Notes under the pieces: generated by a model
What the model saw: only the letters and a program-made list of their open reading frames with translations
Databases searched by the model: none
What the model was told of the DNA's origin: nothing
From: Fonticula alba ATCC 38817
Lineage: Eukaryota; Protista; Nucleariida
NCBI GenBank assembly: GCA_000388065.2
Contig: KB932217.1
Length of the DNA stretch: 51,216 nucleotides
Direction: 5' to 3' (one strand)
Made by a program: the position numbers and the translations under genes
In this document: piece by piece, positions 1 through 51,216 of the stretch
Layout: the number at the start of each line of letters is the position of its first letter
Position numbering within the stretch: position 1 is the stretch's first letter

Positions 1-1
1 G

Positions 2-1455
2 CCGCAGCCGCCGGATGTCCTCATCCGCCAGGGCGTACTTCCGGAATGACGAACGCGAATCCCAAAGGTCCTCAGGCCATCCGAAGGAGGACGTCGCATC
101 CAACAAAGCTTGCAAGGGCATGCCGAGGTATTCACCTATCTCTTGCCCTGCTAGCATGGGCCGCAGTCCAGCCAGACCCTGGATCTCGGCTTCCAGGTTC
201 TGACTCAGCCCCGGCGCCAGCAGCTGCACATGCGTCCCCGGGCCGGACCCATGCGCCCGGGGGTCGAAGTATACCAGCCGATTGACCGCCGATGGCCCGG
301 CCGGCGCAGGGCTCGCCTCGCCCCCCGGCGACCCTTCACCCGGGGGGACCTGGTGCACTGGCGAAGTGGCCGGCAAGAAGCGCCGCGTGTACTCGCCCAG
401 CGTCAGCCGGCCCAAACCCTCCGGCCGGGTAGGTTGCCGCACCGGCCGCCCGTTGGAACGGGGTAGCACCACCCCCGGCTCGTAGTACCTGATGTACCAG
501 CGGAGCCGAGCGGCCGGCATCGCCAACTGCTTGGCCATGTCCCGGAGACTGTGCCGGCGTTCTTGCAACAGCNNNNNNNNNNNNNNNNNNNNNNNNNNNN
601 NNNNNNNNNNNNNNNNNNNNNNNNNNNNNNNNNNNNNNNNNNNNNNNNNNNNNNNNNNNNNNNNNNNNNNNNNNNNNNNNNNNNNNNNNNNNNNNNNNNN
701 NNNNNNNNNNNNNNNNNNNNNNNNNNNNNNNNNNNNNNNNNNNNNNNNNNNNNNNNNNNNNNNNNNNNNNNNNNNNNNNNNNNNNNNNNNNNNNNNNNNN
801 NNNNNNNNNNNNNNNNNNNNNNNNNNNNNNNNNNNNNNNNNNNNNNNNNNNNNNNNNNNNNNNNNNNNNNNNNNNNNNNNNNNNNNNNNNNNNNNNNNNN
901 NNNNNNNNNNNNNNNNNNNNNNNNNNNNNNNNNNNNNNNNNNNNNNNNNNNNNNNNNNNNNNNNNNNNNNNNNNNNNNNNNNNNNNNNNNNNNNNNNNNN
1001 NNNNNNNNNNNNNNNNNNNNNNNNNNNNNNNNNNNNNNNNNNNNNNNNNNNNNNNNNNNNNNNNNNNNNNNNNNNNNNNNNNNNNNNNNNNNNNNNNNNN
1101 NNNNNNNNNNNNNNNNNNNNNNNNNNNNNNNNNNNNNNNNNNNNNNNNNNNNNNNNNNNNNNNNNNNNNNNNNNNNNNNNNNNNNNNNNNNNNNNNNNNN
1201 NNNNNNNNNNNNNNNNNNNNNNNNNNNNNNNNNNNNNNNNNNNNNNNNNNNNNNNNNNNNNNNNNNNNNNNNNNNNNNNNNNNNNNNNNNNNNNNNNNNN
1301 NNNNNNNNNNNNNNNNNNNNNNNNNNNNNNNNNNNNNNGGCGGCCGGGGACCATACACCGGCCAGAGACCAGCCCCGCCGGGCCGCCACCGCCGTCGCCA
1401 ATGCCGGCGAGCCCCACGCACGCAGGGCTCGCATGGCCGTCCTTGAAGCCAACAT
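2..1455 (-). CDS. Partial hypothetical protein spanning an assembly gap; presequence-like N-terminus and HTH-like segment; runs off the left edge
   Basis: 571..2 is stop-free on the minus strand (LLQERRHSLRDMAKQLAMPAARLRWYIRYYEPG...ALADEDIRRLR) and is absent from the ORF track because it has no stop in the window. Before the gap, ATG at 1455 follows a pyrimidine tract and CAG and gives MLASRTAMRALRAWGSPALATAVAARRGW (Arg-rich, no acidic residues). Joining the two parts across the gap is an assumption. Confidence 0.5.
573..1338. other. Assembly gap (N run)
   Basis: Run of N in the sequence. Confidence 1.
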
Positions 1456-2087
1456 CTGATGAGACAGGTCGAGGGAGAAGGCGAGAAGAGGAGAAAGGCG
1501 CGTGCACACAGACAGAGAGAGGGAGACAGAGAGAGAGCGAGGGGGAGGGGGGAAACAGAGGTTGCCATGTGCCCCAAAACAGGCCCCCCCCCCGCCCCCG
1601 CGCATGCGCCCCCCACGCCCACAAATAGATCCCCACACATGGCCCCTCTCCCCAAAGAGCAGATCGGGGAGGGAGCCCAGCCCCAGCGAGCAGGAGCGCA
1701 TGCGCAAGGAGATCGCACGCCACTTCACAGGACACCGCAAACACAAACCCAAGGGAGGCCTCCCATCCAGCAACCCGTCCGTTGGCTGTCCGTCTCGCAC
1801 CATCAGATGATATAAATTCGCGTTTTCCTTCGAAGAAAGACATTATTGGCTAAGGCTCGCACATGATGTGCTAGAGCCACGCGCCCAGCAATGCCCGTCC
1901 GTCTTGCCATTCACCAGGACGTTAGACGTGGTTCTGTGCGCCCCCCCGCCAACCCGGCGCCGCCCTTCCCCGCGCCCCCTCGTCGCAGAAAGGCGGCCCT
2001 CCTTCGGCCTCCACCATAGTCGGCTGTCCGAGATGGCGAATGGCCCCCCCCCCCCCCCCCTTTGCGCCAGGACAACCGCATGCTCTC

Positions 2088-3034
2088 ATGCATGCAGCCT
2101 GTCTTCTTCGCCGCCGCTCCCTCGCTCGCCCCCAACTCCTGCACTCGCCTCCTGCTGCCCCCACGGTCAGCGGCGCGCACCACGCACCTCATGGGCCCGG
2201 CAGTGCGGCGCAGCATGGCGGATGCTGGCCGCGAGCGCCGCCCCCCCCCCCCCCCCTCCCCGGCATGCATGCAGACAGCCTGCCCGACGCCGAGCCCCTC
2301 CTGCCGATCACCTTCAACATGACGCTTCTCCTGAAGGCCGACATCCCGCGCGGGTCCGGCATCCTGGGCCAGGTGTTCTTGCTCCTGCACGCGACCATCC
2401 CTCCTGATGGCCGAGCCCCTCGATCGGGCCCACGGCCGCCGGGTGGCACATGCGATCCGCGCCGCGCCCGGCTGGCCCCCCGGCGCCGCCGAATCCAACC
2501 CCCCCCCCCGCATGAAGCCGCGCACGGGCTGCTCATCGCCCTCATGGACACCATCCTGGACCAGGTCGACTTCGACCAGGACCAGCCGCTTCTCCTGCTC
2601 CATGTCATCCCACTTGCCTGTGCGTGCTGCCCATCTCTCCTGCCGGACCCGAATCGGGCCCGAGTCGCGCTGACCCGCCCTCCCTGCCGTGTCCATGCCC
2701 GGCCACGCAGCTGCTGCCCTGCTGACGGCGGGCCCTCCCCACGCCGGGCAGCGTGCCCTGCCCAGGCTCTTCGGCCACGCCGGCAGCCCGTCGCATCCTT
2801 CCGAGCTGGCGGACATCGCCCGGGCTGTGGCCCGCCCTGCGCACGGTGCGCCCTGGCCTGGCGCCCCGGTTGCGCCTTCCTCTCGCGGGCCCGGCCGCCT
2901 CACTCGCTCCCCCCTGCCCGCGGCCGCCGGATCCGACCACTCGCCCCTCCCGGGCCTCGACGCCGGGGCACCAAGCCTGGCCCGGACATGGGCCCGGCCC
3001 CGGCAGCACCAACACGCGTGCCTGCTGGAAGTAG
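2088..3034 (+). CDS. Hypothetical multi-exon protein
   Basis: ATG 2088 (MHAACLLRRRSLAR). High-GC3 segment 2275-2619 (SLPDAEPLLPITFNMTLLLKADIPRGSGILGQVFLLLH...LLIALMDTILDQVDFDQDQPLLLLHVIPLA), GTGCG donor at 2620, CTGAC branch and CAG acceptor at 2710, phase-compatible exon 2711-2845, GTGCG donor at 2846. The 3' end is uncertain. Confidence 0.45.
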
Positions 3035-4513
3035 GACGTGTACGCCGAGTAGTCCCGGAAGGGGATGCACTCGGGGTCCCAGGTGGGCCCCTCTGCAGCC
3101 ATCAGGTATGTCTCCGGCGCGACCGGCGCCGACCCGGGGGCCAGATCTTGGAGATGCCCGATGCCGGGATGGCGGGGGGGGGGACTCGGCGCTCTCCTCG
3201 TCCGACGCCTCCGACCCCGGCCGGGCATGCTGCCCCGTGCCCTCGGTGGCCCCGGTCCTGCCTGGCTCGGGCCCGACACACGCCGCCGGCGGGCCGGCCA
3301 CGCACTGCGCGGTCTGCCCGGCCGGGGCGTAGTCCTCCATCGGGGCCCATGCTCGGAGGTGCCGACATGGGTCGACGCGCTGGCGGTCATGTTCCTCACG
3401 GGCACAGCGGGCAGCAGGATGGATGCGATACTGCGAAAAAAAAAAGAACAAAGAGGAAGGTCAGTGCTGGGGGGGTGCGGCGGAGGCGAAAGAAAGCAAT
3501 CGTCCGCACGGATGCCCGCCCCTCGCCAGATTTGTTCCCCTGCGCCCCGGCCGGAGGCACAGCCAGCCCATGACGCACCGCAGGGCGGGCCGGACGCCGA
3601 CCGCCGGCACCGAAAGCCCGGCCGGCGCCCCACTTGGCCCGCTGGGGGCCACCACACCGACCGTCTTTCGATGCTGGCCCCATCTTCGCAGCCGCATTGC
3701 CGCCGGGGGAGGGGGGTGGCGGCCGTCCCCGCCAGGCGTCCCCCAGCAATCGGGCCTGTCGGGGCACCGCGACCACTGGGCCGACCATCGCCGGCCCCCT
3801 GGGGGCGGAGGGGCCCACGCGTCCGGATGGCCGTCCCAGCACGCCCGGCGGTGCTTGCCCGCCTGGCTGCCAGAAATGCCGATTCCACATGTGGCCAAGG
3901 CCCGCCGGCCACGCCGCCGCGAGGATCCCACCTCCCCGGCACTCAGCCCAGAGGCCCGGGACCGATGTCGCTGCCGGACACGACTGGTCTTCTCACACGG
4001 CCTCCTTCGCCCTTTCCCTGGCCATGCCTCGCGCCGCGCAGACATACCCCGAGCAAGGCGGAAAGGCCCGTCCTGCCCGGGGCCCAACACACATCCAACG
4101 CCAGCCAGCCCGTGTCTGGATACATCCCCCCCCCCAAACGACCGGCACTCCGCCTGGCATGTCGCCGGGGCAATACCTTTGGCCATCCTCGGCGGGGCGC
4201 GGAACAGGCAGGCAGGTCCATCAGGGCCAGGGGCAGCGGAGGGCCGCCCGGCTCTCCTGCTCTCGGGCCTGGCACACGCTCGTACACCGACGGCTGGGGC
4301 CTGCCGGGGGGGGGAGGGGGGGGCCTCGCTTGCTGGCCGTCAACCGCCGGCCCGGCAAGAGCGCCAGCCGTGACCCCAGGCATCTCCCCCCCCCCGCCCC
4401 GCGCCCTCCGACCCGAGGGCTCCTGCGGGTCCCGGTCGGTGCTCTCCCCCCCCCGCACCTCGCGGGAACTGAACCAAGGGGAGTATCCGCAGGAGGGCCT
4501 GTTGAGGCCCCAT
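2950..4513 (-). CDS. Hypothetical multi-exon protein (boundaries uncertain)
   Basis: Candidate first exon 4513-4459 (MGPQQALLRILPLVQFPR) ends at a GTGCG donor. A T-rich acceptor lies near 3432. High-GC3 segment about 3120-3000 reads ETYLMAAEGPTWDPECIPFRDYSAYTSYFQQ. I could not assemble a full model. Confidence 0.3.
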
Positions 4514-5720
4514 ACTAAGGCACGCCGATCGCGGTGGGCCTGCCAACGACGGTGACCGACATGCGTGGCCCGGGGGGGCTTCGTCGCGCTCGGGCTCCCG
4601 GGCGCCGGGACATGGGGCGCCGAACGGAGGGGGGATACGCAGGGAAAAAACCCAAAACGAACGAATAATCAGCACGGCATTTTGTTGTGGCCGACCCGCG
4701 GTCTGACAGGGGCACCAGGGTCTGACCCGCATAGTCCCCCCCGCCCACAAACCATCTAAATAGTTGGCACGCGAGCCGATGTTCGAGGCCCCGATCGGTC
4801 CGCGTGCGCGCGCGCGCGCGCGCCAACCAACCGGGCAGCCCGCCCACCCCCCGCTGCCCGCACCATGATCTCTGCATTCGGCGCCCCCGCCTGCCCGGCA
4901 GGGGTGTCACCTCAGGGGTGGGCCCCTTGTTCCCAAATGAGGCGGGCCGCTCCGCCGGCAGGGGCCCATGCATCCGTGTTTGTGTGTGTGTCTTGGGGCA
5001 TGTTCCCGCATGCAGGCGGATGCATGTGGTCCGAGGAGAGGACCGGAGCAAGTGTCGCAGCAAGAGGCACATCGATGAAAAGGGCGAGGGCGCACACACA
5101 TCCAGCTCGGGAAAGAGTGCCACCTCCCCAACTCCCCGAAGGAAGTACGCCCCCCTTGCCCGCAGGCCGCAAATGTCATGCCTGGCCTCCGGGGCGGCCC
5201 CCCCCCCCCCCCCGGCCACTCGCGGTCGAGAAAGCTGCACAGGACCATTTGTCAGACCGCCGCCGGCGAGTCCCGCGGCGCGGGGGGCGTTCTCGACCCG
5301 GGCGCGAGCTTTGGCCGCTGCCTTTGCGCCGCCCTCTGCCGGCCGACCCGCGCACACACCATGCCCTGGCATCCCGCGGCTTGGACCCGTGCCGCCATCG
5401 AGCCGGACCCGCAGGCTGGGCAGGGGCCCCATGATCCGGTCCCGGCAGGCCACCGCCCAGGCGCACAGGTACCAGGTCCATGGCTGTCCAAGCATGCGAC
5501 TCCTGGCGCCGAGCCGGCACCCTCCCCCCACGTCCCACCCACGGCTCGGCCCGGGCCGGAGGCTGCATCATGCTTGCTTTCACGCGACAAGCCCTGACCC
5601 GCGTCCAGCCAGGCCGCTCAGGCGCAAGACCCCAGCCATCGGCCGGCAGATGCACGGGGGGGGGGGGGGGGGGGGGCAGGACGCCGGCGGGCTGCCTCGT
5701 ACCTCGGCCCGCTAGCCGAC

Positions 5721-5762
5721 CCAATCAGGGAATCCGCCCCCCTGGCCAGCAGGCATAAAAAA
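5721..5762 (+). promoter_or_regulatory. CCAAT, GC-box and TATA-like motifs in canonical order
   Basis: CCAAT 5721-5725, CCGCCCC 5734-5740, CATAAAAAA 5754-5762. Motif match only. Confidence 0.3.
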
Positions 5763-8304
5763 GCAACCTGCTTGCTGGCCGGCCCGCGCAGCGGCCCCAT
5801 CCCGCGAGAGGGACGGCTCCCTCGTGGGCATTCAGCTGGCCGGAAGCTCGGTGCCTCCAGGCGGCGGGCCTGCCCCTGGCAGGCACGCACCTGTCGTCGG
5901 CCCGTCCCCCTCCCCCGGCCGACCCTGGGGACTCGGTCAGCCCCGTGTGTGTGTGTGGGCGCACGCGAACGCATGGCCGGATCGGGGCCGCCGGACGCCC
6001 CGCCGGGCACATGCCCCCCTGAGGCTGGCCCGATCCAAGAGCCCCGCAGGGCGTTGGCCATTCGCTCGATTCTCCCCCGGGGCATGTGGCAGGCTGTGCC
6101 CCCTCCCCCCGCCCCCCTGAGAGCCGGCGGCCTCCTGCCGGCCGACGGCCAGGCCCGCGGCCGAGGCGCATTATTTGGTCCGACGCGCCGGCCGCGACGC
6201 CGGGCCGGCATCCGGGCAGCCGGCCCTTTGCACCATGCCCCGGGTGCCCTGCGCCATTCCGGAGGCCGTCGGCGCCTCGGATCCCGGCCAGCAAGTAGCC
6301 TGCCGGCCCCGGCACACGGGCCTGCGTGTCGATCCTTCCCCAGGCCCATGGCTGTACCGAGTTGATCGCACTGCCGCCGGCCCCCTCTCCCGGGCCCGGC
6401 TTCCTTCCGCATGGGGCGCCCGTGGCCCCGCGAGGAGTGCGGCGGCCCCCCGCCGGTCGCCGCCCTCGGCGTCCTGCCTGTCCGCTGGGCATCGGGCCGT
6501 TGCCAGCGCACGGCCCGAGTCCCCCACGGGTGCTTCGTTCCGTGCGTCGGCCTCGGCGGCGGCCGCACCGCCCCGGCCGGAAGGGCCAGGCATCCCCCCC
6601 CCTCCCAAAGCCGCGGCTGCCCGTACCCCGGCCTGTGCCCGACGCGCGGGGCGACTCCCAACCAGGAATGTGCGGCACAATGCCCCTCCCCCCGGGAGTG
6701 GGCAGGCAGACGAGTGTGGCTGCCCGGCGGCTTGCTCCTGTGACCGACGCCGTCGTTGCCCCTGTGCCCGCTCCCCCGGGTGGCCGGCACCGCCACGCTC
6801 AGGGCGCGGCTTTCAGCAGGAGGACACAGCGGGCGCGCGAATGTGTGCGCCCATCGGCCCTCCCCGTCCCCGGCCCGTCCGGTGCCCAGCTCACGCCGTC
6901 AGCTGCCGAATGCGCCCACAACCCATCGTGCCCGGGCCCCGGTAAGGGCCCAGCCACGCCACAGCGGCCCCATGCTGCCCGCACACCCGGGCGCCGGGGC
7001 CGCCGACTGACCCACTCCCGGGGATGGGCCTCGCACGGGTGCTCATGCGCGCGCCACCCTCGCCTGGGCTGCCCGTGCCAGCGCCCCTGTCGACCGATAC
7101 ACGGCAGCCAGCTCTACGCCAGGACCGTCCCCGGGCCGCTCACCCGCACCCAGCCCGCTCCCCCCACCCCCAGGCACGAGGAGATGGTCCGGGTCTCACA
7201 ACACACACACACACACACACAGCCAGGCCGGCATCGTCCGGCTGCACTCCCAGCCACGCCGCGTCCGGCTCCGGCCGGCTCCCGAGCCATGCTCAAGGTG
7301 CCGCCCACCCCCGCCCCCCCATGCCATCAGCCAGCTCACCGCTCGAACATGCCCCCGCCCCTGGCGGCACCCGAGCTCCAGGGCCCTGTTGCTCCCGGGC
7401 GGAATGCGCCCACCGGCAAGCAGGCGCCTGCTTCCCAGGGAGCAGAAGCGCCCCGGCGGCCCATGCGCACGCGCGCATGTCCTTCGCCCGGATCCCCGGC
7501 AACAGGGCGTCGCCGCTCGCGCACATCCACCCGCCCTCCCCGGTGGCCACCCGCGCCGCGCGTGCGCTTGCAACCAGCCCGGCCCTCCCGGCGAGGCGGC
7601 GTCGCTCATACCCTCATGGGCCCCTCCCCCAGACGCGGAGGTACGTCGACATGTGTAAGGGCCCGCCGAGGGGGTACAGCCCCTCCCGCCACACTGCCCG
7701 CGGCCGCCCCCTCGACAGACGGATTCCGCCCCGGCGGGGCAGCCAGTTGCCCCGATGGCCGGCCGGCCCGCGTCGCAAGGGTACCAGGCGCCGACGCGCC
7801 CCGGCCCGGGCCGCCAGCCCTCCTCACCGGCCTTCGCCCGCGGCGGCCTCCGTTCCGAATCCCGGGCCCGCGCCGGGCGGCCGGTCAACAGGCCCCCTGC
7901 GCATTCCCCCCCCCCCCCCCCCCGAGCGGAAGACGTCTCCTCCACAACCTCCTGCGAGGCAGTCACCCAGCCAGACCCGGCCAGCCCTGGACTCCCGCGA
8001 GCAACAGGCCGCCCCGGCGGCGCGCGTGCCGCGGGCAGCCGGCCACCAGGACCGGGCCCCTCGTCGCCCGGACTGCCAGACTGCCCATCGCCCCCCGCGG
8101 CGGCCACTCGAAAGCACCACGGGGGGCGGCTCCACCCCGGGCCGGGGCCGGCGTGTGCTCGGCGGCACGGGGCCCGCCGGACCAACTTCCGGCGCCGATG
8201 GCCCCTTCCCCCCCCCCCCCCCCCCGGGCCACACGCCCACCAGCGAGGGGGCAGAGCTTGCCTCGGCCGGGGCACGATGGCGGGCGGGCCCAAAAAAGGA
8301 ACAC

Positions 8305-8377
8305 TGGAGGCGGAGGGTATCGATCCCCCTGCCTGCCGCATGCTAAGCGGCCGCTCTACCATTTGAGCTACGCCCCC
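8305..8377 (-). tRNA. tRNA-Ala (AGC)
   Basis: GGGGGCGTAGCTCAAATGGTAGAGCGGCCGCTTAGCATGCGGCAGGCAGGGGGATCGATACCCTCCGCCTCCA; G3:U70 Ala identity pair, anticodon loop TTAGCAT, downstream T6 terminator. Confidence 0.97.
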
Positions 8378-10224
8378 TTGGTGGTGGCCTCCTCCCGGGA
8401 GCCCGCCTTCTTGTGGGTGTGCGCCATGCGCCGCGGGCCCTGGGCATGGCCGGCTGCTCGCCTGCGCGGGTCCGCATCCCCCATCCCCTCCCGCACACGG
8501 GGCTCCCCTCCTGGCTCGCGCCCGTCCGCCCCCCCTCGCCCGCCGCCGCTTCGCCCCCGGCCCCCGAGACAGCTGCACTGCCGCCTTTGGTGGCACGCGC
8601 GGCCCCGCGGCGGGTCCGCCACCGGTGCTGTCCCATGCGGCCGGACAGTCAGCCTGAGGCCGGGAGCCCGCGGCGCGACGCCCGGCCTGTGACAGCGCGG
8701 CGCCTCCTCCGCCGCCCGCTCCCCGGCGCGCGGGAGACACAGCCGGCCGGCAGGGGGCTGGCTCCTGCGCGCGTGCGACCAAAATAAAGAAAAGGCACGC
8801 GCCCCGCCCACGGCCCCATCTCCCGGGGAGACGCCTCCGATCCGGGAAACGAACCCGGGCCTCGCGCGTGGCAGGCGGGGCTCCTCGCCGCCAAAAACAA
8901 ATCGCGCCCGGTGCTGTGAGGGCCCATGCCTCGGGCCGCCGCGCGTCTCCTCGCGTGTCCCCACCTTGACCCCCGCCCATCCTCCGCCGCCGCCCCTTGC
9001 GGTGGCCGCTCCGCCATGTGACATCACCACGCCGGGCATGGCCACCTGTTGAGGAGACCCCGCCGCCGCCGCGCCTCGCTCCAGCCAAGCGGCATGCATG
9101 CCTCGAGGTGTCTTTGCCCCTTCCCTCCCCCCCCCGGCCCTGCTTCTCTCGGGGGCCCCAGCATCCTGGGGTGCGCCTCCCCGTGGGCGGCGCCGGCTGC
9201 CGGGCTTTCCCCCCTCCGGACTTGGCGCCTGTCTGCACGGAGGCCTGCCCCAGGGCCGAGACCCCTCCGGCCGTCTGCCGGGACACGGTCCCCAGGGGCC
9301 CCTGTCGCATCCGGAGGCCTGCCCACGCAGTGCGCTCCTCGCACATGGCACAGGCCCGGCCCCGGTGTTCCGCCTCGGGCCCCCCGGCGGGTCGGGCTCC
9401 CACCCCGCGCCCGGACAGGGCCGCACGCGCCTTGGCCGCCGGGTTGCCTGCACACGGACCCGGGCCTGGCCGTACGCGGGCCGGCTCAGCATGCTCGCCC
9501 GGCACCATCTTCCGGGCGCCGCCGAGGCCCCGTCCCCTCGACAGGCGGCCCCTTGCCCGGCCAGCCGTCCGCAGGCCGCCGCCCCGAGGCACCCGATCCC
9601 AAGCACGCGCGCCGGATGCATTGCCCAATGTCCCGCCCATGCAGGGGCCCCTCCTCGAGGGGGCCCCCGCGCCGGTCGCCCTCCCTGGCCGATGTGCCTG
9701 GTGACGCCGCCACCGGCCCGGCCCGCACGACCATCCCCAATCTCCCTGCCTCCCCCCCGCGCGCGCGCGCGCGCGCGCGTCCCCGCCTCCTGGGGCCCTC
9801 CCTCCGTAGCCTTGGCGCCTCGTCTCCCCGCAGGGCGCGCCTGCCTTCGTGTACATCCCCCTGGGGGACCAGCCTCGCGGAATGCGCCTCGCGTCGGTCC
9901 CACCCTCTCCCCAAAAGCCGAGCCGGAGTGCTGCCCCCTTCTCTGTGGGCGCCCGCTGCGGCTGCCGGGGGGGGGAGCCTCGCCACCCGGACGCCGGGCC
10001 CCGCACCGACAGCCAGGGCCGTCACGCCCTCGGCCCGCCCGGCCTCTCATTCGAAACGACCCCCCCCCCCCGCCCGGACGCCCGTCTGGTCCTCCAGGCG
10101 GCTCGGATGTCCGATCCCCCCCCCCCCCCGCCACCCCCCCACGAGGCCCGGGCCCATGTCTCGCCGAGCGGGTGCGCGCCTGCCAGGCGCCAACAATGCA
10201 CAGCGCGCGAGCAAAAAGTAGGTC

Positions 10225-10298
10225 TGACCATGATGCGGCTCGAACACACAACCTCCTGATCCGTAGTCAGGTGCTCTATCCAATTGAGCTACACGGCC
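10225..10298 (-). tRNA. tRNA-Arg (ACG)
   Basis: GGCCGTGTAGCTCAATTGGATAGAGCACCTGACTACGGATCAGGAGGTTGTGTGTTCGAGCCGCATCATGGTCA; anticodon arm CCTGA-CTACGGA-TCAGG, downstream T5. Confidence 0.96.
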
Positions 10299-11101
10299 AT
10301 GGAGGTGCACGGCCCACACGCCCATAAGTCCCTTCACAGGCACGAGCCGCCCGCGGTCGCCGGACGCCGCCGCCATCGCCCCGGACCCGGCACGCGACGG
10401 CCCGAAGCAACAGCCCTCGGCCCTGTCCCCCACGCACGAGCCGCCCCTCGGCATCGCACACCTGCGGCGCCCACCTTACACCGTCAAGTGTGCGCCCGGC
10501 CCCCCCTGGGCCCGGTGTGCACGCTTGCGCCCGATCCGCGCTCAGCCCAGGGGCCGCGCCACGGCACGCCATGCCCAGCAGACGCTGGCCACCGCACATG
10601 CGGTCACAGCATGGGATCGCATTCGGCCAGCTGCCCCCCCACCAACGCGCCCCGTCCCTCGGCCGCCACCACCCGGCGCCAGCCGCACCCACCCTTCGCG
10701 GAGCCGGCGGCCTTCCGACACACCGAGGACACCCCCCCCACCCCCCCTGGCGCTCGGCCCGGGTCCCCGGACCCCGGAGCGTGGTCTCCTGTCGGCGCAT
10801 GTGCCATCCCCATGGGCCCGGCAGTGGCTCCATTTTGGGCCCTTCCCGCGAATGGCGCAACCCCCTGATCGCCAGCTCCCCCGGGGCGCCTGCCCGTTGG
10901 CCGCCGGACGCACGGCGGCCGCATGCCCGCAAGCAACCTGCCTGACGCAGCGCCGGGCTGCCCAGCGCAACTTCGTTATTCACGGCTGCCGAGCGCCCCA
11001 CCGGCCCTTCCCGCCCCACCCCGACGCCACCCTGCCTGTGGTCGTCACATCCCTGTGGCATGCTCGAATCCGTGCGACCTATAGCCTCTTCCCTGGTTTT
11101 T

Positions 11102-11165
11102 GCCAACAGGTCCCTCCGCCAACAGGTCCCTCCGCCAACAGGTCCCTCCGCCAACAGGTCCCTCT
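11102..11165. repeat. 16-bp tandem repeat, 4 copies, followed by degenerate copies
   Basis: GCCAACAGGTCCCTCC x3 plus GCCAACAGGTCCCTCT, head to tail with no spacers. Confidence 0.9.
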
Positions 11166-11764
11166 GCCACAGAAGGCCCTTCGCCAAAGTCCCGCCCCGT
11201 GTATCCCCCCCCCCTCCCTCCGACCATCGGCGTGCTCTGGCATGCTTGCAACAAGGCAACCCCCCCTCCCGCGCCCCATCCAAAGTTCCCCCGCTGGCCA
11301 AAGGTCGCCCGCTCAGAGTGCCGTACCCTGGCCCGTCCTCCCCGAGCCTTTGGCCCATGCCGCACCTGGCTGCACTCGCCCCGTCCGACGGCCCCGCCAT
11401 CCGGGGGACCCCCTCCCCGCTCTCGAGGCGGCACCGCCCTAGCCAGACGCCCACAGGGCGATGGCGCCGTCTGAGGCACGCCGCCCGGGGTCTGGGCCTG
11501 CCCCCCCCCCCTCCCGCCCCTGCACACGGTCCATGACGCCCATCGAGCGCCGCGGGAGGCAACGGCCCGCCCGCGCCCCTCGTCCTCTTCCCTTCGAGGG
11601 CGGCCAAAAAGCCCCGCGCCTCGGGCAAAATGCCTGCCAGGCATGGCGTCGCTTTGGCCCCGGTGTTCTCTCCCCATCCCGGCCCCCCCCCCCCTCCCAT
11701 GCCGGGATGGGGTCGGATGTGGATCGCTCCCGGACGCACCCCCTCCGCGCAACAGGCAAAAATG

Positions 11765-11846
11765 CATCACCGGCAGGATTTGAACCTACGCGGGCAGAGC
11801 CCATCCGATTTCTAATCGGACTCCTTAACCACTCGGACACGGTGAT
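11765..11846 (-). tRNA. tRNA-Ser (AGA)
   Basis: ATCACCGTGTCCGAGTGGTTAAGGAGTCCGATTAGAAATCGGATGGGCTCTGCCCGCGTAGGTTCAAATCCTGCCGGTGATG; long variable arm, G discriminator, downstream T run. Confidence 0.97.
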
Positions 11847-12200
11847 GTGACGGTGACCGGCGCGCCGGGGCCCATGGCCTTTTTGCATCTGCCCAGCCCC
11901 GGGGGCCTCGCCGCCACGGCAGGCCTCCCGACCCGGCCCTCGCACACCCCAAGCCCCGGCTCGGCCTGGCCCCGGGGAAACCACCCCAGGTGAGCAGCTC
12001 GCCGCCGGCCCCTGCCCCCCCCCCCCACCCACCCACCCAGCGGGCCAGACATGGCGGAGGGACAGCCCGGAAAGGTGTATTCCGAAAAGCCAGCGTCGGA
12101 CGGCTCGGCGCAATTGCACGCACGAGGCCCAAATACACACATACACACAGACACACACACACATACGACCGGCCAGCATCATGCCACGGTGCATGGCGGC

Positions 12201-15200
12201 CTATGTCCGGGATGCCAGCAAAGACACAGCCGCCTCGGCCTCCGGGCCCGACCGCGCGGCCAGCAGCTCCCGCAGACGCGCATTCAGGCCGCGGGCATTT
12301 TTGGCCGCTGCATTTGACCCGGCCCGTGGTTAGCCAAAGGCCGGAAGACCGGCGGCCCATGCTGCCCATGCCCCCCGCACCCCCGCACCCCCGCACCATT
12401 GTTCGCGATCGCCACCAGGGCCTTGGTCAGCTCGAGATCCGCGCACGGATCCCCGGCAAAGGGCTCCTGGAGGCTGGCCAGCGCCTCGACCAGGTGGCCA
12501 TTGGCCGCTCGGGCGTTGCCGGGGGCTGGGTCAATGCACCGGCCAGAAGGGAGGACGCATGTCAGCTGGAAGCGCCGACCGGGGAAGGGCACGGCGAGCG
12601 ATCACATCACCCACGCGCGGAGGCCCCGCCAGGAGGGGGGAGAAGGAGCGGGAAAAAAAAAGGACAGCCCAGTGCTCGCACCATGACGCGCCAAGAGGAC
12701 CGCCCCGTGCAGGGCGTATTCTAGCGCCTCCCGGTCCCCGGCGCAGCCCGGCGCCAGGGCCGCGATGCGCCCCGCCACTTGGGTGTTGAGCCGACGCCGG
12801 TTGGCCGGGGCTGCTCCGCCGAGAGGTGTTAAATCCGAGAGGCAGGCGGGGGGAAAAAAGAGAAGAGACCAGGCAAGCCCCCGACGCCCCGCACGCCGTA
12901 CCGTTGTTCGCCAGGAGCATCATGCCCAGAAGCCGGCGGTTGTGGAAGTGCGCCGCGTCGTACGCATCCTGCAGACTCAGGGCCTGGAAAAGGGCCGCAT
13001 TCATGCGCGGGCAGTTGCGCGTCGCTGCGCCGAGGACACCGCCCAAGGCGTGCACGTCGGAATGTGAGCCGGCCAGCGGGCGATAGAGGGGGAGAGAGAA
13101 AAAGGGGGAGGGGGAGAGAGAAAAAGGGGGAGATGGAGAGAGAAAATAGAGAAAATAGAGAAAATAGAGAAAATAGAGAAAATAGAGAAAATAGAGAAAA
13201 TAGAGAGAGAGAAAAAGAAGCCTGCTTCGCGGCCCCCCATGGGCCAAAGAGCGCGCACCGCTGCCGCAAAGGTTGGCCAGCGCCGCGATGGCGTACTCCT
13301 GCGTGTCGAAGTCATCCGGCGCCCGCGCGATGGCCAGGCGAAGCTGGCGCAGGATCAGGACATTGAACGACTGCCGGTTGTGCAGGGCTGCTCCCATTCC
13401 GCGAGTCGTCGAAGGTTAGTTTCCCGGGACCGCGCCGCGGAGGCACATAGCCAGGCGGCGGGGCCGCGGCCCGAGGCGGAGGGAGACAAACACCAACAGG
13501 CAGGAGGCGAAGAAAAGACGCGGGGGGGGGGAAAAAAAAAAAGCACACATGGCGGCCCCGCGACAGGCAGCAAGCATCGCACAATTGATGGCCAGGTGGC
13601 CCAGGGCGATGGACAAAAACCGCTGCACCTTCACGTCGTCCACCGGCCGATGCGTGTAGTCCAGCAGCGCCCGCATGGTCAGGCGGTTCATGCGCGAGCC
13701 ATTGTTGTGCGCTGCTCCGACCGCCGGCATCCATCGTCAGCAAAGGCCACCCGCCACCGATGCAGGCCAGGGCACCCGCCGGCCCTCCCCGCCCCGCAAG
13801 GCACGAACGCACAGTTCCAAGCCAGCTGCCCCAGGCCGGCCAGGGCAAAGATCTCCATCTCCTCATGGCCGCGCCCGCGCCGCACCGCGGCCAGGATCTC
13901 CCGCATCAGCAGCCAATTCACCACGGGCCGGTTGTCGCGCGCTGCATCGCGAGGGTGCGCCCATCAGTCACACGAAAATGCCGGAGAGCGGCCAAGGGCC
14001 GAGCGCGCGCAGGGGGGGGGGGCAGGGGTGGACGCCCAGCAAGGGCCAAGGCAGCAGCCTGGCCCACCCCCGGCATCGTGCATCGACGTACAGTTCCGGG
14101 CAATGCCAACCACACACCGCAGGGCCTGGGTCTCGGCCGACAGGATCCCGACCATCCGCCGGGACAGGGCCAAGGACGCCTGCAGCAGCTGGCCATTGAG
14201 CTGGCTACTGTTCGTGACGGCTGTCACCAGGGGGGGGGGGGGGAACAATCGGCACATCGACGCAGCGGCGCACCGGCGCACCGGCGCACCGGCGCATCAG
14301 CATGTCGGCCCATCGGTATGTCGGATTATCAGGACATCAGTACAGCGGTACATAAGCACGAGCCACCGGCAGGGGACACATGCGTGGCAGGATGACCGCA
14401 CCACCGACCGACAGGTGCCCGAAGCACCGCGCCACCGAATCCTGCAGGTCCATGTCATCCCGCGCCACGGCCGCCACGCGCAGGACCGCACAAAACAAAG
14501 CATGGTTCACCTCCGGCAGGTAGAGACTCGCTAACGTGCGTGACCCAGCACAAGGGCACCGGTGAGGACGCCTTCGCAGGCCGGCCGCATGGCAAAAGAG
14601 GGGGCACTTTGACACACGCACAGGGGGCAAGCAGCCGCTCCAGGCCGCGGCCCACATGCCGCGCCACGTCGACCGCGCCCAGCCCCTGCTCGAGGCCCAG
14701 CTCCAGGACCGCGGACAGCATTTCCAGCAGACGCCGCGCGAAAGGCCCCGTGCTTTGGCGCGGCGCTGGTCATTGCACCGGGTTAGAGACCTCGCCCGCC
14801 GGGGGGCCGACCGGCGGCGGCAGCCGCAAAGGCCCCAGCAAAAACCGGCATTCGCACACACACACACACACCATGAACGGCCACGAGTGACAGCCCGAGG
14901 GCCAGCCATGAGCAGCCCTCCGCACCGAGGTCCGGTCGCCGGAGAAGCCTTTCCGCACACGCGACCATGTCCTCCCAGTGGCCGGAGGAAAAACTTTCTG
15001 CAACGCCCCCGCGACGGCGCACGCAACAGGGTCGAGCCACCGTCAGGAGCGAGGGGCAACGAATGCAACACAGGACTAGCGGCCTCGGCGTACCATTGAG
15101 CGCCAGGTGGGCCAGGCCCATGGCCACGGCGGTGTGCGTTGGGCCGGTGCGCCCCGGCCGCTCGGCCAGCGACCGCAGATGCCGCAGGATCGCCTCATTC

Positions 15201-15785
15201 CCCCCAGGGGGGTTGCACTCAGCTGCGGCCCTCCCACGTGTTAGCACCCTCGCACCCTATGGCCAAGCACATGGGGCGCGGAGAAGGCCCGGCACAAGCC
15301 CCCACCCCCGGCGGCCATCGCGCACCATTGAGCGCCAGCCCGGCCAGCGCCCACGCCGAGAAGCCCACCACCTGCGGGTCTGACGACGTGGCAAACGCCC
15401 GGGCGCGGAGGAACACCGCCCGGTTGACCATGCGCCCGGCTGTCTGCGCTGCTGCGAGTGTCAGCGACGGGGTCGACGCCGCGCGGCCCCGGCCGGCGCG
15501 CCGCGGAAGCACAAGGGCGCCAAGCAAAAGAGAACCCGCAGCCAAATGGCCCACACCCACCCACACACCCACACACACACGGGCCCCGCGTCACGCACAG
15601 CGTTGGGCCACCGCCGCAAGGGCCCGGCACGCGTGTACCGCGGCCGCCGGATCGTCGGCCAGTTCCTTGAGGCGCTCCAGCAGACCGACGCTGGGCGCCT
15701 CGGTGCCGGCCTCCACCGCGTCGGCGAGCCGCATGGCCGCCTCGACCCCGGTGGGGGCCGGGTCCGCGCACTCCAACGAGCCCAT
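12201..15785 (-). CDS. Armadillo-like repeat protein, 14 exons, one repeat per exon
   Basis: Exons: 15785(start uncertain)-15599, 15451-15326, 15222-15094, 14997-14872, 14765-14622, 14530-14402, 14220-14092, 13941-13813, 13711-13583, 13387-13259, 13024-12902, 12810-12682, 12525-12397, 12307-12201 (TAG). All introns are GT..AG and phase 1, most with CTAAC/CTGAC-type branch sites. The spliced frame is open, with 41-48 aa helical repeats such as SLHNRQSFNVLILRQLRLAIARAPDDFDTQEYAIAALANLCGS. Confidence 0.85.
13139..13201. repeat. 9-bp microsatellite (AGAGAAAAT)x7 in an intron of the ARM-like gene
   Basis: Seven perfect copies; pyrimidine-rich on the sense (minus) strand. Confidence 0.95.
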
Positions 15786-16182
15786 CCGACTCGTGTGAAG
15801 CCCAGCCGGCAGAGGCCCGAGTGGGAGGAGGCCCGCTGCTCGAGGGGTCGACGGGGGCGTCGAGGGCCTGGGGGAGGGAGCTCCCGGCGGGAGTGCAGAG
15901 AAAGAGAGAGAGAGAGGGGAGGGAGAGAGAGGGAGAGAGGGAGGGAGCAGATAGGCGCGCGGGGGGAGGCGGCCAAAGAGGGATTCCACGGTGTCGATGC
16001 CGGTCCGGCCGGGGGCGCCCCTGCCGCCGCGTAGATTGCCGGCCGAAAAGGGGCCGCAGGGGGCGGGGGGAAAAAAACAACAACAAACAGCCTGCCGGTG
16101 CCGGGCAACGCGCGCCCCCGGGCCTGCCAACGGTGCGACGGGGTGGTTCAAAAGCCCGAGAGCCCGGTTGGCCGTCAGCTCG

Positions 16183-16254
16183 AGCGACTTGGCGCAGGGG
16201 AAGCGTGTTGGGCTCATAACCCAAAGGTCGGTGGATCGAAACCACCAGTCGCTA
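16183..16254 (+). tRNA. Initiator tRNA-Met (CAT)
   Basis: AGCGACTTGGCGCAGGGGAAGCGTGTTGGGCTCATAACCCAAAGGTCGGTGGATCGAAACCACCAGTCGCTA; A1:U72, three G:C pairs in the anticodon stem, ATCG in place of TTCG in the T loop, downstream T run. Confidence 0.97.
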
Positions 16255-19239
16255 CTCTTTTTTCGGCCCGGCCGTTTCGCCGCCGGAAAGAGGGCCGTCT
16301 GTCGGCCCGCCACGCGCGAGAACCCGGCCAGGCCCATCGGTTTCTTTTCATGGCGGCACACCTGGCCGAGAGCCGCCCGCCAGCAGCGTGCAAGGGGGGC
16401 GGGGGGGCGGCAGCCCCGGGCCGGCGCGCCGCGCGCCCTCACACGCGCGGGCGTCGCCACCTGGCAGAATAGCCGGCCCTTTTTTTTTCGGGGGGGGGGG
16501 GGCACATCCCCCATGTGCCGGGGCGCGCGGCCCGCCTTCGCCCCCCCCCCCCCCGGCTCCAGGGATGGCGGTCCCGCCGCCAGGACATGCTCCAAGTCCA
16601 CAGGCCGGGCGCGACGCCCCCTGCGGCACGGGGCCGGCCCGCCCCCGACGCGGCATCGGCCCCCGAGCACATTTCGCTCCGGGGTCGGCGGGGCCCGAGC
16701 AGCTCGCCGCACGGGCCGCCCACGGCCGACAGGCCGGCACTAGAGCAGCCATGCATCCTCCGGTGTGCGGCCTGCTGCCGGCTCGGCCCTGGGGGCGGCC
16801 TGGCCCGCCGCCGCTCCTGAGCCACCCCGACACGGCCGAGCGGGCCCCCGCACGGCCCCTTTGCCCGCCCTTTCCTGGCCACTGCCCCGACTCGGCCGCC
16901 CCAGCGTCCCCTCCTCGGTCGGCACGCCGCCAGCCACACCGACATCTACATGCGCACAAGCAGCCACGATGGTCCCCTTACCCAGCGACAGACACGCGCG
17001 CGCTGGTCACACCGGTGCGCGCACACTGTACCCGGTGTCCCGCCCCAGAGCGGCATGTGGCCGCCTCAGCAGCTCGGCCAGACCTCTCTCCCCTGGCCCC
17101 CTCCTCCCCCGGGGGGATGTGCCATACACCCGCCCATGCGGCCACCGGCTCTGGGCGTGGCCCCACACTCGGGTACCCCGGCCGCAGGCTCGCACGCCAC
17201 GCGCCGAGCCATCGGCACAGGCATCACCATCATCCGGCCGTGCGTGCCAAGGGGAGGACAGACCCCCCCCCCCCCCCCGCCACAGCAGCCGCAACCATCC
17301 ATTCGCGCCGCGCCAAATGTCCCCCGCCCTGGGGGCGGCCCTCCACCCGGGTGACGCGGCGCTCCCGCTGGCTCCGTGCCCGGAAAGGGACGCACCCCCC
17401 GAGAAAGCTCCTGTCCCCTCGGTCGGCGACAGGACATGTCCTCCCCCGCGCGCGGATTCCCCCTGCATGGCTGCGAACCGCCAGCCGACACAGTCCCATC
17501 ACCGGGCCCGGGAGAATCCGAGCAGCGCCGCATGACACCAGCCACCCCCCCCCCCCCACACACACACACACATACGCCCGGGAAGGGGGCACTGCACGGA
17601 TTTCGGCGGCCCCAGGCCGGGCAAAGCCGCACCAGTCGCCACACCAAGGGTGCGCCGAGAGCTGCCCAGGCACCAGAAGGCCTTTCGCATGGAAGCCGCC
17701 CCCCCCCTTCCCATGACGCCGGTGCCCTGGCACCGAGCACTGCCATGGACGCCCATAACGCGCGGCACCGGCCACCGGAAGGCGACCCGTGCGCGCGGCC
17801 GCATGCGCACCCTGCGCCAGAGAGGGAGAACGTGTCCGGAGGCCGGCTTGTCTGTGCTGCGCGGCGTGGCCCATCGCCCTGGGGCGCCTCTCCGTCCGAA
17901 GGCGGTCCCGCCGCCGGGGACGCTCTCCCGCAAAGCACCCCAGCCGGAAGCCCGGCATGCCGCGTGATCTGCCGTCGGTTCTGGGCCGACGAGAATATAC
18001 ATACCCCACAACGGACGAGACGCCCTGCCCGGCCATGGGCACACACACATACCCCTCAGTCTGGCATCCCGGTCGATGGGCCAACGCCTCGGAGCGTGAC
18101 CACGCGTTAGCGCCGACGCTGCCAACGCTCCGTCCTCGCCGCGCGCGTGCCCCGGGCCAGGGGCGGCGGCCCTGGGGGGGCGGCCCGCCTCCCAGCTCGC
18201 TCGCGCTTCTGCCCTCGCGGCCCGACGCCGCGTTTCAAGTTCACCGCACCCCCGCGCCCTATTTTCCAAGCGGCCCATCATCCAGAGACGGCGATCCATT
18301 TACCGCCTCCTCCAGCCACGTGCCCCCCTGGAAGCGTGCCCCGCCATGTTGGCGGCCTGCAGCCGTTCGCACGCAACCCCCCCCCCCGGGCGTTGGTGTC
18401 TGGAGCAAGCGTCCCGCCCCTGACCCGGGGGGGAGGGGCTAATGAGCCGGCGAAATGTCCGCCGCCCCTCTTTCGCCCGGCCCTTCGTTCGGGCCCGGCA
18501 CCCCTGCCCTTCTGCGCCGCCGGGGAAATGCAGGCACACAGAAGGTGCGTAGGCTATTCGCCAGACGCATCCCGGGGCCCGACCCGGCGAATGAGGCACA
18601 AGAAGCGCGCGCCCGCCGGCAACGAAGGACCCGCCCGCGCCGCACCCCCGCCCGCTCTCGCCCCCTCGTCCCTGCTCCCGGCCGGCCGGCCGGCCGGCCG
18701 GCCGGCTCATCAGCGGCCCCCTGTCCCAATCCTTGTTTGTTGCAATCGACCTTCCCACGGTGCCAGCGGATCGTGCGCCAGCCCCCTCGCTGCCGCCCTA
18801 CGGCGAACCCTCCTCGCCGCTGGCCAGCCCGCGGCCGTGACAACAGCCTGGCAGCGGGGGGGGGGGGGGGGCTGCCGCACCCCGGACCCCGGGCCGGGCC
18901 GCCGGCCGCGGCGACCGGCACCCCCTCCCCCGTCCGGTGCCTCGAATGTCGCCCTCCCCCGGCCCTGCGAGCGCGCCCGCCTGGCCTTTGCCCCCCGCGG
19001 CCGGCCGTACGGGCCGGAGGATCACCCGGCCGCCGGGGGACCGGCGCGCCTCGCAGCCCGACACCGCCCGGTGTCCCGGGCGACCGCCTATAAGCGGACC
19101 CTGCGCCGGGGCTGGCCGGTCGCTCGGGTGTCTGCCACAGCCCCCGCCCCGCCCCACGCCCCGCCCCCCCCCCCCTTTCTGTCCCACCGGCCCCGCCGCC
19201 TCTCCTTTGCCTCGCCTCGTCGCCCGAAAAGACGCCATC

Positions 19240-22200
19240 ATGGCCTGGTCGCCGCGGGCACTGCTGCTGTTGCTGCTCTTGGCAGCCTGCTGGCTTGCCC
19301 TGCCGGCCAAGCCGGCCACTGGGCTGCCGACCCCGGCCCAGTCGCCCACCCACCCTCCGGGCCTGCTCCTACGCTCTTCCTGTGCGCGATCCCCCCCCCC
19401 CCCTGTGCCCATCTTGTCACCTGCACCCATGCACCCATACATACACACATGCACACATGCACACATGCACACATGCACACATGCCTACTCACACACACCG
19501 AAACGCACTAACACAAAAACACAAACACACAAACACACAAAAACACACACTCACACCCATACACACACTCACACACAAACACACAAAAACACAAAAACAC
19601 ACACAAAAACACAAAAACACACACAAACACACACAAACACACATCTTCATAGCTGGCCCAGGCTTGACCGTCGCATGCCACGAATCGTGCCTCGACTGCA
19701 GTGGCCCCGCCATCGACCAATGCACCCGATGCGCCAAGATCCTCCTCAACGGCCGGTGCATTGACGCCTGCCCACCGACGCACTACGAAGCCAACGAAGG
19801 ATCCCTGTGCCTGGCCTGCCCGACCTTTTGCGCCGACATCGGCTGCAACCCCTTCGGCAGGCACCCGACGCCCGACTATGACGGACCCTGTGGCAGGTGC
19901 CTCTCCGAGCCAACCCTCCATCCTACCTGCCTCCCCCCACACGACCGCTGTCCCCACGGCCAGTATGCCCCGGCCACCGGGCCTTGCGCTCCGTGCCACC
20001 CCCACTGCGCGGCCTGCACCGGGCCCAAGTCCACCGACTGCACCCTCTGCCAGTCGGGAACCATCCGCCTCCCTTCCGGCGCATGTGCCTTCCCCTGTCC
20101 GGAGGGGCTCTCCACCTTTGCCCACTCGCCGAATGGCGCCTGCGAGCCCTGCCACCACACGTGCACTCGCTGCACCGGCCCCTCGGCCAACCAATGCACG
20201 GCCTGCCTGCCTGGGCTCCTGCTCGATCAGGCCACCGGCCAATGCCTCCCACCGGCAGCCTGCCCGCCCGGGACCTATCGCCACTCCACCAATCCGACCG
20301 TCTGCCGGAGCTGCCATGCCAGCTGCGGCGAATGCCGCGGCCCGTCGGCCGACCAGTGCACCCTCTGCACCGACGACAAGACCCTGCTCGCCGGGCGCTG
20401 CCATGATGGCTGCCCCCCCGGCCACTTTTGCTACCTGCCGGAGCTGCTAGACCAGCGGCTTGCCCGGGCCTGCCACCCCTCATGCGCCACATGCTCCGGC
20501 ACGGAGCCCGACCAATGCACCTCCTGCCCGACGGGCCAGCCCCCGGTGCAGGACCAGTGCAAGCACCACTGCCCGGCCGGGCTCTTCCCCACGCCGGATG
20601 CCCAGCCCGGCGCCTGCACCCCCTGTCACCCCTCCTGCGACACGTGCTCCGGCCCGGCAGCCAACCACTGCACCACCTGCCCCGGGGGCATCCCACTCCA
20701 GGAGGGCACCTGCGTCAATGTCTGCGGCTCGGGCTTCTACCTGAGCGACGACTTCGCCGCGGTCCCCATCTGTCAGCCCTGCCATCCGAAGTGCCGCGAA
20801 TGCACCTCCGGCACCGGCGACACCTGCACCGCCTGCCCCGATGGGTGGCTCCTGGAGGCGGGCCACTGCGTCACCGCATGCAGTCCGACATTCTACCCGC
20901 GCCTGCTCGGCAATGGCCGCGACTCCTGCCAGGAATGCCACGCGCCCTGCCAAGAGTGCCGGGCCCCGGGCCAGTGCACCGCCTGCCGCGAGGGCTTCTG
21001 GCCGGACACCGAAGACCCGGGCGCCGGCCCCGACCCCCATGTCTTCCGCTGCCAGCCCTGCCAGACCGATTCCACCTGTCGCCAGTGCGACCGTCTCCGG
21101 CCGGACGTGTGCCTCAAGTGCCAGGACGGCCTCTTCCTCCACAATGGCTCCTGCCCTGTCGGCTGCCCCGCGGGCATGTACGAGTCCCTGGCCGATGGCC
21201 GGTGTCTCCCCTGCTCGGCCGGCTGTGCCCAGTGCTCCTCCGCCGACCAATGCACCGGGTGCCTGGACGGGCCCTTCTTCCTGGACGACGGCGTCTGCCG
21301 GCTGTGCAATGCCTCCTGCCTCAAATGCTCCACTGCCGATGAGTGTCTCGAGTGCGCGCCGGGCTTTGTCTGGCCCAGCTTCGAGCTCCAGCGCGCGGCC
21401 CTCTGCACGGACGCCTGCCCGGTGGGCTCCTTCCGCCAGACCGACTGGTGCCAGCCATGTCACGCCACCTGTGCCGAGTGCGCCGACGCCGCGCACATCT
21501 GCACGGCATGCAGCCAGGGTCACCGGTTCTCCGGGCCCGGGGTGTGCTCGGCATGCCCGGCCTCCGGGGCCCGGCCCTGTGCCCTGTGCCCGCCCGGCGG
21601 CGGCGGGGCCTGCCTGCAGTGTGCCCCCGGCGGGCTGCTCACCCCGGACGGCCGGTGCGAGGACCAGTGCCCGACCGGGACCTATGCCCAGGTCGACGCG
21701 TCGGCCGCCGGCCAGTGCCGGGCCTGCGCCCCCGAATGCGCCACCTGCCACGGGCCCGGGTCCGATGCCTGCCTTACCTGCAGCCCGGGCCTGGCATGGG
21801 TGGCGGACCCGGGCCATCCGCAGCCCGGCTCGGGCACTTGCGAGGACCCCCGCTGCCCGGCCGGGCAATACCACGCCCAGGACCCCGGCAACCCTGCGGT
21901 CGATGTCTGCCTGCCCTGCGACCCGGCCTGTGCCGTGTGCGGCGGCCCGCTGGACTCCCAGTGCTGGATGTGTGCCGACTCGGCGCGCTTCATCGAGCAT
22001 GGCCTCTGCCAGGCCGAGTGCTCGCCGGGCTTCGTCCCGGTGGCCGGCCGGTGCCTGCCCTGCCACGAGTCGTGTGCCACCTGCACCGGCACCCGGTTCA
22101 CCGATTGCCAGGCATGCCCGTCGGACCTGCTGCTCTTCCCGACCCCGGGCGGTGGCCAGCAGTGCCTGGCCAGCTGCCCGGCCGGCTTCATGGTCGCCGG

Positions 22201-25200
22201 CGGGGCGTGTGTCCCCTGCCAGGCCGGCGGCTGTGTCCGGTGCCCGGCCGCCCCGCAAGTGTGCACCCACTGCGAGCGCCACCTCTTCCTCCATGCCTCG
22301 AGCTCCGGCGGCCAGGACACCTGCCTGCCGGCATGTCCCCCGGGAAGCGTGGCCGTCGGCGCCCAGTGCCTGCCCTGCTGGCCGGGATGCGCCTCCTGCT
22401 CCGGGCCCGGCAGCCAGCAGTGCCTCTCCTGCCAGCCCGGCCAGGGGCTGGTCCTGCACCAGTGGCAGTGCCTGGCCGCCTGCCCGAGTGGCACCTTCGC
22501 CCCGGCCGGCCAGGCCGTCTGCCTGCCATGCCATGCCACGTGTGCCCGGTGCACCGACGGCTCGGGGGTCGGCTGCTCCGCCTGCCCGGCCGGGGCCATC
22601 CTCTGGCAGGGCCGCTGCCTCGGCCAGTGCCCCATCAGCACCTTCCCCCAGCCGGCGGCCGCCTCCTGCCAGCAGTGCCATTCGGACTGCCTCGATTGCG
22701 CCGGGGCCCCGGCCGACCAGTGCACCGCCTGTCCGCTGGGGCTGTCCCGGCAGGCGCCCACCGGGCCCACCGCCTGCCTGGCCGACTGCCCCGAGGGGCA
22801 GGCCGCCTGCCCGGCCACCGGCATGTGTGTCCCCTGCCCGGCTGGCTGCCAGCAGTGCCTGGTGCCGGACTTCGATGGCACATGCGCCGGGCCGGTCTGC
22901 CTGGCATGCGCCCCGGGGCACTTCCGCACCACCGACGGCCGGTGCGTGGCCGGCGCCTGCCCGGCCGGGGAATTCCCCCTGGCCGATGGGGTCACCTGTG
23001 CCTGGTGCCATGCGCCCTGCGCCCGGTGCCACGGGTCGGCGGACTTCTGCACGGCCTGCGCCCGCGGCACCGACTGGCTCCTGCCGCAGGAGGGCCGGTG
23101 CCTGCCCAGCGGCTGCCCCGGGGCCGGCTTCGCCCGGGCCCCGGGGCCCGGCAGCCCGCCCGAGCGCCTGTGCCTCGCATGCACCGTGGCCGACTGCGAC
23201 ACATGCCAGGAGGCCCTGGATGCGGCCGGCCCGGCACCGGGCGGGGCCCCCCTGCCGGACATCTGCCCCCATGCCGGGGCCCCGCTGCCGGCCGGCCCGC
23301 GCCAATGCCCCCCCATCGGCCGGTGCAATCGCTGCATGGCCGGGCTCTTCCTGCTGCCGGTCGACCAGCACACCGACGCCTGTGTGGCCGCCTGCCCGGC
23401 GGGCCATTACGAAGTCCACGGCCCGTCGGCCTGGCACTGTGCCCCCTGTGCCCCGGGGTGCTCTTCGTGCGACGGCCCGCTGCCCGAGCACTGCACCCGG
23501 CCGCACGGGGTCTCCCCCCGCGCGGGTGCGTCGGCCCGCGGCGCCGGGCCACGCACCGGCCCATCCCCGGCCTCTTTTTTTTTTTTGCTCGCCCCCTCGC
23601 TCGCTTGCCCCTCGCCTCCACTGACATTCATGCTTGTGTGCCCGGCTGGCCGCTTGTCGGCGGGCGTCTGCTCCTCGGGGGGGCCCGCTTGTCGGCGGCC
23701 CGGGGCCCAGCCCTCGGCATGGGGCTCGGCATTGGCCTGCTGCTGCTGGTCCTCCTGGGGGTCCTGGGCCTGGCGCTGGTGTACTTCCTGCGTGGGCGCC
23801 GGCGCCACTACAAAACCATGCCCAACGAGTTCGAGCTCGATGACCAGGACGCCACCGTGCTGAACACCGCCATGGAGCTGTCCCTCCCCGGGGCGGCCCT
23901 CGTGTCGCTGGAGGACGACTTCCTGCCGGAGGCCGGCGGCACCCTCGGCGCCGGCACCCAGGCCAGTGTCTTCAGCGCGCGGGTCGTCGGCCCGGGCCTG
24001 TGCGAACGCCTCAAGTGCCCGGATCGCGTGGCCATCAAGCGCTTCAAAGGTGCGCATGCGTGCCGCGGCCCGGGCAGGGGCTTGGCGACGCGCCTTTTGG
24101 CGCGCTCGCGCCCTGCCGCCCCGTGTCGCCCCCTTCCCCCGCGCCTCCCCGGCCCGATGCTCACGCGCAACGCCCCTTCTGTCCCCCGGCCCCTGCTGTC
24201 CCTCTCGGCCCGCCGTGCCCAGAGGAGGACATGCGCGTCCGGTCCAAGCAGTTCCTCTTCCAGCATGAGATCGCCCTCCTGTGGTGCGTGCCCGGGCGGG
24301 CCCCTCCCGCGCACATGCACCTGCGTGTGGCCCGCTTCTCCCCCCCCTCGTATTGACCCGTCCTAACCGTCTGGTGACGGCGCGACGTGGCCACCGGCCA
24401 GGCTCCTGCGCGGCCAGCCCAACGTCATCCAAATGTACGGGTATTCCGACTCGCCGCCGACCATCATCCTCGAGCTGTTCGACACGCCGCTCGACGACCT
24501 GCTGGCCTCGGAGGTGCCCCTGTCGCTGGGGGAAACGCTCGGCATCGCCCAGGGCTTCGGTACGTGGAGGCGGGGGGGGGTGCTCCCTTTCGCCGGCCGA
24601 CGCTCGCCCCTCACCCCGGGTCACTGACCGCCAACCGGTGTATATGTGTCTGCGTGTGTGTGGCGCCCGCGCGCCAATCGCCGTGACGGCCGCGGCATCG
24701 CGCACGACGCCCCGCAGCCCGCGGCCTGACCGCCATGCACGAGGCCCGCATTGCCCACTGCGACATCAAGCCGGCCAATGTGCTGGTGCGCCGGGTGGCC
24801 GGGGCCTGCTGGTACGCGGCCATCGCCGACCTCGGCGGATCCAAGAGCGTCTCGCCCGACCGGCAGAACGCCCTGACCGTGGCCCCGGTCCGGCTGAATG
24901 CCCTCTCGGCGGCCTTCGCCTCGCCCGAGTGCCTGCAGGCCCTCTTCGCGCGCAAGGCCCTGGCCCCGGAGCTGTCCCTGGCGTCGGACATCTACTCCAG
25001 CGCCATCCTCCTGTGGGGGCTCTTCTCGCGGATCCCCCCCGGCCGCGGTGCGTAAGCTCGGCTGCCCCTTCGCCCCTTCGCCGGCGGCGGGACCCGCCGC
25101 GCCCCGGGCCCGGCCCACTGACCGACACCTTGCACCGCCCCCCTGTGCCCGTATGCCTCCCCCTCTGTGCCTCCCCCCTTTCGCCGCTCCTCCTCCCGCG

Positions 25201-25465
25201 CGCCCGACATCATGCCGCAGTCTACCGCGGCCTCGGCATCGAGGACCTGGCCACGAAGGTCCTGGCCGGCGGCCGGCCCCCGGTGGAGGAGGCCCTCGCC
25301 CGCTGGCCGGCCTCGGTGGCCTGCCCCCTGGAGACCCTGCTGCAGGACACCTGGCAGGAGGACTTCGAGCGGCGGCCGACGGCGCCCCAGCTGCAGGCCC
25401 GCCTGGCCGAGCTGGCCGCCGCCGCCGCCGCCCCTGCCCCCTCCGATGCCGGGACGCCTGTGTAA
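19240..25465 (+). CDS. Receptor-like protein kinase: signal peptide, about 25 furin-like Cys-rich repeats, single TM helix, TKL-type kinase domain (1715 aa)
   Basis: Exons 19240-19381, 19653-23525, 23711-24049, 24223-24283, 24402-24559, 24718-25047, 25221-25465; phases match, total 5148 nt. Signal peptide [23 protein letters not shown]; CHxSCxxCxG..CxxC repeats; [24 protein letters not shown] followed by RGRRR; kinase motifs [39 protein letters not shown]. Confidence 0.92.
19430..19645. repeat. CA/CAAA-rich microsatellite in receptor kinase intron 1
   Basis: ACACATGC, ACACAAAC and ACAAAAAC units. Confidence 0.9.
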
Positions 25466-25859
25466 GATGGCATGCCCCGGCGTGCTTCGCAGGGCAGCAC
25501 GGGGCGGCGCCGGCGCACCAAGTCCAGCGGCCGGCAGACTCCCTGCCCTCTCTCGCCGAGCCCCATGCCTTCCCCCTTTCCTGGGCTCCTCCCTCCGCGG
25601 CCGCGGGGGGAGGGGGGGGGCGGGGGGGGGCGAGGCGTGTCCTCCATCCGCCCGGTGGCCCGGGACGAATACACATATTCCTGCCTCGCCCAGCCGCGTG
25701 CGTGCGCGCGCGCGCGCCGAAGCCGGAGGTTGAATGAAGAATCCACCAACCCCCGGCTCTGTGTGGCTCTCTCCCCCATGCCCCCCCGCCCCCCTGCTGC
25801 ATGTGTCTCCCCGAGGGCGCGGGCGTGCGAGAATGGCGGCGCGCCCAAAAAAGGGGGTC

Positions 25860-25930
25860 TGCGTCGACCGGGAATCGAACCCGGGTCTACCGCGTGGCAG
25901 GCGGCAATTCTACCACTAAACCATCGACGC
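25860..25930 (-). tRNA. tRNA-Gly (GCC)
   Basis: GCGTCGATGGTTTAGTGGTAGAATTGCCGCCTGCCACGCGGTAGACCCGGGTTCGATTCCCGGTCGACGCA; downstream T6. Confidence 0.97.
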
Positions 25931-26720
25931 TTGGGGGCCAGCCCTGGGCCACGCCATTTAGCCGACCGCGTTGACGGGTCCGCCGGCACCTCCCCCAGAC
26001 GACAGTTGGCCCCCGGGCACCGGGGGGCGGGGGCGGGGGCGGGCGGGCGGAGAGAACACACAGGCATGGGGCTCGAAGAATGAAGGCCGCGGTGTGTGTG
26101 CTTCTTTGGCCCTGCCCCGGGCCCTTTTGGGGGGGGGGGCGGACCCCGGGACACCCCGGCTGGCGCTGAGTCCCCGGGCCCCTGTGCCTGATGCCGGAAC
26201 CATAGCACAATATCGCGCGGGCCATCGCCCCCCCGTGCCCCGGGCAAGGGGAATATATGGCAAATATTTATCCACCCGATATATGCGCGCCGGCCACCGG
26301 GCCCGGAGGCGGGGTCAAGCCCGGCCCATGCGCGGTCGGGCGCCGGAGGCCCTGCGCAGGGGCTGGCCGGCAGCTGACGGAGGAATGCGTGCCCGCCCGG
26401 CGCACCGCTCCCCCCGCCCTGCCCTGCCCTGCCCTGCCCTGTGCCGGCTGCCCGGGCGATGGACACGCGGGCGGGCGCGCCGGCGCCGGGCATGTTAATA
26501 CCCGGGGGGTATCATCCGGCCGCTGGACGTGCTCGCCGTGCGCGCCGTCCGCCGGGCCCCTTCTCGCCGTGCGCCCCAGTCGCGCCGGAGTCACCCCCGG
26601 CCGGGGGCCCACCCCCCCTCCCGGGCACACTAGTCACAGCCTTGTGCGGGTCTGCCAGCGGGCTGCATGGTTTCTCGCGAAGTCCCCGCCGCCGCGCCTT
26701 CGCCCCCCCCCCCCCCCCCC

Positions 26721-27560
26721 NNNNNNNNNNNNNNNNNNNNNNNNNNNNNNNNNNNNNNNNNNNNNNNNNNNNNNNNNNNNNNNNNNNNNNNNNNNNNNNN
26801 NNNNNNNNNNNNNNNNNNNNNNNNNNNNNNNNNNNNNNNNNNNNNNNNNNNNNNNNNNNNNNNNNNNNNNNNNNNNNNNNNNNNNNNNNNNNNNNNNNNN
26901 NNNNNNNNNNNNNNNNNNNNNNNNNNNNNNNNNNNNNNNNNNNNNNNNNNNNNNNNNNNNNNNNNNNNNNNNNNNNNNNNNNNNNNNNNNNNNNNNNNNN
27001 NNNNNNNNNNNNNNNNNNNNNNNNNNNNNNNNNNNNNNNNNNNNNNNNNNNNNNNNNNNNNNNNNNNNNNNNNNNNNNNNNNNNNNNNNNNNNNNNNNNN
27101 NNNNNNNNNNNNNNNNNNNNNNNNNNNNNNNNNNNNNNNNNNNNNNNNNNNNNNNNNNNNNNNNNNNNNNNNNNNNNNNNNNNNNNNNNNNNNNNNNNNN
27201 NNNNNNNNNNNNNNNNNNNNNNNNNNNNNNNNNNNNNNNNNNNNNNNNNNNNNNNNNNNNNNNNNNNNNNNNNNNNNNNNNNNNNNNNNNNNNNNNNNNN
27301 NNNNNNNNNNNNNNNNNNNNNNNNNNNNNNNNNNNNNNNNNNNNNNNNNNNNNNNNNNNNNNNNNNNNNNNNNNNNNNNNNNNNNNNNNNNNNNNNNNNN
27401 NNNNNNNNNNNNNNNNNNNNNNNNNNNNNNNNNNNNNNNNNNNNNNNNNNNNNNNNNNNNNNNNNNNNNNNNNNNNNNNNNNNNNNNNNNNNNNNNNNNN
27501 NNNNNNNNNNNNNNNNNNNNNNNNNNNNNNNNNNNNNNNNNNNNNNNNNNNNNNNNNNNN
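26721..27560. other. Assembly gap (N run) flanked by poly-C
   Basis: Run of N in the sequence. Confidence 1.
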
Positions 27561-27668
27561 CCCCCCCTCCACTCCCCCCGCCGCCTGCCCCGCTCCGCAC
27601 CCTCGCACGCACGCGCGCGCCAGACGCATGGCACCCTCGCACTGCCTTCCCACACCTCCCCTCCCGAC

Positions 27669-29086
27669 ATGATGACCGCGGCCGGCGACGGGCCGGACGC
27701 CGGCGCCGAGCCGGCGCATCGGAGACCCCGGTCGCCGCCACCGCCGCCACCGCCGGCGCCGGCCTGCACGACGCCGGCGGCGCCCCCCCGGGCGCGGCCC
27801 AGCCGGCCGGCGCCTCCCCCCCCGGCCCAGCCGGCCGGCGCCCCATCTCCCCTCCTGGCCCGCGAGGAGGACCTCTTCTCGGAATGGGCCCCGCCGACGG
27901 CCGGCCCGGCGGCGGCCCCCGGGTCGGCGGCCGGCGCTCCCCCCTCGGCGGCCGACGACTTCGTCCTGCTGCAGCTCCTCGGGTCCGGGTCCTCCGGGCA
28001 CGTCTTCCGGGCTCTGCACCGGCCCTCCTCCTGCCTGGTGGCCGTCAAGCTCGTGGGCATGGACTCCTTCTCGGACCCGGGCTCTTCCCTCCCGGCGGCC
28101 GGCCTGCCCCCGGCCTACTCGCTGCCGGTGGACTCCATCGGCGGCTTCTCCGACGTCCTGCGCGAGGTGGCCATCCACCGCATGCTCAACCTCCCGCAGG
28201 TGGTCCGTCTCCTGGGGGCCTATACCATCTCCGGCCCGGTGGCCTTTTGTACGGACTTCCCCGGCGTGGCCGGCTGCTATGACCGGCCGCTTGCCGTGGA
28301 GTACCGCTCGGTCGGCGTGTGTGTCATGCTGGTCATGGAGGATCTCTCCTGCTCCGCGCAAGACCTGGTGCGCTACATGCGCGCACACGTGCCACAGGGC
28401 TTGATCCCCTTCTCTCCCCGCCCCTCCCCCCTTCGCTTCACCTGACCGCCCCGCCTCCGGTTTCCCCCTCCCCTCCGGACTTGCTCGCTCCCTGTGCCCG
28501 GTCCTGCCTCCTCCTGTAGCTCTCGGCCGGTGGTCCGCTCAAGGAAAGCGACATCGCCGCCATCCTACGCGAGACAGTCATCGGTGCGCGCCTGTTTTGC
28601 GGTGTTCCATTTGCCGCCGGCCCGCTCGCCGCTCCCCCGCCCCCTGACCATCCCCCCTGCCCGCCGCGTGCCGCCACAGCCCTCGACTACCTCCACAGCA
28701 ACCAGATCATCCATCGCGACGTCAAGGGTGCGCACACACCTCCTCCGGCCCGGCCTCGCCGACCCCTCTCGCCAGGCACACTCACCCTCCCCTCGGCACT
28801 TGGCCCCCTCCAGCCTCCAACATCCTCCTCTCGGCCGACGGCGCCGTCAAGCTGGCGGACTTCGGCGTGTCGGTGGACCTGGCCGCCTCCGGAGCGCCGC
28901 CCCCCGAGGCGGTCCCCAACACCGGGGCGGCGTCGGCCCCGGCGGCCGTGCGCCGCCACCGCCGCCGCGCCGGCTCCTTCGTCGGCACCCCCTACTGGAT
29001 GTCGCCCGAGGTGGCCCGGCTCAAGTCCTCGCCCGGCACCTACAGCGAAGCAGTGCGTGCCCTTGCGTCCCCCCCCCCCCCCCCCC

Positions 29087-29133
<47 letters not shown>

Positions 29134-32100
29134 ACCTCACCACCCACACGCCCTCACCTCCGCCACGCGACTCGTCGCCCCGCAAAAAAACAACAAACCG
29201 GCCGCCGCTGGCCGACCTGGACCCGGCCGCTGCCCTGGCCCTGATCGAGGGCGGCGTGACGGCCGCCGTGTCGGCCGCCGGGCCGCACCACCACCCCGGG
29301 CCCGGGGCCGTCGGGTCGCCGGTCCCCGGGGCCGGGGCCATCGGGTCCCCGGCCGCCGGGCCCGGGGGCGTCCCGCCCTCGGCCGCCGCGCACCTGGCCG
29401 CCGACATGCACCACCCCTTCGCCGGGCCGGGCTCCATGGGGCTGGGCCCGATGGCCGCCGGCCCGATGGGCCCCGGCAGCGGCGACCCCGCCGACCGGGT
29501 CTTCTCCGACCGGTCGCTCGATCTCCCGGCGCAGGCCCTCTCGCCGGCGGTGCGGCTGTCGCGCACCTTCCGCTCCTTCGTGGCCGCCTGCCTGGTCTAC
29601 CAGTCGGAATGGGTATGCCCCCGCCGGGCCTTCGCACCCCCCCCCCCCCTGCCTGCCTGCCTGCCTGCCCTTTTTCCTCCCCCCCCACACCGCCGGTCCT
29701 GACACACCCGCCAAACGCCGGGCCCCGCACAGCGCCCCTCCATGCGCGCGCTCCTCTCGCATCCCTTCCTGAAGCGGGGCCGCCTGCTCGGGCGTTCCAG
29801 CCGGCCGCCGCACCCGGTCCCAGCGGACTTGGCGCACCATGCGCCGGCCTTCGGGGCCTCGCTGTCCCGGCCGCCGGCCGGGGTCACCCCCCTGGCCATG
29901 GAGCCCCTCTTTTCCGTGCCCTCCGGCAAGCTCGGCCGTCTGGTGCAGCTGCTGGCCCGGCCGGGCCACTCGCTGGCCCTCGGGGAGAGCGCCGCGGCGG
30001 CTGCCCGGCCACCGGCCCCGGCGCCCCTGCCGGCCGGCGGCGCCCCTCCACCGGCCGGCCAGGCCGGCGCGGGCCTTCCCCCTGCCGGCGCGGCGCCCTC
30101 GCTGGCCAGCGCCTCCACCTCGGCCATGAGCATCATCTCCGAACGCGAGGAGGAGGAGGAGGAGCAGGAGGATGCCCCCAAGGCGGCGGCCCCGGCCGTC
30201 GAGGCCCCGGCCCCCGAGCAGGCCCCCCGGTCCGCCGCCAATCTCACCATCCGCTCGACCCTCCTGGAGTCCCCGCCGCCGGGCCTCGCCGACACCGGCC
30301 CCAATGGCGATGCCACCCCATCCGCCGGGCACGGCCTGGCCGATGGCCCGCCCCTGTCCATGGCATCCAGCCCCCTGGCCCTCTCATCGCCGGCTCTCAT
30401 GATCACCAGCACCGCCGCCGGGGCCGGGGCCGCCTCGGCCGTCGATGAGCGGCCCCCCTCGCCCTCGCCCCTGGGCCCGGCCCCGGCCTTCGATGATGCC
30501 CTCGCCGGGGGGATACCTCCTCCCTGCGGGGCGGCTGCCGATGCCCCGGGCCCGGCCGAGGCCGATGCATGCCCCGGGGCCGGGCCCCCGCCAGGGGCCG
30601 ACGTCGGCCCCGGCGGCCCGGGCGCGGGCCTCCTGTCCCCGGCGGCCTCGCTCCCGGGGTTCAGCCTGCTGGCCGACTCGCCGGAGCTCCTGCTCACGGT
30701 CGCCCACGAGCTGGCCACCAGCCAGCACGACGGGGGGCCGGCCCACCTGCTGCCCCGCCGGCATCATGCCCCCCCGCCGAGCTTCTATCCCGGCACCTTC
30801 CCCTTCGACCATGGGCGGGGCCCGGCCGGGGGCCCGGGGCCCGGCGGCAGTCGCCGCCCCCGCGACGGCCCGCCGGCCGCCACGATGGCTCGCCCGCTGG
30901 CGGCCGGGCGGCCGTCGGCCACGGCCGGCGACATCCCCGGCCTGTCGGCCGCCCCGGCGGCAGGGGTGTCCACCAGCCGGGCCCTCTCCTTCGACCTGTG
31001 GATGCAGGCCCTCCGGCCGGCCCTCCGGCGTCTGAAGGAGACCGTCAGCTCGCCGCACCTGATGTCCGTCAATGCCATCTACTCGCTCTTCGAGGAGATC
31101 TCCCTCCGCGACCCGACCATCATCGGGGCCCTGGTGGAGCTGGTCTTCACGGCGGTCGTCTCGTCGGAGGGCCTGCTGGCGGCCCTGTGGTCGGTGGTGC
31201 CGGCCGTCGGGGGGCATGCGCCGGCCGCCGGCGGCCCCGCCGCCGGCCCCGGGCCCCGGGCCCCGGTCCCGGCATCCAGCTCCTTCCCCGAGGCGCTGCT
31301 CACCGCGCAGCACATGCACCCGGCCCGGGGCCCGGCCCCCCCCGGCGGTGCCGCATCCCACGGCCCGCACCAGTTCCACACCTATGCCTCGGCCAAGGAC
31401 GCGCGGTCGACTTTCGGGGCTCGCAGCGGCGGCGGCGGCGGCGGCGGCGGCGCCGGGCGCGCCTTCCTGCGCGCCCCGCACGCCATCCCGGCCGGGCCGC
31501 GGACCCCGCAGACTCCCCCCCATGGCCGCCACCCGCACCCGCACCCGTACCACCTGCAGCCGCCGCCGCACTCTCCCTACGCGGTTCACCACCACCCGCA
31601 CCACCATCCCCACCCGCACCACCCGCACCACCCGCACCACCCGCACCACCTGCACCACCCGCACCACCCGCATGCTCTGCAGTCGTCGCCCATGCACTCG
31701 CACCTCGGCGGACCGGCCGGGCCCGGGGCCGGCGCGGGGGCCGGGGCTGCCGCCGCCGGGCGCCACGCCGCCGGCCCGGCCCCCGGCCAGACATCCCCCC
31801 ACCAGTTTGCCCACGTCTACCGCCGGCGCCAGCAGTCCCTGACGTCCTCTTCGCCCTGGCTGGCCGCCGGGGCCGGGTCTTCCGGCGGGTCTTCCTCCTC
31901 GCCGGTGTCCGCGGGCGGGGTGTCCCCGTCGCTGGTGTTGCCGGGCCCGGCCGCGGCCGCGGCCGTCGCCGGGTCCGGCTACAACATGGCCCGGCGCAGT
32001 TCGGCCGGGCCCTTCCCGCCGGGGCTCAATCCGTCGGTGACCGCCGCCCTCGGCGGCCTGGCGGGCGGCCACGGCCCGGGGGTGCCGCCCCTGGCGGCCT

Positions 32101-34536
32101 CGGTCAGCGCCTCGGCCTCGCTGTCGTCGCTGTCGTCGCTGGGGCCGGCCGGCGGCGGCGGCGGCCTCCCCTCCGACAGCCTGCCCCCCCCGGGGCCCGG
32201 CCAGCCGGCCGTCCGGTACTGCGGGACCTGGTCGGCTCCGAGCTCGGCGTCCCCCTCGGGGCTGGCCCCGCCGCCGAATGCCGCGGCCCCTGGCCCCGGG
32301 CCGGCGATGGTCGGGTGTTTCCCGGGCCCGGGCCCGGGCCCGGGCCCCGGGGCCTGGTCGCGGTCCTGGTCCACGCCGACCCCCTCGCCCTCGGCCTCCA
32401 GCTGGCGCCTGGCTCCCTCCCCGATGGCCGGGACCACCGGGGCGGATGGGGCCCCCTCGGCCGGCACCCCGCCCGGGGTCGTGGTCCCGGGGCTGTCGAC
32501 GTCCGATTTGATCGGCGGGCCCTCGTCGCCCAAGCCCCCGGCCGGGCCGACCACGCCGCCCTCGCCCTCGCGCTCGGCCGACCTGGGCTCCCACTGGCCG
32601 GCGGCCGGCAGCCTCGCCGGCGCCCCCTCGGCCGCGGGGCTGATCCCCGGGCTGGCGGCCGGGCCACATCCCGCCGGTGCGGGCTTCCACCCCGGTGTCG
32701 GCGGGGGCGGCGGGGGCGGCGGCCTGGGGCCTCCCTCCCCGCGGTCGTCCCTCGCCGCCGATGCGGCGCCCTTCTTTTCGTCGCACCGGCCGCGGCCGCA
32801 CTCCATCTCCCTGCTGCCGTCGACCACTCCCCCTCGTACGACCTCCGCGCCCTTGCGATCCGGCTCTCTTTGTCGCTCTTTGTCGCTCTTTGTCGCTCTT
32901 TGTCTCTCCTTGTCCCTCTTTGTCGCTCTTTGTCCCTCTTTGTCCCTCTTTGTCCCTCTTTGTCCCTCTTTGTCCCTCTTTGTCTCTGTTTATCTCCCCC
33001 TCCCCCTCCCCCCCCCCCTCTCTCTTACTCCTCCTCCGTGCATCGCTGACCCCCATCCCCCTCGCGCCGGCATTGCCCCGTGCCCCAGACATCATCCCCT
33101 CGGCCGCGCACTTCGCCGGCGGATACTCCCCCTCGGCCACGGTCGCACCGCCCCCGGTCCCGGGCATGGAATGGCACTCGTCTGTGGCGCGCGTGCGCTC
33201 CGCCTCGCAGTCCGAGTCGCTGGAGTATGGCACCCCGACCACCGGGCGTGCCGGGCCGGCCCCCGGGCCGCGGTTCCTCACCCTCCGCCGCGAGACGGCC
33301 GGTGGCCCGGGCACCGCCTCTTCGTTGGCCTCGTCGCCGCCCTTCCTGCCCCAGTGCGTTGGCCCCTCTTGCCCCTCTCACGGCCCCCCCCCCCCCCCCC
33401 CCCCCCCCCCTCTAAACAGGCATCCGACAGTGCGGTGCCCCCCCCCCCCCGCCACTCACGCCTGCCTGCCCATCCCCGGGAATCCGCCTCTTCCTTGCCT
33501 GGCCGGCAGAATCTCGCCCCGTGGCGGCTTGCTGCCGGGCAATTCACCCCGATCGCGACCGATTTCGGTGGCCAGCGGCCTGCGCCCCGGCACCGCCACC
33601 TCGCCGAGCTCCTCCTCGCCTGGTGGTGCCGCGGCCGGCGGGACCCCCACCCTCGGAGCCGGGCGCTTCAGTTCCCTCTACCGGCCGCGTAGCGTGGATC
33701 CGGTGGGCGGCGAGCCGCTGGCCGGCCCGTTGCCCACATCGGCCTCGGCCTCGGCCATCGTCAATGTCGCGGCCCCGGTCCCCACGGCGTGGCCCCCGCC
33801 GCCGGCTTCCGCCGCCGCCGCCGCCGCCGCCGCCGGCACGCTCATCACCTGCGACGATGTCGACCAGGCCGACAGTCATGCGGCCGCGCCGCCGGTCGCC
33901 GGTCCTCCGACCATGGCCGATACGGGTCCGGATGCCGGCGCCGCCACCCCCCCGGCGGCGCACCCCCGGCGCCAGGCCAACGCCTCGCTCACGCGCGTGG
34001 CCAAGCCCCCCCCGCCGCTGAAGATCTTCCCCGGCGACTTCGCCATGGGCCTGCCCCGGTCGCTTTCGTCGCCCGGTCACGATGACAGCCCCTCGCCCAT
34101 CCCGCCCCCGGGGTCGTCGACCGCCTCCCCGCGCGCCGGGCCACCGGCGGGCCCTCCCCCCTGTGCATTCTGCGAGAGTGTGCGCCTGGCCGGCGCCAGC
34201 ACCACCCCGGCCGGGTGCGTGGCTTGTGCCGGGGCCGGCCCGGGCCGCGATGCGCCGGCCGCCCCGGCCGCCGCCGACCCGTCGGCCTCCACGGCCCCGG
34301 TCCGCCACTACTCCCACCCCCACCACCTGCAGCCGCTCTTCCCGCACTCCTTCCAGGCGCCGGGGCCCGCCGGCGGCACGACCACCTGCCGCGATGTGAT
34401 GGACTTCCCCCCCGGCGCCGGCGCGGTTGCCATCTCGCCGCTGGTCACCTCGCACCCGCACAACGCCCACCTCCAGCTTCACACCCGCGCGACGACGGCC
34501 CTCCGCCCGCCGCCGCCGGCCCACCCGAGGACATAG
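27669..34536 (+). CDS. STE20-family Ser/Thr kinase with very long low-complexity C-terminus (about 1950 aa; subdomain IX not found)
   Basis: Exons 27669-28388, 28520-28583, 28680-28727, 28814-29052, about 29199-29612, 29733-32835, 33089-33353, 33510-34536. Motifs [31 protein letters not shown], the STE20 signature [35 protein letters not shown]. Confidence 0.88.
31521..31674 (+). repeat. His/Pro-rich coding repeat in the STE20 kinase tail
   Basis: CACCCG/CACCAC units encoding HPHPHP...[29 protein letters not shown]. Confidence 0.85.
32866..32990. repeat. Decamer tandem repeat (TGTCCCTCTT/TGTCGCTCTT), about 12 copies, in a STE20 intron
   Basis: Seen directly, inside intron 32836-33088. Confidence 0.9.
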
Positions 34537-34754
34537 AGCGCATGCGCGAACATGCGCGCGCGCGCCTCCTCACCCCCCCCTGTATATTATCCCCATGTCT
34601 CTCTCTCCCCCCCCCTGATACACATCCTCCCTTGTTTGACTTTGACACCGTTCCCCTGTTGTCGGCATTTGTCCACACGGGCCCGGCGCGTGCACATGCG
34701 ACCGGCGGCAGGGCAGGGGGAGGGGAAGCACGCAGGAGTGGGCGCGGCCGCCTG

Positions 34755-35483
34755 TCAGGCCTTGTCATCGGGCGGCGGGCAGGCCTCCACCGGCAAATTC
34801 AGCGTGGCCCACAGGTTCAGGCCCCCCTGCAGGGAGATGGCCCGGGTGAAGCCCGCATCGCGGAGGATCTGCGCCCCGGTCAGGGACCGCACGCCAGCCT
34901 GGCAGCTGACCACGATGGGCACCTCGCGCGGGGAGATCCCCGGCTCGGCATGGCTGCTGCTCAGGGGGAAGCCCCGCTGGCGGGCGTGCTCCCGCACCAG
35001 GTCCAGCATCAGCTGCCGGTCCTGGAGCTGCTCCATGCTCAGCGGCACGGCTCCCGGCAGCCGGAGCGCCTGGCGCGCAGGCATCGGCCGGACGTCCAGC
35101 AGCAGGGCCTGCCACGGGCCGTCATTGTGCAGCGCCGCGCGGGCCAGGAGCGGGGTGATCTCCGCCGGGGCCGGCTCCGCAGGCTCCAGCAGCTGGTCCA
35201 CCGCCGCCAGGCTGAAGTACCGATGCCGGTCGTGGAACTGCAGCAGGGCGTGCTCCAGGGTCGGCAGGCTGGCCGGCTGGCCGGACGGCCCGGCCGCCTG
35301 GTCGGCCAGCTCCTCCACCGCGTCGGCGTAGTAGCTCTCCAGGGCGTCGACCGTGCGCGGCACGGCCGCCTCCGTCCACGGGGCCAGGCTCCCGGGCGAG
35401 CCGCTTGCCGAGGAGAACCCGGCCGCCGCCGACCGTGCCGTGAGCCCGGCGAGCGAGCGCCCAGCGCGCATGGCAGCCTTCAT
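34755..35483 (-). CDS. Rhodanese-domain protein (242 aa), presequence-like N-terminus
   Basis: Single ORF from ATG 35483: MKAAMRAGRSLAGLTARSAAAGFSS...LLLDVRP...RLPGAVPL...IVVSCQAGVRSLTGAQILRDAGFTRAISLQGGLNLW. These are the rhodanese DVR, xPGA, catalytic-Cys loop and L.GG...W motifs. Confidence 0.85.
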   Translation of the reverse strand: MKAAMRAGRSLAGLTARSAAAGFSSASGSPGSLAPWTEAAVPRTVDALESYYADAVEELADQAAGPSGQPASLPTLEHALLQFHDRHRYFSLAAVDQLLEPAEPAPAEITPLLARAALHNDGPWQALLLDVRPMPARQALRLPGAVPLSMEQLQDRQLMLDLVREHARQRGFPLSSSHAEPGISPREVPIVVSCQAGVRSLTGAQILRDAGFTRAISLQGGLNLWATLNLPVEACPPPDDKA

Positions 35484-35493
35484 GCCCGTCGAG

Positions 35494-35528
<35 letters not shown>

Positions 35529-35601
35529 CGGCGGGGGGCGGGGGGGGAGGGCGGGGAGGCAGGGAGCAGGGGGGGGGAGTGGGGTGGGGGGGGGGGGGGG
35601 G

Positions 35602-35634
<33 letters not shown>

Positions 35635-35644
35635 GGGGGGGGGG
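35494..35644. repeat. Poly-G tract (poly-C on the minus strand) between the PP4R1-like stop and the rhodanese start
   Basis: About 150 nt of almost pure G. Confidence 0.9.
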
Positions 35645-35661
35645 CCGCAGGCACGGCGGGT

Positions 35662-38600
35662 CTACGAGGTGCCGCACACATGCTCCGGGCTGGTGTCACG
35701 GCGCCAGCACAAGTACGTGCAGGCCAGGCGAACCAGGTGCACCAGCTCCGGGTCATGGTGCGCCAGGCGGATGTCCAGCACCGGGCTGTCGATCTCCATG
35801 CTGCTGCTGCTGCCGCTGGCAATCGCGGCGGCGGCCGCCTCGGCCGCCGCGTCAACCGGCAAATCGGCCGGCCCGCCGGTGTTGACCACCGTCCCGAAGC
35901 AGGACCCCAGGCAATTGGTGGTGTCGAAGCGCGCGAAAAAACCGTGCACCAGGTCACGGCCGACTGGCCCGAGCGCCGCCCCCGGGGGGAGGTAGCATGT
36001 CAGCAAGCGGCCGCCACAAGGGGGGACATAGAAGGGCGGCGAAGGGCAAAAGGCGGCAGAGCAGAGAGAGAGAGAGAGAGCGCGCGAGAGAGGCAGAGCA
36101 AGGCACAAGGGCGCCAAAGGACGCACGAGCATCCACCAGGCAGTCCAGCACCCGGCGCCGGTCAAGGCGCAGCGCCGTCAGGGCCCGGTGCGACGCGGCA
36201 CTGGCCGCGCATGAGGCCGACGTGGCGGTGAAGGGCTCGGTCGGGGCCCGGCCCGAGGCGGCCCCCCCACCGGGGGAGCCCTCGTCGTCATCCGGCCCGG
36301 CCGCCCCGAAGAGGTTGCCGACCAGGCGCTCCGGGGCCACCACCGGCGACGAGGCGAACCCCCCCGCGTCCGGGCAGCGCGCAGAAGAGCCGCCCCGCCG
36401 GACGCCCAGCGCCTGGCGGAAGCCCTGGTCCCCCTCGGCCGAGCCGAAAAGCGCCCGGAGGAAGGCCTGCCGCACGGAGGCCACCGGCTCCAACAGCAGC
36501 ATCGGCGACACCGGGGCCCACAGGTCCACCAGCAGGGCCCGGCGCAGGGCGGCCACCGGCTCGGGCCCGACCACCCCGAGGCTGGCCAGCAGGCCCGGGT
36601 CCGCGGCCAGGCGGATCGCCCGCGCCAGCCCCGTCCACACATGGTCCCGGTGCGAGTAATCCGGCGACTGGAGCAACGAGGCGAACACCCGCCAGTAGAG
36701 ACGCCCATTGCACCGGCCCGGCGCCGGGGCAAAGGGCTCCTCCTTGTGCCCGGCAAAGCCGGCGCACTTGTCAAAGCGCGGGTCGCACACCGGCCCGGCC
36801 CCGGCCCGATCCGGGCCCGGCCACAAGGCCGCCGCCCATGCACCCGGGTCACGCGGCAGCGGCGGGGGCAGCTCGCCGGCCGGGTCCTCGGCCGCCGGGG
36901 CGGTCGCCGCGCGCTCCCCCCCGGCCCCGGTGCCCGGCATGCCGCCGGCAAAGAGCAGCGGGATGAAGTGCTCCCGCGCGTGGCCGGCATACCGCAGGAT
37001 GAGCACCGGCAGCAGCCACTGAACCACGCGCGCCTTGACCGCGGCGATCGGATCGAACAGCAGCAGCCCCAGCCCCAGCTGCAGGAGGGTCAGCTCCGTG
37101 CGCCGGAGCAGGCGGAAGGCGTGCTGCGCGGCCGGCGGCATCCCGGCCGGCCGGCACTCCCGGCACTGTTGGTCGCCCTCGTCCGGCGAGGCGCCGGGCG
37201 CCGAGTCGGCCCGCACGAAGTCCCGCGGGCTCGGCATCCCGGCCCAGAAGGCCGCCAGGGCCAGTTGGCTAGGGTGCACGCGGCCAAGCGCGAAGGGGTG
37301 GCATTCATGCGAGTGGGCGATGGCGCGGAGCAGGGGTCAACAACGAGGAGGGGGACTGGCGGCGGGGAAGGGAGGAGAGGGCAAAGAGAGAGAGAGAGAG
37401 AGGAGCGGCGAGGAGGAGGGAGAGACTGAAATAGAAAGAGGGACACGGAGGGGCAGACACAAGGACACAAAGTCACAGCGAAAGGAACACCGGCGCGATA
37501 CGCACTCAACCAGCACCAGCCGCTGCTCCCAGTCCCAGTACGGCAGCACCGACTTGCCCGGAGCCGGATGCCCGCCATTGGTGGCCCGGGCGGCAAAGAG
37601 GCTGAACACCCCGCGATAGGCTCGCTGCACCACGAAGCGCAGAGCCCCTTCCGCGCGGAAGACCCGGCCGACCGCGTCGGCGGCCCCGGCGCCAGGGCCC
37701 CCCCCGGGCCCGGCGAAGAGGCTGAACCCCATCAGGGCCAGCCCCTGCAGGGCGGCATTCGAGGTGGCCGTGCTGGAGGTGCCCATCAGATTGCTGGACA
37801 CATTCTCCGGGCGGGTGACCAGCGGCGGGGGGATGGCCGCATCGCGAGCCATGCTCCCCAGTCGCAGGGGGATCACCACGGCCGGGTCGAAGGCCGTCGT
37901 CGACCGGAAGGCCAGGAGCTCCCCGCCGGAGCAACACAGCAGCGGATAGTCCAGGTAGCTGGCCCGCGCGCCGGGGCCCATGGCCCGGGCCACCGCCTGG
38001 CACCGGTGACACCCGGCCCGGATGAAGGCCGCCTTCACCGGCAGCAGGAGCTGGTCGAAGGCCGGAGCCAGGGCCCCGGCGAAGCGCCACACCCCGGGCC
38101 CGGGGCCCGGGCCCCGGTGGCCGGCCACCAGGGCCAGGATGTGCGCCACCACCGGCAGGCAGGCCGCCAGCACTTGGTTCACATCCGACGAGGGGGTGGC
38201 CGCGGTCAGGCGCGTGGCCGCCAGCTCCCCCAGCGTCGGGTGCAAGGAGGGCAGGCGCCCGGCCGGGGCCGAGCCCGTGCTCGCGCCCGGGCCCATGGCC
38301 GCCGGCCGCCCGGCAAAGCACTCCCGCAAAAATTGATTCAAGCTGATCAGCGGCGGCGGGTCCCCGGTGCCCGGGCTCGGCCCCGGCAAGACCGCCCCGT
38401 GCCACAGAGCCCGGGCCAGCTCCGGCCCGGCCGCATCTCCCCCCGCACACCGGGCCGCCAGCGAGAAGAAGGTCCGCATGTCGCCCGGGGCTCCGCCCGG
38501 CAGGGGGCACCGCTCGGCCAGCAGCACCAGCAGCAGCGCCGGGAGGGCCCGCGCCGAGCCCAGCACGGTGGCGCTGTCGCCGGAGTCGCGCGTCGAGACC

Positions 38601-40495
38601 ATCAGCGCCCGCAAGCGCTCCGGCAGGGTCTACATGGTGTGTCCGGGCGCCAGACAGCCCGGGCGTCGGGGGAAGGGGCGGGGGCGGGGGGGGGGGGGGG
38701 GGGGGCAACCAAACCCCCAGGCAGGCGAGGCGAGGGCAAAGTCCCCGGCACACGGTCGACGACAAGGAGGTCAGTCCCACCTGGGCGGGGAGGAAGAGCA
38801 AAAGGGAAAGAAGGAACAAGGACAAGGCTGCACGCCGGGCGTCAGCCGCCCCTGCCCGCCGCCTCGCCGCCCATGCGGGCACAACACGGCGAGGGGGGCC
38901 GCAACCGACGCACATGGCCAAAGAAGGACCCGATCACCGGGCCCAAGGACAGGCTGGCCGCGGCTTGGCGCACGGGCCGGCTGCGCTCGCGATCGAAGGA
39001 CACCAGCTGCTCCAGCAGCCCGGGGATGATGCGCTCACGCAGGGAGGGGCTCACTGCGCGCCCGGCAGGAGGCCCGGGCAAACGTGTCAGCAGCTCACCG
39101 GAACACCGGCATCAAAAGGCAGGCGCGAGGGAGGGGGGAGGGCAACACGCACATGCAGCTGACACGGCCCCGAGCAGGGTGGCCGCCGAGCGCTTTACGC
39201 CCCAGATGGGGTCCCCGCAGAGGAGCCGGAAATAGGGGAGCTACCGGTCGGCACACCGCCAGGCGCGAAGGACAGAGGGAGGGAACCGGGCGAAAGCCGG
39301 GCGAACACATGTGTGGCGACGTTAGACCATGCCCAGGGGCCACGGCGTGTGGCGGGCGCCGGCGGCGGAGTGCCCCCGGAGGACAGGCAGGGCGGCGGGG
39401 GGGGGGGGGGGGGGACCGGGCAACAGCCGCGCAGGCAGACGGCGGCCGGAAGGCGGGGGGGAAAAAAAAAGGACATCGCGCAAGCTTCGCACCAGGAAGT
39501 CCTCGAAGAAGCGCGTGCACACGCGCCCGGCCACGGCGGCGATCAGCTCGGCCAGGGCCGCGCGCGACCGGTGCGACCAGCCGGAGGCCGACTTCTGCGG
39601 GAAGTCCGCCACCGCCAGCCACTCCTCCTGGGTCAGATGCCGCGATTGGAGCAGGCGCTCGGTCTGCGACAGGGTGGCCTGCGGATCGGCCCCGGCCGCC
39701 GGCGGCCGGAGGTGCTGCGACAGGGCCGGGCAGTGGCATGGCGCCCGGGCGTGGGCTTCCAGGTCCTCGTCCGAGGCCACCAGTGCCGGGCCGCGGGCCG
39801 GGTCGGCCGTGGCCAGCCCGGGCCCGGTGGCCGTGCCGCCGCCGCCGCCGCCGCCGCTGGCCGATCCGCGGGCCAGCTCCACGCGGAAGATCCCGAGCAG
39901 CGGCTGGACCGGGCACGAAAAGGCACACTCATGCAGTGGCCGGCCATAGATGGTCATCTGCGTGGCCAGGAACACCAGCGACCGGAGGGCGCGCTCGCGC
40001 AAGAAGGCCCCGCCAGCTGGTTCGGCCGTCGCCAGGTCCCGGCACACGGCACAGCACTCGGCCGCGGTGGCCGGCCCCGGGACCGGGTCGTCGGTTTCCA
40101 CCGTCCGCCGGGGCAGCAGCCGCGGGATGGCGGCCACGAGAGACTGCGCCGGCAAGGCATCCAGCCAGGGCGCCGGGCGGGGGACCGTGCGCAGGCAGCG
40201 AGCGGCGAGACACGCGGCGCATGCCGTTCGCCGGGCCGTGAGGCAGGTGGATGACAGACGCGCAAGAAATGCGCAGCAATGGAAGAAGGAGAGAAACGAG
40301 CGAAGAGAGAAGAAACATAGGGGGAGGGAGAAAGATGAGTGCACGCAAGAAGGGCAGCCCCGAAGGAGAGACAGAGAGAGAGGGAGGGAGCACATGCAAG
40401 CGCCCGAGCGAGACAGGCCCATGGGCCAGCCATGCCACCGCGTGTCAGTCGAGCGCGCCACGACATGCAAGCAGCGCAATGGAACCGGTCCCATA

Positions 40496-40536
<41 letters not shown>

Positions 40537-42262
40537 CAGCAGAGTGACAGTCACCGACTCCATGCGCGTGTTCCGGCGCGAGTCCGAGCCCCCCGGCCCC
40601 GGGCCGATGGCCAGCGACAGGGCGCTCGCCTCGCGCCCCACCGGGAAGGGCGGAATCACAAACGACCCGTCGGCATCATGGTAGGGCCCCGGGGCCGAGC
40701 GCTCCCAGTCCGGCACCCCGGGCAGCGGGCACGCCGCCAGGGCGGCCACAAACTCCGGCACAATGACCGTCGTCAGGAGGAAGTCAAAGAGCCCCCGCTG
40801 CGCCGGGCCCGGCAGGACCACCAGCCCATCGGCCGAGCCGCCGACCACCGCCGGCGCGCCCGCCGCCGAGGCGGCCCGCTGGACATTCAGGTAAAACCCA
40901 GCCACCTCGGACTGGAGGACATCCGCCAGGGCCGAGAAGGCCTGCTGCGCGGCCGGCGCCCCGAGGGCCGGGTCGGCCTCGCGCCCGGCCGCCAGCCGCG
41001 TCAGGCACCGGGTCACCGTGCGCACCACCTGCAAGCAGCGCACCCGCCACAGCAGAGCCTCATCCAGCTGCCGGGCTCGATGGCCGCCGCCGCCGCACGA
41101 CACATCCGCCAGGGGGACCACCACGGCCGGCCACAGCGCCGGGTCGGACACCGCCAGCACCGGGCCCCGCGTGGTCGGCAGGTCCATGGCCGCCAGCGAG
41201 CAGGCCAGGAACACCCGCAAGGCGCTGGCCGCCAGCTGCGGCAACGATTGCATGGCAAACACCCGGACCAACTTCTTGGCATCAATCACCAGGGCCCCGG
41301 CCAGGCAGGGGAGATACACGCGCAGGAGCTGCCGCGCCAGGCGCCGGCGCCACTGCCGCGCCAGCCGGCCCATCCGCGCCCCGGCCTCCGGGTCGAAGTA
41401 CGGGTTGCCGGGCCCGGGCCCGGCCGGCACATGCGGTGACCGGTCGCCCGGGGCCGAGCCCGAGCCCGGGGCCGAGCCCGAGGCATCGCCCCCGCCCGAG
41501 CCCGAGGCATCGCCCCCGCCCGAGCCCGAGCCCGAGACATCGCCCCCGCCCGAGCCCGAGCCCGAGACATCGCCCCCGCCCGAGCCCGAGCCCGAGGCAT
41601 CGCCCCCGCCCGGGCCCGAGCCCCCGCAGGCATCACACACCCGGCCGAGGCACCCGCCGGACCCGGCGTCGGCCGCCGGCCCGGCGAGGCTCTGCCGCCA
41701 TGGGCGCCAGGCACACCCGCCGCACAGGCGCTCGGCCGACAGCAGCAGCGCCGCCCGTTCCAGGGCCGCCACCCGGCTGGCGGCGAACTGGAAAAAACGC
41801 CCAGCATTCTTGGCCGCATAGTACCGGTAATCCACCATCTTCGGCTCGAAGCACAATTGGCTGAAGACCAATGCGCTGGTGGTGGTCAGCTCGGCCGGCA
41901 GGCGGTCCACCCGCCGGCCGACCAGCGCCGCCACCGCCTCGGTCGGGCCGTCCACCGACAGCCCGGCCCCCGACAGGCCGAACCCGCCGGACCCGCCGGG
42001 CCCGCCGGGCCCCGGGAACCCAGCCCCACCGAGGGCCCCGGGCGAGGCGATCTTCGACAGCAGCCCCCCGCCCGGGCGAAGGAGCGACTCCACCCCCGGG
42101 CGCCCGTGCGCATCCACCGGCAACTGCAGCAGCCCAAAGAGCAGGTCCGCCCGCGAGCAGAGCCCATCTTCGTCTTCGTGCCCATCCTCGGCCGGGTCCC
42201 GGCGGGGGTCCTCCTCCCCGGCCGAGGGCGCGCCCCCGTGTGCCGGCGAGGATGGCGACGCC

Positions 42263-42297
<35 letters not shown>

Positions 42298-43728
42298 TGC
42301 TGCTCCGGCCCCCGCCGCCTCATGGTCCTCGGCACCAGGGCACAGGGACGAGGAGCAGCACGGGCCGGGGCCAGGGCCGCCGGCCACTTCCACCGGGACC
42401 GCAGTACGCGGCTCGGCCTCCGTGAAGTAGGGCTGATGCGCCAGCGCCGCCAGGATCACCTGCTCGCACTTGTAATTCTGCCCCTCGAGGCACCGGAACC
42501 CGGCGATCGGCCGCGTCACATGCAGGAAGCTCGCCAGCCAAACCAGCTCCGAGGTGGCGGTGAAGCGTCGCCGGCGGAAGGTGCGCCGGGGCCGCACAGC
42601 GCCGACCCCCGTACCCCCCGGCCCATGGGGCCCGATCATGGTGGCTGCCAGGCCCGCGCCGAGGGGCCCGGAGCCGCCGCCGGCAGACGCCCCCCTGGTC
42701 GGGCCGCTGCCCCGGCGCCGGGGCCCCTCACCCAGGTGCCGGCCATGCAGCGGCCCACCGGCCGCCCGCGGCGACAGGGAGCTCACCCCGAAGCCGAGCT
42801 CCGCGCCCAGGTGGCTGGTCCCGGCAAACTGGTCGTCCAAGTCCGACAGGCCGTAGTCCGGCAGGTCGTCCGCATCGGCCACCGGCGTGGCGCCAATGCC
42901 ATCATCGACATCCACATCGTCGCTGCCATCGTCGTCCTCGTCGTCGGGCCCGGCATGGCCGGCCGGGTCGTGGTCGCTGTCGAAGCCCAGCGACCCATCG
43001 GTGCCATCCGTCCGGAAGCCCCCGTCGCTGCCGTCATCCCCGGGCTCGAGGTCGCTGTCGCCCTCGCCGCCGCCGCCGCCGCCATCGGACCCGCTGCCCT
43101 CCCAGCAGACAATCCCCCCGGCCGGGGTGGTGTCGTCGCGCAGAGGCGGCGCCCCGGTCTCGAAGCGCGACCGCTCCTCGGCCGCCAGGCGCGCACACCC
43201 GCACAGGGTCAGGCTCAGGGCCGCCAGCGGCAGGGCAGCCGCCGCCACCGCCGTCGGCGCATGTGCCCGCGGGCACACCAGCCCCTCGAGGCAGACCGCC
43301 AGGCCCGGCGTGCCCGGCGTGCCCGGCATCGCCGCCAGCGAGCCCAGGGCCGGGGCTCGTGTCCGCGGCAGCCGGAAGGTGGTCATCGGTGCGTCTAGCC
43401 ACACGGCCAGCTGCTCCAGCGGGTGGTCGCCCAGGGCCCCGGGCCCGGTGGCCGGGGCCCGGGCTCCCGGCCCGGCAAAGAAGGCCCCCAGGTCCACCCC
43501 CAGGTCGATGGAGGCCGCGTCGCCGGCCAGCCCCAGCCCATGCCCGGCGTCGAGCCGGCCGGAAAGCTGGGCCAGCTCGCGCAGGCCGCGCGCCGTGGCC
43601 GATGGCTCATCGAGCCCGGCATCCGCCATGCTCAAGTCATCATCGTCCGACGTGGAGGAGGAAAACCCCCCGGGCGAGGGGGCCTCCTCCGGCCCGAGGT
43701 CCAGGAAGTAGGACCCGAGGTCGTCCAT
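35662..43728 (-). CDS. PPP4R1: PP4 regulatory subunit 1-like HEAT-repeat protein (2221 aa)
   Basis: Exons 43728-40537, 40143-39493, 39240-39153, 39053-38914, 38780-38754, 38629-37506, 37268-36127, 35963-35662; phases match, total 6666 nt. Spliced EDFLLPYFRLLCGDPIWGVKRSAATLLGAVSAA...RERIIPGLLEQLVSFDRERSRPVRQAAASLSLGPVIGSF resembles my recollection of PP4R1 (LLPRFFQLCSDNVWGVRKACAE...DPSRWVRQAAFQSLGPFISTF). YWRVFASL and MLLLEPVASVRQA resemble its C-terminal HEATs. Assignment is by eye, not by database search. Confidence 0.75.
41452..41625 (-). repeat. About 30-bp coding tandem repeat encoding (GGGD[A/V]SGSGS)n
   Basis: CGAGCCCGAGACATCGCCCCCGCCCGAGCC-type units within exon 1 of the PP4R1-like gene. 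Confidence 0.9.
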
Positions 43729-44656
43729 CGGGCCGAGGCGACGGGAAGGAGAAGATCAATCCCGCGGCAGGGGAGGAGAGGGGGAGGGGGGGGCCGAGCG
43801 AAGGGTGTTGTTCGGTGGGGGAGAAGCAGAGAAAAAGAGAGAGAGAGAGAGAGGTGTGGATGGGCAAAGTGCAGGGGAGTTCTCAGCGGAGAGGGGGATG
43901 GAGAAAGGTGCCGGCGACCGGGGGATCAGCCAGCTTATGCGGCTGCGCCTGAAAAGGGGATGCCCCTTCCCCGGGCATGCGCGCGCACATGTTGCCCGGA
44001 CACAAACGGCGCGCCCGCCCAATCGGGCCGGGGGCCGGGGGGCGGGGGCGGGCGATGCCCAAGTGTCCGGGGGCGGGCGGGCGGGCGGGCGGGCGTGGGG
44101 GGGACCTCGCCCGGGAACTAGCACCCCGCCCTTCCCCGCGCCCCAGCCGGCGAGAGCACACCACGGCCGACGGCCCCCGGCCCCCCTCATTTGGCCGCCG
44201 CCGGGGGGAGAAGCGAGGGGCGAGGGGCCGGGAGGCAATTGCCCCGGGGAAAAAACAGCTCCATTTATTGCACAGACATGCGCGGGGTCCTGAGTCCCCC
44301 CGGGGGAGGGGAGGCCCCGGCCGCCGGCGCCGCCGCTCCCTCGGCAACCGGCGGGGGCGGCCGACTCGCCGGCGCATCGCCCCGGGGCGGCGGGGCAGCC
44401 CGGCAGCAGCCAGGCAGCTCTTGGATCCCCCCCCCCCCCGAGGGGCCCCGCCCAGCACGCGCCGGCCCGGCCGGGGGCAGAGGCTAGCTAGGGGCGGCCG
44501 GCAGGCGCGGTGCACCGAACCCCAACTGCCAACCCAGTTGGAACAGGCCAGGGGCCTGCGGGGGTGCTGTGGACCGGAGGCCCGCTCGGGCCCGGCGACG
44601 CCGGCAGGCCGGCCCTCGATACGTTGGAACCCTGAGCCGTCTCCGGCCCCCCCCCC

Positions 44657-44731
44657 NNNNNNNNNNNNNNNNNNNNNNNNNNNNNNNNNNNNNNNNNNNN
44701 NNNNNNNNNNNNNNNNNNNNNNNNNNNNNNN
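44657..44731. other. Assembly gap (N run)
   Basis: Run of N in the sequence. Confidence 1.
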
Positions 44732-44819
44732 CCCCCGCCCCTGCCCAGCGTGCTGACCCTTGTGTCCCCCACCCCTCGCGTCCTCGCCCCCGGCCCTGCA
44801 CTCGCGCCACCCTGCTTAG

Positions 44820-45328
44820 GCCTCGCGGAGTTCCGCTCGAGCCTGCTCGAAAGCATGCACACCCCGACGTGGCTGGCCCTGCCGGCCGACGACCTGGCGG
44901 CCAAGCTCCTGGAGCATGTGACCCGGAATGCGGCCGACTTTGCGCGGCTTCCGGCCGCGGAATTCGTGGATTCGGAGCTCCTCCGGTGCGTGTCCCCCTC
45001 CCCCCCCTTCTCCCCTGCGCCTCCGACGATCGGGAAGGCTAACTACCATGTCGACACCGGGGCGCGGGTGGCGGAAAAAAATCCCCAAAAAAACACCAGG
45101 CACATTGCCGACGCGCCGGCGCACTTCACCCTGGCCCCCTTCGCCGCGGTGGTCGGCGGTGCCGCCTCGCAGGAAGCCATCAAGATCATCTCCGGAGCCG
45201 AGGCCCCCTTCAACAACTTCGCCTACTTCGACTCCGGCGTCGGTGGGCTGGCTGGGCGAGGCCTCGGCGCGGCCGGGTCTCCCTCCTGGCAGGTGGGTGG
45301 CGCCGAGGTGGTCCTCGCGCAGCCCTGA
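44820..45328 (+). CDS. SAE1: 3' part of SUMO-activating enzyme subunit 1 (SAE1/Aos1)-like E1 protein; 5' exons not seen
   Basis: Exons 44820-44985 and 45100-45328 are phase-compatible. LAPFAAVVGGAASQEAIKIISGAEAPFNNFAYFDSG matches the Aos1/SAE1 C-terminal pattern P..AVVGG...QE..K..S....P.NN...FD and is followed by a stop rather than further UBA1 domains. Confidence 0.72.
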
Positions 45329-45430
45329 TGCCGGCAATAGAAAAGGAAGAAACCCCTGCATGCGTGTCTTTCCCTGCCGGGCCCCTGGGGTGCCGGCGGC
45401 GCGCACGCGCGTCCCCCCTCTCTCCGTGCG

Positions 45431-45466
<36 letters not shown>

Positions 45467-45505
45467 GCACGCCGCGCCCCGGGGCAGGAAAAAGGCCCAA
45501 AAGGA

Positions 45506-45577
45506 AGGTCGAGCCGAGAATCGAACTCGGATTGACAGATTCAGAGTCTGCCGTGATAACCATTACACCACTCAACC
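45506..45577 (-). tRNA. tRNA-Gln (CTG)
   Basis: GGTTGAGTGGTGTAATGGTTATCACGGCAGACTCTGAATCTGTCAATCCGAGTTCGATTCTCGGCTCGACCT; T discriminator, downstream T runs. Confidence 0.96.
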
Positions 45578-45887
45578 GCACATGGACTCCCACCCCACGG
45601 ATGGCCTCAAATACCTTTCGCCTTGCCCACGCACCCATAAAAGATCCCCCGCCGGCGCGCCCGGTCGTGTCGCCCGGCCCACGCACCCGCATCCCCTCCG
45701 CCCCTCTGCGCCCGCCCCCCCCCCGCCCATTTTTCACTTTCACCCTGCCATGAGCTCGCCCATGCCCGCCTCCAAGGTGCGCCCCCTGCTCGCGTCCCGC
45801 TTCACCGTCTCGCGCCCCCCTCCACCCCCTGCGCTCCTGCTCGCCCTCCCCCCCCCCCCCCCACCAACCGGGCGGTAAATTGGGTCC

Positions 45888-45914
45888 CCCCCCCCCCCCC
45901 CCCCCCCTCCCCCC

Positions 45915-45972
<58 letters not shown>
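45888..45972. repeat. Poly-C tract upstream of RPA1
   Basis: About 85 nt of almost pure C ending about 75 nt before ATG 46048. Confidence 0.9.
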
Positions 45973-45974
<2 letters not shown>

Positions 45975-46047
45975 CTTTCCCACCGCTATACAAGCCGAGG
46001 CCAGCCCCTGCATCTCGCTGGTTCGTCCCCTCCCTTCCTCGACTGGT

Positions 46048-47120
46048 ATGGCTCTCCCGCCCATCAGCGCCAACTCCATTCCCCTCCTCAAGGACAAGCC
46101 ATACCTCCAGCCAACCCTGCTGGTGTGCTTCGCCCGGCTGTCTAACAAGTCCGCCAACGGGAGCAGTTCCTACCAGACTATTGTCAGTGACTCGGTCTAC
46201 AAGACTTCCGGTATGTGACGTGGTGATTCTTCGGCCGGCATGCTCCCTTCCCGGGGTGGCTCTGTCCCTACTCACGCCCTCCCCCCACTTTGCCGTCTCT
46301 CTCCCTCTCTCCCCCTGCGCTCCCGCCCTCGCAGGTATCGTCAGCTTCCCCGACTCGGTTGACCTCCAGCCGTTCACCCTCATCCAGGTCGTCCAGTTCT
46401 ACTTCATCAAGGCGTCCTCCTGCTTCCGGTATGCCCTTCGCTTGCTCCCTCCCCTTTGCCCACTCTGCCTCCTTCTTTCTGCCCGCCATGCGCCCCCTTC
46501 TCTCCCGGTCGCCCCCTTTGCCGCGCACGCGCCTTCTCACTGTCCTTTGCCTCCCGCCTGTTGCCCCGTCCAGCCTCGTCATCTCCCAGGCCAACGTCCT
46601 CGGCGTCTACCCCGAGAAGATCGACCACACCACCCTCATCATGCACCGCTTCCAGCTTGACGACGAGCCGGCCGCCCCGGGCCCGGCTGCCCAGGCCGCG
46701 ACCACTCCCACCCCCCACCAGCAATACCAGCAGCAGCCGGGCTACCAGCAGCAGCAGCAGCAGCAGCAGCAGCCCGGCGGCAATGTGTCGGCCCGCGGTC
46801 GCCCGGCTGGTGCGCTCAATGCCCCGCCCCAGCACGGCGCCGCCGGTGGCCAGACCTACCAGCCGATCGCGTCCATCTCGCGCTTCCTCAACAAGTGGAC
46901 CATTTGCGGCCGGGTGACCGTCAAGTCGCCGGTGAAGCACTGGTCCCGGCCGGACGGCCGCGAGGGGCAGCTCTTCTCCTTCAATCTGCTGGACTCGTCG
47001 GTGCGTCCTCCGGCTTCTTGCTTTCTTCCTCCTCTCGCCCCTGTCTCCTCCCCTTTGTTCGCGCCTGTCTCACCACTGTTTGTCTCCTCCTTCGCCCTAT
47101 TCCGCTTCTTTCTCTCTCTT

Positions 47121-47151
<31 letters not shown>

Positions 47152-49139
47152 CTCTTTCTTTTTCTCTCTTTCTTTCTCTCTCTTTCTTTCTCTGCTTCTC
47201 TCTTTCTTTCTTTCTCTCTTTCTTTCTTTCTCTCTTTCTTTCTCTCTTTCTTTCTTTCCTTTTTTTTCTTTCTTTCTTTCTTTCCTTTTTTTTCTCCTCC
47301 TCCTTCTCCCTCTCTTTCCCTCTCTTTCCCTCTCTTTCCCTCCCCCTCTCTCCCTCTCCCTCCCTCTCCCTCCCTCTCCCTCCCNNNNNNNNNNNNNNNN
47401 NNNNNNNNNNNNNNNNNNNNNNNNNNNNNNNNNNNNNNNNNNNNNNNNNNNNNNNNNNNNNNNNNNNNNNNNNNNNNNNNNNNNNNNNNNNNNNNNNNNN
47501 NNNNNNNNNNNNNNNNNNNNNNNNNNNNNNNNNNNNNNNNNNNNNNNNNNNNNNNNNNNNNNNNNNNNNNNNNNNNNNNNNNNNNNNNNNNNNNNNNNNN
47601 NNNNNNNNNNNNNNNNNNNNNNNNNNNNNNNNNNNNNNNNNNNNNNNNNNNNNNNNNNNNNNNNNNNNNNNNNNNNNNNNNNNNNNNNNNNNNNNNNNNN
47701 NNNNNNNNNNNNNNNNNNNNNNNNNNNNNNNNNNNNNNNNNNNNNNCCCCCTCCCACAGGGTGAAATCCGCTGTACCGCCTTCAACGAGACGGCCGAGTA
47801 CCTGAACCAAGTGATCGCCGTGGGCAAGGTCTTTTCCGTGTCGCGCTGCCGTGTGGTCGATGCCAAGAAGCAGTTCTCCGGCCTGGCACACAACTTCGAG
47901 ATCAGCATCGACAATTCGTCGGACGTGGTGGAGCAGGACTCCGCCGACTCCAGCATCCCCCAGGACAGCATGACCTTCGTCAAGTATTCCCAGCTGCCGG
48001 AGACGGAGAAGAACACCAATGTCGATGTCATCGGTGTCATCCGCCGGGTGGAGGCCCCGGTGGAGATTGTCTCCCGCGCCAAGAACCGCACCTTCATCAA
48101 GCGCGACGTGGAGCTGGTCAATGACGAGCTCATTTCCGTCATCCTGACCGTGTGGGGCGAAACGGTGGAGCAATTTTCCGAGAGCAGCATCGGGTCCATT
48201 GTGGCCGTCAAGAGTGCCCGTGTCGGGGACTTCGGCGGCCGGTCCCTGTCCGTGGGGTTCGCCTCGTCGGTGCTCTTTAATCCCAACTCCCCGGCCGCCG
48301 AGCGCCTGATGACCTGGTGGAAGACCGTCGGCGAGGGGGCCTCCTTCGTGTCGATCTCCTCCGATGGCGGCGGGTCCGGCGGGGGCGCCGGCTCGCGCGT
48401 GCCCAGCAACCTCGCCACCCGGCCGCTGTGTGCCCTGCGGGACGAGCAGATCGGCGAGAGCGGCCCCGAGGTGGTGGCCGTCAAGGCCACCGTCACCGTC
48501 GTCAAGACCGACGGCACCCTCCTGTATGCCGCCTGCCCGAACACCACCACCTGCCGCGGCAACAAGGTGATCTCCGAGGCGCCGGGGCAATTCCGCTGCC
48601 CCAACTGCAATGTCGTTCACGCGACCCCGGCCCATCGGTACGTCCTGTGGGTCTCGGCCTTGGCCGTGTCGCTGTCTGGTCCTTTGTCTCTTTCTGCCTC
48701 TTTTTGTCCCTCCTTGTCTCTTTTTGTCCCTCCTTGTCTCTTTTTGTCCCTCCTTGTCCCTTTTTGTCCCTCCTTGTCCCTCTTTGTCCCCCCTCCCCCT
48801 CCTCCCTCTCACACACATATGCGCCACAGTTTTATTCTCCCCCTCAGCATGGCCGACATGACCGGGTCCATTTGGGCCACGTCCTTCGACAACACTGCCA
48901 CCCTGCTGACCGGCACCACGGCCGATCATGTGGAGGAGCTGCGCACCGCCGGCGACATGTCCTTCGTCACCTACTTCAAGAACTTCACCTTCCGCGAGTT
49001 CAACTTCGTCCTGCGCGCGCGGCTGGACTCCCTCAATGAGGAGATGCGCGTCCGGTGCCACATCAACGCCGTGGAGCCGGTGAACTTCCGCAACGAATCC
49101 CTCAAGACCCTGGAGCTGATCAACCAGTATTCCCTGTGA
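46048..49139 (+). CDS. RPA1: Replication protein A 70-kDa subunit (623 aa)
   Basis: Exons 46048-46210, 46335-46428, 46574-47000, 47760-48637, 48830-49139; total 1872 nt. DBD-A (PIASISRFLNKWTICGRVTVKS...FSFNLLDSSGEIRCTAFN), DBD-B (VDVIGVI...VAVKSARVGDFGGRSLS), DBD-C with C4 zinc finger (YAACPNTTTC...FRCPNC), ending ELINQYSL. Confidence 0.95.
47107..47384. repeat. CT-rich microsatellite in RPA1 intron 3, running into gap 47385-47746
   Basis: TTTC/TCTC units. Confidence 0.9.
48683..48790. repeat. TTTGTCCCTC-type 10/20-bp repeat in RPA1 intron 4
   Basis: TTTTTGTCCCTCCTTGTCTC units inside intron 48638-48829. Confidence 0.85.
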
Positions 49140-49473
49140 GGGCATCCTCCCTGCCCCCGCGCCCTTCCCGCCGGGCCGCCGGCCGTCTCCCTCCCCTCCC
49201 TGTGAGCCGGATCGTGCCTCGGCCTCGCTCAAAATAAACCCCCCGTGCTGATGTGCTGCCCGCGCGCCGTGTCGGTGTGCATGCCGGCGTGCCACCTCCC
49301 CTGCCTCCCATGGTGACGGCGATCCTCTCGGGATGCGATCGCGCAAGTGNNNNNNNNNNCCCCCTCCTCCCCTGCTCTTGCCGCCGCCGCCGCCGCCCCC
49401 CGTCCCCGCTCCTCCTTCTCCTGCCTCCCCTGCCGCTTGGCATTCCCCACAAGAGCCAACACCAAAAGAGATC

Positions 49474-49962
49474 ATGTCGGCCATTGGCTCGCGCGTCTTC
49501 CAAACAATCCAGCCCTTCTCGGCCCAGGTGTTCGGCCTGGGCTTCCTGGCACAGCTGGTGGCACTGGTGCTGCCGTGGGCCGAGGCCGAGGGCCTGCGCC
49601 CGGAGCGCGATCTCCTGACCCCCTTCCATGTGGCCGTGTCGCTGGTGGCCCTGCACCTGCTGCCGCAGCGCTTCGACCGCCGGGAGATCCTCGGCGTGGA
49701 CCCGGCCGCGCGTCGCGAAATCCGCCGGTGCCTGTACTCCGTGCACAAGTGGCCCTACCTGCTGGCCGGCATGCTGTGCTTCTCCCTCGGCGCCCTGACC
49801 ATTTGGTTCAACATGTATGGCGCCCTGCTGTGTCTCGCCGGCCTGGGCCTGGCCTCGGTGGCCCTGATCTGGAGCCGGCGCATGGTCCTCAGCGTCGGCA
49901 TGGCGGTGGCCACCTTCGGCACCACGTGCATCATGTATGACCATTGGATGGCCACGCCGTAA
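49474..49962 (+). CDS. Small multi-pass membrane protein of unknown function (162 aa)
   Basis: Single exon with strongly C/G-ending codons; four to five hydrophobic stretches (VFGLGFLAQLVALVLPW, FHVAVSLVALHLL, YLLAGMLCFSLGALTIWF, GALLCLAGLGLASVALIW, MVLSVGMAVATFGTTCIMY). Confidence 0.8.
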   Translation: MSAIGSRVFQTIQPFSAQVFGLGFLAQLVALVLPWAEAEGLRPERDLLTPFHVAVSLVALHLLPQRFDRREILGVDPAARREIRRCLYSVHKWPYLLAGMLCFSLGALTIWFNMYGALLCLAGLGLASVALIWSRRMVLSVGMAVATFGTTCIMYDHWMATP

Positions 49963-51216
49963 GGCCGGGCGCCTGCCGCCCTGTCCCCCCCCCCCCGCGC
50001 GCTCCCCCGGTGTTCCGCTCTTTCTCTCTGTGCCCTTCTCCCCCTGACCGGCCCCTGCTGGCGAGGTGGCGGCCGCTCCCAGCCGTGCGAGCCTGCGCCC
50101 GCCCGCCCGCCCGCCTCCAGGCCACGCCCGCGTGTCCGTCCCACAGGGGGGGGGGGGACCGGCCGGGGGGAGGCGAATATATATGAAAATGGCCCCACTC
50201 ATGGTTCTTTCTGCCCTGCTGGCTCTTTTGCGTGTCTGCATGTGCCGTGTGTCTCTCTATTCGCATGGGGGGGGGGGTAGTATGCACTGCGATCTTCTCG
50301 CGCACCGACACGTGCTTTCGCCTGCCGGCCGGGCCACCAAACACCGGGGATGCGCCGCACTCCCCCGACGCGGCGGGATGCGTCCTCCTCGCATGCAAAC
50401 ATAACATCACACGCACAGAGATGTATCTCCCCTCCCTGTCCCAACACACACAAATACATGATCGTGCCCCGCGAGAGGCGCCAGCCCCGCCTCCCCCGGG
50501 CGGCTACATCGGGCCACTCCGCGCGCCGGGGCGGCCCCGGGCACCCTCAACCATGTGCGCGCGTGCTCCCTGCCATGGTGCTGGTGGCCCCCAGTGGCGA
50601 GCCCCGCATTTTGCGCGCGCCCACGCCCCCACCCGTGCGAGGCGTCGCGCCCTGGTGGCGAGAATGCGTGTGACCAGCGGGTCGGCATGGCGGGGGGGGG
50701 TCTCTCCCGCGAGAGGATGGGGCTGGCCAAGCCCGGGGGGCCCTGGGCGCGGCCGGCGCCGCAAGGCGTGCGCCAGTGGGTGCACCTGTGGGCGCGCGAA
50801 AATCCCACCGACATGTGCCTGCGGGGAGCCGGGATCGCCCCGACACCTGCCTGCAGGGAGCCGGGATCTCGCTGCCCCGGGGCCGATCGCCCCACCGCGA
50901 GGGCAGAGGCGCACAGGCCGGTGTGTCGCGTGTCGGCCCCATCCCAACCGCCGGGGGGGCCGGAAGGGCCGGGAGAGACCACAACGACGGCGTGGCGCCA
51001 CGGCCCCGGTTGCGTCACGTGCAGGCGCGTGGCGCCACGCCTGGCCGTTGTGGCGCGCCGAGCTGCCCACCCAGCGGCCGGCCGCCTTTGAATCGCCAGC
51101 GCGGACGGAGCTTGAAAACCCCTCGGGCAGGTGGGCCCACCGGCTCGGGCGGTGGCCTCCAGCCAGACCTTGCGCGTTCCTCCCTCGCCCTCCCCGATCT
51201 TCATTCGCCGTTCCCC

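What the first reader, a model, noticed from the sequence alone, without database searches (positions are those of the whole stretch)
12201..15785. ARM-like solenoid built from interchangeable one-repeat, phase-1 exon cassettes
Seen: all 13 introns are phase 1 and fall at the same repeat position, after an L-A-x-N type motif (LALN|, LAWN|, LAIN|, IARN|, LANN|, IANN|). Internal exon lengths are 126,129,126,144,129,129,129,129,129,123,129,129 nt, all multiples of 3. The repeat consensus is roughly xxxNxxxxNxxLxxxLxxxxxxxxDxxxxxxALxxLxxLAxN. Established: symmetric same-phase exons can be duplicated, shuffled or skipped without frameshift, and one-repeat-per-exon layouts are known from variable recognition proteins such as brown-algal LRR-ROCO genes. 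Inference: the gene grew by serial exon duplication and could yield in-frame skipped isoforms (up to 2^12 in principle) as a variable binding surface. Caveat: the repeats are strongly diverged, so the duplications are old and current shuffling is not shown.
Basis: partly seen in the sequence, partly recalled or inferred. Interest (0 to 1): 0.8.

Follow-up and report, generated by a model that had tools for sequence, protein, structure and literature searches.

The report
One-repeat-per-exon ARM-like gene, Fonticula
This is an expressed gene of the slime-mould-like protist Fonticula alba. Each of its armadillo-type helical repeats sits in its own same-phase exon, a neat record of growth by old exon duplication, and nothing found here shows the exons being shuffled or skipped today.

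Summary
On the minus strand, 15785-12201, lies a 14-exon gene, Fonticula alba H696_06000. All 13 introns are phase 1 and all 12 internal exons are multiples of 3. A 2012 cDNA contig confirms 12 junctions exactly. The only correction is that intron 1 uses an acceptor 3 nt downstream, so exon 2 is 123 nt, not 126.

An AlphaFold model (pLDDT 82.8) is an all-helical solenoid. It superposes on importin-alpha, SPAG6 and designed armadillo proteins at Z 25-27. Twelve of 13 introns fall within 3 residues of the end of a repeat's last helix. "ARM-like" is therefore supported by predicted fold, although Pfam Arm is not reached.

The variable-cassette reading is not supported:
- The only relative among 1.8 billion proteins is a second Fonticula gene, H696_02541, at 49% identity. 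It is collinear exon for exon, with 12 phase-1 introns at the same positions.
- Matching exons are 30-68% identical, against about 26% for non-matching ones.
- No spare repeat exons lie in introns or on the opposite strand.
- All four non-canonical annotated transcripts retain an intron. None skips an exon.

Raw-read splicing could not be tested. This is best read as a lineage-restricted ARM-type scaffold built by old serial exon duplication and then copied once as a whole gene.

The parts
15599..15785 (-). Exon 1 (187 nt). ATG at 15785. N-terminal cap plus first repeat-like unit. Begins MGSLEC.
   Evidence: Model. The cDNA contig piece 15599-15989 includes a 5' UTR of at least 204 nt. Identical to P0019.
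15326..15448 (-). Exon 2 (123 nt in the cDNA).
   Evidence: Joint 15448|15599. Both candidates are listed. The annotated proteins lack the extra Ala.
15094..15222 (-). Exon 3 (129 nt), one repeat, ends LALN.
   Evidence: Repeat score beats 200 of 200 shuffles.
14872..14997 (-). Exon 4 (126 nt), a diverged repeat.
   Evidence: Upstream joint. The downstream joint is hidden by the repeat filter but the contig coordinates fit. A repeat by structure only.
14622..14765 (-). Exon 5 (144 nt), a diverged repeat with a longer first helix.
   Evidence: The paralogue's exon 5 is 159 nt.
14402..14530 (-). Exon 6 (129 nt), one repeat.
14092..14220 (-). Exon 7 (129 nt), one repeat, ends IARN.
13813..13941 (-). 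Exon 8 (129 nt), one repeat, ends LAWN.
13583..13711 (-). Exon 9 (129 nt), one repeat, ends LAIN. The least conserved exon between the paralogues (30%).
13259..13387 (-). Exon 10 (129 nt), one repeat. The only unit with a weak Pfam Arm match. 65% identical to the paralogue.
   Evidence: Pfam Arm E 0.015, 15.7 bits against a cut-off of 20.6. Identity.
12902..13024 (-). Exon 11 (123 nt), one repeat, ends LANN. The most conserved exon (68%).
12682..12810 (-). Exon 12 (129 nt), one repeat.
12397..12525 (-). Exon 13 (129 nt), one repeat, ends IANN.
12201..12307 (-). Exon 14 (107 nt with the stop codon), a C-terminal capping hairpin. Absent from the paralogue.

Best explanation
The gene is Fonticula alba H696_06000. 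It encodes a 613-aa soluble armadillo/HEAT-type alpha-solenoid with no other domain. Each exon encodes one structural repeat: a loop with conserved Asn residues followed by two long helices. Every intron sits in phase 1, right after the last helix of a repeat.

The most likely history is that a unit of one symmetric 1-1 exon plus its intron was duplicated in tandem again and again, long ago, to build a 13-14 unit array. The finished gene was then copied once, giving H696_02541 on another scaffold. Since that copy, repeat number and order have stayed fixed, apart from exon 14.

Shown: the gene structure, its expression as a fully spliced mRNA, the collinear paralogue, and (as a prediction only) the ARM-like fold.

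Inferred: the protein works as an ordinary ARM scaffold or adaptor, holding a partner protein or extended peptide along the groove formed by the last helices. The best-conserved repeats, 10 and 11, are the likeliest contact site. The transcript variation on record is incomplete intron removal, not cassette choice.
For: Gene model and phases.

cDNA contig with 12 of 13 junctions.

Identity with annotated variant 3 (P0019) and the intron-retention nature of the other four transcripts.

Fold:
- AlphaFold pLDDT 82.8, pTM 0.65, all helical.
- VIA-align Z 25-26.7 over 380-400 residues to importin-alpha ARM domains and to the central-pair ARM protein 7n6g_0A (my reading: PF16/SPAG6). Z 21.5 at rmsd 3.8 to designed armadillo proteins.
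- In the Atlas shape search, all ten listed rows of nearest clusters carry Pfam Arm in 97-100% of members, TM 0.55-0.69.
- The language-model neighbours are ARM families.
- The repeat profile hits a true Arm protein, P0006, at E 1.6e-7.

Exon equals structural repeat: introns lie 0-3 residues from the helix end in 12 of 13 cases.

Paralogue: 12 phase-1 introns at the same positions. Matching exons are 30-68% identical (mean 48%) against about 26% for the rest.

Age: dS about 0.98, with 4-fold sites 56% different against 66% expected at saturation. Matching introns cannot be aligned.

No other relatives.
Against: - No Pfam family reaches its threshold on the whole protein. The ARM assignment therefore rests on a model predicted from a two-sequence alignment.
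- Four repeat units are not recognisable by sequence.
- Duplication of exon-plus-intron units is inferred from the pattern alone. The introns keep no mutual similarity beyond low-complexity runs, so parallel intron gain at a repeated sequence motif is not formally excluded.
- The function is entirely inferred. No partner, localisation or phenotype is known.
- Rare exon-skipped mRNAs cannot be excluded. Contigs drop rare variants, and the three raw RNA-seq runs laid gave no reads on this stretch.
Confidence: 0.75

Rival explanations
1. Because all internal exons are symmetric 1-1, the cell makes many in-frame exon-skipped isoforms, or the locus keeps shuffling exons. Either would give a variable recognition surface, as proposed for the brown-algal LRR-ROCO and NB-ARC-TPR genes.
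For: The arithmetic holds: all 12 internal exons are multiples of 3 and share one phase. Other first-reader notes report LRR genes with one repeat per phase-1 exon in the same genome (unchecked). Raw-read splicing was not testable.
Against: - There are two family members only, and they are collinear with identical intron positions.
- No spare or antisense repeat exons exist.
- Repeats are about 26% identical, so there has been no recent duplication or homogenisation.
- The cDNA contig holds all exons.
- The annotated variants are intron retentions only.
- Donors are a strong, uniform GTGCG and introns are short. This does not favour skipping (PMC6142364).
- dN/dS is about 0.46, so there is no sign of diversifying selection, though dS is near saturation.
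- No signalling domain is attached.
Confidence: 0.04
2. The repeats first multiplied in an intron-less gene. Introns were later inserted independently at the same place in each repeat, because each repeat offered the same preferred insertion or splice-compatible motif. On this view the exon pattern does not record the duplications.
For: The exon sides of the junctions are alike (mostly ..AAY G|gt ... cag|C), so a repeated target motif exists. The introns show no mutual similarity.
Against: It needs 13 independent gains, all at the same nucleotide of the repeat, including in diverged units whose junction sequence differs (for example CCCCCT|gt and AACGCT|gt). Loss of intron similarity is expected anyway, given exons only 26% identical. 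Duplication of an exon-intron unit explains position, phase and length in one step.
Confidence: 0.12
3. The repeats are not ARM. They belong to another alpha-solenoid class (TPR-like or HEAT-like) related to the 42-residue repeats of bacterial STAND NTPases.
For: After the two Fonticula proteins, the best hits of the repeat profile are bacterial AAA_16/nSTAND5 proteins with 42-aa repeats that Pfam calls TPR_14 (E 2e-19 to 1e-10). DSSP on the model shows two long helices per repeat, with the short first ARM helix present only in some repeats.
Against: Three-dimensional superposition favours canonical ARM proteins over their full ARM domains (Z 25-27), and all nearest Atlas clusters carry Arm. 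The bacterial matches cover only about 20-30 of the 42 profile positions, and their scores add up over many near-identical copies. No STAND NTPase domain is present here.
Confidence: 0.08

Closest known systems
Canonical armadillo-repeat proteins (importin-alpha, beta-catenin/HMP-2, SPAG6/PF16, ARMC3, ARMC8, Vac8, designed dArmRPs)
   Same: Repeat period of about 42 aa. A ...A-L-x-N-L/[SA]...N-P-x-x-N... type signature at the repeat border. An all-helical right-handed solenoid. The model superposes on the importin-alpha ARM domain at Z about 25 and on ARMC3 and Vac8 models at TM 0.67-0.69.
   Different: No Pfam Arm or HEAT hit above threshold. The first ARM helix is vestigial in most repeats. 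There is no IBB, U-box, F-box or other partner domain. No orthologue was found outside Fonticula.
Ectocarpus LRR-ROCO and NB-ARC-TPR genes with one repeat per exon (Zambounis et al. 2012, PMC3341825)
   Same: Each repeat is encoded by its own frame-preserving exon of nearly constant length. The TPR exons there are 126 nt, the same size class as here.
   Different: The Ectocarpus families are large and turn over fast. Recent duplicates differ in exon number (13 against 17). The repeat domains of paralogues cannot be aligned. Spare non-coding or antisense exons lie in the loci. Positive selection is reported, and a GTPase or NB-ARC module is attached. None of these holds here.
Repeat-protein genes grown by duplication of symmetric exons (Patthy's exon-shuffling rules; Street, Rose and Barrick 2006, J Mol Biol 360:258, listed in the reference list of PMC5100051; content recalled from memory)
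   Same: Intron positions and phase recur once per repeat, as expected if an exon-intron unit was the unit of duplication.
   Different: The correspondence here is complete (13 of 13 introns, one phase) and is seen in an ARM-type solenoid of a holomycotan protist. I found no report of this for Fonticula.

Membership tests
Armadillo (ARM) repeat superfamily | Tandem repeats of about 42 residues | tested here: met
   12 internal units of 41-48 aa. Consensus xxNxxxxNxxLxxxLxAxxxxxxxDxxxxxxxxxxLxxLAxN.
Armadillo (ARM) repeat superfamily | Sequence match to Pfam Arm (PF00514) or a clan member above the gathering score | tested here: not met
   The best is 15.7 bits on exon 10 against a cut-off of 20.6. 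No Arm or HEAT family appears on the whole proteins even at E up to 10.
Armadillo (ARM) repeat superfamily | Right-handed superhelix of helical repeats superposable on solved ARM domains | tested here: met
   Predicted model only (pLDDT 82.8). Z 25-26.7 to importin-alpha and to the central-pair ARM protein 7n6g_0A. Nearest Atlas clusters all carry Arm.
Armadillo (ARM) repeat superfamily | Three helices (H1 short, H2, H3) per repeat | tested here: inconclusive
   DSSP gives two long helices in most repeats. A short extra helix or turn is seen only in some. The geometry is intermediate between ARM and HEAT.
Shuffled exon-cassette receptor genes (Ectocarpus ROCO / NB-ARC-TPR type) | One repeat per frame-preserving exon | tested here: met
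Shuffled exon-cassette receptor genes (Ectocarpus ROCO / NB-ARC-TPR type) | Large, fast-turning gene family whose paralogues differ in exon number and order | tested here: not met
   Two annotated members. They are collinear, with 12 shared intron positions and a dominant diagonal in the exon identity matrix. Unannotated copies in the genome could not be searched.
Shuffled exon-cassette receptor genes (Ectocarpus ROCO / NB-ARC-TPR type) | Spare, non-coding or antisense repeat exons within the locus | tested here: not met
   A six-frame scan with the repeat profile finds only the annotated exons in the window and in L001. All other hits have E above 1.
Shuffled exon-cassette receptor genes (Ectocarpus ROCO / NB-ARC-TPR type) | Diversifying selection on the repeat exons | tested here: inconclusive
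   Pairwise dN 0.45 and dS 0.98, ratio about 0.46, but dS is near saturation and only two sequences exist.
Shuffled exon-cassette receptor genes (Ectocarpus ROCO / NB-ARC-TPR type) | Attached signalling module (ROC-COR GTPase, NB-ARC, kinase) | tested here: not met
   The whole 613 aa is solenoid and no other domain is found.
Alternatively spliced cassette-exon gene | Transcripts that skip internal exons | tested here: inconclusive
   None in the cDNA contig or among the five annotated transcripts, which differ only by intron retention. Raw reads gave no coverage, so rare isoforms are untested.

The most novel reading that the evidence does not exclude
Fonticula alba may have a genome-wide habit of building solenoid proteins of unrelated classes by tandem duplication of phase-1 exon-intron units. 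This gene would be the ARM-type case, and several LRR genes noted by other first readers would be further cases. A minority of in-frame skipped isoforms of such genes could then be used, for example during aggregation or feeding on bacteria. That would make this protist an independent parallel to the brown-algal exon-cassette receptors.
Probability: 0.08. Interest if true: 0.65.

Novelty: new member of a known kind. Interest (0 to 1): 0.3.

Why it matters
It is a clean, transcript-verified example of how a solenoid protein can be assembled one exon at a time. Thirteen introns in one phase each sit at the end of a predicted structural repeat, and the pattern is kept unchanged in an old paralogue. 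It also shows that symmetric exons alone do not make a variable-cassette system, because here the array has stayed fixed since before the gene duplication.

Two practical points follow. The protein that represents this gene's cluster in public databases (variant 1, 630 aa) is an intron-retaining transcript with an out-of-frame tail, and variant 3 (613 aa) is the product supported by the cDNA. The family is an orphan that sequence profiles miss but the predicted structure places among ARM proteins.

If the same exon-per-repeat pattern holds for the LRR genes noted elsewhere in this genome, Fonticula would be a useful organism for studying repeat growth by exon duplication.

Tried and rejected
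- Pfam on single exons and on the whole proteins gave nothing above threshold.
- A PDB sequence-profile search gave nothing.
- Three 2026 RNA-seq runs filed under the species label ("organism B") laid no reads on the stretch, so they are no test of splicing. That used the only read-laying run.
- The spliced protein could not be handed to the tools as typed letters. The database copies P0019 and P0002 were used instead.
- A search for paralogues inside the window by tblastn and by repeat profile found none.
- Similarity among introns, and between matching introns of the two paralogues, was absent. The exception is one pair within the gene (introns 9 and 11, z 6.6), which I put down to poly-G/poly-A runs.
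- The low-GC "islands" in the composition profile are assembly gaps made of N, not biology.
- Bacterial STAND proteins that match the repeat profile were considered as relatives and rejected as generic solenoid resemblance.
- A Vac8-like N-terminal lipid anchor was considered. MGSLEC fits the PROSITE N-myristoylation pattern as I recall it, but the paralogue begins MGPPNS, which does not fit. It remains only a lead.
- Literature searches found no report of exon-per-repeat genes in Fonticula.
Full report
**What is there.** The window is 72.9% G+C outside its N gaps. The region 12201-15785 carries a minus-strand gene. With the first and last exons fixed, this gives 14 exons, 13 GT-AG introns of 89-234 nt and a CDS of 1845 nt. 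All introns are phase 1 and all 12 internal exons are multiples of three. Donors are strikingly uniform: G/T|GTGCG in most, with G at +5 in 25 of 25 introns of this gene and its paralogue. Acceptors are CAG in 21 of 25.

**Transcript evidence.** Four small 2012 runs hold 39% of the sampled words of the stretch, about what the exons alone would give. A 2188-nt contig from them lies on the stretch with 12 joints at exactly the predicted exon borders, all CT..AC on the plus strand, which is GT..AG on the minus strand. The joint of intron 4 falls in a region that the tool skips as repetitive, but the contig's own coordinates fit a 126-nt exon 4. The cDNA uses 15448 and not 15451 (tandem CAGCAG), so exon 2 is 123 nt. 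The 5' UTR reaches at least 15989. Three 2026 RNA-seq runs under the species label gave no reads at all, which is no test, and that spent the single read-laying run.

**Identity.** A profile of the 14 repeat units (A1) was searched against 1.84 billion representative proteins. It found two strong hits, P0001 and P0002. Both are hypothetical proteins of Fonticula alba. The window's gene is H696_06000. Its public annotation has five transcripts:
- Variant 3 (P0019, 613 aa) is identical to the cDNA-supported model.
- Variant 1 (P0001) and the "partial" product (P0021) read through intron 11.
- Variant 2 (P0018) reads through intron 13.
- Variant 4 (P0020) reads through intron 9.

All the variation on record is therefore intron retention, and no transcript skips an exon.

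**The paralogue.** P0002 is H696_02541, on a 3.6-Mb scaffold, and is 49% identical. An exact spliced mapping of the protein on its locus L001 gives 13 exons of 190, 123, 129, 126, 159, 129, 129, 129, 129, 129, 123, 129 and 131 nt. Its 12 introns are all phase 1 and lie at the same positions as introns 1-12 of the window's gene. It lacks only exon 14. In an exon-by-exon identity matrix the diagonal is 30-68% (mean 48%). Off-diagonal values, and repeats within one gene, average about 26% with a maximum of 34%. The array was therefore complete before the gene was duplicated, and nothing has been gained, lost or reordered since, apart from exon 14. That duplication is itself old. Four-fold sites differ at 56% against 66% expected at saturation, NG86 dS is about 0.98 and dN 0.45, and matching introns cannot be aligned. 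A word-indexed search of 5.8 billion proteins with P0002 found only these two.

**Are the units really repeats?** In leave-one-out profile scoring against 200 shuffles, the units of exons 3, 6, 7, 8, 9, 10, 11 and 13 beat every shuffle. Exons 1 and 12 are marginal. Exons 2, 4, 5 and 14 are not distinguishable by sequence. The profile, built only from this gene, recognises 10 of the paralogue's repeats at E below 0.05 in a six-frame scan. It finds nothing else in the 51-kb window or the 15.6-kb paralogous locus: no spare, intronic or antisense repeat exons.

**Fold.** AlphaFold2 on the two-sequence alignment gives pLDDT 82.8 and pTM 0.65, with an all-helical chain. Each exon holds two long helices, plus a short extra one in some. 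In 12 of 13 cases the intron lies 0-3 residues from the C-terminal end of the second helix, so exon borders are structural repeat borders.

Structure comparisons agree on an ARM-type fold:
- Foldseek finds ARM and HEAT solenoids generally.
- VIA-align gives Z 25-26.7 over 380-400 residues with importin-alpha ARM domains and with the central-pair protein 7n6g_0A, which I take to be PF16/SPAG6. It gives Z 21.5 at rmsd 3.8 with designed armadillo proteins.
- In the ESM Atlas shape search, all ten listed rows of nearest clusters carry Pfam Arm in 97-100% of members (ARMC3, ARMC8, SPAG6, Vac8), at TM 0.55-0.69.
- The language-model neighbours are also ARM families.

By sequence the link is weak. 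Pfam Arm reaches 15.7 bits on exon 10 against a cut-off of 20.6, and nothing relevant appears on the whole proteins. The repeat profile does hit a short true Arm protein, P0006, at E 1.6e-7. The border motif (A-L-x-N, then N-P/x...N...[IL]) resembles the Arm consensus as I recall it. The profile's other hits are bacterial STAND NTPases with 42-aa TPR-like repeats. I read these as generic solenoid resemblance. "ARM-like" is therefore supported at the level of predicted fold, and membership by sequence is not met.

**Interpretation.** The functional reading, interchangeable cassettes giving up to 2^12 isoforms or ongoing shuffling, is not supported.

The Ectocarpus families that serve as the model are defined by large, fast-turning gene families, paralogues whose repeat domains cannot be aligned and differ in exon number, spare or antisense exons in the loci, positive selection, and an attached GTPase or NB-ARC module (PMC3341825). 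Apart from exon-equals-repeat, none of these is met here, and selection is inconclusive.

Short introns with uniform strong splice sites fit splicing by intron definition, in my reading. The survey by Grau-Bove et al., whose data set includes the F. alba transcriptome, finds exon skipping frequent and frame-preserving essentially only in animals, and links skipping to weak splice sites (PMC6142364). I did not extract Fonticula-specific rates from that paper.

**Likely function (inferred).** The protein is probably a cytosolic ARM scaffold that binds a partner along its groove. Repeats 10 and 11 are the best conserved between the paralogues (65-68%) and are the best guess for the contact site. 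The N-terminus MGSLEC fits the N-myristoylation pattern as I recall it, and Vac8 is among the best structural matches. The paralogue's MGPPNS does not fit, so this is only a lead.

**Alternative origin.** Independent intron gain at the same motif of each repeat cannot be formally excluded, because the introns share no sequence. It needs 13 coincident gains, including at junctions whose exon sequence differs.

**Novelty.** This is a new, lineage-restricted member of a known kind. I found no paper on exon-per-repeat genes in Fonticula. Other first-reader notes in this scan report LRR genes with the same one-repeat-per-phase-1-exon layout in the same genome. I did not check them. If they hold, the pattern is a habit of this genome rather than a peculiarity of this gene.

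Noticed in passing
window 573-1338, 26721-27560, 44657-44731, 47385-47746, 49350-49359: Runs of N (assembly gaps). They cause the apparent low-GC islands in the composition profile. Outside them the window is 72.9% G+C.
   Followed up: yes
window 11764-11846 (-) and 16183-16255 (+); also 8305-8377, 10224-10299, 25860-25930, 45506-45577: There are six tRNA genes in 51 kb. tRNA-Ser(AGA) lies about 355 nt beyond the stop codon and tRNA-Met(CAT) about 195 nt upstream of the cDNA's 5' end, so the gene is tightly bracketed by RNA polymerase III genes.
   Followed up: no
window 13139-13206 (intron 10), 14248-14316 (intron 6), 15897-15947 (5' UTR): Microsatellites inside the gene: a perfect 9-nt unit AGAGAAAAT x7.6 in intron 10, an 8-nt unit x8.6 in intron 6, and an AG-rich tract in the 5' UTR. 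Intron 10 is the longest and least G+C-rich intron (53%).
   Followed up: partly
window 12811-12901 (intron 11), 12308-12396 (intron 13), 13388-13582 (intron 9): The public annotation holds four intron-retaining transcripts of this gene. One of them (variant 1, 630 aa, out-of-frame tail) is the cluster representative in protein databases. Variant 3 (613 aa) is the cDNA-supported product.
   Followed up: yes
window 15446-15451: Tandem CAGCAG acceptor of intron 1. The cDNA and the annotation use the downstream AG. Use of the upstream one would add a single Ala.
   Followed up: partly
proteins P0003-P0005, P0007, P0008, P0010 (not in the window): Apparently bacterial AAA_16/nSTAND5 NTPases (one with a SIR2-like domain) carry long arrays of near-identical 42-aa helical repeats. 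These match the Fonticula repeat profile at E values from 2.4e-19 down to 2.6e-4. This is probably convergent solenoid resemblance.
   Followed up: partly
same genome, other pieces (notes s1-065649, s1-065818, s1-066007, s1-066418): First-reader notes describe LRR genes with one repeat per symmetric phase-1 exon in the same genome. This suggests a genome-wide mode of repeat growth. Not checked here.
   Followed up: no
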